A DNA stretch of 60,241 nucleotides, the filler included. It is 7 parts of 7 records of this genome, joined end to end, with 100 filler letters (N's around TTAATTAATTAA, not from the genome) between each part and the next. Parts side by side here need not be neighbours in the genome. Positions count along the whole stretch, not along the records: positions 15,564 to 26,455 come from SRR31156797_13619; 6 more parts are not named here. The stretch is one strand, 5' to 3'. The notes under the pieces are model-generated. The model had not been told where the DNA came from. It ran no database searches and saw nothing but the letters and a program-made list of their open reading frames with translations. The first letter of the stretch is position 1; each line of letters starts with the position of its first letter. This document shows, piece after piece, positions 1-60,241 of this stretch. A program made the translations under genes and the position numbers.

Positions 1-2171
1 AAATCAAGGTTTAATTTACCACTATCTATCTCTCTTCCCACAAACTTTCCAGAGTATGGAGTGAAGTTTTTGATAGCAATATTTTTAAATAAAATAGTTG
101 TATCAGTTAAAAGTTTTATATCATTTATATCTACTGTTCCTGTGATTTTTGTATAACCATATTTATCTACTTTTCCTTCAAGTTGAAGTTTTGTTGGTTT
201 TGAAGAACTTGAGTGAAGTCTTGAAAAGTCTCCATGTAGTTTTGATATATTTGTTTTAAATGGTATTGGTAGGTTTTTATCTTGGAATACCATTTGAGCA
301 TTTTTGATTTTAACTGGACCAATATCAAACGAGAAGTTGCTTTTCTCTTTTTTAGCAACTGTTTTTTTAGCTACTTTCTTTTTCTCTTCTTCTTTTTTCT
401 TAGCTTGTTTTCCTAGTGTAACTGCTATGAAAGGTTTGTTTATAGAAGATGAGACAATCTTTAATTCATTGTTATTATGCGTTATTTTATTTACTAATAG
501 ATTGATATCTTTTGCTTGAATATCAGTTTTTGCTTTGTTATCTTTAAAGCTAAAGCTTGGTTCATTTACTTTTACATTGTCAACTGTAACTTTAGCACCT
601 GTTTTTTTGATTTTATTTACATCAATAAGAAGTTTGTTTATTGAAATCTTTTTATCTGTTTTTTTATCATCTATTAAAATAGTTGGTCTATTTAAACTTA
701 CTTTTGATATCTCTACATCTTGGTTTTTGTTTTTCACTTCATTGATATTTATATCAAAGTTTTTTGTAGTGATATAAGTTTTTGATTTCTTGTCAGCTAC
801 TTTTATCTCTTGTGATTTTAAATCAAGATAGCCTATTTGATTGTTTATTGTATCTGTAGAGATGTTTCTTACTAGAAAGCTATTGTTTAGAGTGCTTACT
901 TCAAGTTTGTTTTTTGTATCTTTAAAATCTAAACTGTTTTTTAAAGAAAGTTCTTCTAGTGTAATATCTTTGTTGTTAACTTTTAAACTTTTCCCTTGAA
1001 GGTTTATATCTTTTATCATAGTTGAAAGTAAAGCTTTTTGGTCATCAAATAATACTTTTGTATTGTTTATATTTATGTTAGCTAGGTTTACTTTCCATGG
1101 CTTAGAAGTTTCAGTTTGTGCATTTGTTTCTTCTTCTTTTTTTGAAGTTTTCTCTTCTTTGATATTTACAAGTTTTGTAAGATTTATAACTTCTTTTTTA
1201 TCTTTGATAATCTTTGTGTTTAGTTGCTCTAAAGTAAAAGCTTGAATATCTAAACTATTTTCTGGGTAGTTAAGATTTAAGTCTTGTATTTTAAGGGCTT
1301 TTAAATATACAGTTGAGTGTTTGTTTTGCATGATATTTAGGTTTGTAAGTGCAAAGTCTAGGTTATTTATTTTTATATCTAACTCTTTTTTTGTATCTAC
1401 GTTATATCCAAAAGCTAAATCAATATTTGTCTCATCTGTTAGTTTGAAGTTAAATAACTCTTCTTTATATGGTAAAAACTCACTTGGTCTAAGACTTGAA
1501 AGTTTTACATTTCCATACATATGGAAAGGATGAACTCTAAGTCCACCATTTATGTCTAGTCTTGTGTGTTTGTTTATCAAAATATCTAAACTATGTGAAG
1601 CTAAGATATTTCTAAAAGTCCCCATATCATAGAATGTATAGTTAAACTCTTTGATATTTACTACAAAAGGTTTTTTATCTTTTTGTAGTTTTGTGAACTT
1701 GATTTTAGCTTTTTGAATAGCTGTTTTGTAAATCTGAAACTTGATTGGCTCTGTTGATTCGCTTGCTTGAGTCTCTTCTTTTGAAGTAGTTTCTTCACTT
1801 GGTTTAACTAGTTTTTCTAGGTTGAAACTTTTATCTTCATTTTCAATAACATGAATATAAGGATTAACTAACTGTAAATCTTGGAAGGCTAAGTGTCTTT
1901 CACTAATAGTTCTAAAAAGATTGAAATCAATAGTCAATGAATCAATAGAAAATGTCGTTTCTTCCTTATCTTGGATTTTTAGGTTTTCCAGTGATACCGT
2001 AAGTAAAAACGGATTGAAAGATACTTTTTCTAAGCTTGCTTTTTGTGTAATATTTGCATTTATATTATCTATAATAATAGGTTTAACTATTTTTGGAACA
2101 GCAACAAAACCTAAGATTGAGTAGATGATTAATATAGATGATAGTATTAAAGCTAATTTATTTTTTTTCAT
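1..2171 (-). CDS. DUF748/AsmA-like domain protein, 3'-truncated by window edge (absent from ORF track)
   Basis: ATG at 2171 reads MKKNKLALILSSILIIYSILGFVAVPKIVKP...KVSFNPFLLTVSL; at the window edge the same frame reads PYSGKFVGREIDSGKLNLD. Both are typical of DUF748 proteins; the middle was only spot-checked. Confidence 0.8.
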   Translation of the reverse strand, partial: MKKNKLALILSSILIIYSILGFVAVPKIVKPIIIDNINANITQKASLEKVSFNPFLLTVSLENLKIQDKEETTFSIDSLTIDFNLFRTISERHLAFQDLQLVNPYIHVIENEDKSFNLEKLVKPSEETTSKEETQASESTEPIKFQIYKTAIQKAKIKFTKLQKDKKPFVVNIKEFNYTFYDMGTFRNILASHSLDILINKHTRLDINGGLRVHPFHMYGNVKLSSLRPSEFLPYKEELFNFKLTDETNIDLAFGYNVDTKKELDIKINNLDFALTNLNIMQNKHSTVYLKALKIQDLNLNYPENSLDIQAFTLEQLNTKIIKDKKEVINLTKLVNIKEEKTSKKEEETNAQTETSKPWKVNLANININNTKVLFDDQKALLSTMIKDINLQGKSLKVNNKDITLEELSLKNSLDFKDTKNKLEVSTLNNSFLVRNISTDTINNQIGYLDLKSQEIKVADKKSKTYITTKNFDININEVKNKNQDVEISKVSLNRPTILIDDKKTDKKISINKLLIDVNKIKKTGAKVTVDNVKVNEPSFSFKDNKAKTDIQAKDINLLVNKITHNNNELKIVSSSINKPFIAVTLGKQAKKKEEEKKKVAKKTVAKKEKSNFSFDIGPVKIKNAQMVFQDKNLPIPFKTNISKLHGDFSRLHSSSSKPTKLQLEGKVDKYGYTKITGTVDINDIKLLTDTTILFKNIAIKNFTPYSGKFVGREIDSGKLNLD

Positions 2172-2246
2172 GGCATAGCCTTTTTATGTATTCAATATTA
2201 TTATAACTAAATATTAGCTACAATCCGTTTACAATAAAGGAACAAA

Positions 2247-3347
2247 ATGACAGTTATAGAATTATTTCAAAAATTATTAAGGTTTAAATCTGTTACTCCT
2301 GATGATGATGGAGCATTTGATTTTATAGAAGAGTATTTAGGTGAGGAATGGACTTGCATAAATATCGATAGAGAAGACACAAAAAATAGATTTTACTATA
2401 AAAAGTTTAATGAAAATCCACAGCACCTATGTTTTGCAGGACATATTGATGTAGTACCTCCAGGTGAGGGGTGGGATGTTGACCCATTTGCAGCTGATAT
2501 CATAGATGGTGTGATAACAGCAAGGGGAACTCAAGATATGAAAAGTGGTGATGCTGCTTTTTTATATGCCTGTAAACATGCACAAAACTTTGATGGAACA
2601 CTTTCTATTTTAATGACAAGCGATGAAGAAGGTGAGGGAACGTATGGAACTATCAAAGCCTTAGAACACTTAAAAGAGATTGATTTTATACCTCAATATG
2701 CAGTTGTAGCAGAACCAACTTGTGAAGATGTATTTGGTGATGCAATCAAAGTAGGAAGAAGAGGAAGTATCAATGGATATATCACTATCAAAGGAAAGCA
2801 AGGTCATGCTGCATATCCTGAAAAGTGTATAAACCCAGTACATAACTTTGCCCATGTACTTCCTAAAATAGCTGGTCATAATCTTGATGATGGAGATGAG
2901 TATTTTGCTCCTAGTAAAATGGTTATCACTGATATAAGAGGTGGTATGCAAGTTACAAACGTAACTCCCAATGAGTTAAAACTTATGTTTAATGTAAGAA
3001 ACTCAACAAATACTACAAGAGAATCAGTAGAAGAGTTTATCCATAAAAATCTTGAAGGTTTAGAGTATGACTTTAGAACTACACAAGGCTCTTTTCCTTT
3101 TGTTACAAACAAAGAATCAAAAGTGGTAAAAGCTATGGAAACTTCAATCCAAAAAGTACTTGGAGTAACTACAAAACACTCAACTGCTGGTGGAACTTCT
3201 GATGCTAGATATTTTGGAGCATTTGGAATAGAAGCTATTGAGTTTGGTGTTATCAATGATACTATCCACTCTGTAGGTGAGAGAACAACAGTTAAAGAAG
3301 TAGAAGGTTTAACTGATGTTTATGTGGATTTGATTAAGAATTTTTAA
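2247..3347 (+). CDS. dapE: Succinyl-diaminopimelate desuccinylase (M20 family)
   Basis: FAGHIDVVP, RGTQDMK, TSDEEG, GRRGS, QGHAAYP, GGTSDAR motifs. Confidence 0.93.
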   Translation: MTVIELFQKLLRFKSVTPDDDGAFDFIEEYLGEEWTCINIDREDTKNRFYYKKFNENPQHLCFAGHIDVVPPGEGWDVDPFAADIIDGVITARGTQDMKSGDAAFLYACKHAQNFDGTLSILMTSDEEGEGTYGTIKALEHLKEIDFIPQYAVVAEPTCEDVFGDAIKVGRRGSINGYITIKGKQGHAAYPEKCINPVHNFAHVLPKIAGHNLDDGDEYFAPSKMVITDIRGGMQVTNVTPNELKLMFNVRNSTNTTRESVEEFIHKNLEGLEYDFRTTQGSFPFVTNKESKVVKAMETSIQKVLGVTTKHSTAGGTSDARYFGAFGIEAIEFGVINDTIHSVGERTTVKEVEGLTDVYVDLIKNF

Positions 3348-3348
3348 T

Positions 3349-3376
3349 TAAAAGATGAAGAAAACTTCATCTTTTA
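3349..3376. terminator. Bidirectional hairpin terminator between dapE and the convergent small-peptide gene
   Basis: TAAAAGATGAAG-AAAA-CTTCATCTTTTA, perfect 12-bp stem. Confidence 0.75.
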
Positions 3377-3463
3377 TATACTTGGAATATACTCTGCTAC
3401 ATCAACAATTAGTTTAACTGCCTCTACAATAATACTTAGATTTTCTAAAATCTTTTGCACCAT
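3374..3463 (-). CDS. 29-aa amphipathic peptide MVQKILENLSIIVEAVKLIVDVAEYIPSI (candidate type I toxin)
   Basis: SD AAAGGA 8 nt before the ATG; own promoter at 3606-3634; stop abuts a terminator; below the ORF-track cutoff. Confidence 0.65.
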   Translation of the reverse strand: MVQKILENLSIIVEAVKLIVDVAEYIPSI

Positions 3464-3490
3464 AATAATATATCCTTTCTTTTAAATTTA

Positions 3491-3519
3491 TAGACAAAAA
3501 AGAATACTTTAGGTATAAT
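3491..3519 (+). promoter_or_regulatory. sigma70-type promoter for the candidate antisense sRNA
   Basis: TAGACA (3491-3496), 17-nt spacer, TATAAT (3514-3519). Confidence 0.7.
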
Positions 3520-3525
3520 CCTTAA

Positions 3526-3592
3526 AAGTACTTTTCGAATTATTCGTAAGTAAAAGGTAGAGTGTATGCCAGTACACTTTGCCTTTTTTTTT
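3526..3592 (+). ncRNA. Candidate ~65-nt two-hairpin sRNA antisense to the 5' UTR of the 29-aa peptide mRNA
   Basis: Follows the promoter; hairpin TACTT..CGAA-TTA-TTCG..AAGTA, then terminator AGGTAGAGTGTA-TGCCAG-TACACTTTGCCT plus T-run; G-U pairs favour the + strand. Confidence 0.6.
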
Positions 3593-3605
3593 GACTATTT
3601 TAAGA

Positions 3606-3634
3606 AGTATACAAAAAAAATTAAAACAAGTCAA
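3606..3634 (-). promoter_or_regulatory. sigma70-type promoter for the small-peptide mRNA
   Basis: Minus strand TTGACT (3634-3629), 17-nt spacer, TATACT (3611-3606). Confidence 0.65.
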
Positions 3635-3872
3635 TAATATTTGAGTATTTTTGTAACACCATTTTATAATTATGTTTATTTTTGTAGTTTTTAATTGACA
3701 AAACAATAAAAAAATAGTAATGAATAGCTTTGTGTATAGTCTTATTTATAAGAGATTAAAATGGTATTTTTAAAAGAAAAAGAGCAAAGGCTTTTAGAAG
3801 AGAAGAGCTCTTCACAGGCTAGAAAATCTGTTCAAAATACAATAAATTTCGCAAAAGAGTAGCAAAATAAAT

Positions 3873-4682
3873 ATGAATAAACTTATGTCAGAAAACTTTT
3901 CTTTTTTTACTTATATACAAAAAGAGCCACAACACAAAAATGAAATTATTCTTTCTTCAAATAGTTTGATTTTAGTAACTAAGGGGACCAAGATATTGCA
4001 TTTAGAAAATGAAAATATCAATGTGGATGAAAATCATTTTTTATTTTTAAAAAGTGGTTCATATCTTATGAGCGAAGTTTTAGATGAGTATTATGAAGCG
4101 ATGATTTTCAATTATGATGATTCTGTATTGTTAGAGTTTATCTCTAAATATAATATCACTTTCCCAAAAGAGCTTATAGAAGAAGTAAATATTTTAAAGT
4201 TAAAGAAAACAGCAGAGTTAAAAATACTTATTGATTCAACTTGTGACTATATGAGAAATACAGCAATACAAAATGACCAACTAATAAAACTAAAACTAGA
4301 AGAGGCTTTTTTAAATATTTTGAATAGTTCTCTTGCAAAAGAGTTTAAAGGTTTTTTATACTCTATTTATAAAAACAACTCTTTCAAAATACTTCTTGAA
4401 AAACACTTCTCTTATGAGGATAATATCTTAGATTTAGCAGATGAATTAAAAATGACTCCATTAGCTTTTAGGCAGAAGTTTAAAGAGGTTTATAATACAA
4501 CTCCTAAAAAATGGCAAGTTCTAAAAAGACTAGAAAAAGCAAAAGTACTTTTAGAAAATACATCTAAAAATGTAAGTGAAGTTTGTATTGAATGTGGCTT
4601 TGATAACTTATCATGGTTTATACAAGCTTTCAAAAAACAATATAACCTAACTCCAAAACAAATAAAAAACAACAAAAATTAG
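3873..4682 (+). CDS. AraC-family transcriptional regulator
   Basis: C-terminal double HTH: RLEKAKVLLE...VSEVCIECGFDNLSWFIQAFKKQYNLTP. Confidence 0.92.
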   Translation: MNKLMSENFSFFTYIQKEPQHKNEIILSSNSLILVTKGTKILHLENENINVDENHFLFLKSGSYLMSEVLDEYYEAMIFNYDDSVLLEFISKYNITFPKELIEEVNILKLKKTAELKILIDSTCDYMRNTAIQNDQLIKLKLEEAFLNILNSSLAKEFKGFLYSIYKNNSFKILLEKHFSYEDNILDLADELKMTPLAFRQKFKEVYNTTPKKWQVLKRLEKAKVLLENTSKNVSEVCIECGFDNLSWFIQAFKKQYNLTPKQIKNNKN

Positions 4683-4752
4683 AGTTTTTCTAATATCTTA
4701 AATTTTTATTTTCTTTTATAATCTCTTATCTTTAAAATATAAAAGGAAATAT

Positions 4753-5277
4753 ATGAGAAAAATATTGTTTGCTATAACTTTTATAGCTCTTAGTCTATTT
4801 GCAGAAAACTTTACTTTAAAAAGTAGTTCTTTAAAAGGACAACTAACAAAAGCTCAAGAGTTTAATGGTTTTGGTTGTAGTGGTGAAAATATTTCACCTG
4901 ACTTGTCTTGGGAAAATGCTCCAAAAGAAACAAAATCTTTTGCTGTTACAGTTTATGACCCAGATGCTCCTACTGGTTCTGGTTGGTGGCATTGGGTAGT
5001 ATTTGATATTCCAAAAGATAAACTTAGTTTAGAAAAAGGCTTTGGTTCTAAAGAAGATAAAGAGATAATTCAAAGTGTTACAAACTATGGTAAAACTGGT
5101 TTTGGTGGAGCTTGTCCTCCCAAAGGTGATAAAGCACATAGATATATTTTTACAGTATATGCTTTAGATACTGATAAACTAGGTTTAGACAAAAATACAA
5201 ACCCTGCAATTGTAGGTTACTATTTAAATACTCATGCTCTAGCTAAAGCCTCTTTAATCTCTTACTATAAAAAATAA
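4753..5277 (+). CDS. YbhB/YbcL family (PEBP, Raf-kinase-inhibitor-like) exported protein
   Basis: Signal peptide; GFGCSGENISP, YDPDAPTGSGWWHW, GACPPKGD..HRY motifs. Confidence 0.92.
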   Translation: MRKILFAITFIALSLFAENFTLKSSSLKGQLTKAQEFNGFGCSGENISPDLSWENAPKETKSFAVTVYDPDAPTGSGWWHWVVFDIPKDKLSLEKGFGSKEDKEIIQSVTNYGKTGFGGACPPKGDKAHRYIFTVYALDTDKLGLDKNTNPAIVGYYLNTHALAKASLISYYKK

Positions 5278-5304
5278 TACATTGCCTTTTGGCAATGTAT
5301 TTTA
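5276..5304 (+). terminator. Intrinsic terminator
   Basis: AATACATTGCC-TTTT-GGCAATGTATT hairpin directly after the stop codon. Confidence 0.7.
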
Positions 5305-5381
5305 TCTTTTCCTTACCTTCTCAAATTGCTTTTATTTTCTTTTGATAATATAATAAATATAAATAAAAAAGAAAGAGACAA

Positions 5382-5828
5382 ATGAAAGTAAAATATTTAG
5401 AAAAATTTTATGTAGCAGGTATTACAACAAGAACAAACAATGAAAAAGAACTAAACGAAGAAACTGCACAGATTCCAGCCTTATGGGATAAATATGCAGA
5501 AGAAAACATAGAAGGTAAAACTTTCAATAAAGCAAAATCTATGGCTATGTATGGAGTTTATAACAAATATGAAAGTGATGTAAACTCTGATTATGATTAT
5601 ACTATTGCTGTAGAAGTTACAAAACCTAAAAATGCTATCACTATAGAAAAAGATAAATATTTAGTATTTACAAAAAATGGAGAGTTTCCTGAAGTAGTAA
5701 TTGAAGCTTGGAAAGATGTTTGGGATTACTTTGCATCAGAAGCTTGCGAGTATGAAAGAGCATACAATTATGATTTTGAAAAGTATGCAAAAGAAGATGA
5801 GATAGAGATTTATATCTCTATAAAATAA
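5382..5828 (+). CDS. GyrI-like/effector-binding domain protein
   Basis: GITTRTNN..E, IPALW, YGVYNKYESD, ERAYNYDFEKY pattern. Confidence 0.82.
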   Translation: MKVKYLEKFYVAGITTRTNNEKELNEETAQIPALWDKYAEENIEGKTFNKAKSMAMYGVYNKYESDVNSDYDYTIAVEVTKPKNAITIEKDKYLVFTKNGEFPEVVIEAWKDVWDYFASEACEYERAYNYDFEKYAKEDEIEIYISIK

Positions 5829-5836
5829 GGAACTAG

Positions 5837-6139
5837 ATGAAAACTATAGGACTACTTGGTGGAATGAGCTGGGAAAGTACAGCTTTATACTACAAACAAA
5901 TCAACGAAGAAGTTAAAAAACAACTTGGTGGATTACATAGTGCTAAAGTAGTCATCTATAGTGTAGATTTTGATGAGATAGAAAAACTTCAACACGAGGG
6001 TAAGTGGGATGAAACTGCAAAGATATTAAGCGAAGCTGCTAAAAATATCCAAAATGCAAGTGCCGACTTTCTAGTTATATGTACAAACACTATGCACAAA
6101 GTAGCTCCTACTATACAAGAGAATATTGATATTCCTATT
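5837..6139 (+). CDS. Aspartate/glutamate racemase family protein (YgeA/RacX-like), truncated by contig end
   Basis: MKTIGLLGGMSWEST, ICTNTMH motifs. Confidence 0.9.
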
Positions 6140-6239
6140 NNNNNNNNNNNNNNNNNNNNNNNNNNNNNNNNNNNNNNNNNNNNTTAATTAATTAANNNNN
6201 NNNNNNNNNNNNNNNNNNNNNNNNNNNNNNNNNNNNNNN
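6140..6239. other. Artificial contig linker; identical ones at 15464-15563, 26456-26555, 36655-36754, 47460-47559, 53033-53132
   Basis: 44 N + TTAATTAATTAA (stops in all six frames) + 44 N; genes are cut at every linker and composition shifts across several. Confidence 0.98.
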
Positions 6240-6491
6240 TGCTTCGATCATCGCTAATGCAATGAACATTGTAGTCATAAGTTTTCCACCCATTCCTGGA
6301 TTTCTTGCAGTTCCTGCAATTGTAGCAGCAGCAGTGTTACCCATACCGATAGCACCACCAAGTGCAGCAAGACCAAGTCCGATACCTGCAGCAACTACAG
6401 AGTAAGCTTGGATCATAGATTGACCAGCAGCAGCGTCAGATGCAAATGCAGCAGAAGCAAGAGCTACCATTAAGAATAAAATCTTTTTCAT
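6240..6491 (-). CDS. atpE: F0F1 ATP synthase subunit c, 3'-truncated
   Basis: GLAALGGAIGMG, ARNP loop, conserved ion-binding Glu (MIEA); N-terminal signal-like extension. Confidence 0.93.
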
Positions 6492-6516
6492 GTGTTTTCC
6501 TTAAAAAATATTGTTT

Positions 6517-6618
6517 TTTAAAAGTCCGTTCGGCTAACGTAAACAATCAATAGATTGCCAACAAGGATATAAATACCACTTGTTTCCCTACTTAACACTT
6601 TTAAACGGAAGTATTATA
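6517..6618 (-). promoter_or_regulatory. atpE promoter (-10 TATAAT at 6618-6613) and structured 5' leader
   Basis: Closing stem TTTAAAAGT/ACTTTTAAA with inner hairpins AACAAG..CTTGTT and GGCAATC-TATT-GATTGTT. Confidence 0.5.
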
Positions 6619-6675
6619 GTAAAAAAAGTTTTAAAATCCCCTTGAACTTATACTATTCATCAAAAAGATGAAAAT

Positions 6676-6777
6676 TTAGTGATGAGCTTTTTTATTAAAA
6701 TGTTTAAAAGTATCATATACTACATATATAATAGTTCCTATTACAATAGTGCTACCTAATATAAATATACTTTCCAT
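6676..6777 (-). CDS. 33-aa single-TM peptide MESIFILGSTIVIGTIIYVVYDTFKHFNKKAHH
   Basis: GAGGAG SD; TAATG stop/start overlap with the upstream frame; hydrophobic N-half, basic tail. Confidence 0.6.
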   Translation of the reverse strand: MESIFILGSTIVIGTIIYVVYDTFKHFNKKAHH

Positions 6778-6931
6778 TATAACTCCTCTAATTCATCCAT
6801 TTTTCTATATGCAAGTTTATTCACAATAATTATAATTCCAGAAATAACAATTATTGCAAATAAATTCATATAAATCTTAATTTCATCAATATTAACATCA
6901 TCATAATTATAGTTTTTTCACTTTTACTTAT
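6777..6931 (-). pseudogene. Degraded relative of the 7096-7350 small membrane protein
   Basis: Begins ATA-AGT-AAA-AGT-GAA-AAA ([M]SKSEK vs MSKKEK); after a frame change ends NLFAIIVISGIIIIVNKLAYRKMDELEEL* (cf. KLDDLEKED*). Confidence 0.5.
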
Positions 6932-6998
6932 AGATTCTCTTATACCATAAAATTTTATGAAAAATTAAAAGAGTACCTGACCCTATACTTTATGTGGT

Positions 6999-7094
6999 CT
7001 ATATTTTTCTCCAACCAATGGCATCTCCTTTTGCAACCCAAATAAGAACTCCAAAAGCAGCAGCGACAATGATAAGTGCTAAGATTTCAATCAT
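6999..7094 (-). CDS. 31-aa single-TM peptide MIEILALIIVAAAFGVLIWVAKGDAIGWRKI
   Basis: AAGGAGG SD within the upstream gene's last codons; ATG 1 nt after the upstream stop. Confidence 0.65.
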   Translation of the reverse strand: MIEILALIIVAAAFGVLIWVAKGDAIGWRKI

Positions 7095-7095
7095 C

Positions 7096-7350
7096 TTAAT
7101 CCTCCTTTTCTAAGTCATCAAGTTTTTCTTCTATATCTGACTCGATTTTTTTATAATATAAAGCTACCCAAATAGAAGTGATAAGTCCAAATGTAGCAAC
7201 AAATAACAAATATATTGGTCTTTCTCCACTAATAATTGTATAAACTAAAATCACAATAGCAGAAATAAGTGCAAAAAGTACATTAAACCAATCTTTTCGC
7301 TTCTCTCTTAATATATCTATTTCTCTTAGTAACTTTTCTTTTTTACTCAT
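7096..7350 (-). CDS. 84-aa two-TM small membrane protein, apparently leaderless
   Basis: Two hydrophobic segments flanked by charged helices; TACAAT 6 nt before the ATG, no SD. Confidence 0.75.
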   Translation of the reverse strand: MSKKEKLLREIDILREKRKDWFNVLFALISAIVILVYTIISGERPIYLLFVATFGLITSIWVALYYKKIESDIEEKLDDLEKED

Positions 7351-7480
7351 ACGAACATTGTATATAAAAACAAATTAAAAAGATATGAAGATAAAAATGT
7401 AAAGAACTTATAATATGTTATCTAAACTATAATTTATTATTTGTGGTACTTTTATTGCAATCCTTACAACCTTTGAAAAA

Positions 7481-8359
7481 TTATTCTAAATGAAATTGTA
7501 TATTTTCTCGTAACTCTTTTAAATAACTCTCATAGGTCATATTCTTTACCACTAAATAGTTCTCTTTTTGAATCGTTTTTAACTCTTTTTTATTTCCTAA
7601 AAGTGCATCTACTTTAAAATAAATACTTCTATCATCGATTCCTAAAATTAGGGAAAAGGAATCAATCAATTCTGAGGCCATATTACTTCTCATTACAAAA
7701 ACTGCATTTTTATAATACATCGCTTTTAAAACATTGGGGGAGAAAAGCTTTTGGCTCGTTGGTTGGATATAGATATCACTAAACATAAATAGCTCATCAT
7801 TACTATATTCTTTTTTTAGATAGAGTACCTTCTCTTCAAGCTTTGCTTTTTTAAGTTTATTATTCAACTGCTCCATTTGATTTTGTTCAATATCAAAAAG
7901 TAAAAGGTAGTTTTGATTTTCAAGATTAATCACGATATCTAAAAACTTATCAATACCACCTAGATCAATATCTTTTGCACTAAAAAGCAATACCTTTGTC
8001 TCTTTTTCTATCTCATGAAACTCTCTAAACTCTTTTTTGAGCTCTTTAGAATAGTCAAGCTTGGCTGAAATATACGGATAAAGGACTTCTATTTTAGAAG
8101 CCTTAAGATAAGTTTTTTTATCTAATATCTGTTCTTTTATCCCTCTTGCATTTACAATAGCAAGTTTTGAATTCTCTACCATCTCTAAAACAGCATTGTT
8201 AACAACACCTTGATGGAAATATATATCTGGGTAACGTTTCTCTTTAAAAAGTAGTTTATCAAAGAGACTTTGCTCTTTATAAAAGCTTATATCATACAAC
8301 TCTTCTAGTGCATTGATAATATTGGTTTTATTTTTGATTGCTATAACTAATTGTTTCAT
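7481..8359 (-). CDS. Divergent GT-B/glycosyltransferase family 4-like protein
   Basis: C-terminal half resembles Glycos_transf_1 (LFMFSDIYIQPT..KLFSPNVLKAMYY). Confidence 0.55.
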   Translation of the reverse strand: MKQLVIAIKNKTNIINALEELYDISFYKEQSLFDKLLFKEKRYPDIYFHQGVVNNAVLEMVENSKLAIVNARGIKEQILDKKTYLKASKIEVLYPYISAKLDYSKELKKEFREFHEIEKETKVLLFSAKDIDLGGIDKFLDIVINLENQNYLLLFDIEQNQMEQLNNKLKKAKLEEKVLYLKKEYSNDELFMFSDIYIQPTSQKLFSPNVLKAMYYKNAVFVMRSNMASELIDSFSLILGIDDRSIYFKVDALLGNKKELKTIQKENYLVVKNMTYESYLKELRENIQFHLE

Positions 8360-8396
8360 CTTGAAATTATATCAAAAGGAAACTATATCTTATGTA

Positions 8397-8948
8397 TCAA
8401 TAGCTTAAAAAAGATTTTAAAGCACACTCAAGAGCTTTTGGGATATCTTTGCCTTTTTCATCCATAAAATCTATCTGTACCTTATAAATAGGTTTTTTTG
8501 TATTTGTTAAAATCTGTAAGACCACATATCCGCGAAAAAGTTTACATTTGTCTGATTTTTTCTTTGGATCCTCTTTGTCATTTTCATAGATCTTAAAATC
8601 AATGACAATTCCATCTTGAAAATCACGTTTTGTTTTATTGAGTGTTTCTAAATAAGCATAAAAAAACTGTTCAGTATCTTCTACACTTACATATTGAAAC
8701 AGAGTTGAATCCATATGAACTGCTTTATCAATACCTGATTGGATACGAAAATTTCCTTGTTGTAAAAGTGTTTTTGCATTCTCAATTTCATCTTCTAAAT
8801 AAGCTTTTTCAAAACAAGTGATATTTTTATGGCACTCTAATCTATCGAGTTTTCCTGGTATTCTTTGTTTTTCTACTTGATTATAAATAAGATATACAAG
8901 AAGTGATAGTAGAAAAACTGAACTAAAAATAGTTATAAATTTTTTCAT
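8397..8948 (-). CDS. Hypothetical membrane-anchored protein
   Basis: 183-aa ORF with one N-terminal TM segment. Confidence 0.7.
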   Translation of the reverse strand: MKKFITIFSSVFLLSLLVYLIYNQVEKQRIPGKLDRLECHKNITCFEKAYLEDEIENAKTLLQQGNFRIQSGIDKAVHMDSTLFQYVSVEDTEQFFYAYLETLNKTKRDFQDGIVIDFKIYENDKEDPKKKSDKCKLFRGYVVLQILTNTKKPIYKVQIDFMDEKGKDIPKALECALKSFLSY

Positions 8949-8954
8949 ATAAAC

Positions 8955-9167
8955 TTAAAAATCTTTTGCAGTATTGATTCCTGGTTTCTCTGGAGTACCA
9001 ACATATTCATCTACATCACTATAGTTTGTTTTTAAAGCTACAAAAATAGCTCCAACAATTAAACAAAATACAACAACTTTTATAACTGTTTTTCTTTTTT
9101 CAGGTGATTCATTATTGTTATAATCTTCGATTTGTTCTAAACTTGGTTCATTTGAATTTGTTTGCAT
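8955..9167 (-). CDS. Small single-TM hypothetical protein
   Basis: 70-aa ORF, AAGGA SD, central hydrophobic segment. Confidence 0.75.
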   Translation of the reverse strand: MQTNSNEPSLEQIEDYNNNESPEKRKTVIKVVVFCLIVGAIFVALKTNYSDVDEYVGTPEKPGINTAKDF

Positions 9168-9189
9168 ATTATATCCTTTTAAAATTTAT

Positions 9190-9287
9190 AAAAAAAAAGA
9201 GCCAGAAGAACTATGTCTTCTAGCTCTTCATATCAAATTCAGCCGTTATGCTAACTGAATTTTACGAAAGGAGAGTGTATGAACACA
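9190..9287 (-). ncRNA. Candidate ~95-nt sRNA with an anti-SD-like CUCUCCUUU stretch
   Basis: -10 TATACT (9298-9293); hairpin AAATTCAGTT..AACGGCTGAATTT; terminator GAGCTAGAAGA..TCTTCTGGCTC plus T-run. Confidence 0.5.
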
Positions 9288-9367
9288 ATGAAAGTATATA
9301 CATTTATATTGAATTCAATCTTAAGTTATATTTTTAAGTTATCTTTATTATAATATATTATTAATAC

Positions 9368-11152
9368 TTAGCTTAAATAATTTTTGTAATACCATTTACA
9401 AAACAACCATAAAGCATAGAAGTGTTGTTTAAATCTATTCGCTTTTGCTTCACAATAGATATACTCTACATAGTTTGGATTAAATAGTCCTGTTTCTTTA
9501 TTAACTTTTTGGATATCTTCTATTAGCTTCTCCCTATACTCACTAAAAAGCCATTCATTAAATGGTGAATTAAACCCTTTTTTTGGTCGATTGATGATCT
9601 CTTTAGGGATATATTTACTTGCTATTTTTTTGAGAAGATACTTATTTGTATCTCCTACTTTTAGCTTAGACTCAATTGAAAAAACAGTATCCACTAAACG
9701 ATAGTCTAAAAATGGATTTCTATTTTCAATACTATGAGCCATACACATCTTATCTACTTTACTCAAAAGTGCTTCACCTAGCCAGATCTTTAGATCAATA
9801 TAACTCATCCAGTCCACAGGATCACTTTTTGGAGTTTCACTTTTATAGGTAGCTACTTTTGTTAATAATCTCTTTCTTTGAGTATCCGTATAGATCTCCC
9901 CAAAACTATTATAGATATTTTGCTTTTTTACTACTCTTTTTAAATACTCTGATTCTTTTGTATTAGTCTGTAACGCTCCAATAATACCATCTAAAAACTG
10001 GTATTGATCGCTAGATAATGTTTTTTCAAAATTATAATAGTTTAAAAACTTTTGATAGTTATCATAGCCTAAAAAAAGCTCATCACTCCCCTCTCCACTT
10101 AATACTGTTTTGATCCCTTGTCTTTTGATTTCACTTGTTAGATGAAACAAGGGAATAGCTGCTGGATCTGCATGGGGTTCTTCTAAAGACTCTAACACCT
10201 CATCTAAAGATTCTATATAATCTTTTTGTTCCAATTCTATTGCCGTATGGTCACTTCCAATATCACAAGCAACTAAATTAGCATAGGGAAGCTCACTATA
10301 TTTTTCATGTGTTTTATACCCTATACTAAAGGTATGTATCTTTTTTTGAAAGCTTTTTGCATAGATAGTTGAAACTAAAGAGCTATCAATCCCACCACTT
10401 AAAAGCGTTCCAACTTCCACATCACTTACAAGTCGAAGTTCAATAGATTCTAAAAGTAACTCTTCTATGGTTTTTAAAGCTGTTGCTTCATCTTTTATAC
10501 TTTTATAGGTATTAATTTTATAGTATTTTTTGATTTCTACTTTAGCATCTTTAAAAAAAAGGTAGGATGCTTTATCTAATTTATTAATATCCGTATAAAA
10601 TGTATTTGGAGCAAGAGGCGTAAAATATTGAAGATACTGAGAGAGTGCCACTTTATTTAATTTTGGAGTGTTTCCAAGTATCTTAAGTATAGTCTTGATA
10701 GAGCTTGAAAAGATAAACTTTCTCTCTTTGTAGTAATAATAAAAAGGTTTTTTCCCATATCTATCTCTAGCACAAAAAAACTGATCTAATTTTTTATCAT
10801 AGATACAAAAACTAAAAGCCCCATTTAAAAGCTTTAAAAACTCTTTTCCATATTTTTGATAAAGTCTTATTAAAACCTCAGTATCACTTTTTGTTTTACA
10901 AGAAAGGTTTTCAGATTGAATTAGTTCTTTGTAGTTATAAATTTCTCCATTAAAAACTATAAGAAGATCATCAAACTCCATCGGCTGATTTGCTTCAGAA
11001 TCTAGATCAATAATACTTAATCGTGTATGTCCGAACTGATTCTTTCCCACTTGTTTTATATCACAAAAGTCTGGACCTCTATGATCCATACCTAAAGTGA
11101 TATTCTTAAAATCACCCTGATACTCAAAGTTAGTTCCTACAATTCCACACAT
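9368..11152 (-). CDS. asnB: Asparagine synthase (glutamine-hydrolysing) family amidotransferase
   Basis: N-terminal MCGI, HRGPD, NGEIYN, LSGGIDSS PP-loop, LSGEGSDE, RPKKGF. Confidence 0.92.
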   Translation of the reverse strand: MCGIVGTNFEYQGDFKNITLGMDHRGPDFCDIKQVGKNQFGHTRLSIIDLDSEANQPMEFDDLLIVFNGEIYNYKELIQSENLSCKTKSDTEVLIRLYQKYGKEFLKLLNGAFSFCIYDKKLDQFFCARDRYGKKPFYYYYKERKFIFSSSIKTILKILGNTPKLNKVALSQYLQYFTPLAPNTFYTDINKLDKASYLFFKDAKVEIKKYYKINTYKSIKDEATALKTIEELLLESIELRLVSDVEVGTLLSGGIDSSLVSTIYAKSFQKKIHTFSIGYKTHEKYSELPYANLVACDIGSDHTAIELEQKDYIESLDEVLESLEEPHADPAAIPLFHLTSEIKRQGIKTVLSGEGSDELFLGYDNYQKFLNYYNFEKTLSSDQYQFLDGIIGALQTNTKESEYLKRVVKKQNIYNSFGEIYTDTQRKRLLTKVATYKSETPKSDPVDWMSYIDLKIWLGEALLSKVDKMCMAHSIENRNPFLDYRLVDTVFSIESKLKVGDTNKYLLKKIASKYIPKEIINRPKKGFNSPFNEWLFSEYREKLIEDIQKVNKETGLFNPNYVEYIYCEAKANRFKQHFYALWLFCKWYYKNYLS

Positions 11153-11155
11153 CTA

Positions 11156-12169
11156 TTATTCTATCACATCCACAATATTTTTTACAGCATCTTTATGAAT
11201 AGTATTAATAAGTTCCTTACTTATAGGCTCCATATCTTTTTCTAATGTCTCAAAAAAATAGTTCTCATCAAGTTCATTTTCCCTCTGTAAAAAACAAAGT
11301 TTTTTTTCTAAAAGATATTTTGCGTTATGATACTGATGGTCTGCTGCTGCGTATGGATAAGGGATAAAAAAGCTTGGTATCCCACATGCTACAAGCTCCC
11401 AAAGGGTACTTGCTCCTGCACGACTTACTGCAAAATCAGCTTGTTTCATCTTTTCTAAAAGCTCTTTTGAAAAACCAAATACATCTACTTCAAGTCCAAG
11501 TTTTTTATATTCTCCTGATACTCTTTCATAATCATTTTTTCCAGCTTGATGGATAATAGCGATCCCCATCTCTTTTAATTTTGGTGCCACTTTTAAAGCA
11601 AAATCATTAATCGCTTTTGCTCCTTGAGAACCCCCTAAAAATATCACTGTTTGAATACTTTTTCGAACTCTTTGATACTCAAAAAACTTTTCATTGATAG
11701 GATAATCTTTTACTTTCGAAGTTTCAAGATATGAGCTAAAAACTTCTTTTGCAAATTTTGAAGTGATGGAGTTGAGTTTTCCCATTACTGAGTTTTGTTC
11801 ATGGATGTAAAAATCTATTCTTGCAAGAATAGCAGCAAAACTAGCAGGTGCTGCACTAAATCCACCCACACTTATTATTTTTTTGACTTTGTTTTTTTTG
11901 ATAATACCAATAGATTTTAACACTGCTTTAAAGATCATAAATAAAGAAAACAACTTACCAAAAGCCTTTTGATTTACCACTCCTTTCGTTTCTAAAAAAA
12001 ATTTTTGAGATATTTTTGAATCTTTTTCAAACCACTCTCTATCTTGACCTTTTAAAGAACCAATATAAATAATCTCATAGCCTCTTTGATACAGCTCTTC
12101 TATAAAAGCTTTCGCAACACTTAAGTGTCCTCCTGTTCCACCACCTGTTACGATTATTGTTTCTTTCAA
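11156..12169 (-). CDS. murG: Lipid I N-acetylglucosaminyltransferase MurG
   Basis: TGGGTGGH, HEQN, GGSQGA, SRAGAST, HQYHNA motifs; TTG start. Confidence 0.95.
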   Translation of the reverse strand: MKETIIVTGGGTGGHLSVAKAFIEELYQRGYEIIYIGSLKGQDREWFEKDSKISQKFFLETKGVVNQKAFGKLFSLFMIFKAVLKSIGIIKKNKVKKIISVGGFSAAPASFAAILARIDFYIHEQNSVMGKLNSITSKFAKEVFSSYLETSKVKDYPINEKFFEYQRVRKSIQTVIFLGGSQGAKAINDFALKVAPKLKEMGIAIIHQAGKNDYERVSGEYKKLGLEVDVFGFSKELLEKMKQADFAVSRAGASTLWELVACGIPSFFIPYPYAAADHQYHNAKYLLEKKLCFLQRENELDENYFFETLEKDMEPISKELINTIHKDAVKNIVDVIE

Positions 12170-12257
12170 GGAAGCTCCTTTTTTATTTTATTAAACTTTT
12201 GTAAATATTGTACAAAAAACATCTAGATAATAAGTTTAATTTTTATATAATCTTACC

Positions 12258-13190
12258 ATGAAAACAATATTAAGCTTAGATAGCAGTGAAATTAGTAATA
12301 AAGTCCTTCAAAGAGATATTGAAGAGTATGGTGTGATACATAATAAAAACTTCACATTTATTGCCACTTCAAGACCTACTCAAACTTTTTTTTGTCTTGG
12401 GAAACAAGAGATAGATATATTACTTATCGATATCTCTTCGCAAAACTATGATGGTCTTGCTATTTTAAAAGAGATCAAAGAGCTCGATATAAGACAGCCT
12501 AAAGTGATTGCCGTAACTGTATTGGAAGATCACTATTTTAGATATGAAGCTTTAAAACAAAAAGTTTTTCGATATATCTATAAACCGTATGATAATAAAG
12601 AGGTTCATGAGGCATTAGATAAATTCTTCGATGTAAACTATTATGCAAAAAAAGTGAATCGTGAAGATCATTTTATCAATATTGGAGATATTGAAAATCC
12701 AGATGAGATGCAAAACTCTTCTTTAGAAGAGGATGAAACTATTGTAAGACACTTTTTTGAAAAACATAAGCAAATTAGTGCCAAACAATTTTTAAAAAAA
12801 TATGATGGCTGGGGTTTAAATACTGATGAATTAGATGAGCTAGAATTTGCACTAGAGCGAGTTTTATTAAATATACTTCATAACAATGACTTTCAAGCAG
12901 CTCTTCCAGATATTGTTACTATGCTTGAAAGCTATAATAGTTTCCTATACACCTTTGAGGAGTTTGATGAACTCAGTAAAGTAGTATACGCTATTATGAT
13001 CCTCTTACGTGATCTTGACTTTGATGAAGTAAGTAATCATATCATGGTAGCACGACTTATAGTGACAACACTTCAAGATCTTGTGGACTGGAAAGAGGGA
13101 GTCTTTACAGATCAAAGCATTGATGATGTATATTATATCAACGATGTTATTTTAAATAGCTACGTTCAAATCCAAGATCTTGTAAGTTAA
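12258..13190 (+). CDS. Response regulator (receiver plus unknown acidic helical output domain)
   Basis: DILLIDI...DGL, IAVT, YIYKP receiver pattern. Confidence 0.75.
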   Translation: MKTILSLDSSEISNKVLQRDIEEYGVIHNKNFTFIATSRPTQTFFCLGKQEIDILLIDISSQNYDGLAILKEIKELDIRQPKVIAVTVLEDHYFRYEALKQKVFRYIYKPYDNKEVHEALDKFFDVNYYAKKVNREDHFINIGDIENPDEMQNSSLEEDETIVRHFFEKHKQISAKQFLKKYDGWGLNTDELDELEFALERVLLNILHNNDFQAALPDIVTMLESYNSFLYTFEEFDELSKVVYAIMILLRDLDFDEVSNHIMVARLIVTTLQDLVDWKEGVFTDQSIDDVYYINDVILNSYVQIQDLVS

Positions 13191-13195
13191 ATAGT

Positions 13196-14788
13196 TTAAT
13201 CTTGAAACTTATTTCTAATCTCTATAAACTGATCAAGGTTATCAAAAAACAGATCAATTAGTTGTGGATCAAACTGTTTCCCACGTTCTTGTTTAAAAAG
13301 CTCTAAGATCTTCTCTAACTCCCATGCCTGTTTATAACATCTATCAGATCCTAAGGCATCAAATACATCTGCAATTGCAGTAATCCTTCCATAGATATGT
13401 ATCTCTTTTTCTTTTAGGCCTTGAGGATACCCTTTCCCATCCCATCTTTCATGATGCTCATAAGCAACAGTAGCGGCTGTTCTTAAAATAGGACGAGATG
13501 AATATTTTAACATCTCATATCCGATCTCTGAGTGACCTTTCATCACTTCCCATTCAGTATCATCTAGTTTTCCAGGTTTTTTTAAGACACTATCAGGAAT
13601 TCCAACTTTTCCTATATCATGCATAGGACTAGCTAGCTTTAGCATCTCTGCTTCTTTCTCATCTATTCCATACAAAATTGCTAAAAGTTTTGAGTATTCT
13701 GCTACTCTTTTGACATGATTTCCAGTCTCTTTACTTCTAGTCTCACCAATCTCACCCATTTTGTAAATGATCTCTTTTTGTGTATCTTCTAGTTCTTGGT
13801 GAAGATTGATAATCTCACTAATATCATGCATCAGATGAAGATGTTCAACTACCTCATCTTGAACATTTAAGATTGGATAGACTACAGTATCTAAGAAAAA
13901 AAGTGTCCCATCTTTTGCAATATTTGTAAAGACAATTGAAACTATTTCATGCTCTAACATCTTTTGAGTGATCATATCACAATCTTCCATCTTAAGATGA
14001 TTTTCATGTCGAAACTCTTTACAGTCTTTCCCTATCAACTCATCATGTGTATAGCCACTTAGTTTACAAAACTGTTCATTTACATAAATGATATGATTAG
14101 TACTATCTGTTTTTAAAACTGCCGTAGAGTTATTGATAGCCTCTTCATACTGCTTTGTATAATGAATATTCTCTTCTAAAGATTTTGTTTTATCTTCTAA
14201 CTGCTCTTTTAAAATATTTTTTAACGTTTCAAGCTCTGTAATATCATGACGAATAGCTATATACTCTTGTATATTCCCATCTACATCCAAAATCGGTAAT
14301 ATGGTAGCATCAACTGTATAATTAGTCCCATCTTTTGCTCTATTGGTGATAACTCCATGCCAGATCTGTTTCTTTTGGATCGTATCCCACATCTGTTTAA
14401 ATGCCTCTTTTGGCATACTTGGTTCTCTTACTTTACTATGGGCTTTGCCTAAAAGCTCCTCTTTTGTATATCCTGAGAGTTTCTCAAATGCTTCATTCAC
14501 ATAGGTGATTTTTCCTGTAGAATCTGTTTTCGATACTAGTGTAGTTTTATCTATGGCATAATTAAGCTGTTGAATCGTTTTTGTTTTATTCTTCCCTTGT
14601 TTGTAAAAATATAATATTACACTAAATAATAAAAGTGCAAACATATATTTTACAAGTTGTAATATAATAAGTTGTTGTGTAGTAAGATCAATTTTAATAA
14701 AAAACTCACCATACATTGCTAATGACACAATTATAACACTTATTATAAATACTAAATTCTCTATTTTTACTATTTTCATTCTATTCAT
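13196..14788 (-). CDS. Membrane PAS-PAS HD-GYP phosphodiesterase
   Basis: Two TM segments, two PAS domains, ETGNHVKRV, MHDIGK, HHERWDGKGYP. Confidence 0.92.
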   Translation of the reverse strand: MNRMKIVKIENLVFIISVIIVSLAMYGEFFIKIDLTTQQLIILQLVKYMFALLLFSVILYFYKQGKNKTKTIQQLNYAIDKTTLVSKTDSTGKITYVNEAFEKLSGYTKEELLGKAHSKVREPSMPKEAFKQMWDTIQKKQIWHGVITNRAKDGTNYTVDATILPILDVDGNIQEYIAIRHDITELETLKNILKEQLEDKTKSLEENIHYTKQYEEAINNSTAVLKTDSTNHIIYVNEQFCKLSGYTHDELIGKDCKEFRHENHLKMEDCDMITQKMLEHEIVSIVFTNIAKDGTLFFLDTVVYPILNVQDEVVEHLHLMHDISEIINLHQELEDTQKEIIYKMGEIGETRSKETGNHVKRVAEYSKLLAILYGIDEKEAEMLKLASPMHDIGKVGIPDSVLKKPGKLDDTEWEVMKGHSEIGYEMLKYSSRPILRTAATVAYEHHERWDGKGYPQGLKEKEIHIYGRITAIADVFDALGSDRCYKQAWELEKILELFKQERGKQFDPQLIDLFFDNLDQFIEIRNKFQD

Positions 14789-15461
14789 TATTTTTAAAAA
14801 CTATTTTAAAACATGCTCCAGTATATTTTTTATTCTTATATTCAAACTCTTCATTATATGCCAATACCATTCCCTCATGTCTTTGACGTATAATCTTTTC
14901 AACCATTGAGAGGCCTAAACCAGTTCCAATTGATTGATGTTTTGTTGTAAAATAAGGTTCAAAAATATTCTCTATAATATTTTCAGGGATCCCTCCACCA
15001 CTATCTTTTACAATAATTTCAATAATATTATCCACAGCTTTAGCATTTATAAAAATAAGTCTATCTGAGTACTCTGGAACATTTTCAGTCAAAATATCTT
15101 TTGAATTATTTATAATGTTTATAAACACCTCACACAATTCATTCATACTTCCTATTATGTAAAGATCTTTTTCTATATCTGTCACAAATTCTATATAGTT
15201 ATTCTTTATTGTTGATTCAATAAGATTAAAAGTATTTGAAAATACTTGATCGATTGCAATCTTTGAATATCCTTTTTCTTTTTTTAAAAAGTTCCTAAAG
15301 CTATCTATTACTTTTGAGAGATATTGGGATTGTTCCACTACACTATCTGAGCACTGTATCATCTCCTCTTTTGATATCTCTCCTCCAAAATCTAACTTCA
15401 TTTTTAATCCACTTGCATTTGTAGTGATAATACTTAAAGGCTGTCTCCACTGATGAGCAAT
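14781..15461 (-). CDS. Sensor histidine kinase, C-terminal part (5'-truncated)
   Basis: Frame extends upstream to H-box IAHQWRQPL; NIINNSKD, DSGGGI, FEPYFTTK, GTGLGL. Confidence 0.92.
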   Translation of the reverse strand: MAHQWRQPLSIITTNASGLKMKLDFGGEISKEEMIQCSDSVVEQSQYLSKVIDSFRNFLKKEKGYSKIAIDQVFSNTFNLIESTIKNNYIEFVTDIEKDLYIIGSMNELCEVFINIINNSKDILTENVPEYSDRLIFINAKAVDNIIEIIVKDSGGGIPENIIENIFEPYFTTKHQSIGTGLGLSMVEKIIRQRHEGMVLAYNEEFEYKNKKYTGACFKIVFKNNE

Positions 15462-15563
15462 ATNNNNNNNNNNNNNNNNNNNNNNNNNNNNNNNNNNNNN
15501 NNNNNNNTTAATTAATTAANNNNNNNNNNNNNNNNNNNNNNNNNNNNNNNNNNNNNNNNNNNN

Positions 15564-15809
15564 GGGATGAACCTGATTATTAAAGCCATTGAAAAAGCAG
15601 GGCTTAACCGGGTGTTGATTCGCGATGTGCTCACCGATTTAAAAACTTTTCAAAATTATCAGGGGATTACCGGAGAGATTGTTTTTGATTCTTCCTGGAA
15701 CGATGTTGGGGAAATTTTTATGGCAGAAGTAAAAAATGGCAAGTTCGATTTTTTCCCTGCAACTCAAATGTCTGAACGTGGCCATTCTTCAAAAATGGTA
15801 GGATACTAA
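15564..15809 (+). CDS. Type I periplasmic (LIV/ANF-like) binding protein, C-terminal fragment
   Basis: GMNLIIKAI...YQGITGEIVFD pattern, paralogous to the next gene's C-terminus. Confidence 0.7.
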   Translation, partial: GMNLIIKAIEKAGLNRVLIRDVLTDLKTFQNYQGITGEIVFDSSWNDVGEIFMAEVKNGKFDFFPATQMSERGHSSKMVGY

Positions 15810-15865
15810 ATCTCTTCGTGAAGAGTTATTACCTTTTAGTTCAATATATAAACCGTTAATGTTCC

Positions 15866-16990
15866 ATGAAATTACTGGATTCAATATATGTGTTTTTTAC
15901 AGTAATTGTTTTAGGAACTTTTAGTTGTGTTTCTGTATTGGCAGAAGAGGTTCAACCCAAAACAGAGCAGGTTATTAAAATTGGATTACTTGTTCCTGAG
16001 AATAATTCAAAAGAGGCCAGATTTGCAGCTCAGATAGCAATAGATGAAGCTAATAAGAAAATTGTTTCGGCGAGTTATTCATTTCAATTACTAACACGAT
16101 CAATGGAAGGGCCGTGGGGAACGGGTTCAAAACAAGCTGTCGATTTAATTTTTAACGAAAAAGTTTGGGCTTTGCTTGGCAGCCACGATGGAAGAAATGC
16201 TCATTTGGTTGAACAGGTAGCTGCTAAAACTCAGGTTCCTTTTGTTTCTGCATGGTCGGGAGATCCTACGCTTTCGCAGGCTTTTGTTCCCTGGTATTTT
16301 AGTTGTGTCCCGAATAATAATCAGCAAACAAAACTTTTGATAAACGAAATTTATCGTGTACGGGAAATGAGGAATATAATTACCATTTCCGACGGAGAGT
16401 ACGATGCAGAAATGGCATTAAAAAGTTTTCTAAATAAATTAGATGAAGAAAGCCTGGAGCATCCAAAGCAACTTTTGTATAAAAAACAGGATTTCGATGT
16501 AGTGCAGCTGGTCGACGAAATTAGAAATAATGCTGGTGATGGTATTGTTTTATTTGGCAATTCGATTGCCTCGGTAAAAATAATTGAAGCGTTAAAAAGG
16601 GCAAATTTAAAACAGCCGGTTTTTGGAATATTATCGGTTATTGATGAAAACCAGAAAGAGCCATTTCATTGGTCAGATTATGAGGGGGTTGTAGTTGTAA
16701 ATCCGGGAAATTGGTTAAATCAAAAAGGAGACCCTTTTAGCATCATATTTGAAAACAAACATGGATGGAAACCGGGAGCTGTTGGCGCTTACGCTTTCGA
16801 TGGAATGAATGTAATTTTAGAAGCTGTTATCAATTCAGGATTTAACCTAAAAAAAATAAAACAAACCCTTGCCGACACAAAATTTAATGGAGTTACCGGC
16901 TTTATTTCTTTTGATAAATTTGGAAACAGAATGGGGGCAAATGGATTAGTTATAATAAAAGATGGTACTCCTCAAACTATTAAAAATTAA
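15866..16990 (+). CDS. Type I periplasmic (branched-chain amino acid/ANF receptor-like) binding protein
   Basis: Signal peptide; IKIGLLVP, AQIAIDEAN, ALLGS, AYAFDG, FNGVTGFISFD. Confidence 0.82.
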   Translation: MKLLDSIYVFFTVIVLGTFSCVSVLAEEVQPKTEQVIKIGLLVPENNSKEARFAAQIAIDEANKKIVSASYSFQLLTRSMEGPWGTGSKQAVDLIFNEKVWALLGSHDGRNAHLVEQVAAKTQVPFVSAWSGDPTLSQAFVPWYFSCVPNNNQQTKLLINEIYRVREMRNIITISDGEYDAEMALKSFLNKLDEESLEHPKQLLYKKQDFDVVQLVDEIRNNAGDGIVLFGNSIASVKIIEALKRANLKQPVFGILSVIDENQKEPFHWSDYEGVVVVNPGNWLNQKGDPFSIIFENKHGWKPGAVGAYAFDGMNVILEAVINSGFNLKKIKQTLADTKFNGVTGFISFDKFGNRMGANGLVIIKDGTPQTIKN

Positions 16991-17188
16991 TCGTGGCGGT
17001 ATTCATTAATTATTTTATTTTTGGTTCTGTAAAAACGAACATGTGAAGGAATTTGTCGTAAAATGAATTTGCATTTATTTTCAAATAGAAAAGGTCATTA
17101 TTAATTTAAAATTTCCTGCATTGCAGGTGCCTTACTTGTTTTTTTCTGCTGTAGAAAAGTAAAGGTTAATAAAACCAAAGATTTTAGA

Positions 17189-20100
17189 ATGATGAAAAAT
17201 ATTTATATCGTATGTATTGTTGCACTGATAATTGTATCGTTTGGCAGCTGTAACCCATCGGCAGAGAAAACCAAAGAAGATGCTATTAAAATGATGACTG
17301 CCCAGACCTTAGGACTGGCTTATCTTGAGGAGTTTAAATTGGTGGAAGCAGAAGGTGAATTTCTGAAATATATAGAAATGGCACCCGACGATAAACTGGG
17401 ATATGCAAATCTGGGGTTAACATATTTGCGAATGGGAAAGTACCCGGAAGCTGAAGAACAACTTCAGAAAGCCATTAAAATTGATGCAAATGATGCCGAT
17501 ATTAGTTTAATTCTTGCCACTGTTTACGAAATGAACAGTGAACGCGAAAAAGCAATTTCAATTCTTAACGAGGCACTAAAAATTGCACCTGGCCATATAA
17601 AAATTTTGTATTACCTCGCCGATTTATATTCAACCAATTCAGATGAAAAATCATCGGAATTACGAAAAAACTGCATAACGCAACTTGCTGAAAAAGCACC
17701 GGGAAATATTGTTCCACAACTGAGTTTAACCGAAATTTACATAAATAATAACGATGCCGACAAGGCTATTCAGCAGTTGGAAATTATTGCAAAACAATTT
17801 CCTGAATTTCCAAAAGAAGCCATTAATTTTTACGATGAAACACTGGATTTGCTGCGAAAAAATGATATTTCAAATGCAACCGTACAATTTACTTTCTTTC
17901 ATAATTATATGAAGGTTACTTCCCCATACCAGGCAGGTATTGTAGATTTGAAAGGACCGGGCGGCTCGTTAATTGGCTTTCCGTTGATTGTTTATAATCA
18001 GCAACTTTTAAAGCAGGTGGTCGAAAACAAATCGCTGATTGATATAATTAAGTTTACCGAAGCAAGTGTTTCAGCAGGAATTTCTACCGATGCTTCCCGA
18101 TTAAATCATGTAAAAGCGGCCGATTACGATGGCGATGGTGATGTAGATATTTATTATGGAAGTTTCGATTCGGCAACTTCTTCCCATAAACATTTTCTTT
18201 ATAACAACGAAATGGGACGGTTTAGTGATGTCTCTTCTGAGGTTGGAATAAATCACAGCGGTGAGGAAATTTCATCCATTTTTATTGATTACGACAATGA
18301 TGGATTTCTCGATTTGTTTATTGTGAGGGAAGAGGGAGATATATTATACAGGAATGCCGGAGAAAGTAAATTTGAAGATGTTACTGCTGATGCCGGTATT
18401 GGCAGTAAAAGCGGGAGTAACAAAGCGTTGTTTTTCGATTTCGACCAGGATGGAGACTTAGATCTTTTTGAAGCCTGCAATAATAGAAATTTAATGTTCC
18501 GAAATAATGGCGATGGTACTTTTACCGAACAGGCCGAAAAAGCCGGACTCGCAGGAGACGATGAGCAAACAGTGGATGTCGCTCTTGGTGATTTTGACGA
18601 CGACGGTGATGTTGATTTAATTGTTGTGAATAATTCGGGAACGATTTTATATTCAAATCAGCGGCAGGGCGTTTTCAAAGATATTACTGCCGAATGTGGA
18701 TTGGAATTGGTTACTAATGTTAATTCGGTTGACGTGGCCGATTATAATAATGACGGATTTCTTGACCTGTTTTTCACCTCTGACCATTTTGAAAATATCG
18801 GTTTGTACCGAAATCAGGGAGATGGAAGTTTTGTTCCGTTAAATGGGAATAAGAATTTGTTTTCGGCATTACAAAATGTAAAAACTAACGATGTTCGTTT
18901 TGTTGATTTCGATAACGATGGATTTCAGGATGTTTTAATTGCCGGAGAATCTTTAACAGACGGTAACACAGGAATCTTTCTCTTTAATAACGATAGCGTC
19001 GATCATTTTTCAGATGTTTCTTCTTTACTGCCCGATGAATATAAATCGGGAAAACAAATAGATATATTCGATTATAACGATGATGGTGATTTGGACTTTC
19101 TAATTGCAGGTAAAAACGGATTGCTTTTATTACGAAACGACGGTGGTAGCATGAACCATTACCTTAATATGAAATTGGTTGGGCTGAGAACCGGAAGTGC
19201 AAAAAATAATCATTTTGGAATTGGTGCAAAAGTTGAAATGAGAAGCGGCGACCTTTATCAAACGAAAGTTGTTTCAGAACCGGGTATTCATTTCGGATTG
19301 GGACATCGTACAAATGCCGATATTATTCGAATTACCTGGACAAACGGTGTTCCGCAGAATATTTTTCAGCCCGGAGCCGACCAGGCACTGCTTGAAGCTC
19401 AAACATTAAAAGGATCGTGCCCGTTTTTGTATACATGGAATGGAAGTGAATATGTTTTTGCCCGCGATATTATCTGGAGAAGCGCTCTGGGAATGCCTCT
19501 CGGGATAATGGGAGGGACAACAAAATATGGCTTTGCCGATGCTTCTGACGATTATATAAAAATACCGGCAGAATTATTAAAACCCAAAAACGGAAAATAT
19601 TCAATGCAGTTAACTTCCGAACTATGGGAAACCATTTATATCGATGAATTAAACCTGGTTGTTGTCGACCACCCCGATTCAATTGATATTTTTGTTCCTG
19701 AGCAGTTCTCTCCGCCGCCTTTCCCCGGAGATAAAATGTATCAGGTAAAAGATAAAATTACACCTGTTTCTGCTATTGATCAGGATGAAAACGATGTGCT
19801 CTCTTTTATTGCTGAAGATGATGATAAATATTTAGCAGGATTTAATTCCGACAGATACCAGGGAATTACCGAAATGCACAGTTTAATTCTTGACCCAGGT
19901 GATGTGTCTGCAGAAAATGAATTATTTCTTTTTATGAAAGGGTGGATTTTCCCTACCGATGCAAGTATTAATGTTGCGCTTTCTCAGTCTGATGCTTTGC
20001 AATCCAATTCTCCGGTTATTCAGGTTGTAAACAGCAATGGTGAATGGGAAACAGTGGTTAACAATGTTGGTTTTCCAATGGGAAAAGATAAAACTGTAAT

Positions 20101-20737
20101 TACCGATCTTTCAGGTAAATTTCTAACTTCAGATCACCGGGTAAGAATTTTAACAAATATGGAAATCTACTGGGATCACATTTTCTTTTCCAATAGAAAA
20201 ATAAATGCACCGGTGGTAACCACTATCCTCGAACCTGAAATGGCCGATTTGCATTACAGGGGATTTTCACGTACTTACAGAAAAGGTGGCAGATATGGAC
20301 CACACTGGTTCGATTATTACGATGTTGACAAAAATGTACAGTGGCGCGATCTTACAGGTAATTATACGCGTTATGGAGATGTGCAGCCGCTTTTAACTGA
20401 ATCGGACAGTAAATACATTATTTCGAATGCCGGGGATGAAACTTCCATAGAATTTGACACAGAAGCATTACCGGAACTGCAAAATGGCTGGAAGCGTTCA
20501 TTCCTTATTCATAGTGTTGGTTGGGTAAAAGATGGAGATATGAATACTGCATTGGGAAATACAGTGGAGCCACTGCCGTTTCACGGAATGTCGCAATATC
20601 CGCCATCAGAAACTGATGTTTATCCGAATGATACCGATCATCAAAACTATTTAAAAGAATATAATACAAGAATGGTAACATTCGATAATTTAAGAGATGC
20701 AATTAAAAATGGGGATTATAATGAAGCAGAGAACTAG
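17189..20737 (+). CDS. Lipoprotein with TPR repeats, FG-GAP/VCBS propeller, ASPIC/UnbV domain and unknown C-terminal domain
   Basis: Lipobox FGS-C; TPRs (YANLGLTYLRMGKYPEAE); repeated D(Y/F)DxDG.D motifs; IGAKVE..IHFGLG..IRITW; then GSCPFLYTWNG region. Confidence 0.85.
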   Translation: MMKNIYIVCIVALIIVSFGSCNPSAEKTKEDAIKMMTAQTLGLAYLEEFKLVEAEGEFLKYIEMAPDDKLGYANLGLTYLRMGKYPEAEEQLQKAIKIDANDADISLILATVYEMNSEREKAISILNEALKIAPGHIKILYYLADLYSTNSDEKSSELRKNCITQLAEKAPGNIVPQLSLTEIYINNNDADKAIQQLEIIAKQFPEFPKEAINFYDETLDLLRKNDISNATVQFTFFHNYMKVTSPYQAGIVDLKGPGGSLIGFPLIVYNQQLLKQVVENKSLIDIIKFTEASVSAGISTDASRLNHVKAADYDGDGDVDIYYGSFDSATSSHKHFLYNNEMGRFSDVSSEVGINHSGEEISSIFIDYDNDGFLDLFIVREEGDILYRNAGESKFEDVTADAGIGSKSGSNKALFFDFDQDGDLDLFEACNNRNLMFRNNGDGTFTEQAEKAGLAGDDEQTVDVALGDFDDDGDVDLIVVNNSGTILYSNQRQGVFKDITAECGLELVTNVNSVDVADYNNDGFLDLFFTSDHFENIGLYRNQGDGSFVPLNGNKNLFSALQNVKTNDVRFVDFDNDGFQDVLIAGESLTDGNTGIFLFNNDSVDHFSDVSSLLPDEYKSGKQIDIFDYNDDGDLDFLIAGKNGLLLLRNDGGSMNHYLNMKLVGLRTGSAKNNHFGIGAKVEMRSGDLYQTKVVSEPGIHFGLGHRTNADIIRITWTNGVPQNIFQPGADQALLEAQTLKGSCPFLYTWNGSEYVFARDIIWRSALGMPLGIMGGTTKYGFADASDDYIKIPAELLKPKNGKYSMQLTSELWETIYIDELNLVVVDHPDSIDIFVPEQFSPPPFPGDKMYQVKDKITPVSAIDQDENDVLSFIAEDDDKYLAGFNSDRYQGITEMHSLILDPGDVSAENELFLFMKGWIFPTDASINVALSQSDALQSNSPVIQVVNSNGEWETVVNNVGFPMGKDKTVITDLSGKFLTSDHRVRILTNMEIYWDHIFFSNRKINAPVVTTILEPEMADLHYRGFSRTYRKGGRYGPHWFDYYDVDKNVQWRDLTGNYTRYGDVQPLLTESDSKYIISNAGDETSIEFDTEALPELQNGWKRSFLIHSVGWVKDGDMNTALGNTVEPLPFHGMSQYPPSETDVYPNDTDHQNYLKEYNTRMVTFDNLRDAIKNGDYNEAEN

Positions 20738-22385
20738 AATAATTTTTTACAGTTTAATTTTAATGTGTTTGCCGGGGGTAATTTTTGCACAGAAAAGCAA
20801 AGAAGTATTTACCGAAATTAGCAGCAAAGCCGGTATCGATTTTAAATACACTTTTGGCGATGTTCATTACGAAAATATATTGGAAAGCAGTGGTTCGGGA
20901 ATTACCGTTTTTGATTTCAATAACGATGGATTAATGGATATTTACATGATGAACGGAACTTATCTGGAAGGTATTTCTGATTCGGATGGGAAAATATTTG
21001 CCGACACCCGCGATAAATTGTATAAAAATAATGGCGATGGTACTTTCTCCGATGTGTCAGAGGAAGCTGGGGTTGATGATCCAAACTGGAGTATGGCAGC
21101 CGGTGCAATCGATCTCGACAACGATGGATTTCAGGACCTTTTCCTGCTAAATTACGGGCCCAATGTATTCTTTCATAACAATGGCGATGGCACTTTCTCT
21201 GATATAACTGAAACTTTGGGTTTAAGAGGTCCGGAAAAGTTAAATGGATTTACAAAATGGAGTATTGGTGTGTCTTTCTGGGATTATAATTTAGACGGAT
21301 TGCTGGATGCAATGGTTGGCAATTTTCTGGCATTCGACCCTGAATACATTTCTACACAAACTCCTGGAATGATGCCACATCCCTCAGAATATAAAGGTCA
21401 GGCTTCAATGTTATATCAACAAAACTCCGATGGAAAGTTTGTTGATGTAACAAAAGAAAATAAATTGTTCTTCCCCGATTCTAAATGTATGGGATTAACC
21501 GTTTATGATTACGATGATGACGGAGATCTTGATATCTACCAGGCGAATGATCATCAAATGAATTATGTTTTCAAAAACGATAAAGGTATTTATACCGATG
21601 TTGCAGTAATAAGCGGAGTTGCAGCAAATAGTAGGGGAGTAGCAACTGGTTCGATGCATGGAACACTTGGCGATATTGATGGAGATGGATTAATCGATAT
21701 TTTGGTGGGAGACCTGAAATATGGAGCTTTGTATAGAAATTTGGGAAATGGTATTTTTGAAGATATTACAGAAAAAAGCGGTGTGGAAAGTGCTTTCTCA
21801 GGAAAAGGAAGCTGGGGAACAGCACTTTTCGATTACGATAACGATGGCGATTTAGATATTATCTCGGCCAATGGAACGGCAGAAGAATTAATTTTACAAT
21901 ATCCTTTATTGCTGGAGAATGATGGTACAGGGAAATTTGAAGATAAAGGAAAATCACTTGGTTCCTATTTTTCAACAAAACGTTCGGGGCGGGGACTTTC
22001 AATAATCGATTTTAATAACGACGGAAATCTGGATGTTATAATTTCTCATGTAGATTTGGAAGCTACACCGGCTCTTCTGAAAAATAATGGCGGAAACGGA
22101 AATCACTGGCTTGGAATACAACTGAAGGGAAAAAACGGACAGGCTGCTGAAATTGGTGCAAAAATAATACTAACCGTTGCCGGTAAAGAAAGAGTATTTA
22201 TAAACCAATGGACAACAGGTTATCTCTCGAATAGTGAGCCCCGCGTACATATTGGATTGGGTAAAAACAGAAACATCGATCAACTGGAAGTAAACTGGGC
22301 GGATGGTGAAAAAGAAATCTTTGAAAATGTTTCCATCGGCCAATACCAGACAATTCAACAAGGAAGTGGAGTAAGTATAAAATAA
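20721..22385 (+). CDS. CRTAC1-family (FG-GAP + ASPIC/UnbV) secreted protein
   Basis: Probable start at 20721 (MKQRTRII, signal peptide); DFNNDG/DYDNDGD repeats; NHWLGIQLKG..IGAKI..GYLS..RVHIGLG. Confidence 0.88.
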   Translation: MKQRTRIIFYSLILMCLPGVIFAQKSKEVFTEISSKAGIDFKYTFGDVHYENILESSGSGITVFDFNNDGLMDIYMMNGTYLEGISDSDGKIFADTRDKLYKNNGDGTFSDVSEEAGVDDPNWSMAAGAIDLDNDGFQDLFLLNYGPNVFFHNNGDGTFSDITETLGLRGPEKLNGFTKWSIGVSFWDYNLDGLLDAMVGNFLAFDPEYISTQTPGMMPHPSEYKGQASMLYQQNSDGKFVDVTKENKLFFPDSKCMGLTVYDYDDDGDLDIYQANDHQMNYVFKNDKGIYTDVAVISGVAANSRGVATGSMHGTLGDIDGDGLIDILVGDLKYGALYRNLGNGIFEDITEKSGVESAFSGKGSWGTALFDYDNDGDLDIISANGTAEELILQYPLLLENDGTGKFEDKGKSLGSYFSTKRSGRGLSIIDFNNDGNLDVIISHVDLEATPALLKNNGGNGNHWLGIQLKGKNGQAAEIGAKIILTVAGKERVFINQWTTGYLSNSEPRVHIGLGKNRNIDQLEVNWADGEKEIFENVSIGQYQTIQQGSGVSIK

Positions 22386-22464
22386 TTGAGGAAATCAATA
22401 GTTCTAAATTGAAGGATAATAAAAGTTCAGTGTATAAAAAATAATAATTATAAAAAACGAAATA

Positions 22465-23793
22465 ATGAATTTTCAATATGTGAGTAAGGTGGTGGATCTC
22501 ACCAATCCGGAAAAAAATGTCATTTATAATATGACACATGAAGAAGCAGTAAATATTGTTAAGTCGGGTGACGTTGAGGCAGTAAGGAAAATTGACGGAC
22601 AATTTGCTCTGATTTCGGTAGAGGAAAAAACAATCCGAATGGCAAGGTCTATCGGAAGACCACTGCGTTATTTTATCGCAAAAAGGGCTGCTGGCCCTCA
22701 ACTGGTAATTGCCGAACGTATTGATGTTATTTTTGATTACTTAAAAAAGGAAGGATTGGATGACCAGTTTCATCCTTCGTACAGCAGAATGGTTCCTGCC
22801 CATTATGTAACAAAAATAGAATTACTGGGTTGCCCCGATCCAAATCCGGTATACACACGGTTTTTCGCTCCGCAACGAAATAAATATAAAAAAAGCACTC
22901 CGGAAGAAATTGGCGCTCAGTATATTCGTGCTGTTTATAATGAAATTAAAAAATGGCTTCAGTTTAGGGCTAAATCTGGCCCGATTGGAGTAACATTTTC
23001 TGCCGGGATTGATAGTGGCTCGATATTTATTTTAACCTACCATGCGCTAAAAGAATTAGGCGAAAGTCCTTCAAGATTAAAAGCTTTTACACTTTCTGTT
23101 GATGGAGATGGTGCAGATTTAATGCAGGCCAGGAAATTCCTGGAAGCCCTGAACCTGGAAATGTTTCTGGAACCCATAGAACTTAATTATTCCGATTTAA
23201 ACTGGAAAGATGCTATTAGTGTTGTGGAAGATTATAAACCGTTGGATATTCAGTCGGCAACTATGAACCTGGCATTGTTAAAAGCGGTTAGATCACGCTA
23301 TCCGGAATGGAAATATATTATTGATGGTGATGGAGGCGATGAAAATATGAAGGATTATCCGATTGAAGAAAATCCTGAGTTAACAATCCGCAGTGTATTG
23401 AATAACTTAATGTTGTATCATGAAGGCTGGGGTGTTGAATCAATCAAACATTCATTAACATACTCAGGAGGATTAAGCCGTGGCTATATGCGAACATTCT
23501 CAACATCAGATTTATTAAATTTTGAAGGTTTCAGCCCATACACTTTACCCAATGTTATTGAAATATCAGAAGGAATACCATTTATTAAAATGACCGACTG
23601 GGATCATCAGAAATTATATGATTTGAAAGGAGAAATTGTTTCATGTGGTGTGAAAGCTTTGACAGGAATGGATATGCCTGTTTTTGAGAAAAGACGGTTT
23701 CAGCACGGTGCAACAACTCCAAAAGCTTTTGCCAGCCATTTTCCCGAGGGTGAGAAGCCATACAGAAGGGAATTCCTTTCGAAGTATGATTAA
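22465..23793 (+). CDS. Asparagine-synthetase-like ATP-dependent ligase lacking the glutaminase Cys
   Basis: PP-loop FSAGIDSG, DGDGGDE, EKRRFQ; remnant Ntn segment DGQFA..ARSIGRPLRY; no N-terminal MCG. Confidence 0.8.
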   Translation: MNFQYVSKVVDLTNPEKNVIYNMTHEEAVNIVKSGDVEAVRKIDGQFALISVEEKTIRMARSIGRPLRYFIAKRAAGPQLVIAERIDVIFDYLKKEGLDDQFHPSYSRMVPAHYVTKIELLGCPDPNPVYTRFFAPQRNKYKKSTPEEIGAQYIRAVYNEIKKWLQFRAKSGPIGVTFSAGIDSGSIFILTYHALKELGESPSRLKAFTLSVDGDGADLMQARKFLEALNLEMFLEPIELNYSDLNWKDAISVVEDYKPLDIQSATMNLALLKAVRSRYPEWKYIIDGDGGDENMKDYPIEENPELTIRSVLNNLMLYHEGWGVESIKHSLTYSGGLSRGYMRTFSTSDLLNFEGFSPYTLPNVIEISEGIPFIKMTDWDHQKLYDLKGEIVSCGVKALTGMDMPVFEKRRFQHGATTPKAFASHFPEGEKPYRREFLSKYD

Positions 23794-24736
23794 GAATTCG
23801 GATTATATTATTAATGATAATTGGATTCTGGCAAATCGCGGGAAAAAAAATCGTGTTGATTGGCAAAAACCATATGCCTGGATGGTAGAACAAGAGCGAT
23901 CTTTTTCAGGCGAAATTGTTGATACAGCAACCATATTTTTAACAAACCTGGAATGTCCGTATCATTGCTTGATGTGCGATTTGTGGAAAAACACCACTGA
24001 TGAACCGGTGCCGGCCGGGGCAATTCCCAAACAGATTGAATGGGCTCTGGAACAATTGCCACCTGCCAAACAATTAAAATTGTACAATAGTGGAAGTTTC
24101 TTCGATGAAGGTTCAATAACGGAAAAAGATTATCAAAAAATAGCTTCGCTTTGTGAGAATTTTGAGACTGTAATTGTTGAAAGTCATGCAAAACGAATCA
24201 ATAAAAAATGCCTCCGGTTCAGGGATATGCTTGTTCCTGAACTGGAGGTTGCCATTGGGCTTGAAACAGTTCATCCACAGGTATTAGAAAAGCTGAATAA
24301 GCGAATGACTCTTCACGATTTTCGAAATGCAGTGGAATTCCTTAATTCAAATGAAATCCGTTCAAGAGCATTTATTTTGTTACGGCCTCCGTTTATGTCG
24401 GAAGAAGAAGGAATTGACTGGGCAAAAAAATCAATCGATTATGCATTCGAAGTTGGTGTGGAATGTTGCATTATAATTCCTGTAAGAGGAGGAAACGGCG
24501 TAATGGAAATTTTGCAGGAGAATGGTGATTTTTATCCACCAGACATTAAATCGCTGGAGTCTGTTTTGGATTATGGTATCGGATTAAAGGGCGGTCGTGT
24601 TTTTGCCGATACCTGGGATATTGGATTGTTTTCGAAATGCGATAAATGTGTTGAAACAAGAACCCTTCGGTTAAATTCAATAAACCTGAACCAGAAAATT
24701 ACTGAAAAGGTAAAATGTACCTGCGATAAAAATTAA
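23786..24736 (+). CDS. Radical SAM enzyme, RaSEA/TIGR01210-like
   Basis: CPYHCLMC; KLYNSGSFFD, VIVESH, LEVAIGLET, FILLRPPFMSEEE. ATG at 23786 overlaps the upstream gene's end and is more likely than the ORF-track start at 23684. Confidence 0.82.
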   Translation: MIKNSDYIINDNWILANRGKKNRVDWQKPYAWMVEQERSFSGEIVDTATIFLTNLECPYHCLMCDLWKNTTDEPVPAGAIPKQIEWALEQLPPAKQLKLYNSGSFFDEGSITEKDYQKIASLCENFETVIVESHAKRINKKCLRFRDMLVPELEVAIGLETVHPQVLEKLNKRMTLHDFRNAVEFLNSNEIRSRAFILLRPPFMSEEEGIDWAKKSIDYAFEVGVECCIIIPVRGGNGVMEILQENGDFYPPDIKSLESVLDYGIGLKGGRVFADTWDIGLFSKCDKCVETRTLRLNSINLNQKITEKVKCTCDKN

Positions 24737-24761
24737 AATGGATTTTTTGTAGAATGGGAAA

Positions 24762-25682
24762 TCATTCGTTTATTCCAAAGTAGATTCCGGCTTTCCAATC
24801 CAAATCGTTTTCTCCCGAGTGTGGGTCGTTATAAAAAACTTCAATTATTTGTCCTGAAATATTTTTATCTGTTCTTTTTGCTTCTTCGAAAAGCTCGTAC
24901 CAGGCCATATCTGAAATACTGTAATTCCCGTAAAATTCACCTTTAATGGCTTTGGGCATTTTTACTGTTTTTAATTTAATATGCGAGTCTTCCGGCATTA
25001 ATTCAGGGTGTAAAACAGGAAAACAAAAATCAAATTGAATCGTGTCAGACAATGGCTCCCAATCGTTTATCTGAACCAGCGGATCTCCGGATAAGACGAG
25101 TTTATTAGCTTTTACAAACTGGTTTAATTGAAGAACAGTGTTCATCATTTCGTACGCTTTCCCCCGGGCAGTATTTTTTGCAGAAATGTAAACACACGGA
25201 ATCTCGTCGAAGGAATCAGTGCCAACAAAATTATACCTGAAATTTTTAGATAAAGATTCAATTTTGTTTTTTAAAAGTAATGTGTTTTTTGTTGTGCTCT
25301 CTTTAAAAGTGGTTTTAAAAAATGGCACTCTTATGCGGTTGTAAATTTTCCGTTTGTTATCCGAGATTCCAACTTTTACCCGTGTAGCCGAATCATTCTT
25401 TTGTTGAATGTCCCAGTTAAAAACTAAAGTAGTATCATCTAATACTTTTTGGGTTTCCAGATGACTCCACGGATTTTTATTTAAAATGTTGAATTTCTCT
25501 GTTTGAAGCGTTTTTCCACCCCATTCATTCCAATTGTAAATGCTTTGATAAACCACTGCAGGTTGTGCTTTTACCGTGAAATAGATTTTATAATCCCACG
25601 ATTTCAAAAATAAATACCAGGCTAAAAAACAGCCCATTAGTACAATAACAATTATGGTGAACAATCGAAAATTATACTTCAT
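24762..25682 (-). CDS. Membrane-anchored SRPBCC/GyrI-like domain protein
   Basis: N-terminal TM; C-terminal FDFCFPV..FYGNY..IEVFYNDP..WKAGIY. Confidence 0.7.
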   Translation of the reverse strand: MKYNFRLFTIIVIVLMGCFLAWYLFLKSWDYKIYFTVKAQPAVVYQSIYNWNEWGGKTLQTEKFNILNKNPWSHLETQKVLDDTTLVFNWDIQQKNDSATRVKVGISDNKRKIYNRIRVPFFKTTFKESTTKNTLLLKNKIESLSKNFRYNFVGTDSFDEIPCVYISAKNTARGKAYEMMNTVLQLNQFVKANKLVLSGDPLVQINDWEPLSDTIQFDFCFPVLHPELMPEDSHIKLKTVKMPKAIKGEFYGNYSISDMAWYELFEEAKRTDKNISGQIIEVFYNDPHSGENDLDWKAGIYFGINE

Positions 25683-26455
25683 TTTATTATGTCTTCAAAG
25701 TTTGTTAGTTTATTCCAGATTAATTTGCAATTATTTGGAGCAGCAACCAAATACAATTCATTTCCAACAGCAATAATTTCCAGTTCTCTAATTTCTTTTT
25801 GAGTGTAATTTAGGCCTGTTGTATATCCTTCTTTAATTTCACCATCTCCCGAAATTATAGTTCCCGAATTGGAAACAAACCTGCCGTGGTAAGGTGCCAC
25901 TCCTAAAAAGTTTGCCCCGGTTAAAATATCTTTTTCTCCGTCGTTATTGAAATCGAAAATCAGAAAACGGTTTATAGGCGAAATTTGTAATTCTTTTGAA
26001 AATGGTACAAATCGAAATTCATTTCCATTATTTTCGAGGTAGCCTGATTCCAGGGTGTTTACTTCCAGTAATTCAGATTTATTTAATAGCTCACCATCAA
26101 AAACCTGCTCTATTGTTTTTCCTGCATAATCGCGATAATTGATAAATTTATCACGGGTAAGTTTATCTAACTGGCTGTCGAGTTCATCTTTTGAGTTCAC
26201 CGGATAATAAACTCCATTTTTTTCCATTGCCAGAATAGTTTCTATTTGTCCGTTTTTATCGAAATCGTTAACGTACATTTTTAAGGGAAACTTCGGCGAT
26301 GCATGAAATTTGGAATTCAATCCCCAGTTTCCGAGCAGAAAGTCGGTGTCACCATCTTTATCTATATCTGATGGCGAAATCGTTCTCCATAATCCGTTTA
26401 ATTTTTCGGGTAGATATTTTTCGGTAACGTTTTTAAATTTTCCGTTTTCATTTTG
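25679..26455 (-). CDS. VCBS/FG-GAP repeat protein, C-terminal part (5'-truncated)
   Basis: Open from the contig edge: DIDKDGDTDFLLGNWGLNSKF, DFDKNGQ, DFNNDGEKD. Confidence 0.82.
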   Translation of the reverse strand, partial: QNENGKFKNVTEKYLPEKLNGLWRTISPSDIDKDGDTDFLLGNWGLNSKFHASPKFPLKMYVNDFDKNGQIETILAMEKNGVYYPVNSKDELDSQLDKLTRDKFINYRDYAGKTIEQVFDGELLNKSELLEVNTLESGYLENNGNEFRFVPFSKELQISPINRFLIFDFNNDGEKDILTGANFLGVAPYHGRFVSNSGTIISGDGEIKEGYTTGLNYTQKEIRELEIIAVGNELYLVAAPNNCKLIWNKLTNFEDIIK

Positions 26456-26555
26456 NNNNNNNNNNNNNNNNNNNNNNNNNNNNNNNNNNNNNNNNNNNNT
26501 TAATTAATTAANNNNNNNNNNNNNNNNNNNNNNNNNNNNNNNNNNNNNNNNNNNN

Positions 26556-27308
26556 GACTGAGAATGTGACGTGCCCTCACTCGGTGTTCATGAACGTCTT
26601 ACACCCCACTTGCTCTGCCGCGGCAGCCGTCTGGGATGTCAGATGTTTCCAGGCGTCGTCGTCGGAGAGGAACATGCAGTAGTTCTCCCCGGCCCAGCCT
26701 TTGCTGGTGTAGGTCCAGTTGGCGCCGACCGTGTGGAGGATCTTCCACAGGGGTACCATCTCGTCGGGCTCTGTTACGGGCTCCCTTGAGTTCTGGTTCA
26801 GGACAAATTCAGCACCGGGTTTGTCAATGGGCGCTTCCATGTCGGCAAATTCGGGCTGTGCTTCCCGGTACTCTTCAAGAACGTCGTCAACAACAAACAC
26901 GAAATCGTCCACGGGGGTGGCCATGGCGCTGCCTGACTCGTTGGCCAGGGCCGCATCACAGGAGCCCAGGATACCCTTGGGGCGCTCTTCCCGGGGAATT
27001 GACGCCCTTGCATTAAAGACCAGCTGAGGGATGTTGATCTGCATCGGGCAGACATAGATGCATCTCTGGCACTGTGTGCACATCCAGATCCAGTCGGAAC
27101 TCAAGATCTCCTCATCCATTCCAAGGGCTGCCATCCTCAGGAACTTCCTCGGATCCATGCCTGCAAGACCGGTCGCAGGACAACCCGAGGCACATGCTCC
27201 GCAGGTAAGGCAGGCGTTGAGATTTCCGCCGTCCGGCAGGAGTTCCATCACCTTGTCCTTGAAAACGCTCTTTCTCTTTCCTCCAATTTTAATAGCTGCA
27301 TCACCCAT
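26556..27308 (-). CDS. HdrC/HdrD-like 4Fe-4S + CCG-domain oxidoreductase, probable selenoprotein, 3'-truncated
   Basis: CLTCGACASGCP and CTQCQRCIYVCP; in-frame TGA at 26579-26577 in NTE*GHVTFSV, frame open to the contig end. Confidence 0.8.
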
Positions 27309-27571
27309 GCTGTACTATCCTCCGTATTATTTTGAAACTTAAGCGTGTAAACACTTTGAGCATTCCATAACACCTCTACTGATCATTGAAATATCTTTGT
27401 TTTTCTCTCTTATTATTTCGAGCATGTCAACCTATTTTACAAGAAAGTGGGCCGGGAAGCAGCCGGGGTTTTTGGGTAAATACTCCTAAAACTAACTATT
27501 TCAGGGCCGTGGCAGGATGGGAAATATAGTTTTTTTTAACCCGGTGCGATTTGCGATTTCTATCCCGGGAA

Positions 27572-27599
27572 TTGACATTTTGTATCTGTGTACTACTAT
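27572..27599 (+). promoter_or_regulatory. sigma70 promoter of hrpA
   Basis: TTGACA, 16-nt spacer, TACTAT; ATG at 27609. Confidence 0.55.
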
Positions 27600-27608
27600 G
27601 CACACACC

Positions 27609-30600
27609 ATGAAGAGAGTTAAAAAAATTGAAAAACTTTTGTCAACCGTGATGTGTGTCGACCGTGCTCCCCTGATTCGGGGGATTCGAGGGGTCAAACA
27701 GGAAATAAAAAAAGGTGCCGGGGCCGGGGAAATTGAAAAACGGCTTGCCGCCCTTGAACGACGGGCAGGGCGATCCCGGGAAATCCGGGAAAAACGAAGG
27801 GCAGCCATGCCCCCGGTTACCTATATTCCCGAGCTTCCCATCACCGGGAAGAAAGAGGAGATCATCCATGCCCTGAAACACCACCGGGTGGTGATCATCT
27901 CCGGGGAGACAGGATCGGGAAAGACCACCCAGATTCCCAAATTCTGCATGGCTGCCGGCAGGGGGGCCGCCGGTAAGATCGGCTGTACCCAGCCCCGGCG
28001 GATTGCCGCCATCAATGTCGCCGCCCGGGTGGCCCAGGAGCTGGGCCAGGAACCCGGGAATGCCGTGGGATACAAGATCCGGTTCGACGACCGGTCCGGC
28101 CGGAACGCCATTGTCAAGGTCATGACCGACGGTATCCTCCTTGCCGAGACCCAGAAAGACCCCTTCCTGAACGAGTATGACACCATCATCGTGGACGAGG
28201 CCCACGAGCGAAGCCTCAATATCGATTTCACCCTTGGGATCCTGCGCAACCTGATCAGGAAACGGCCGGATCTCACCCTGGTGATCACCTCGGCCACCAT
28301 TGATACGGAGAAGTTTTCCAAGGCCTTTGACAACGCCCCGGTGATCGAGGTGTCCGGCCGGATGTATCCCGTGGAGCTGAGGTACAGGCCCCTTGACAAC
28401 CCGGAGGAGTCGGACCAGGACGACCAGGGGTATGTGGAGGCGGCCGCAAGGGCCGTGGATGAAATCCAGCGGGAGTCCCGCACCGGGGATATCCTGGTCT
28501 TCATGCCCACGGAGCGGGACATTGAAGAGACCATGGAGCTGATCCAGGGGCGCGGCTATCCCGGCGTCCTGGTGCTGCCGCTCTTTGCGCGGCTTTCCGC
28601 CAAGGACCAGGCCCGGGTGTTCACCCGGGGGGTGGGCCGGAAGATCATCGTGTCCACCAATGTGGCAGAGACCTCCCTCACCATTCCCGGCATCAAATAC
28701 GTGGTGGATTCGGGCCTTGCCAGGATTCTTCACTATTCGCCCAGGACAAGGACCACGGCCCTGCCTGTCAAACCCGTGTCCCAGAGCAGCGCCAACCAGC
28801 GAATGGGCCGGTGCGGCCGGGTGGAAAACGGTATCTGCATCCGCCTCTATGACGAGGATGAGTTCAATTCCCGGCCCTTTTTCACCGCGCCGGAGATCCT
28901 GAGAAGCAATCTTGCCGAGGTTATCCTGAGGATGATCTCATTGAAGCTGGGGGATGTGGCTTCATTTCCCTTCATCGATGCCCCCTCGCCCAAGAGTATC
29001 AAGGACGGGTTCGACACCCTGCTCGAGCTTGGCGCCATCACGAGGAAGCAGGGAAACAAGCGGCAAAAGGCCGTTCACCGGCTCACCGGCCGGGGCCGGG
29101 TCATGGCCGGTATCCCCGTGGATCCCAAGCTTTCCAGGATTCTTATCGAGGCCGACAGGCAGGGCTGCCTGGACGAGGCCGTCACCATCGTATCCGCCCT
29201 TTCCATTGCCGATCCCCGGCAGCGGCCCCAGGAGAAGGCCCAGCATGCCGACCAGATGCATGCGGCTTTCAAGGATCCCGCCTCGGATTTTGTGACCCTG
29301 CTCAATATCTGGAAGGCCTATGAAGCCGCGGAGCGGTCCCTCCGGAGCCGGGGCAAGGTGAGGCGGTTCTGCAAGGATAATTTCCTCTCCTTCAAGCGCC
29401 TGCGGGAATGGGGGGACATCCGGCGCCAGATCCGCTCGGTCCTGAAGGAGCACCGGATCAACGGAGATAACCGGGTGGCTTTACAGGGCGGAACCAAGGG
29501 GCTCAAGGCAAAGGAGTATGAAATGGGGGGGCCTTTTTATACGGCCCTTCACAAGAGTTTCCTGTCCGGCTATCTTGCGAACATCGCACGGAAAAAGGAG
29601 AAAAATATCTACACGGCCGCCAAGGGGCAGACCGCGGTGATCTTTCCGGGGTCCGGCATCTACGGTAAGGCCGGCGCATGGATCGTTGCGGCCGAGTTTG
29701 TGGAAACCACCAAGCTCTTTGCAAGGACCGCCGCCACCATCGATCCCGGGTGGCTCGAGGAGATCGGTCAGGAGCTTCTGACCCGCACCTGGTCCTCCCC
29801 CCGCTGGGAGAAGCGCCGGGGGGAAGTGGTGGCAACTGAGCAGATCTCCCTGTTCGGTCTGGTGATCGTGCCGGAACGTACCGTGGCCTATGGCAAGATC
29901 AATCCCCAGGAGGCGGGGGAGATCTTCATCCGTCACGCCCTTGTGGAACAGGAGGTGGCCAGGCCCTTTCCCTTCATGCAGCGTAACCAGGCCCTGATTG
30001 ACGAGCTCCGCAAGATGGAGGAGAAGACCCGGAAACGGGACATCGTGGCCACCGAGGATGATATTTTCTTTTTCTACCAGCAGCGGCTGAACGCGGATTT
30101 TTCAAACCTTGCCACCTTTGCCAAATTCCTCAAGGACAAGGGGGCGGACGAATTCCTGCGGCTGACCGTCGAGGATCTGCAGAAAAAGACCCTGGACCAG
30201 GAGGAGCTTTTAAAATTTCCGGACACCCTTGAGATGGGCGGCGGAAATTTCAAGCTCGAGTACGGGTTTCAACCGGGCAAGGAAACGGACGGTGTCACGG
30301 TCAAGGTGCCCGCCGTGTCCGCGGCCTCGGTGGCGGTGGGCACCATGGAGCGGCTGGTGCCCGGGCTTTTTGAGGAAAAGATCACCGCCCTGATCAAGTC
30401 CCTGCCGAAAAAACACCGGGTCAAGCTGGTGCCCGCATCTGCCAAGGCCGAAATTATAGCAAATGAGATGCCCGAGTCGGACCGGCCCCTGTTTCAGGAG
30501 TTGAGCCGTTTTGTAACGGCTCGGTTCAACGCGGACATCCCGGCATCGGCATGGTCCGACCGTGACCTTGAGGACCATCTGAAGATGCGCATCTCCATCA

Positions 30601-31601
30601 CCGACGCCAAGGGCAAGGAACTTGCGGCATCCAGGGAGAACGACGTGCTCCAGGCCTATGCCTCGGATGCCGGAGACCAGGACCACCTGTTTGATAAGGC
30701 CAGGAAGCGTCTCGAGCGAACCGGGGTGGTTTCCTGGGATTTCGGTGATATCTCCGCGCCCGTTCTCCTGGGACAGGGTCAGGAGGTCTCCTACAATGTC
30801 TATTACGGCCTGAGCTCGGAAAAGGACGGGGTGAGCCTCCGGTTGTTTAAATCCGAGGGCGAGGCACGTCAATCCCACCTGAACGGGATCCAGCATCTAT
30901 ATACCCTCTGCTATGAGAGTGATTTCAAGGCCCTTAAAAAGGATGTGAAGCGGTGGACCGGCCTGAAGAAACATGCCCCTCGATTCGGGGGATGGGAACG
31001 CTTGCAGAAATCCCTTGTCAACTGTGTGATCCGGGAGCTCTTTGCCAAGGATATCCGGACCGGGGAGGCGTTTGCGGACCGGGCAAAACAGCAGTTGCCC
31101 ACCCTCTACAGCCGGGGGGAGGAGCTGATGAAAACCGTTATGAGCCTCTGTGATGAGCATGAGCGGACCGCCGCCCTGCTGAAGGGCCTGGTCCTCAAGC
31201 TTCAAAACCGGCCGGCAGGGCTTGCCATGGCCAAAAAACTGCAACAGGATCTGGGGTCCCTGCTGCCGGAGGCATTTCCGGATCTCTATGATTTCTCCAG
31301 GATTAAAAAGATGGAGCGCTATGTGGCCGCCATCCGCATCCGGGCGGAACGGGGGGCGGTGGAACCGGTCAAGGATGCTGCCAAGGCGGAGCGGGTGGAA
31401 CGGTACACCGCAAAACTCAATGACATGGTGTCAGGCCTTTCCAGGGATTCCTCATCGGAAAAGGCCGAGGCCGTTGAAAACTTTTTCTGGATGATCGAAG
31501 AGTACAAGGTTTCGGTGTTTGCCCAGGAACTCAAGACCCTGGTGAAGATCTCTCCCAAGCGGCTGGACGCCATGTGCCTTGATATCCGGGCCATGATCTG
31601 A
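27609..31601 (+). CDS. hrpA: ATP-dependent RNA helicase HrpA
   Basis: GETGSGKTT, TQPRRIAA, DEAH, SAT, STNVAETSLT, QRMGRCGR; C-terminal WMIEEYKVSVFAQEL. Confidence 0.95.
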   Translation: MKRVKKIEKLLSTVMCVDRAPLIRGIRGVKQEIKKGAGAGEIEKRLAALERRAGRSREIREKRRAAMPPVTYIPELPITGKKEEIIHALKHHRVVIISGETGSGKTTQIPKFCMAAGRGAAGKIGCTQPRRIAAINVAARVAQELGQEPGNAVGYKIRFDDRSGRNAIVKVMTDGILLAETQKDPFLNEYDTIIVDEAHERSLNIDFTLGILRNLIRKRPDLTLVITSATIDTEKFSKAFDNAPVIEVSGRMYPVELRYRPLDNPEESDQDDQGYVEAAARAVDEIQRESRTGDILVFMPTERDIEETMELIQGRGYPGVLVLPLFARLSAKDQARVFTRGVGRKIIVSTNVAETSLTIPGIKYVVDSGLARILHYSPRTRTTALPVKPVSQSSANQRMGRCGRVENGICIRLYDEDEFNSRPFFTAPEILRSNLAEVILRMISLKLGDVASFPFIDAPSPKSIKDGFDTLLELGAITRKQGNKRQKAVHRLTGRGRVMAGIPVDPKLSRILIEADRQGCLDEAVTIVSALSIADPRQRPQEKAQHADQMHAAFKDPASDFVTLLNIWKAYEAAERSLRSRGKVRRFCKDNFLSFKRLREWGDIRRQIRSVLKEHRINGDNRVALQGGTKGLKAKEYEMGGPFYTALHKSFLSGYLANIARKKEKNIYTAAKGQTAVIFPGSGIYGKAGAWIVAAEFVETTKLFARTAATIDPGWLEEIGQELLTRTWSSPRWEKRRGEVVATEQISLFGLVIVPERTVAYGKINPQEAGEIFIRHALVEQEVARPFPFMQRNQALIDELRKMEEKTRKRDIVATEDDIFFFYQQRLNADFSNLATFAKFLKDKGADEFLRLTVEDLQKKTLDQEELLKFPDTLEMGGGNFKLEYGFQPGKETDGVTVKVPAVSAASVAVGTMERLVPGLFEEKITALIKSLPKKHRVKLVPASAKAEIIANEMPESDRPLFQELSRFVTARFNADIPASAWSDRDLEDHLKMRISITDAKGKELAASRENDVLQAYASDAGDQDHLFDKARKRLERTGVVSWDFGDISAPVLLGQGQEVSYNVYYGLSSEKDGVSLRLFKSEGEARQSHLNGIQHLYTLCYESDFKALKKDVKRWTGLKKHAPRFGGWERLQKSLVNCVIRELFAKDIRTGEAFADRAKQQLPTLYSRGEELMKTVMSLCDEHERTAALLKGLVLKLQNRPAGLAMAKKLQQDLGSLLPEAFPDLYDFSRIKKMERYVAAIRIRAERGAVEPVKDAAKAERVERYTAKLNDMVSGLSRDSSSEKAEAVENFFWMIEEYKVSVFAQELKTLVKISPKRLDAMCLDIRAMI

Positions 31602-31782
31602 GTTCAGTCAGCCAAAGTTTTTAAGGTTGATATTTATTTTCTGATGTGTACAATAATTCTGAATTGCTACTTGAGAAATAGCTGGCAATGTCCGATCTTA
31701 TCAGACTGAAGGCGGCAGGATCCATGTAACGTGAGCGGTTAACGCGATCCTGCCCGTTGACCCTCTGGACACAGGAGATTGA

Positions 31783-32514
31783 ATGGAAGAGATATTTAAC
31801 CACACCATTCTTGTGGTTGATGATGAGGCAAAGGCCATCGAGAAAATCGTGGGAACGCTTGGTATCGATACCACCTTTGCCGCCAGTGCCGTCGAGGGGA
31901 TCGAAAAGATCAAGAGCGCTTCCACACCCTTTTCTCTCATCATCTCCAACCAGCGGATGCCCGGCATGAAAGGGTATGACTTCCTGGAAAATGCCCGGGA
32001 GATAACCCCTGATTCGGTTCGGGTGCTTGTGACCGGATATTCCGACATGGATGCGATCATCGATGCCGTGAACAGGGGGGCGATTCACCGTTATATCTTG
32101 AAATCCTGGGACAGTGAGGAGTTTCTCAACACGGTGCGATCCGGCCTTTCCCACTATGAGGTGTCCCGGGAAAACGAGCGGCTGCTCCGCCTTGCAAAGG
32201 ACCAGAATGCCAAATTATATATGCTCAACTGCGATCTCAAGGAGAAGACAGAATCCGATCAAAAGGTCATCGCGCAGCTGGACAGGGAGATAGAGGCCCT
32301 GACCGGCAAGATGGACGGGGGCGAGGCCGCGGCCGGCAACCGGGAGGAGCTATCCCGGCAACAGCTGGAAACCATCCTGAAAGAGAACGGGCTTCTGACC
32401 CGGGAGAAACTGGAAGCGTTCCAGGGTGCGTTCCTGGGGGATCTGCTTGAACGGTTTCAGGACCTTGCCGCAAGAAACGGATTCTCCATGCCCGCGGGGC
32501 GTGATCAACTATAA
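31783..32514 (+). CDS. Response-regulator-like protein (receiver with Asp->Asn at the phosphoacceptor, plus coiled coil)
   Basis: ILVVDDE, LIISNQRMPG, LVTGY, YILKSW. Confidence 0.85.
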   Translation: MEEIFNHTILVVDDEAKAIEKIVGTLGIDTTFAASAVEGIEKIKSASTPFSLIISNQRMPGMKGYDFLENAREITPDSVRVLVTGYSDMDAIIDAVNRGAIHRYILKSWDSEEFLNTVRSGLSHYEVSRENERLLRLAKDQNAKLYMLNCDLKEKTESDQKVIAQLDREIEALTGKMDGGEAAAGNREELSRQQLETILKENGLLTREKLEAFQGAFLGDLLERFQDLAARNGFSMPAGRDQL

Positions 32515-32587
32515 GAACAGGGGCAGGCGATAGGGATGACAAACAGGGCGGCCCTTGGTCGTCCGGAACGCTTAAACATGGTGGGGT

Positions 32588-35044
32588 ATGGCAGATAGAG
32601 CTGAACACGAGATACTTGTAATTGAACACGACCCAACCCTCAGGAAGATGATCGAGGATACCTTGACCCGGGCCGGCCATCAGGTGCGGTGCGAAACCTC
32701 CTCCCTTGAGGCCCTGGCCCTCCTGAAAGCCAGGGAGGCGGCCCCCTTTTCCCTGGTGATTTCAAGTTTCAGGATGCCCAAGATGGAAGGGGACCAGATC
32801 CTTGAAAAGGCAAAGCGCATCTCCCCCCTTACCCAGCGGATGATCATCACCGATCCTTCCGAGATCGAGACGGTCATCGGCGCTGTTAACAGAGCCGAAG
32901 TCCACGGCTGTCTCGCCATCCCCTTTACGGAAGAAAACCTATCCTTTCAGGTCGATCAGTGTTTGAGAGCCCATCTCCAGAAGAGAAAGCGGGCAAACCT
33001 CATCAAGGTCACCGAGCGTCAGAATCGCCAGATGTACAAGCTGGCAAAGACGTTTAAGAAGCGGGACGACGATTTCACGGCCCAGATCGAGGCAAAGAAA
33101 AAGAAAATCCGGGTGTTGAAATCCAAGAGCCGGTCAAGGGGCGGGATCGATTCCGACCAGCCCCTCACCCTGGACAAGGTTGTGGAGCGCCATGGGGCGG
33201 AAGCGTCACCGGACCTGTTTGTCCGGGAGTTTCAGATCCTTTCCGATCTCCTGCTCACCCGATTGAACCAGGCCTGTGGCGACCATGACATCAGGCTTGG
33301 GCCCATGGGCTACGATCAGGTAACGGCGGCCCCGGTGCCGTCCCAGTTCCGGGGAGCCGTGGACCAGGTTCTTCCCATGGTGTTTTCCGAAGCAATGACC
33401 CTGGGACCGAAAGCTGTCACCCCGGAGCAGGATCAGCCCACCGGGGAGCAGTTGCCGCTGACGGATTATCTTGAGATCACGATCTCCGACGACCGGCTCA
33501 AGGCGTTTGCACGGATCAAGAAATGGGATGCCGACGTGGTGACGGTGGAAGCGGTCAAGGAGGCCCTGGACGAGCAGGGAATCTGCGCCGGTCTAAAGGA
33601 TGACGCCATGATAAAAACCTGGCTTTCCCTGGCAACCACTGAGGGTGATCCGTTTGTCATCGCCCAGGGCATTGCGCCTGAACACCCGGTTGATGCCACG
33701 GTAAAATATCATTTTGAGGCCGATTTCCGAATTCCGGGAAAGGTGCAGGAAGACGGCAGCATCGATTTCAGGGATCGGGGGGATATCCCGTTTGTCCAGG
33801 CCGGGACACTGCTTGCTGAAAAAACAGCCGCCCGGGAGGGCCGGTCCGGTACCGATGTCACGGGCCTTGAGATTCCCGTGGCCGAAGCCGTTGAGGTGAT
33901 GTTCAATGCCGGCACCGGCACCCGGTGCTCCGATGACGGGCTGCAGATCCATGCCGATGCCGATGGCCAGCCCCACCTGGATGCCATGGGCAATGTCTCG
34001 GTGTTTTCAGAGATTAAGATCGACGGGGATGTGGACTTTGAGACCGGGAACATCAATTTTGATGGGAATATTGTTGTGGCCGGCGTGATCAAGGAGGGGT
34101 TCAGCGTTCGGGGGGCCACCCTGACCGCCGGTCAGATCGAGGGCGCCGAGATCGAGCTCACCGGGGATCTCAACGTTGGGGCCGGAATCATCGATGCCAA
34201 GCTGATCCGGGTCCAGGGCAGTGTCCAGGCCAAATATGTGAATAATTCCGTGATCCGGGCCTTTGGCGATCTCATTGTCCAGAAGGAGATCATCGATTCA
34301 AGGGTGCTGTTGAGCGGCGAGTGCATCAACCAGACCGGTAATATCATCGCATCCACCATTGTTGCCAAGAAGGGGGTCCAGGCGGTTCACATCGGAACCG
34401 AGACCTCCTCTCCCACACGGGTCAGGGTGGGGGTGGACGATCATATCAAGGGGCTTTTGGCAGAGGTCAAGGCGCGGCTGAAGAGCAACAAGGATCAGAT
34501 CGCTGCGCGTAAGGCGGAGATTACGGCCCTTGAAACGGAAGACCAGGAGCTCCATGTGAAGATATCAGAGGCGGCTTATGTCCAGGACCGCTTCCAGGTG
34601 GAGCTGAGGAAGATACAAAAACAGATGGTGCCCCTCAAGGAATCCAACGATCTTCAGGAGCTTGGCAAGCTTTCCAAGCTGGTGAGAAAAATTCATAAGG
34701 AAGCCCAGGCGGCCGAGCAGGTCCTTGACCAGGCGTTCCAGCGCCAGGACATCCTGGTAAAGGATATCCAGGACCGGAAACGGCGCATCGCAAACCTGGA
34801 GGAGAATAACAAGTCCCTGGTCAATGAAAAGGATGCATTGCGTGAATTCTCCCGGAAAACCGAGGCCCTGCCCCAGGTGATCATCAGCAAGCGCGCCATG
34901 CCGGAGACCCTTATCGAAGGGCCCAACAGCGTCCTGAGGATCAATGAGTCCATCTCGAGGATGCGGGCCGTGGAGGTGAAGCGGGATGCCGACGGCGATG
35001 GCGGGATCTCCTTCCATGAGATGGTGCTCTCAAGCCTGAGTTAA
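32588..35044 (+). CDS. FapA/DUF342 family protein with N-terminal pseudo-receiver
   Basis: Receiver-like N-terminus (LVISSFRMP); DGSIDFR, GDVDFETGNINFDGNIVVAG; C-terminal coiled coil. Confidence 0.85.
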   Translation: MADRAEHEILVIEHDPTLRKMIEDTLTRAGHQVRCETSSLEALALLKAREAAPFSLVISSFRMPKMEGDQILEKAKRISPLTQRMIITDPSEIETVIGAVNRAEVHGCLAIPFTEENLSFQVDQCLRAHLQKRKRANLIKVTERQNRQMYKLAKTFKKRDDDFTAQIEAKKKKIRVLKSKSRSRGGIDSDQPLTLDKVVERHGAEASPDLFVREFQILSDLLLTRLNQACGDHDIRLGPMGYDQVTAAPVPSQFRGAVDQVLPMVFSEAMTLGPKAVTPEQDQPTGEQLPLTDYLEITISDDRLKAFARIKKWDADVVTVEAVKEALDEQGICAGLKDDAMIKTWLSLATTEGDPFVIAQGIAPEHPVDATVKYHFEADFRIPGKVQEDGSIDFRDRGDIPFVQAGTLLAEKTAAREGRSGTDVTGLEIPVAEAVEVMFNAGTGTRCSDDGLQIHADADGQPHLDAMGNVSVFSEIKIDGDVDFETGNINFDGNIVVAGVIKEGFSVRGATLTAGQIEGAEIELTGDLNVGAGIIDAKLIRVQGSVQAKYVNNSVIRAFGDLIVQKEIIDSRVLLSGECINQTGNIIASTIVAKKGVQAVHIGTETSSPTRVRVGVDDHIKGLLAEVKARLKSNKDQIAARKAEITALETEDQELHVKISEAAYVQDRFQVELRKIQKQMVPLKESNDLQELGKLSKLVRKIHKEAQAAEQVLDQAFQRQDILVKDIQDRKRRIANLEENNKSLVNEKDALREFSRKTEALPQVIISKRAMPETLIEGPNSVLRINESISRMRAVEVKRDADGDGGISFHEMVLSSLS

Positions 35045-35054
35045 ATACCATCTC

Positions 35055-35231
35055 CGGGGTCAGGCCTGCCCCCGTATTCGTATACCAATACCCCCCTGAA
35101 ATTAAAGCTTACTCGCAATGAGCTAACATCTTCGGGGGCAGGCTTAGCTTATTGGTGAAATGGCTCATCTCCGTGAATTCAGTCGCAATAAGCTAAGCCT
35201 GACCCCTGAAAGTAAACGCTAGGCCTGATCC
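35055..35231. repeat. Cluster of GGGG(T/G)CAGGC REP-like inverted repeats
   Basis: TTCGGGGGCAGGCTTAGCTTATTG (35131-35154) vs CAATAAGCTAAGCCTGACCCCTGAA (35186-35210); further hairpin at 35055-35074. Confidence 0.6.
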
Positions 35232-36065
35232 CTAATGGCTGATTGCTTTTTCGAGGTAATGGTTGCCTTCTTCTATCCTGCCTCGCTTGATGCATCCCTG
35301 GCCATAGATCCGGGCCTTTGAGCGGAAGACCTTCAGGGCTGCCTCCTGCTGCTCCCGGGTAAGAATACCGGCGTTCAACAGCTTTTCAATGGAGCGGATC
35401 CGGTATTTATCCAGGGAGTGATGGCTCGAAAGCTGGTCGTCGTGGCCCCCCCTCTTGATGGTGCAGGGACGGTCGATCAGGTCAATGGCATGGGTGGTCG
35501 CGATCCGCAGCCAGAGATCGTAATCCTCGCATGCCGGCAGTTCTTCGTCAAAATACCCCTTCAGCTCAAACAGGGATCGTCGGATCATTACGGCCGACGG
35601 ACTCACCAGGCAGAGCTCCAGGGAGGGCTCAAAGATCATTCCTGACAGCTTTTTGTGTTTGTTTTTGGGATTGACCCGTTTGCCGTTCCGGATCCAGATC
35701 TCCTCGGTCTGGCAGATCACGGCCTCCGGCTGATTGTTGAAAAAATCCACCTGGCAGGCGATCTTGTCCGGGGTCCAGAGGTCGTCGGAGTCGAGAAGGG
35801 CGATCATCTCCCCATGGCTTTGCCTGATGCCAAGGTTCCTTGCCGCGCTCACGCCTCTGTTTTTCTGGGACAGCACTGTAATCCGGTCTCCGTAGGATTG
35901 GAGAATTTCCCGGGTGTCGTCCGTGGACCCGTCATCCACCACGATGATCTCCAGGGGGTGATATGTCTGGTCCAGGACCGACTGGACCGCCTCTTTCAAT
36001 ATCCAGCCCCGGTTATAGGTGGGAATGATGGCCGTAACCAGGGGGGTGTTATCTGCTGTTTTCAT
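35232..36065 (-). CDS. Glycosyltransferase family 2
   Basis: IIPTYNR, VVDDGSTD, GVSAARN, LDSDD, EDYDLW. Confidence 0.92.
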   Translation of the reverse strand: MKTADNTPLVTAIIPTYNRGWILKEAVQSVLDQTYHPLEIIVVDDGSTDDTREILQSYGDRITVLSQKNRGVSAARNLGIRQSHGEMIALLDSDDLWTPDKIACQVDFFNNQPEAVICQTEEIWIRNGKRVNPKNKHKKLSGMIFEPSLELCLVSPSAVMIRRSLFELKGYFDEELPACEDYDLWLRIATTHAIDLIDRPCTIKRGGHDDQLSSHHSLDKYRIRSIEKLLNAGILTREQQEAALKVFRSKARIYGQGCIKRGRIEEGNHYLEKAISH

Positions 36066-36191
36066 GGCCCGAACATACCATGCCGCCGGATAAGTTGCAA
36101 ATCCATGCCCTTCGTCTTGACACAGGGGGTTAAATCGCTTATGCAGTACCGGAAGTATTCGTGATTCGTCACTTTTAATGAAGAGGATCTT

Positions 36192-36413
36192 ATGGCTAGG
36201 CTGAAACTAAAGGAACATGCGATAAACAGGGAGTGGTGCAAGGGATGCGGTATCTGTGTCCATTTCTGCCCCAAACAAGTGCTTGAGCTCGATTCCATGG
36301 AAAAGGTAGTTGCAGCAACACCCGAGGATTGTATCTGCTGCAAACTTTGTGAACTAAGGTGCCCTGATCTTGCCATCGAGGTGCTGACTTACCAGGATGA
36401 GAAAAAGGAATAA
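36192..36413 (+). CDS. 2-oxoacid:ferredoxin oxidoreductase delta subunit (2x4Fe-4S)
   Basis: CKGCGICVHFCP and CICCKLCELRCP; directly upstream of the alpha subunit. Confidence 0.88.
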   Translation: MARLKLKEHAINREWCKGCGICVHFCPKQVLELDSMEKVVAATPEDCICCKLCELRCPDLAIEVLTYQDEKKE

Positions 36414-36417
36414 GCCC

Positions 36418-36654
36418 ATGATCAAGTTTGTCCAGGGAAACGAGGCCTGCGTTGAGGGGGCACTCTATGCAGGCATTGATTTTTTTGCGGGATATCCCAT
36501 AACCCCTTCCACCGAAGTGGCGGAACTCTTGGCTGCGCGGCTTCCCGGAAAAGGGGGGAAATTTATTCAGATGGAGGATGAGATCGCCTCCATGTGCGCC
36601 ATCATTGGTGCCTCCCTCACCGGGCACAAGGTGATGACCGCCACCAGCGGTCCG
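36418..36654 (+). CDS. 2-oxoacid:ferredoxin oxidoreductase alpha subunit, truncated
   Basis: GNEAC, FFAGYPITPSTE, QMEDEIAS, TATSGP. Confidence 0.92.
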
Positions 36655-36754
36655 NNNNNNNNNNNNNNNNNNNNNNNNNNNNNNNNNNNNNNNNNNNNTT
36701 AATTAATTAANNNNNNNNNNNNNNNNNNNNNNNNNNNNNNNNNNNNNNNNNNNN

Positions 36755-37260
36755 TCCGGACGAATGCCCTCTTCCGTCAACGATATGTCAGAAAAAATCT
36801 CCTGGTTAAAGGCGGACAGAAACGCCCGGTCCTTCTCCCGCCTCAAATCAAACCCGGCACCATCCCCGTTAACCGGACGGCTCTTTTCGGGAAACAGTAG
36901 AAGCGCCTGCTCGATCTCCCGGTTGATCTCGTCCCAGGATTTCAGGAAGATCCGCGCCTTCAGTTCATCGCCCTTCCTGACGCGGGTTACGATGGAGGTG
37001 ACCACCCCCGCCCCCCGCTTCAACAGGTCATCCTTGAGCCAGGCATTGACAAAGGTGGTTTTGCCGGATTTAATGGCGCCCACCACCGCTATTCTCAATG
37101 TGCCCGACCGGATTCTTTCCGGAAGGGCGCAACAGAGGTTTACTGCGTCATCAGCATTGTCGTCATACATTCCGGGAATTTCTCGCATGGTCTCAAGGCT
37201 CAAGGCGAGGTCCGAAGCTATTGTCTCGATGTTGTCTAGGATTTTTTCATTGATCGTCAT
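36755..37260 (-). CDS. Dynamin-family GTPase, N-terminal part
   Basis: IAVVGAIKSGKTTFVNA..DLL..GAGVVTS P-loop context. Confidence 0.78.
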
Positions 37261-37270
37261 AAACTAAATG

Positions 37271-37828
37271 TCAGGCCTCTCCAGCAGAGTCAGAAAGCGT
37301 TCCGATTTGCATCATGGTCTGTTCCCACCTCATATTAATGTCGGTTTTAAAAAGAATCTCCTCGTTGACGGCAAGGGTCAACCATGCATTGTCCTTGATT
37401 TCGTTATCAAGCTGCATGGGACCCCACCCTGCGCATCCAAGCAGAATGAGAAAATTTTCCGGTCCCTTGTTCATTGCAACGGCTTCGAGAATGTCCCGGG
37501 TGTTGCTCAACCCCAGCCAGGAGTTCACGTTCATGCACCCGTGCCAGTGAAAGGGAGGGCCGTGAAGCACAAACACCCCGCTCGGTTGAACCGGACCGCC
37601 CAGGTGAATCTGGATGGAATCTATCGAGTCATCGAATTCGATTTTAAGGTCCTCAAACAGTTCCCGGCCCGTCAAAAGCGGGTGTATCCGGTTGATGATG
37701 AATCCCAGAGCCCCGGTTTCGTTATGTTCGCACAAGCAGGTTACAGTCTGGGCAAAATTCGGATCGGGAAGTCCAGGCATGGCCATGAGAAAGTGACCTT
37801 TTAAAAACCCTTTAGTTTTTTCAGACAT
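37271..37828 (-). CDS. YqgE/AlgH family protein (UPF0301)
   Basis: FLMAMP..DPNF, EHNETGALG, GGPV, GCAGWGPMQL..E...NAW. Confidence 0.92.
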   Translation of the reverse strand: MSEKTKGFLKGHFLMAMPGLPDPNFAQTVTCLCEHNETGALGFIINRIHPLLTGRELFEDLKIEFDDSIDSIQIHLGGPVQPSGVFVLHGPPFHWHGCMNVNSWLGLSNTRDILEAVAMNKGPENFLILLGCAGWGPMQLDNEIKDNAWLTLAVNEEILFKTDINMRWEQTMMQIGTLSDSAGEA

Positions 37829-37950
37829 CTGTTTGCTCCGTATTTAATCTTGACATGAACCCTTTTGTATCAGATTATTAGATAGCAATGTAATTATCAA
37901 TGTTTTTTATCTTAATTTATGCCCCTGAAACGGCAGAGACGGAATCAGTC

Positions 37951-38424
37951 ATGAAAGAGACCAGGTTTAACATCGGGGATTTACACAGGATCTCCAACAG
38001 AGTGCCGGAAAACACGGACAGGATCAGGAAAAACAAATCCTCCGGCGGGTTCGACACCATTCTCTCCAATACCCTGGCCGACACCGCTCCCGATGAAAAA
38101 CTCGCGCCGTCATCCCTTGGGGAAATTTCCTCCCCTGCACCGGTCCTGCCCATGGACGACACCGGCATTGACATTCCAACCGGAATCGACACCGCCCTGG
38201 ATCTGTTCGAACGCTACACCGAACTACTCGGGGATGCCTCAAAAAGCCTCAGGGACATTGCGCCGGTTCTCACGGACCTGACCGACCAGACCCGGCGCCT
38301 GGCCGAACAGATTCAGGACACGCCTTCCGTTGACACCCGTCTTTCCGCCATTGTCGATCATATGCTGTCAACGGTCACCCTGGAACAATTCAAGATGGAG
38401 CGGGGAGACTACACCGACCGTTAA
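37951..38424 (+). CDS. Hypothetical protein
   Basis: Open frame with coding-like codon use ending KMERGDY; start probably ATG at 37951. Confidence 0.6.
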   Translation: MKETRFNIGDLHRISNRVPENTDRIRKNKSSGGFDTILSNTLADTAPDEKLAPSSLGEISSPAPVLPMDDTGIDIPTGIDTALDLFERYTELLGDASKSLRDIAPVLTDLTDQTRRLAEQIQDTPSVDTRLSAIVDHMLSTVTLEQFKMERGDYTDR

Positions 38425-38432
38425 TTCTCAAA

Positions 38433-39854
38433 TCACTGTTTGAGCCTTCCGTAGACATCCTCAAACCGGACAATATCATCCTCCCCAAGGTAGGTGCCGG
38501 ACTGGACCTCGATGAGTTCCAGGGGAACCCGTCCGGGATTTTCCATCCGGTGCATCACGCCCAGGGGAATATAGATGGACTCATCCTCTTTCAACAGGAT
38601 CTCCTCCTCCCCCTTTGTGATGATGGCCGTCCCCGAAACAACGGTCCAGTGCTCTGCCCGGTGATAATGTTTCTGCAGGGACAGCTTGGCGCCGGGCTTT
38701 ACCGTGATCCGTTTGACCTGGAAGCGGTCTGAACTGTCCACGGTCTCGTAACATCCCCAGGGCCTGTAGACCGTTCTGTGGCCTAGGGCCTCCGGCCGCC
38801 CCTCTTCCTTCAGTTCCTGGACCAGGGTTTTCACGTCCTTGACCTTGCTCCTGGAAGCCACCAGCACCGCATCCTTTGTTTCCACAACCACGAAATCTTC
38901 AAGGCCCACGGCCGCAATGAGCCGGTTCTCGGAGTAGAGATAGGAATTTTTCACATCCGAGAGCAGCACATCCCCCTTGATCACGTTGTTGTTCTCGTCC
39001 TTGTCCCCGGTCTCCCACAGGGCATTCCAGGAACCAAGATCGTTCCAACCGGCTTCAAAGGGAATCATCACCCCTTTTTCCGTATGCTCCATCACGGCAT
39101 AATCGATTGAGTCCGAGGGAGAGCCGGCAAAGCTTTCCGTATCAAGCCTGAAGAAATCAAGGTCTTCCACGCCCTTTTCCATGGCGATCCTGCAGCTTTG
39201 GACGATATCCGGGACGAAACGCTCAAGCTCCTTGATAATGGCGGATGCCTTGAACATGAACATTCCGCTGTTCCAGCAGTAGGCGCCTGAAGCCAGGTAA
39301 TCCTGTGCCGTTTCATGATCCGGTTTCTCAACAAAGGCCTGGATGAGCCAGGCATGGGAGGAGTCTTCCACCGGATTGCCTTTTTTAATATAACCATAAC
39401 CTGTTTCCGGGGCGTCGGGAACGATACCGAAGGTAACAAGACTTCCATTTTCGGCATGGCGCTTCCCCTGGGTGATGGCCTGGTGAAAATTGGAAATATT
39501 CTCGATGACATGATCAGCCGGCAGCACAAGAAGCACCGGATCCCGGTCATGGGCAAGAGCCTTGACGGCAGCGATACAGATGGCCGGCGCCGTGTTCCTG
39601 CCAACCGGTTCAAGCAGGATGGAGCATGGTTTCACACCTATCTGCCTGAGCTGTTCGGCAGCCATGAACCGATGCTCTTCGTTGCAGACGATAAGGGGAT
39701 CTGAGACGTCGTCATGCTTTGCCAGTCTCAGCACCGTGTTCTGAAGCATGGTGTATTTATCGGTGAGACACAACATCTGTTTCGGATACAGTTCCCGGGA
39801 GAGGGGCCACAGCCTGGTTCCGGAACCTCCAGCAAGTATTACGGGTGTGATCAT
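38433..39854 (-). CDS. manC: Mannose-1-phosphate guanylyltransferase/mannose-6-phosphate isomerase
   Basis: PVILAGGSGTRLWPLSR..PKQ, EPVGRNTAPA, FVEKP, C-terminal cupin RPWG..HYHRAEHW. Confidence 0.94.
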   Translation of the reverse strand: MITPVILAGGSGTRLWPLSRELYPKQMLCLTDKYTMLQNTVLRLAKHDDVSDPLIVCNEEHRFMAAEQLRQIGVKPCSILLEPVGRNTAPAICIAAVKALAHDRDPVLLVLPADHVIENISNFHQAITQGKRHAENGSLVTFGIVPDAPETGYGYIKKGNPVEDSSHAWLIQAFVEKPDHETAQDYLASGAYCWNSGMFMFKASAIIKELERFVPDIVQSCRIAMEKGVEDLDFFRLDTESFAGSPSDSIDYAVMEHTEKGVMIPFEAGWNDLGSWNALWETGDKDENNNVIKGDVLLSDVKNSYLYSENRLIAAVGLEDFVVVETKDAVLVASRSKVKDVKTLVQELKEEGRPEALGHRTVYRPWGCYETVDSSDRFQVKRITVKPGAKLSLQKHYHRAEHWTVVSGTAIITKGEEEILLKEDESIYIPLGVMHRMENPGRVPLELIEVQSGTYLGEDDIVRFEDVYGRLKQ

Positions 39855-40055
39855 GTCTGCTCCTTAAATCAACTCATATCAACTCATAAATGGTGGTAAA
39901 CGTCAGTTTAGATAGTACACTTTCAAGGTTTATGCAAGAAGAAGCATCATGGGAAAACCCTCTTTAATGTTGATTCAACCGTTGACTTTTACAGTGATAC
40001 CTTTATAGTCGCTTTTTTGCGGTAAAAAACAACAGAACGAGGTACCCCCTTTTAC

Positions 40056-41363
40056 ATGAGCGACACAATCAGTGAGCTAAAGAAAAAAATCCACGACCTT
40101 GAAGAGCAACTCAAGACCCGTTCCGGGCAGACGGACCTGACAACGCCGGATTCCCAGCGCTATTCCGGCCTTTTCAACAGAATCCTGGACGCCGTCTACA
40201 TCCTCGATTTTTCAGGAAATTTCATCGACGCGAACCGTTCCGCATTGCGGATGCTCGGATACTCGAGGGAGGAGCTTGACGCCCTCAATTTTTTCGATCT
40301 CATTCCCAAAAAGCAGATGACCTTTGCCAAGGACATCCTCATGGACGAAAACAAGATGAACGACTTCACCGAGTCCATCGATTTTTCCGTCCAGCGAAAG
40401 GACGGCACCCACATCTGGATCGAAACAAAGGCAAGGATCGTGTTTGAAGACAACATCCCCGTTGAGATCCACGGCATTGCCGTTGACATCACCCAGCGAA
40501 AGAAACGTGAAAACGAACTGAAAAAACAGGAGGACGACCTCAAGCTCGCCCTGAACGGCGCCGACCTGGGCGTCTGGCACTGGAACGTCCTGACAGGCAC
40601 CCTGACCATGGAAAAGGAGTGGGGAAAAAAAATGGGGCTTTCCGCCAACCAGACCATCAATTTCGATACCTGGGAAGAATGGATTCACCCGGACGACCGG
40701 GAACTTGTCAAGCAGGGATTCATCACCCATTTGAAAGGAGAGTCCGCCTGTTTCCAGGTGGAACACCGGCTCAGGTCCTGTGACAACAACTGGATCTGGG
40801 TCATCAGCCGGGGCAGGATCGTTGAGACGGATGAATCGGGGAACGCCCTGCACATGGCCGGTACCTACCATGACATCTCCTACCGGATCGAGATGGAGAA
40901 CGCCCTTCGGAAGCGCCAGGCGGAGCTCCAGCAAAAATCCCTTCACCTTGAAGAATCCAACACGGCCCTGAGGGTGCTCCTGAAGCAGAGGGAACACGAC
41001 CGCAAGGAACTTTCCGACAACGTGGTCTCCAACGTCAAGGAGCTGGTGTTGCCATACCTGGACAAGGTCGAATCCCAGTCCCTTACCGAGAAACAGACCG
41101 CCTATCTGGGCGCGGCCCGTACCACCCTCAACGAGATCGTATCTCCCTTTGCCAGGAATCTTGCTTCCAGGCACCACAACCTGACCCCCATGGAAATGCG
41201 GGTCGCAGGCCTTGTGAGGCAAGGAAAGACCACAAAGGAAATCGCAGAGATCCTCAACCTGTCCAAGGGCACCATCGATTTCCACCGGGACAACATCCGG
41301 ACGAAAACCGGCATCAAAAACAAGAAAATCAACCTCAGGACCCACCTGCTCTCCCTCTCCTGA
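40056..41363 (+). CDS. PAS-PAS LuxR-family transcriptional regulator
   Basis: Two PAS domains (IHPDD); [35 protein letters not shown]. Confidence 0.92.
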
Positions 41364-41382
41364 TCCAGGGCGGCCGGGTGGC

Positions 41383-41416
41383 AGTATGGGGTTTTTCCCT
41401 AGACTACCCCTATACT
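41383..41416. promoter_or_regulatory. Imperfect inverted repeat, candidate LuxR/NarL-type operator upstream of the FadL-like gene
   Basis: AGTATGGGGT...ACCCCTATACT, includes heptamer TACCCCT. Confidence 0.4.
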
Positions 41417-41532
41417 CTTCCGGTATTGTCTTTTTCCCCCATTGTGACATGCTCTGCACCTCTACCAGGGCCGCTCAGGGACCATACAGGTAGAAAAAAT
41501 GATTACTTTTGAAACTTTTGCAGGAACGGAGC

Positions 41533-42852
41533 ATGATGAAACGATTGTTGGTATTTCTTTTGGTGATGATGACCTCCCACACAGCCTTTGGGGGAATGGT
41601 GGACAATTACGGAACAGGATCAAAGGCAACCGCCCTGGGTGGCGCCTTTTCAGCCAAGGCCGATGATCCTTTTGCGGTTTATTACAACCCGGCTGGACTT
41701 GCCCGGATCGAAAAACCCATGATCAGCGCCGGTGCCCTTGTGGTCTCTCCGGACATGACGGTTTACAACTACAAGGTCGAAGGCGGCATCTCCACCCAGG
41801 ACCCAAGACTTCAGGCTCCCAGGGATTTCGATAACAAGACCAAGCGGCTCGTCAGCCCCCACCTGGGTTTTGCCATGCCCGTGAGCGACCGGTTCTCCTT
41901 TGGCATTGCCGCCTATGCCCCCTACGGCATGGAGATCGAATGGGAAGATGATCTGTCCACCACCCCCGGCGCCTACAACTCCTATCACTCCTACTATGTC
42001 AGGGAAGTGGTCACCCCGTCCCTTGCCTACAAGATCTCGGACAGTATTTTCATCGGCGGCGGAGTCTCCCTCGGCAAGTCAAAATCAGGCAACGACTGCT
42101 TTGGCGCAAGCTTCGGCGGTCTCAGAAACGAGGCCTCCCTGGAGGATGACTTTAACTATTCCTTCAACCTCGGCATCATGGTTGTCCCCACGGACCGGCT
42201 CACCCTCGGCCTCACCTACCGGGGCAGGACCGAAACCGACTTTGAGGGAGACGTAAAGGTCGAGGGCATGGGCAAAGTCGCCAAGGTCGAGCTCGAGTAC
42301 GACCATCCCGAACAGGTCCAGGCCGGTATCTGCTACCTTGCTGGTAAAAACAAGACCCTCTCCCTGGAAATGGACGTGGTCTGGACCAACTGGAGCACCA
42401 ACTCCAGCCAGGACCAGTACCTGACGTTCAAGGAGGGCATCTACCAGGCGATCCATAAGCCCAAAAACTGGAACGACAACATCGCCAGGGACTGGGACGA
42501 CACCGTCCAGTTCAGGTTCGGCGCCGAATGGCAGGCACTGGATTATCTTGCCCTGAGACTCGGCTACTTCTATGATCCCACACCCGTACCCGACTCCTCC
42601 ATGGATTTCATCTGGCCCGACGCGGACAAGCAGACCTGGTCCTGTGGCGCCGGATTTGAATTCGGCAACTACACCCTCGACACCGTGTTTTCCTACTCAA
42701 AGACCGACGGAAAACGCCACATCGACGGTGAGAGCGGAAGCCTCAACCACAGCAACGACAATCCCCTGGACCCAACCAATCCCGCATCCGTAAGCTTTGA
42801 CGCGGATGGCGAAGTGTGGAGCTACGGCATGACCCTGAGCTATCACTTCTAG
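41533..42852 (+). CDS. FadL/OmpP1-family outer membrane transporter
   Basis: Signal peptide; ALGGAFSAKADD..AVYYNPAGL; C-terminal YHF. Confidence 0.9.
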   Translation: MMKRLLVFLLVMMTSHTAFGGMVDNYGTGSKATALGGAFSAKADDPFAVYYNPAGLARIEKPMISAGALVVSPDMTVYNYKVEGGISTQDPRLQAPRDFDNKTKRLVSPHLGFAMPVSDRFSFGIAAYAPYGMEIEWEDDLSTTPGAYNSYHSYYVREVVTPSLAYKISDSIFIGGGVSLGKSKSGNDCFGASFGGLRNEASLEDDFNYSFNLGIMVVPTDRLTLGLTYRGRTETDFEGDVKVEGMGKVAKVELEYDHPEQVQAGICYLAGKNKTLSLEMDVVWTNWSTNSSQDQYLTFKEGIYQAIHKPKNWNDNIARDWDDTVQFRFGAEWQALDYLALRLGYFYDPTPVPDSSMDFIWPDADKQTWSCGAGFEFGNYTLDTVFSYSKTDGKRHIDGESGSLNHSNDNPLDPTNPASVSFDADGEVWSYGMTLSYHF

Positions 42853-42966
42853 AAATTTCTCCCGGACAGGGGCGGGCCAAGTCCGCTCCTGCCCTGCCGG
42901 GCAGTTGTAAAATTTCAAAAGAGCTAAAAAGAATGCCCACAGCCCTTCAGGGAGAAAAGAATCCTG

Positions 42967-43173
42967 TTATTTTTTCAATAACCTCTTTTTACTATTTTTG
43001 AACTCTTCTTCTGTAATAACACCTTTATTATAGGCTTCCTGGAGGTCGATCAATTCCTGCCCAAGGGTTGTACTGCTTGCTTTGATTTCAGCCCCCCCGC
43101 CTCCACAGCCTGTCAAATTTAAACTGGCCGCCAGGATAACGCCTGCGATGATCAATACACTAACGCATCTCAT
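42967..43173 (-). CDS. Small SHOCT-domain lipoprotein
   Basis: Lipobox LTG-C; LGQELIDLQEAYNKGVITEEEFKNSKKRLL; AGGAG SD. Confidence 0.75.
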   Translation of the reverse strand: MRCVSVLIIAGVILAASLNLTGCGGGGAEIKASSTTLGQELIDLQEAYNKGVITEEEFKNSKKRLLKK

Positions 43174-43439
43174 ATTTCCTCTCCTTTGCCTGTTTTCCCT
43201 GACAGCGCTGACAAACATCAAAACCCGTTGCGCCGCCGGGTTCCATTATATTTCCGGACATGTAATCACGCCGTTCTATTAGGAAAGGTTACAAGAGCTA
43301 TTTATTATAGCTTTTTCTTGAACCATTCCTGTCCTCCATAGAGGTATTCTCCACATTCGGAACATAAACCGTGGCTGAATAGAGCATCCGTATGATTCTC
43401 AATGGTTGGCTCCCCCCATTAACAGGTCGCCCGGATCAA

Positions 43440-45263
43440 TCAGCCGACGATGAGATCGACGAAACGGGGGGGCTGGCCATCCTTGAGTTCCACAAGTCCC
43501 CTGTTTGAGATGTGGAGCTCTCCCAGAACCACCAGGCCCAGGAGGCTCAGGGTCATCTCCATGGATTCATGGACGCACCCGGCCTGTTCCATGGCCTCTT
43601 CAACGGAATTCACCTGGTCTGCCGCCGTTTCAATGGATTCAAGGCTCATGAGCCCCGCCAGGGGAAGGGGCATGTGCCCTGCCACCTTGTTGTCCGCGAC
43701 AACGGCGGTTCCGCCCTTTGATTCGATCACGGTATTGGCCGCAAGGGCCATGGCCGCGTCGTCCGTACCGATCACAAGCAGATTGTGGCAATCGTGGGAC
43801 ACGGTTGAGGCATAGGCTGCGCCCGGTTTCATGCCCGTACCCGAGACAAACCCCAATGATTTGGGATGGCTGATCTCATCACTGCCCGCATGGCGATAGA
43901 ACATGCCGATCTTGGCAAGGTCCTCGCCGGGATCGGCCTTGAGCTCACCAGCCTGGGGAACCATGTCGGCGGTTTCCGCCTTTGTGAAAACCATGCCCGG
44001 AACAATGCGCATCACCCTCACCGTTTGGGGAGCGCTGCCGCTGACCGGGATGGAAAAGTCCCCCGGGTTGAGGGGAGACAGATGCACCGTGTTCACCGCC
44101 CATTCCGGGTAGTCGTATTGGGGCATGTCAAAGGAGAGGATTCCCTCCTTTGCAACGGTGACACCGTCGCTGATGACCCTGTGGATGTTAAAGGCCTGAA
44201 GGTCGTCCAAAAGCAGAATGTCCGCGGCCCTTCCCGGCGTGAGGGAGCCGATCCACCGGGACTTCTCCAGCAGCTGGGCCGGGTTGATGGTAACCATCTG
44301 AATGGCCTGGACGGGATTGACGCCGAGGGACACCGCCTTCCGCAATACCCGGATCAGGTGGCCTTCATCCCGGATGGTGGCGGAGGTTACATCATCGGTC
44401 ACCAGGGTGAAGTACCGGGTGTCCATGCCGGGATTGTCGGTGACGGCCGTGATCAGGTTGGGCAGATCGAGCCAGGCGGAACCGTACCGCTGCTGGACAT
44501 ACATGCCCAGCTGGGCCCGCCTCAGGGCGCCGGCCGAGGTGGTGCTTTCATGGCAGGAGGTAAGGCCCGAGGCGATAAAGGCATTCAAACCCGCGTTCAG
44601 GTCCTCTCCGGCATAATGGCCCGTGAGGACGCGGTCCGCGCGGATCCCCTCCCCTGTGATGTCATGGACCGTGGGATCGCCAAACACGACGCCCGGGAAA
44701 TTCATCTGCTCTCCCTGGAGCTCGGCCCATCCTTTTTCATACCCGGTCTTCACCTCCCGGGGACCGATGGTAGCGCCGGCATCCTCCATCCCCGGCAGGG
44801 AGGGAACGCAAACGGGCATGGCCGTGAGCACCTTGATGGGGATACCCTCGGAACTCTGCTTGAAGAGTTCCACCGCCCTTAACCCCAGCACATTGGTCAT
44901 CTCATGGTTGTCCGGGCAGATGGTGGTGGTTCCATGGACCAGGACGCCCGCAGCAAAGGAGCGAAGATCCACCATGGAACTTTCAACATGCATATGGGAG
45001 TCGATGAGGCCGGGGGCGAGATACCGGTTTTCAGCATCGATGATCTCGGTGTTTTCATCGGTCATGATGTGGGAGCCGTCCCCCACCAGGGCGATAAACC
45101 CCTTGTATACGGCCATATCGGTGTTTACCTGGATCTGGGCCGTTACCACATTGACAAGGCGCCCGTTCCGGATAACGAGATCGGCCGGCCGTCTTCCCAT
45201 GGCAACGTCCGCAAGTTCCCTTGCAACCTCGGCATAGGTAAAGCGCTTATATTGTTCTGACAT
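43440..45263 (-). CDS. ade: Adenine deaminase
   Basis: PGLIDSHMHVESSM, DNHE, HES, VTDD, TINPA, STVSHDCHNL. Confidence 0.88.
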   Translation of the reverse strand: MSEQYKRFTYAEVARELADVAMGRRPADLVIRNGRLVNVVTAQIQVNTDMAVYKGFIALVGDGSHIMTDENTEIIDAENRYLAPGLIDSHMHVESSMVDLRSFAAGVLVHGTTTICPDNHEMTNVLGLRAVELFKQSSEGIPIKVLTAMPVCVPSLPGMEDAGATIGPREVKTGYEKGWAELQGEQMNFPGVVFGDPTVHDITGEGIRADRVLTGHYAGEDLNAGLNAFIASGLTSCHESTTSAGALRRAQLGMYVQQRYGSAWLDLPNLITAVTDNPGMDTRYFTLVTDDVTSATIRDEGHLIRVLRKAVSLGVNPVQAIQMVTINPAQLLEKSRWIGSLTPGRAADILLLDDLQAFNIHRVISDGVTVAKEGILSFDMPQYDYPEWAVNTVHLSPLNPGDFSIPVSGSAPQTVRVMRIVPGMVFTKAETADMVPQAGELKADPGEDLAKIGMFYRHAGSDEISHPKSLGFVSGTGMKPGAAYASTVSHDCHNLLVIGTDDAAMALAANTVIESKGGTAVVADNKVAGHMPLPLAGLMSLESIETAADQVNSVEEAMEQAGCVHESMEMTLSLLGLVVLGELHISNRGLVELKDGQPPRFVDLIVG

Positions 45264-45684
45264 ATGGGTACTCCATTTTTATGTTTTATGGTTATCAGTG
45301 ATAAAGTGTGGAAATGGTATTTTTAAGTTTTACCAGACTTGACGAACGACCACAACTCCAATGATTTTGCAGGGAGGCAAGTCCCCTGGCCTTAATATGC
45401 CTGGCCAAGGACCTCCGGTCTGTTGGATACCCCGGCGGCCCCGGGGTGTTCTTTGCTTTTCAGAGTAATGCGATCATCCATTGTACTACCACAATCCTTT
45501 TAACGGTTGTTAAAATCCGGGCTGCATTGTACAGCAAATCCTGGCGGATTCAACAGGAAATCCCACGGAAAGGCTTGCCTGCCATGGAATGGGTTGTTAA
45601 AACACGGTGGAAGGGTATTGTCTTTGAAACACCGGCATGGTAAAAAAACGAACAGCGAAAAAACCAAAAGAGAGGATCTGCAAG

Positions 45685-46284
45685 ATGGAGCTGGATATTA
45701 AAAACGAGGTGGCCGCACTGAACCTGGGGAAAAAGATCAGGACCCTGAGAACACAGCAGGGCCTCACCCTTCAAGAGATTTCCGATCGAGCCGGGGTTTC
45801 CAAACCCCAGCTTTCCCAGATTGAAAACAATATTGCGGCCCCGCCCATTGCTACCCTGATCAAAATTTCCAAGGCCCTGGGAGTTAAAATAAGCCATTTT
45901 TTCCAGGAGCAGACAAGTGAAGAGCGCATTGTCGTGGTCAAAAAGGACGAGCGCCACGGCCTTAAGAGACTCTCCCACCACGACCACGACTATTCCGACA
46001 TCGGTTATCGCTACGAATCCCTGGCCTATCCCATGTCAGACAAACACATGGAGCCCTTTGTCGCCGAATTCGCCCCCCAGGGAGAGGGCAAGCTTTTCTA
46101 CAACACCCACAAAGGAGAGGAATTTCTCTTTGTCCTGGAAGGCCTGCTGGAATTCAGGGGCGGCCAGACCATATACACCCTGGAACCGGGAGACAGCATC
46201 TACTTTGATTCCAGCATCTCCCATGCCCTAAGGGCAATCGATGCGCCTGCCAAAGCCCTTGTCATCGTGTTTACTCCCAAATAA
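45685..46284 (+). CDS. XRE-family HTH + cupin regulator
   Basis: IRTLRTQQGLTLQEIS..LSQIEN; HKGEEFLFVLEG..LEPGDSIYFDS..H; start uncertain (45637 or 45685). Confidence 0.92.
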   Translation: MELDIKNEVAALNLGKKIRTLRTQQGLTLQEISDRAGVSKPQLSQIENNIAAPPIATLIKISKALGVKISHFFQEQTSEERIVVVKKDERHGLKRLSHHDHDYSDIGYRYESLAYPMSDKHMEPFVAEFAPQGEGKLFYNTHKGEEFLFVLEGLLEFRGGQTIYTLEPGDSIYFDSSISHALRAIDAPAKALVIVFTPK

Positions 46285-46632
46285 TCCAGGGGGGGGGAAC
46301 CGGGGCAACAGATTTCTTTTATTGCTTTGTGTCAAGACTTTCGAAGTCTGAGGGAATCTGTTACTATTTTGAGACTGGTCAAGGCAATTTACTTGACTAA
46401 AAAAATATCCGAAGTTATACATTAAGGAACCTTCCCCATTGTAAAGAACCTACACCCGTACGACTCTCCACAGACATGGGCATCATTCCGGCGATTGTTC
46501 CGTTCGATTTCTGTTTTCCGTGAAGTGACAACCACGTGTACTAAATATTCGGGATATGGCCTTTTGTTCACCAAATGGCCACAGAGGAAAACGGTCCCAT
46601 GTACGTTTAACGGGAAATTGAGCAAAGGAGGC

Positions 46633-47459
46633 ACGGTAACGGAAGGAATTTTCAACCTGTTCGTAAACTATCCTGAAGACGTCGATACCAAGCGCATGCG
46701 TTACCGCATGAAACTGCGTTCCCGGGAAGGAAAGGATTTTTATTTTGAGGGATTCAAAATAATCAGGGACGATCCGGGCCTGGACCTATGGAGCGATACA
46801 ACTACCCTGTATATCACCGTACATGAAGGCGAAGACAAGGATTCCCCTGTTTTCGGCAAAGGCATATTAATCATCCGCCCCACCGATTTCATGAAGCAGA
46901 TGACCACCATGAAGGTGCTCAATGCCCGGAGCATCGCCGAGCGGCTGGAATATACGGCCAAATTCGGGAAGCTCTTTGCGGGTGCGCTTTTTGATACCTA
47001 CGGCGGTATCTTCACCGGCCCGAACTATTTCAACCCGGATGCGACACCCCGCAAAAGACGTGTGCTGAACGTTTCTTCCCCTCCCAAGGTCTACCCTTTC
47101 AAGACCCTGGATGACGTACAGCTCCGCCTCACACGGTATAGGGGCGGTTCCAACGGCCCTGTCATTCTTGCCCATGGACTGGGGGTGTCCAGCCGGATTT
47201 TTACCATGGATACATTCGACACCAACCTGCTGGAATACCTGTTTGCCCATAAGTATGATGTCTGGTTGCTTGACTATCGCGCCAGTATTGAACTGCCGGC
47301 ATCCAACACCCAGTTCAGCGCCGATGAAATAGCAAAATATGACTACCCGGCTGCGGTGAATAAAGTACGGCAGATTACCGGTGCCCACAGTGTGCAGATG
47401 GTGGTACATTGCTACGGCTCCACCTCCTGGACCATGTCCATGCTGGGCGGATGGCTCGA
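46633..47459 (+). pseudogene. Fragment resembling the C-terminal part of GMC/cholesterol-oxidase + alpha/beta-hydrolase fusion proteins
   Basis: TVTEGIFNLFV..RMRYRM..DLWSDTTTLY; LAHGLG, DVWLLDYR, HCYGS; no convincing in-frame start; cut by contig end. Confidence 0.55.
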
Positions 47460-47559
47460 NNNNNNNNNNNNNNNNNNNNNNNNNNNNNNNNNNNNNNNNN
47501 NNNTTAATTAATTAANNNNNNNNNNNNNNNNNNNNNNNNNNNNNNNNNNNNNNNNNNNN

Positions 47560-48412
47560 GGGAATGGTTTTCTCCGACTGGAAACCCGGCCCAACCATCA
47601 GGTCACTGCTATTCGGTGGTATTCCTATGGTGCTGGCAGCCGTATTCATTATCGGAGGTTCCCGATTGATCTCGGCCTTTGAGCTTGACGGCATGCTGCA
47701 GGTCATGGCGTTTGGTTTCTTTGGTCAGTTATTCTGGATGTTCGTTGGAGTTGCATTATTGGTATTTCTGGGTAAGGCAAACAAAGTCGACATTCTTGCA
47801 CCCGGTATGGCGGGCTCATTATCTCACTCGGGATTGACCGGTGCTTGTACGGCTGGAGATCTGGGACTTGCCGCCAAGGAACGCGGACCGGTCATGATCA
47901 ATATTCCATTCTTTGGTCATTTATTTGTCTTCACTATCCTGGCCATGAGTGCTACACGGGGAAAATTACTTCTGGTACCATCTCTCTTGGTCGTACTTGC
48001 GGGTGCGGTCCTGACATATTTTGCTCTGACGACCCTTAGCAAAGCAAAGGGCGAAGAAAGCAAAGAGATCAAGGGTTTGATCCTCTTTTCACTCGGTTGG
48101 CAATTGGTCGCAGTCTTTGGTGGTTTTATCATGCTGCACTTTGCAGGCATGAAGCTGGAATACGCCGCTATGGCAAATTCTTCGGCTATTTCCCACTTCG
48201 GACTTTTCGCATCCATCCAGGGTGGTATGTTCGGTGCTGAATCGGCTGGCTTGATATCATTCATCTTTGCCATGCCATTCCTGATCCATCCTGTGGTCTT
48301 TGGAATGTTCGGTAAGGCAATGAGCAACAACGGAGAAATGCCCAAGAAAATTGTCGCATTACTGGCAATACTTGGTGTATTGGGTGTCTTGTTCACACTG
48401 ATCTTTCTGTAA
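47560..48412 (+). CDS. Multi-pass membrane protein, 5'-truncated, function unknown
   Basis: Many Gly-rich hydrophobic segments; SHSGLTG and SHFGLFA pseudo-repeat. Confidence 0.75.
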
Positions 48413-48458
48413 AATATAATTAAATCACGATCATAACCCCCATCCCTTTGGAAGGGGG

Positions 48459-49052
48459 TTATGTATTTCTGGAGTAATTTTTGGGATTGTTGTTGATGTA
48501 AGTCTCGATTTCATGTAAAACTTGGTCATTGAAAATGACCTTATCATAAAATGATTTTTGCCATTTTAATTGTTTGTTATCTTCGATTTCATGAATTTTA
48601 CGCGTACATGCCGATTTGAATGAACGAATAATTACTGGTATTGATTTCGGTTTTAATTTATGGAATGTGTTCCGTGTGTTTATTTCCTGTTTGTTGGTAG
48701 AGGCGCAACAACGTTGCGTCTCCATGTTTTTGTCATTAGAGACGTAGCACTGCTGCGTCTCTACCAGAGTTCGTTTATTGCAGATTCGTAATGAAAGGTG
48801 AACATGGTCCGGCATAACAACCCATGTGCGTAGGATAACATTTTCAAAGTGATCAGGTATTTCTAATAAATATTCTTTGACAATTTTCCCGCGTGTATTC
48901 AATTCAACACCATTATTAAATATTTTGCCAAAAATATTGCCACTTTTATCTGCCCGTATTGTTATGAAATAATCCCCATTGTCGGAATAATCCCACCATG
49001 GCAAACGTAATGATTTTGTGCGATATTTATTCTTGTACAATTTTCGTCCCAT
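48459..49052 (-). mobile_element. REP-associated tyrosine transposase (RAYT, Y1 HUH family)
   Basis: SLRL..WDYS..G.YFITI, VVMPDHVH (HUH), IIRSFKS, WQKSFYD, YINNNP (catalytic Tyr). Confidence 0.85.
48697..48764. repeat. Two GTAG-type REP palindromes inside the RAYT coding sequence
   Basis: GTAGAGGCGCAACAACGTTGCGTCTCCAT (48697-48725) and TTAGAGACGTAGCACTGCTGCGTCTCTAC (48736-48764). Confidence 0.75.
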
Positions 49053-49264
49053 ACATAAATAAATGATATAAATCATTCAATTTCAATATCGAATTTATAG
49101 GTGTGATCCGAATCACATTTTATCTTTGCGACATGTCATGGCATGTCGCTTTGTTATCGTTCAACATAACAATTAAATTGTATTTCTCCCTCCATCCCCT
49201 TAATTTTACGAATTGAAATGACAAAAAAACAAAAACCCCTCATTTTCATGAGAGGTTTGTTTCG

Positions 49265-49348
49265 TACCGAGGGCGGGAATCGAACCCGCACTGACCGAAG
49301 CCAGGGGGATTTTGAGTCCCCTGCGTCTACCAATTTCACCACCTCGGC
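49265..49348 (-). tRNA. tRNA-Leu (CAA)
   Basis: GCCGAGG acceptor, TGGTGAAATTGGTAGAC D-arm, GGGGA-CTCAAAA-TCCCC anticodon arm, long variable arm, GGTTCGATTCC; CCA not encoded; terminator follows. Confidence 0.96.
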
Positions 49349-49423
49349 ATCGCAGTTGTGATTTTCATGATAAATTGCGTTAAAGTCAAGGAAAAACTTC
49401 AATAAATAAGGACTTAAGTCACA

Positions 49424-49855
49424 ATGAAAGTAAAATTCAAACGCCTCTCCCCTCATGCCATCATCCCCTCACAACAACATGCTTATGATGCCGGATACGA
49501 TGTTACCTCCGTTGAAGACAAGCTTATCCCAGCCGGTAAATGGGCTTTGATCAAGACCGGTCTTGCGGTTGAACTACCGGCAGAAATGGAACTGCAAGTG
49601 CGCTCAAGATCCGGGTTGGCATTCAAAAAAGGCGTCTTTTGTTTAAACGCCCCGGGGACAGTTGATGCGGGATATAGAAATGAGATCGGTGTGATCCTGG
49701 CCAATTTCGGAGAAGAAGATTTTCAGGTATCCGTGGGTGATCGCGTAGCCCAATTTATTTTTCAAACCCCGAAACATCCCGAGATCAATGAAGTAGAAGA
49801 GCTTGGTGAATCCGACCGCGGACAAGGCGGGTTCGGTTCAACGGGTATGAAATAA
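49424..49855 (+). CDS. dut: dUTP diphosphatase
   Basis: DAGYD, RSRSGLA, GTVDAGYR, RVAQ, RGQGGFGSTG. Confidence 0.95.
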   Translation: MKVKFKRLSPHAIIPSQQHAYDAGYDVTSVEDKLIPAGKWALIKTGLAVELPAEMELQVRSRSGLAFKKGVFCLNAPGTVDAGYRNEIGVILANFGEEDFQVSVGDRVAQFIFQTPKHPEINEVEELGESDRGQGGFGSTGMK

Positions 49856-49870
49856 TCAAAAAGGGATACC

Positions 49871-50704
49871 ATGAAACGTTTACTAGTGATCTTTAGTATT
49901 TTTCTTCTTTTTACCGCTTGTGACCAGGTGGATGTAGCAGAGGATAAATGGGAGACTGTTGCTTACAATGAAGTTGCGGTAGACGCCGCCCCCATGTACA
50001 GTAAAGTCGCCGCTTCCGGAAGAATGATGAACGAGGTCTCAGAAGAACAAAAGATCATCCGTTCAGCGAATTTACGATATGAAGTCGATAACATGGACGT
50101 ATCATTAGAGAATATTGATAAGCTACTAAACGAATACAATGGCGTGATACAAAATCAACGTCAATACAGCCAATATGACCGTCTTAACACCTACCTTACG
50201 GTCAGGGTTCCGGCTAAAGATTACGAGGCGTTTGTTGAGGCTCTTCTTGAAGGAGAAGGCATCCGTCGTCTTGATGAGAAAAATCTCTCTGCAAAGGATG
50301 TGACCGAACAATTCATTGATATCCAAGCACGTTTATCCACTAAAAAAGAAGCAATGGCACGCTATAAAGTGCTTTTGCAAAAAGCTGAAACCGTCACAGA
50401 TATGATCACGGTTGAAGAGAAGATCCGCAAACTCCAGGAAGAGATCGAATCAAAAGAAGCTCGCTTAAAATACTTGAAGAATCAGGTTGAAATGAGCGAG
50501 GTTCGTATCGATATCTATGAGATCATTAAAACAACTTACATACCCGAAAAATCTACAGGCTTCTTTTCCACGATCCTTAAGGCGCTTCACAGTGGCCTGA
50601 AAGGGATCCTCATCGTACTGATCTGGATCGTCCGCTTATGGCCGGTCTGGTTGGCATATATTATTATCAGATTGATCTTAAGGTCTAGAAAAAAGGATAA
50701 ATAA
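49871..50704 (+). CDS. DUF4349 domain lipoprotein
   Basis: Lipobox FTA-C; KIIRSA, LTVRVP, DVTEQFID, coiled coil, C-terminal TM. Confidence 0.85.
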   Translation: MKRLLVIFSIFLLFTACDQVDVAEDKWETVAYNEVAVDAAPMYSKVAASGRMMNEVSEEQKIIRSANLRYEVDNMDVSLENIDKLLNEYNGVIQNQRQYSQYDRLNTYLTVRVPAKDYEAFVEALLEGEGIRRLDEKNLSAKDVTEQFIDIQARLSTKKEAMARYKVLLQKAETVTDMITVEEKIRKLQEEIESKEARLKYLKNQVEMSEVRIDIYEIIKTTYIPEKSTGFFSTILKALHSGLKGILIVLIWIVRLWPVWLAYIIIRLILRSRKKDK

Positions 50705-51129
50705 TGAAGATTCTGGTTATCTGCACAGGAAACTCCTGCCGCTCCCAGATGGCACATGGTTTTCTAAATCACTTTAATAATGATATGGAAGTATATTCCG
50801 CCGGGGTACAACCTGCCTACAAAGTTATGGAAGAAACCGTCGAAGTCATGGCTGAAAAGGGTATTGACATCAGCGGTCACTTCCCGGAGCATGTTTACGA
50901 CTTTATTAAAGAACCCTTTGATTATGTGATCACGGTCTGTGATCATGCCAATGAAGAATGCCCGATCTTTGACGGTAAAGTAAAAAATAGGTTACATTTT
51001 CCATTTCCTGATCCCATACACGCCAAAGGCAATATAAAAAAACGTTTGAAAGTATATCGAGAAATTCGCGATATGATAGAAAAGAAATTCTATGATTTCT
51101 ATAAAAAGGAAGTTGAACCCAATTTATGA
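50704..51129 (+). CDS. arsC: Arsenate reductase, LMW-PTP type
   Basis: CTGNSCRSQMA, ITVCD..E.CP, FPDP. Confidence 0.88.
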   Translation: MKILVICTGNSCRSQMAHGFLNHFNNDMEVYSAGVQPAYKVMEETVEVMAEKGIDISGHFPEHVYDFIKEPFDYVITVCDHANEECPIFDGKVKNRLHFPFPDPIHAKGNIKKRLKVYREIRDMIEKKFYDFYKKEVEPNL

Positions 51130-51662
51130 CATTCATTGATCTTGTAAAAACCCGGCAAAGCGATAGAAAATATTTAGATAAGCCTGTTGAGCGCGAAAAA
51201 ATAGAGCGTTGTCTGGAAGCAGCAAGACTCTCGCCCTCAGCTTCAAATTCTCAACCTTGGGAATTCATTGTTGTAGATGATCTTGTTTTAAAAAATAAAG
51301 TTGCACACGCCACTTATGGTCCTGCAATATCTTTTAATCGTTGGGTTCCCTCAGCCCCTGTCATGGTGGTAGTAAATTCGTGGAAACCGGGCCTTCATAT
51401 TGCTTTGGGTGGTGTGCTTAAAAACCGTCAATTTAACTTGATCGATGCAGGAATTGCTGCTGAACATTTTTGCCTTCAAGCAAGCGAAGAAGGGCTTGGT
51501 ACTTGCATGCTGGGCTGGTTTCAAACAAAAAAGATCATGAAACTGTTAAATATCAAGTCCCCCAGAAAGCCGGTTCTGATCATCACACTCGGTTATTCCG
51601 GACATGAGCGGATCCGTGATAAAAAACGAAAAAGTTTAGACGAAATAAGAAAATATCTTTAG
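51126..51662 (+). CDS. Nitroreductase family protein
   Basis: RQSDRKY, AARLSPSASNSQPW, GLGTCMLG. Confidence 0.92.
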   Translation: MTFIDLVKTRQSDRKYLDKPVEREKIERCLEAARLSPSASNSQPWEFIVVDDLVLKNKVAHATYGPAISFNRWVPSAPVMVVVNSWKPGLHIALGGVLKNRQFNLIDAGIAAEHFCLQASEEGLGTCMLGWFQTKKIMKLLNIKSPRKPVLIITLGYSGHERIRDKKRKSLDEIRKYL

Positions 51663-51713
51663 TAACTGGTAGATAAGCACAAATTATCAAATTGCATAAA
51701 TGGAATATTAGTA

Positions 51714-51838
51714 GTAGCCCCGAGCTTTAGCTCGGGGTTTTTTATTACACTTGCCGGGTTTCAACCCGTGCCTTCACGAAGGGGTTAAAACCCCAACTAT
51801 TATTTGATTACACACCCCGGGCTGAAGCCCGGGGCTAC
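51714..51838. repeat. Inverted GTAG-REP doublet (REPIN-like) with two internal mini-palindromes
   Basis: GTAGCCCCGAGCTTTAGCTCGGGG ... CCCCGGGCTGAAGCCCGGGGCTAC; inner CGGGTTTCAACCCG and GGGGTTAAAACCCC. Confidence 0.75.
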
Positions 51839-51947
51839 TGATTGATTTTTAATAACACTAGATTTAAATCCGGTGTAACAAAAATGGGCTGGAAATTTCC
51901 AGCCCCTACTTTTTTATTTCGTATTATTTTCTTAACTAGTCACTCAT

Positions 51948-52943
51948 TTACCATTTCCACCCGGAACTATGAATGGATCTCAATAGATCTCCCTCACGGT
52001 AGATAAAAAACGCTTCAACCCCTTCTAGGGATTCTATAAAATCCATTCCTTTTGTTTTTCCAAGGACAATGGCAGCTGTAGCTGAGGCATCGGCCAGCAT
52101 ACAACTTTCAGCAATTACTGTTACTGATGTCACGTCATGTTTAATGGGATAACCTGTCTTTGGATTTATCAGGTGTGAATAGCGTTCTCCATTCTCTATA
52201 TAAAATTGTTGATAATCGCCGGATGTTGCGCAGGACATATCCTTAAGACTTATTATTTCCGCCGATTCTTTATTCCCGGTATTGTTTTCATCCGGTACTG
52301 CTATACCAATATGCCATTTCTTCCCTTTTGCTTTTACTTCTCCACCTATCTCTACAAGAATATCTTCATATCCCAGTAAAGCGATCTCACCCATGACCAC
52401 ATCTACACCATAACCTTTTGCTATAGCTGAATAATCCAAGTGTAATTCAGGATCTTTTTTTAAAATTCCATCTTTCATTATCCTGATCTTATATAATCCG
52501 ACATGTTGGAGACAGTGTTCAATCTCTTTGATCTCGGGACGTTTATTTAACCCTTCATCACCAAAGCCCCATAATGACACCAGATCTTTTACCGTTGGAT
52601 CAAAGGCACCGTTCGATCTTTCATATATGCTTTGCGCCAATTCTGTAACTTTCAGAAATTCAGCAGTGGAAGTAAAAACGTCCTCACCCATATATTGATT
52701 AAAGTGAGATATTTCACTGTTAGGATCATAGGTGTTCAGACTGGTGTTCACTTTGGATAATGCACGGTCGATCGCAATTTGTATTTGTTCTCTTGCATTT
52801 TCATTATTTACACCCACTACCTTTACCATATACCAGGTGCCCATTGTCTGCCCTTGAATGATCAACAGAGATTGGCGAGAGCAGGTTATCGCTATTATTG
52901 CAAATATTACCACGAGTAAGGGAACGAATATTCTTTTTTTCAT
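51948..52943 (-). CDS. apbE: FAD:protein FMN transferase ApbE (lipoprotein)
   Basis: GQTMGT, GAFDPTV, AIAKGYGVD, VEIGGE, ATSGDY, YSHLINP; lipobox AIT-C; start probably 52943. Confidence 0.92.
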   Translation of the reverse strand: MKKRIFVPLLVVIFAIIAITCSRQSLLIIQGQTMGTWYMVKVVGVNNENAREQIQIAIDRALSKVNTSLNTYDPNSEISHFNQYMGEDVFTSTAEFLKVTELAQSIYERSNGAFDPTVKDLVSLWGFGDEGLNKRPEIKEIEHCLQHVGLYKIRIMKDGILKKDPELHLDYSAIAKGYGVDVVMGEIALLGYEDILVEIGGEVKAKGKKWHIGIAVPDENNTGNKESAEIISLKDMSCATSGDYQQFYIENGERYSHLINPKTGYPIKHDVTSVTVIAESCMLADASATAAIVLGKTKGMDFIESLEGVEAFFIYREGDLLRSIHSSGWKW

Positions 52944-53132
52944 ATTAATCCATTTCAATTTAGAATTGCATTGAAATTTAAACATTATTTTTGCATTTTC
53001 AAGCACCTTGAATAAACAGGAGAAATTATGCGNNNNNNNNNNNNNNNNNNNNNNNNNNNNNNNNNNNNNNNNNNNNTTAATTAATTAANNNNNNNNNNNN
53101 NNNNNNNNNNNNNNNNNNNNNNNNNNNNNNNN

Positions 53133-53833
53133 TTTTTCACTCCAAAAGGATCTACCACATCAGCACCGTGACACACATCACCTTCAACACCAATTTTTCC
53201 GGCATAAGTTCCGGGAATAAATGAGGTTCCGGCAGTTTGTTCAAAGGTCATTCCATCGGCTGTTTTGGTAAACACAAATTCAGCATCGTACATACACTCT
53301 TTTTCGTAGGCAGCGGCAGCATACCATGAAGCATAAGCTTTTCCAGGATCTTCGAAATTTGGTCCCAATCCGGTATGGGCAGGTTGATCTGCAGCCCAGT
53401 ACCAAGTTTTAGAACTTCCTCCGGTCATGAAATCCACGGCTTCATCGTCAGTAAAGCTACTGAATACTTCAACCGGTATTGTAACGCTCGATTGAATACC
53501 GCCTGTACCAACAGCTACAACGGTAACGTTATAGGTATTCACCCCATTTTTAGAAAAACGATGAGTAATTTGTCCATCGGCAGAAATCTCATTGTCTTTT
53601 CCGTCACCAAACATGTAATTGAAAGTGATGTTATTGCTGGCAGTGGCCGTAAAATTAACCAGTCCACTACCATCTCCGTATGGATTTTCGGCATCAACAC
53701 CAACCACTTCGTAGCTCAATTCTACGTTTGATGGTGTTACCAATTCTCCTAATTCGTAATTATCGTCTTCGCATCCGCTGAATACCAATTGGAAACCAAG
53801 CAGGATTATAAATATATATCTTAGATTCTTCAT
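53133..53833 (-). CDS. PUL surface lipoprotein (PKD/Ig-like + putative glycan-binding domain), truncated
   Basis: Lipobox FSG-C; FGDG PKD-like motif; KTWYWAA..HTGLGP..WY; downstream of the susC/susD pair. Confidence 0.72.
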
Positions 53834-53847
53834 TTGTTTACGTTATT

Positions 53848-56421
53848 TTAGTTTTTAACAAGCTTAAATCTCCACCAGGCTTCGCCTCCCACAAAAATAT
53901 CAACGAGCATTTCCGTTTCATCTTCCGAGAGTTCAACTGTATAGGTAACAGATTTCGGTGCATCAGCAGGATTACTAAGTTCTGCACCATTTACAGCTTT
54001 TGGAATTCCAAGAAAAGCTCCTGTTCCATTCAAAGTCAGAGTTCCGGCTTCAGCATCGTAGCTATAGGTAGCAGCATTTGATCCGTCATGAGGTGCAACA
54101 GGCGTTCCGCAAGCATCGCTTCCGCCTTGCCATCCTTCAATCCAGGTATCAGCACCTAAATCGTTCAGAAATGAACCATCAGCTCCGAACACATATTCAT
54201 CGTCGTAAAAACATGCTCTGTCAGCAACTCCGGCATCATCAATTGCCCACCATGACAGATCTCCCTGTCCGGGGCCAACTCCTATCGAAGCAGCTTCAGC
54301 AGCAACGCTCCAACTACCAGTAAGCGGAGATACCGGAGCAGCACCATCTTTCACCAGTTTAAAGCGCCACCAGGCATCTCCCCCAACATGGATATCAACA
54401 ATCATTACAGTGTTGTCTTCCTGTAGTTCAACGATATAAGTGACTGATCCTGGCGCATCATCCGGACTCGCTAGCTCGGCACCATTAACTGCTTTCGGAA
54501 TACCTAGGTAAGCTCCCAGACCGTTTAGCGTGATTGTTCCATCTTCAGAATTGTATACATAGCTTGCAGCGTTTGATCCATCGTGAGGAGCAACAGGAGC
54601 ACCACAAGCATCGCCTCCACCTTGCCAGCCTTCAATCCAGGTATCACCACCCAGATCGTTCATAAACGAACCATTTGCACCAAATACAAAAGCATCGTCG
54701 TAGAAACAAGCTCTGTCGCTTACTCCGGCAGCATCAATAGCCCACCACGACATGTCTCCTTGTCCGGGGCCAACACCAATAGAGCCAGCTTCCGGAGCAA
54801 TTCTCCATGTCCCTTCAACCGGCGATGCAACGATATCAGCGGTTTTAACCAGTTTGTAACGCCACCAGCCACCGCCAATGTCGATGTTAACAATCATGGT
54901 ATTTTCATCAAGCAGTTCAATCTGATAAGTTATAGCATCAGGAGCATCTGCGGGATTGGCCAGCTCGCCACCGTTGTATGCTTTTGGTATACCCAGGAAA
55001 GCACCTTTACCATCGAGTGTTACGGTACCAGCACCGGTATCGTAACTGTAAGTAGCCACTGCCGAACCATCATGCGGAGCAACCGGAGTACCGCAAGCAT
55101 CGCTTCCGCCTTGCCAACCTTCAATCCAGGTGTCAGCACCTAAAACATTGCTGAATGTTCCATCATTGTAGAATATGTACTGGTCATCGAAGAAACAAGC
55201 TCTTCCGGTAACATCCGCTTCAGCATTTGCCCACCACGACACGTCGCCAAAGCTTGGACCAACTCCAATTGCACCAGCCTCGGGAGCCACTTGCCAAATA
55301 CCAGCAAGAGGACCACCTCCGCTTGGTGCAGCAGTTAATTTAATATCATCGAAATAATAAGTTGAACCATCTCCGGCATTACCGAAATCGAAGAAAATGA
55401 TTACTTTCTGGTATTCATTATTCATATCGATGGCCGAGAAGTTGAATGACAGCTCTTCCCATTCGTTTGCAACTGTTGTTGTTGCATCAACTTCCATGGC
55501 AATGTCACCATTATCAAGATTTTCAACTTTAAGTTTAACCACAGCACCGGCTTCTGGCGACCATGTTTTAACCTTAAAAATCTGCTTTGTTGAGAAATCG
55601 ATCGGGCTTTCAAGCGTAAGAAGTGTACCTCCCCATGTTTCTGCACTTTCTGATTTTACCGACTGTGCTACCCTTGCACTGGTATTTATTCCGGTTACAT
55701 CAGGATTATCAATTACTTCAGAAGCAACACCGCCAAAATCGCCAAAAGCATAATTCACGGTAAATGACTCGAAATCAATTGGCAGATTTACCGGATCGGA
55801 AGCTGCATCAATTGTTATTGTCTCGGTATAAGCAGTTGTGGCAGCACCGGCACTTTTTGCAATTACTTTTAATTCGTAATCACCAGCCTCGGCGTAGGTA
55901 TGCGTAGCCGCCTCTCCGGGTAATACATGTGTTGGTTCTTCATCTTCCACATCGCCAAAATAAATATCGATTACAGTAGCAAAAGTTGCTGTTGCTGAGA
56001 CCGACACTATTTTCGGATTTGTATCGTCTTTGGTAACGGTAACCACCAAATCTTCGGGAGCCTTAAAAGTTACATTTAGCTCTTTAGTCGTTTTGGTAAT
56101 CAGTCCGGTAATACCTGTTGCTGTAATTCCTACCTGGTAAACTCCTTCGGGATAGGTATGTGTTGTCGATTCCAGTGTACTCAATTCTACTGATTCGCCA
56201 TCGCCAAACTCTACCAGGTAACTTGCTGCTCCGTCGGAATTTGGGAAAATACTTACCAAACCGGTATTATCCTGGGTTATATCAAAAACCGCATTAACGT
56301 TTGCAGGCGCCTCAATATAATCCAGCGAATAAAATTTGTCTTCGTCTGTTATACAGGAAATGGCGAATAACAGGAAGAATAGAAACGTGAAACTATTTTT
56401 TAATATCTTCATTTTATTCAA
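53848..56421 (-). CDS. Multimodular surface glycan-binding lipoprotein (2 PKD-like, 1 CBM-like jelly roll, 3 tandem repeats)
   Basis: Lipobox AIS-C; PIDFE..YYFDDI domain; three copies of W..A.EA..IGVGP..GD.SWW..RACF.DD..DTWIEGWQGG.DACG.PVAPHDGS. Confidence 0.8.
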   Translation of the reverse strand: MNKMKILKNSFTFLFFLLFAISCITDEDKFYSLDYIEAPANVNAVFDITQDNTGLVSIFPNSDGAASYLVEFGDGESVELSTLESTTHTYPEGVYQVGITATGITGLITKTTKELNVTFKAPEDLVVTVTKDDTNPKIVSVSATATFATVIDIYFGDVEDEEPTHVLPGEAATHTYAEAGDYELKVIAKSAGAATTAYTETITIDAASDPVNLPIDFESFTVNYAFGDFGGVASEVIDNPDVTGINTSARVAQSVKSESAETWGGTLLTLESPIDFSTKQIFKVKTWSPEAGAVVKLKVENLDNGDIAMEVDATTTVANEWEELSFNFSAIDMNNEYQKVIIFFDFGNAGDGSTYYFDDIKLTAAPSGGGPLAGIWQVAPEAGAIGVGPSFGDVSWWANAEADVTGRACFFDDQYIFYNDGTFSNVLGADTWIEGWQGGSDACGTPVAPHDGSAVATYSYDTGAGTVTLDGKGAFLGIPKAYNGGELANPADAPDAITYQIELLDENTMIVNIDIGGGWWRYKLVKTADIVASPVEGTWRIAPEAGSIGVGPGQGDMSWWAIDAAGVSDRACFYDDAFVFGANGSFMNDLGGDTWIEGWQGGGDACGAPVAPHDGSNAASYVYNSEDGTITLNGLGAYLGIPKAVNGAELASPDDAPGSVTYIVELQEDNTVMIVDIHVGGDAWWRFKLVKDGAAPVSPLTGSWSVAAEAASIGVGPGQGDLSWWAIDDAGVADRACFYDDEYVFGADGSFLNDLGADTWIEGWQGGSDACGTPVAPHDGSNAATYSYDAEAGTLTLNGTGAFLGIPKAVNGAELSNPADAPKSVTYTVELSEDETEMLVDIFVGGEAWWRFKLVKN

Positions 56422-56432
56422 AATTTATAGGT

Positions 56433-57914
56433 TTAATAATTTGGGTTTTGTTCCCAAAGTCCGTTTGAAAATTCAATCTCTTCCATTGGAATTGGGAAAA
56501 CTTCATTTTTCCCGGCTACAAAACCATCAATCTCATCGGCCGCTCTTCCGGTACGAACCAAGTCGAAGAAATGATGTCCTTCTCCCATTAATTCCACACG
56601 TCGTTCGTGATAGATCGCATCGGTTAATGCAGCACCTGTTAGTGTTACAGCGTGATCATCGTCGCCAAAAGCCCGGGCACGCACTTCTGATAAGTATTGC
56701 TGTGCTTTTGTATCAGAAATTCCTCCGCGATTATTGGCTTCGGCAGCCATTAGCAACACATCGGCATAACGAATTGCACGGTAGTTATTCGGATTGGTAA
56801 GGTTTAAATCTCCTTGTGCATCAGCACTCCGTTTACGTGGAAGATACTTGCGATTAAAATAACCGGTGTGTTCGTAACCCGTTGTGTACGCAGCACCAGT
56901 TTCCTCGGCCCACGCTTCAATATCCAAAATTGCCACTTCTTTACGCAAGTCTCCCGGCTCAAACTGGTCAACTGCATTTTGAGTTGGCACGTTAAAACTA
57001 AAACCCGAGGTAAACAGAGGGCCATCGTATCCACGAACACCACTGAAACCAACAGCAACGTTCCCTTCACTACACTGCAAACAGCCAAATCCTGCACCTT
57101 CAACATCGGTGTACTGAACTTCAAAAATCGATTCAGTACCGTTTTCTCCTGCATTTTCAAAAATCTCGTCATAATCGTTAACCAGCGAATAAGTTCCGCT
57201 AGTTATTACGTCTTCGAGTACACTGGCTGCATCATCAAATTTCTCCTGAAACAAATAAACTTTCCCCAGCAATGCCTGCGCTGCGCCTTTGGTTGCACGA
57301 CCTGTTTGTGCAGGTGTCTCATTCAATGCAGCAATTGCAGCCTGCAAATCGCTTTCAATTTGCGCATATACTTCAGAAACAGGAGAACGCGGAATACTGG
57401 TTTCATCACCCAGTTTAAAACGCTCGTCAACTTTAAGCGGAACAGTACCAAACCATTTTACCAATTCGAAATAATAGTAAGCTCTCAGAAACTGAATTTC
57501 GCCAATCATCTCCGCTTTTTCATCAAAATCGGTTTTATCCTTAAATTCCATGAAGTAGTTACAGCGTTGAACACCTGCAAACATCCAGTTCCAAATATCG
57601 CGTAAATTGCTGTTTGTTGGTGTATGTATCATATCATCAATTTGCTGCCAACCAACAACATCAGTAGCGTTTTCACCTCCGCAAAGTGTATTGTTCGATG
57701 CAAATTCGCCAACTAAGGCATTGGCATAGGTTGTTTGCAGTAAATCGTATGTAGCAACAAGCGCGTTGTAATAGTCCTCCGACGAATTAAAATAATTCTC
57801 AGAGTCGATTGAATATTCCGGTGAAATTTCAACAAAGTCATCAGTACATGAAATAATAAATACTGATGCCAAAACAACCGTGAATATGATTTTTTTGAAT
57901 ATATTATTGTTCAT
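56433..57914 (-). CDS. SusD/RagB family lipoprotein
   Basis: Lipobox IIS-C; FLRAYYYFELV..FG.VPL, IRYADVLLMAAEA, ERRVELMGEG..FFDLVR, QNPNY. Confidence 0.95.
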   Translation of the reverse strand: MNNNIFKKIIFTVVLASVFIISCTDDFVEISPEYSIDSENYFNSSEDYYNALVATYDLLQTTYANALVGEFASNNTLCGGENATDVVGWQQIDDMIHTPTNSNLRDIWNWMFAGVQRCNYFMEFKDKTDFDEKAEMIGEIQFLRAYYYFELVKWFGTVPLKVDERFKLGDETSIPRSPVSEVYAQIESDLQAAIAALNETPAQTGRATKGAAQALLGKVYLFQEKFDDAASVLEDVITSGTYSLVNDYDEIFENAGENGTESIFEVQYTDVEGAGFGCLQCSEGNVAVGFSGVRGYDGPLFTSGFSFNVPTQNAVDQFEPGDLRKEVAILDIEAWAEETGAAYTTGYEHTGYFNRKYLPRKRSADAQGDLNLTNPNNYRAIRYADVLLMAAEANNRGGISDTKAQQYLSEVRARAFGDDDHAVTLTGAALTDAIYHERRVELMGEGHHFFDLVRTGRAADEIDGFVAGKNEVFPIPMEEIEFSNGLWEQNPNY

Positions 57915-57925
57915 TGTTCTGCTTT

Positions 57926-60241
57926 TTAAAAGTTAAGATTTAAACCGAAAGTATAAGTTCTTGCTGCGGGATAAACACCTGCGTCGAAGCCAGCACCTAA
58001 TGGGCTACCGAATTCACCAGGTTCTCTTTCTCCCCCTCCAATAGAACTTGAAGGATCATAACCTATATAATTGGTAAGGGTAAACAGGTTGGTCACACTT
58101 CCATAAAACCTCAATGAAGAGATTTTAAGTTTTTCAGTTATACTGGTTGGGATGGTATACCCGAGTTGCAGATTCTGCAAACGGAGGAACGATGCATCTT
58201 CAACATAAAAATCCGAGAATACGTTGTTGGAAGTAGCAGCAGTAGTAACTCTTGGCACTTCGTTACTTGTTCCGGGGCCAGTCCAGCGTGCAAGCATGTA
58301 GCTTAATTTATTCGCATTTGGCTGAACACGTTCGTAGTTGCGCACCATTTCGTTTCCGATTGAAGCATAGGCATAGGCTTTAAAATCGAATCCTTTATAA
58401 TTTAATGAGATATTTAATCCCATTGTAATATCTGGAATTGGATTTCCAATGTCGGTGCGATCGTCAGAGTTAATTACACCGTCGTTGTTTACATCAACAT
58501 AGCGAATATCGCCTGGCGATGCTTCTGCTCCAAGTGCCGACTGCGAAGGATGTGCATCAACTTCAGCCTGCGACTGGAAAATTCCATCGGTTTTGTACCC
58601 GTAGAAATATCCGATTGGGAAACCAACCTCCATACGAGCCGGAGCTGGTTGACCTACGCCAAAACTACCACCTTCAACAAAACCGGAGCCATTGTTAACT
58701 TCAGTTACTTCGTTTTTTAGAGTGGTAAAGTTGTAGTTAACATCGTATGTAAAATTTTCGGTAATATTTCCACGTGTGCCAATGGCAAACTCAAAGCCAC
58801 TGTTTTTTACGGTACCGGCATTTACTGTTGGTCCGGCAGCACCAGGTGCAGCCACTCCTAAAATACCCGAAACAGGAATATTGCTAATAAGCAGGTTATT
58901 TGTTTTTTTAACAAAATAGTCCATGTTAATATCGAGCCTGTTATTGAATAACTTAGCATCGGCCCCCACATCAAACTGTTCCGATTCTTCCCATTTAATT
59001 GCGGGGTTAGGACTTGCGCCAACGGCTGTTCCGTTAACCAGTATTCCGTCTAAAACATAGGTTCCCTCACCTGTCAACTGCGAAATATATTGGTAGTCGG
59101 CTATTTTATCCGATCCTAAAATACCGTAGCTAAAACGAAGCTTCAGTAAATCAATATTTTTATTATCCTGTAAGAAATTTTCTTTTGACATATTCCATCC
59201 CAGGGTTGTTGAAGGGAAATAGGCAACTGCATTATCGGGGCCGAATTTTGTTGATGCATCGCGGCGTAACATTGCCGAAACGAGGTATTTGCCTTCGTAA
59301 TCGTACTGCAAACGTGTAAAGTACGATAACCTGCGCTGCTCGTAAGTCCATGAACCAACTGCTTTAGTGCTCGGAATACCATTGGCCAAACCAATATCGG
59401 CAAAATCCCACGAGTTATTCGGAACATCGTAACCAGTTCCGTTAAGGTTATCGCCCCAGGTTTTGTACACTGTTGTACCCAAGGTTGCAGTTAAATGGTG
59501 CGCATCGTTAAACGTATTATCGTAAGTTACAAAAGCATCGAAAGTGTAATTTGCATCGGTTTGTTTGTATTGGTAAACCGAGCTTCGACTCACATCAAAT
59601 ACTTTACCTCCGTAATCAATAATTTTTGAAAATGATTTGTATTTACTGTTGCTGCTGTTAAACCCAATACGTGTTGTTGCTTTCAGGTGTTCGGTAATTT
59701 CAAAATCCAATCCAAAATTACCATTCCATTTTTGCAGATTGTACTCGTTATGCGTATTAGCAATTTGCGCCAATGGGTTAATAATTTCAATTCCCAGATT
59801 TGAAGGAGCTAATGTATAATCGCCGTTTTCATCGTATGCTGAAATGGTTGGTGGCATATTTAAGGCATTAAAAAGTACCGATGCCAAACCAAAATCGTTA
59901 AACGACTGACGATTGATATTTGTAAACATTAATGAAGAATTAAACTTCACCCAGTCAGCCAAATCGGCACCCAAACTTACTTTTCCGGTGCTGCGGTCGA
60001 AACCCGATTTATCGCGGCCAATGATACCTTCCTGACGTAAATCTGATGCACTAAGGGCATAAATCATTTTTTCTGAGCCGCCCGATACACTAATATCATT
60101 GTTATAGATAGGAGCCCTTTCAAAAAGTTCGTCCTGCCAGTTTGTTCCTGTTCCCAATCCTGATATATCGGGATAAGGAAGTTCTTCGCCGTTCGCCGCA
60201 TACGCTTCATTTAACAGAACCGCATATTCTGTAGCATTTAG
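57926..60241 (-). CDS. SusC/RagA TonB-dependent transporter, 5'-truncated by window edge
   Basis: Frame open from 60241; R.D.STKFG, KWEES, PGDIRYVD.N.DG, EDASFLRLQN, terminal YP..RTYTFGLNLNF. Confidence 0.95.
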   Translation of the reverse strand, partial: LNATEYAVLLNEAYAANGEELPYPDISGLGTGTNWQDELFERAPIYNNDISVSGGSEKMIYALSASDLRQEGIIGRDKSGFDRSTGKVSLGADLADWVKFNSSLMFTNINRQSFNDFGLASVLFNALNMPPTISAYDENGDYTLAPSNLGIEIINPLAQIANTHNEYNLQKWNGNFGLDFEITEHLKATTRIGFNSSNSKYKSFSKIIDYGGKVFDVSRSSVYQYKQTDANYTFDAFVTYDNTFNDAHHLTATLGTTVYKTWGDNLNGTGYDVPNNSWDFADIGLANGIPSTKAVGSWTYEQRRLSYFTRLQYDYEGKYLVSAMLRRDASTKFGPDNAVAYFPSTTLGWNMSKENFLQDNKNIDLLKLRFSYGILGSDKIADYQYISQLTGEGTYVLDGILVNGTAVGASPNPAIKWEESEQFDVGADAKLFNNRLDINMDYFVKKTNNLLISNIPVSGILGVAAPGAAGPTVNAGTVKNSGFEFAIGTRGNITENFTYDVNYNFTTLKNEVTEVNNGSGFVEGGSFGVGQPAPARMEVGFPIGYFYGYKTDGIFQSQAEVDAHPSQSALGAEASPGDIRYVDVNNDGVINSDDRTDIGNPIPDITMGLNISLNYKGFDFKAYAYASIGNEMVRNYERVQPNANKLSYMLARWTGPGTSNEVPRVTTAATSNNVFSDFYVEDASFLRLQNLQLGYTIPTSITEKLKISSLRFYGSVTNLFTLTNYIGYDPSSSIGGGEREPGEFGSPLGAGFDAGVYPAARTYTFGLNLNF

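Follow-up and report, generated by a model that had tools for sequence, protein, structure and literature searches.

Organization of the locus

The window, the whole stretch of 60,241 nucleotides that was analyzed, consists of distinct contigs placed end to end with N spacers between them, and the gene under study lies on a 10.9-kb contig at positions 15564 to 26455. All of the genes described here are on the plus strand. The contig opens with a truncated gene for a second periplasmic binding protein, of which only the 3′ end (15564 to 15809) is present; next to it is an operon member encoding another periplasmic binding protein (Peripla_BP_6/ANF_receptor; 15866 to 16990). Downstream are genes for a large exported lipoprotein of 1,182 residues, here called BIG (17189 to 20737), comprising TPR, FG-GAP propeller, ASPIC/UnbV, and C-terminal regions, and for an exported CRTAC1-like protein with an FG-GAP propeller and ASPIC/UnbV (20697 to 22385; likely start, 20721). 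They are followed by the two genes on which we focus: P0002 (22465 to 23793), encoding a 442-residue AsnB-like ATP-dependent amide ligase, and P0001 (23786 to 24736), which runs from ATG to TAA and encodes a 316-residue RaSEA-clan radical SAM enzyme with no hydrophobic signal peptide. Both genes of this pair are free of indels in contigs of one public DNA run that cover 15564 to 26455, a run that may be the source sample and is therefore not counted as independent confirmation.

In relatives, the operon continues upstream with CRTAC1-like, hydrazine-synthase-like heme, propeller, and Rid-like genes. The ligase/radical SAM pair is conserved across several hundred bacterial genomes or more (at least 552 confirmed matches), and the nearest Atlas clusters come mostly from Acidobacteriota, Planctomycetota, and Bacteroidota. 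The viral contigs searched held no relative of either tested family, and our literature search found no paper on the pair.

P0001 is a RaSEA-clan protein distinct from RaSEA

Judged by its sequence, P0001 is a real gene whose predicted product is a RaSEA-clan radical SAM enzyme but not RaSEA itself. The motifs on which the original prediction of a RaSEA-like enzyme was built are all present in the translation (C57-x3-C61-x2-C64, S102GSFFD, V131ES, E154VAIGLET, L198LRPPFMSE, C285DKC, and C311TC). The HMM search that it proposed bears out RaSEA as the closest named family: TIGR01210 was the top NCBIfam match (E = 2.7e-33, 115.5 bits; residues 36 to 314 against profile positions 4 to 296 of 313), and profile-profile comparison matched a RaSEA-like family at 99.8%. 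However, the score falls short of the curated cutoff of 212.15 bits, whereas RaSEA-like archaeal-type proteins run for comparison scored 306 to 388, and P0001 is 23 to 25% identical to RaSEA. The match to PF04055 (E = 3.6e-4, 21.2 bits) was below the gathering score of 29.5. MnmL/YtqA (TIGR01212) matched weakly (16.9 bits, E = 0.0026; cutoff, 180), as did Elp3 in a PDB profile search (E = 0.29 to 0.56); PDB sequence searches with the protein and its profile returned nothing significant. In a quick, midpoint-rooted tree of the clan built without an outgroup, one branch (SH-aLRT, 100) separated 20 pair-type rows from 12 high-scoring RaSEA and 24 other RaSEA-like rows.

The predicted [4Fe-4S]/SAM motif (C57-x3-C61-x2-C64; 23954 to 23977) has invariant Cx3Cx2C spacing in 73/73 family rows, compared with Cx7-9Cx2C in 12/12 high-scoring RaSEA sequences; a W-L-W-S motif found in all 12 of the latter occurs in none of the 73. 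Residues kept with RaSEA are Q83, K98, G103, D107, E132, G158-L-E160, N171-K172, C285, C288, C311, and C313. Those fixed in RaSEA and replaced in the pair family are E110, S133-R134, R167, K200, E206, and N231/N234/Q236, along with the H-N that precedes the cysteine site, and the pair family has invariant residues of its own (W67, Y100, D275, and W277). With so many RaSEA-fixed residues replaced, the reaction of P0001 may have changed from that of RaSEA. The C-terminal cysteine pairs, previously taken to be an extra feature, proved to be common to RaSEA, since CxxC...CxC is found in 12/12 high-scoring RaSEA sequences; the strict pattern occurs in 46/73 pair-family rows. This four-Cys site (C285xxC288...C311xC313; 24638 to 24724) is a probable Zn or other metal site.

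The partner is an AsnB-fold ligase

P0002 matches PF00733 (E = 4e-10) and carries a PP-loop (F178SAGIDS), an invariant G122CPDP, D287GDGGDEN, and K409, while the N-terminal cysteine of the glutaminase domain is missing. TIGR01536 (asparagine synthetase B) gave 35.3 bits against a cutoff of 267. A structural model (pLDDT, 88.8) matched beta-lactam synthetase and asparagine synthetase equally well (Z = 24 to 25, root mean square deviation of 3.5 to 4.0, ∼375 residues), compared with Z = 10 for the TilS/MesJ-like fold. The modeled synthetase fold, together with the PP-loop and GxGxDE motif, assigns P0002 to the AsnB-fold acyl-adenylate ligase class. None of the recurring neighbors was a clavam or carbapenem cluster gene.

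The end of the ligase gene, including its stop codon, and the start of the radical SAM gene share 8 nt, and an ATG occupies the same overlap position in 76/79 related ligase open reading frames (ORFs). A ligase adjoins the radical SAM gene in 79/80 close relatives; among 80 distant metagenome loci, it was adjacent in 65, 10 were cut by a contig end, and 5 lacked an adjacent ligase. The two genes mark the identical 17 genomes among 301 sampled, counts that include kin and incomplete metagenome-assembled genomes; hypergeometric co-occurrence values (1e-24 and 2e-9) do not account for kinship and were given no weight, and identity correlations of 0.73 to 0.78 are at the level given by shared descent. 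The pair is patchy, occurring in 6/151 genomes of one family. The earlier claim that the gene is paired with an ATP-dependent ligase agrees with these data, neither of the outcomes named as speaking against it (clustering with an unrelated radical SAM family, or action independent of the ligase) was seen, and functional coupling of the two enzymes is close to certain.

Apparent fusion proteins were not used as proof. Ligase-radical SAM fusions (P0153 to P0155) and radical SAM-CRTAC1 fusions with an internal signal peptide (P0157, P0158, and P0128) all look like frameshift or read-through artifacts, each being a single member; a radical SAM-halogenase fusion (P0156) was the sole clean-looking case. 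In L087, the other bacterial RaSEA-like gene is preceded by an ORF that looked ATP-grasp-like; it matched nothing in Pfam or the PDB and was given no weight. Clustering of 4,041 small ORFs yielded no precursor peptide candidate: the top clusters, none with more than 7 loci, merely shadowed larger genes, and a divergent or distant precursor could escape this search.

BIG is constant while accessory modules are exchanged

BIG was present in every pair-bearing genome (17/17 in the 301-genome phylum sample and 6/6 in the family sample of 151 genomes), often at a distant site on the chromosome. This strict link to a large exported propeller protein, encoded upstream in the window, was not part of the original prediction. 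BIG occurred without the pair in 2/19 genomes, and in G289 and G305, BIG has an intact QxLKGSCP motif while the ligase, radical SAM, and halogenase genes were not found. That motif (Q738 to P745; 19400 to 19423) starts the C-terminal region; its L-K-G-S-C-P is invariant in 64/64 BIG rows, making it a candidate modification or cofactor site. The C-terminal region (∼445 residues) has no Pfam family and no PDB sequence match. Its model gave only a middling match to a galactose-binding-like sandwich (residues ∼200 to 355, Z = 8 to 9.7) and no clear match in the rest of the region, a result that is not evidence of a new fold. The invariant Lys/Ser/Cys motif and a KDGDxNT motif fall in low-confidence loops of the model.

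Accessory modules swap around the constant pair and BIG. Hydrazine-synthase-like heme proteins are found in 10/10 genomes of the window's lineage; in other lineages, the pair is accompanied by a PltM-like halogenase (15/16 genomes) and by an RnfD/NQR2-like membrane protein. A single fixed difference separates the ligases of the two contexts. The best profile matches of the third gene in the other lineages were PltM and tetracycline 7-halogenase (E = 5e-77), and we rejected its assignment as a QhpG/LodB-type quinocofactor maturase, given the E value of 2e-7 for the Trp dihydroxylase 7ctq. A DAHP synthase gene lies between the two binding-protein genes in 39/45 loci having both; it is optional, being missing in the other 6 and from that position in the window. 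A Rid/FkbO-like gene is common at the loci. The halogenase, DAHP synthase, and Rid/FkbO-like genes are signs of a small molecule, and no precursor-supply gene was common to both contexts.

The pair is very probably not directed at tRNA

Archaeal RaSEA converts preQ0-Lys to G+ after lysine addition by ArcS (PMC11298593), and MnmL/YhcC converts cmnm5s2U to nm5s2U (bioRxiv 10.64898/2026.05.18.725915). Because the window is a string of contigs rather than a whole genome, the missing ArcS and TGT genes noted in the original prediction are uninformative there, and all absence tests were made in relatives instead. The observation holds in those genomes: arcTGT scored over cutoff in 0/5, and the ArcS domain PF17884 was found in 0/5, with positive controls in three euryarchaea. 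QueC was found in 11/26 pair-bearing genomes, including the closest relative (G004) but not the single-chromosome G001, and is not required by the pair.

If a bacterium carried out genuine archaeosine or 7-deazaguanine chemistry, using the AsnB-like protein in place of ArcS, it would be clear why RaSEA is the best family match over nearly the full length of P0001. The score under the cutoff, the separate branch, the five relatives in which ArcS and arcTGT were not found, and the limited presence of QueC make this reading extremely improbable, and the archaeosine-pathway label is not supported. A new tRNA or other nucleic acid modification is only slightly less remote. It fits the TIGR01210 match and the weak TIGR01212 and Elp3 matches, as tRNA is the substrate of each of the closest relatives that have a name or a solved structure (RaSEA, MnmL, and Elp3), and PP-loop ATPases include tRNA enzymes. 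Against it stand the patchy distribution, the strict tie to exported propeller proteins and to heme proteins or a halogenase, the AsnB rather than TilS/MesJ-like fold of the ligase, and family searches that found no RNA-binding domain in either protein. We conclude that the pair is, with high confidence, not tRNA directed and that the gene is probably part of an undescribed pathway unrelated to tRNA.

A proposed ligate-then-cleave module and its alternatives

The best explanation is that P0001 belongs to a separate bacterial RaSEA-clan subfamily and acts second in a cytoplasmic module of two enzymes. Homology, coupling, ligase fold, co-occurrence, and module swap are observed; from these we infer every chemical step, which molecules act as donor and substrate, and which way the link to BIG runs. 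The fold and motifs of the AsnB-like protein suggest that it would use ATP to adenylate a carboxylate. Lacking a glutaminase, it would couple this acid to an amine bound directly by the enzyme, probably lysine or another amino acid. By analogy with RaSEA and MnmL, the radical SAM enzyme would then abstract a hydrogen next to the new nitrogen and break the C-N bond, so that the nitrogen stays with the acceptor and the carbon skeleton of the donor is set free. MnmL, although a weak match, also strips an amino acid adduct off nitrogen, which fits this scheme. The acceptor would most likely be a small molecule, probably aromatic, and the exported BIG/CRTAC1 propeller proteins would either use the product or be the site where it is completed, with partners varying by lineage (hydrazine-synthase-like heme proteins here; the PltM-like halogenase and RnfD/NQR2-like membrane protein elsewhere). 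The occurrence of BIG without the pair is compatible with BIG as the user of an importable molecule. We give this reading as a whole, in which a small acid is amidated with an amino acid donor, the C-N bond is cut, and the product serves an exported protein, a probability of about 40%. Within it, C-N cleavage by the radical SAM enzyme is slightly favored, and a small-molecule rather than protein substrate somewhat more clearly so. The low identity to RaSEA, the replaced residues, the weak MnmL match, the optional DAHP synthase, and the 5/80 distant loci with no adjacent ligase weigh against it, and the lack of a shared precursor-supply gene and the single fixed ligase difference suit a shared protein substrate equally well.

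The same coupling could instead serve another radical chemistry, in which the ligase forms an amide or lactam and P0001 carries out ring closure, cross-linking, or rearrangement with no C-N cut. Radical SAM subfamilies often switch reaction, and beta-lactam synthetase and lasso cyclase use an amine within their own substrate. The long separate branch, the tie of the ligase fold with beta-lactam synthetase, and the substitution, on the probable substrate face, of most residues that are fixed in RaSEA, with W67, Y100, D275, and W277 proper to the family, point the same way. Yet P0001 still shares K98, Q83, E132, E160, N171-K172, and the four-Cys site with RaSEA, and both characterized relatives with a match are N-dealkylating enzymes acting after an amino-acid-adding enzyme; we regard this alternative as unlikely, if a serious one. 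A little less likely again is that the pair modifies BIG before export, creating a protein-bound cofactor at the invariant K741-G-S-C744, for example, by acylation or isopeptide linkage of Lys741 followed by cleavage to an aldehyde. Anaerobic sulfatase maturases and QhpD, which act on exported enzymes, provide precedents, and the rule that the pair implies BIG even when the genes are far apart, the constancy of pair and BIG through module swaps with one fixed ligase difference, the two BIG motifs in low-confidence loops, and the failure to find a small precursor ORF would all be expected. Such loops are common for other reasons, however, BIG retains an intact motif in G289 and G305, where neither pair nor halogenase was found, and the halogenase is closest to free-phenol enzymes, far above QhpG-type protein hydroxylases. 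A broader proposal, which we advance as speculation, is that the pair builds a new cofactor for exported propeller enzymes, a widespread family, through ATP-dependent amide formation and radical C-N cleavage, either bound to BIG at Lys-Gly-Ser-Cys or diffusible and PQQ-like, with interchangeable heme and halogenase modules.

To our knowledge, RaSEA-clan chemistry is known only from tRNA. The ligate-then-cleave reading, if true, would extend it to small-molecule or protein-cofactor biosynthesis and provide a new route for supplying amide nitrogen without glutamine. The tight phylogenetic profile offers a handle on three groups of proteins about which little is understood, namely, CRTAC1/UnbV propellers, non-anammox hydrazine synthase relatives, and an orphan PltM-like halogenase, and the cofactor proposal would give a first function to bacterial CRTAC1/UnbV proteins outside enediyne clusters and to the non-anammox hydrazine synthase relatives. 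Cultured Maribacter strains (L025 and L047) carry the operon, making it directly testable.

Comparison with known systems

The operon in relatives encodes alpha-like and beta/gamma-like heme-propeller proteins resembling anammox hydrazine synthase (NF052342, 245 bits; NF052339, 96 bits) but far under the cutoffs (1,250 and 800) and in Bacteroidota hosts; unlike that system, this module lies off the present contig and is replaced by the halogenase module in other lineages. The third gene of those lineages aligns with PltM and tetracycline 7-halogenase in the CG-K-GF catalytic-lysine region but has WxWxLR in place of WxWxIP and was not found in the window's lineage. Beta-lactam synthetase, CarA, and asparagine synthetase B share the whole-chain fold of P0002 (Z = 24 to 25; CarA, 21), its PP-loop, and its GxGxDE motif, and beta-lactam synthetase likewise has no glutaminase cysteine. 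P0002 is only 10 to 18% identical to these enzymes and differs in an N-terminal domain that begins ∼37 residues into the Ntn fold, in its own invariant GCPDP and HSLTYSGGLSR motifs, and in having a radical SAM partner.

MnmEG-MnmL (YtqA/YhcC, TIGR01212) is reported to follow the same logic, with an amino acid attached and its carbon skeleton then removed by a radical SAM enzyme, although the substrate is tRNA U34, no AsnB-fold ligase takes part, and the match is weak (16.9 versus 180). The euryarchaeal ArcS-RaSEA complex differs in that its partner has a TGT fold, in contrast to the AsnB-fold ATP ligase of the pair, which is tied to exported propeller proteins in genomes where ArcS and arcTGT were not found and QueC is often missing. 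RaSEA nonetheless shares with P0001 full-length homology, SAM-barrel core residues, and the C-terminal four-Cys site, and in both systems the radical SAM gene is coupled to an enzyme without an ammonia source of its own.

The radical SAM gene and its relation to RaSEA

The window (positions 1-60241) strings together seven contigs, separated by N spacers at about 6140, 15464, 26456, 36655, 47460 and 53033; they range from 27% to 61% GC and need not stem from one organism. The radical SAM gene lies on the 10.9-kb contig at 15564-26455, where the ORF at 23786-24736 (+) encodes a 316-aa protein (P0001) whose translation contains every motif quoted in the original prediction of a RaSEA-like enzyme. 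Among the genome matches listed, the closest is from a Bacteroidetes MAG (81% identity), and nearly all of the best 80 have Bacteroidota in the title. Convergent with the operon, a 306-aa ORF without Pfam match occupies 24762-26320 (-) together with the 3' part of a further FG-GAP protein; FG-GAP proteins of about 1,100 aa often border the operon in relatives.

The predicted likeness stands in that the RaSEA family TIGR01210 is the top NCBIfam match of P0001 (residues 36-314), but the score of 115.5 bits falls below the family cut-off of 212.15. MnmL/YtqA (TIGR01212) comes next with a weak match of 16.9 bits. P0001 is 23 to 25% identical to a comparison set of 12 proteins chosen by score (306 to 388 bits on TIGR01210), in which one cluster bears the name RaSEA (Promethearchaeota archaeon), the rest are unnamed, and none is biochemically tested. 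It shares with this set the three cluster cysteines, Q83, K98, G103, F105, D107, E132, G158-L-E160, N171-K172, P201, P232 and, toward the C terminus, C285, C288, Q303, C311 and C313. The C-terminal cysteine pairs, initially regarded as extra, are therefore a RaSEA trait. In contrast, the first two cluster cysteines are spaced by three residues in 73/73 rows of the pair-type family and by seven to nine in 12/12 RaSEA proteins; a W-L-W-S motif occurs in all 12 RaSEA proteins and in 0/73 pair-type rows; RaSEA E-S-R is replaced by E-x-H; and the RaSEA-fixed R167, K200, E206, N231/N234/Q236 and H-N are substituted. A quick IQ-TREE search without outgroup, on 56 hand-picked rows (20 pair-type, 12 RaSEA and 24 other bacterial RaSEA-like), placed the pair-type rows on one side of a long branch (SH-aLRT, 100) and the other bacterial families, which score 173 to 244 bits on TIGR01210, on the RaSEA side. 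On these comparisons, P0001 is a RaSEA-clan member, on the most distant branch among the families compared.

The original label of an archaeosine-pathway enzyme fared poorly. In the five relatives searched, the noted absence of visible ArcS/TGT partners was borne out: arcTGT was below cut-off in 5/5 and the ArcS domain PF17884 was found in 0/5, while the same search detected controls in three euryarchaea. QueC is present in just 11/26 pair-bearing genomes, including the closest relative, and was not found in the single-chromosome genome G001. Within the reach of these searches, archaeosine is very unlikely for the pair.

The partner ligase

The upstream AsnB-like ligase gene (22465-23793) shares its last 8 nt with the start of the radical SAM gene, and an ATG occupies the overlap position in 76/79 related ligase ORFs. 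The protein has a PP-loop and a GDGGDE motif, lacks the N-terminal cysteine, and is 41 to 90% identical to its relatives in a 69-row alignment. K409 is presumably the counterpart of the AsnB catalytic lysine. Asparagine synthetases were the only PDB matches of the ligase profile (E, 2e-5), and the AlphaFold model (pLDDT, 88.8) ties between beta-lactam synthetase and asparagine synthetase (Z, 24 to 25; rmsd, 3.5 to 4.0; 360 to 385 residues), ahead of CarA (Z, 21) and other PP-loop enzymes (Z, about 10). We firmly infer an ATP-dependent amide ligase that uses an amine other than glutamine-derived ammonia.

Ligase and radical SAM genes adjoin in 79/80 close genome loci (the remaining one is split by a 9.6-kb insert), in 13/15 phylum-sample loci (inserts of about 2 kb separate them in the other two) and in 65/80 distant metagenome loci (10 contig-cut, 5 without ligase). 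The ligase profile matches 17 of the 301 genomes spread evenly over the phylum of G001, itself counted, and exactly these genomes also have the pair-type radical SAM gene, complete in 16 and as a contig-edge fragment in the other. One protein, P0156 (846 aa), looks like a clean natural fusion of radical SAM enzyme and halogenase.

An exported partner and two swapping modules

The C-region of BIG, a 1,182-aa exported lipoprotein encoded upstream of the pair, has a strong match in 19/301 phylum-sample genomes, including all 17 with the pair, mostly far from it. In G289 and G305, genomes with a solitary BIG and an intact KGSCP motif (loci L116 and L118), searches for ligase and halogenase found neither, and radical SAM and RnfD-like genes were likewise not found. 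Among 151 genomes from the family of the closest relative, a sample that like the phylum one includes kin and incomplete MAGs, ligase, BIG region and a close hydrazine-synthase-like haem protein occur in the same six; 12 further genomes have distant haem paralogues alone (26 to 31% identity). Hydrophobic N termini are found in BIG and the neighboring CRTAC1-like protein but in neither enzyme of the pair. L-K-G-S-C-P and W-x-K-D-G-D-x-N-T are invariant in 64/64 BIG rows, partly within loops of pLDDT under 50 (model pLDDT, 79.5), and the sole structural match is a galactose-binding-like sandwich of middling Z.

In the window's lineage the operon runs CRTAC1-like, HZS-alpha-like, HZS-beta/gamma-like cytochrome c, propeller, Rid/FkbO-like, binding protein, often DAHP synthase, binding protein, BIG, CRTAC1-like, ligase and radical SAM. 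On the window contig, which starts within the first binding protein, DAHP synthase is missing between the two. The haem protein (query from G005) is present in 10/10 genomes of this type, in none of which halogenase or an RnfD/NQR2-like membrane protein was found. The other 16 pair-bearing phylum-sample genomes have halogenase (15 whole, one fragment), the membrane protein in 12 and the haem protein in one. A single genome, G205 (locus L113), has two BIG copies and both modules, haem operon and halogenase trio. Ligase, radical SAM and halogenase are contiguous in that order in 49/80 metagenome loci, and the trio often faces CRTAC1, membrane protein, CRTAC1 and BIG. The trio's flavoprotein, the halogenase, is nearest to PltM (E, 5e-77) and tetracycline 7-halogenase (E, 6e-74), with the lysine motif aligned. 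In light of their PF07593 and PF03116 matches, we take the CRTAC1/UnbV and membrane proteins to resemble enediyne E4/E5. The ligase shows one fixed difference between haem and halogenase contexts (85% threshold; 29 versus 25 rows).

Possible chemistry of the pair

RaSEA releases piperideine-6-carboxylate. ArcS attaches lysine to preQ0, and RaSEA, complexed with ArcS, converts preQ0-Lys to G+ (PMC11298593; PMC7694415); MnmL/YhcC makes nm5s2U from cmnm5s2U (10.64898/2026.05.18.725915). By analogy, the best single reading, at a probability of roughly 0.4, is that the ligase would join a small, probably aromatic acid to an amine, the radical SAM enzyme would cleave the ligation product, and the exported proteins would use what results. 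A glutaminase-less ligase whose gene is tightly linked to that of a RaSEA-clan member fits the ligate-then-cleave idea of the original prediction. The substituted RaSEA-fixed residues allow P0001 other radical chemistry, which we consider unlikely; slightly less likely still, the pair would be a maturase acting on BIG, as their constant link allows. Two tRNA-directed readings are minor, one improbable and the other more so.

Comparison with known systems

Literature searches found no published description of the pair or operon, although subscription papers and preprint supplements could bear on this. The window contributes a split from RaSEA at residue level, a test for QueC and a nearly exclusive exchange of haem and halogenase modules about a fixed core.

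A second, separate bacterial RaSEA-like family (P0159-P0278; about 410 aa; Cx7Cx2C; L087:9117-10352 in G134) scores 193 to 219 bits on TIGR01210, nearer RaSEA than P0001; the L087 gene is preceded by an ORF without Pfam or PDB match. On Bacillus thuringiensis plasmid NZ_CP009349.1 (L124:4920-9110), a RaSEA-like gene (194.5 bits) lies two genes past an annotated asnB in a cluster that resembles type II PKS clusters and includes ABC exporters, possibly an independent AsnB plus RaSEA-like pairing. Another (173 bits) heads a P450/SHMT/glycosyltransferase/carbamoyltransferase cluster on Streptomyces plasmid pFRL5 (L125:7983-14641), and a near-solitary one (198 bits) is on Clostridium acetobutylicum pSOL1 (L123:7947-9098). 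Bacterial pathways have thus recruited RaSEA-like enzymes several times. We regard the pair as a variant of known enzyme logic within an undescribed system.
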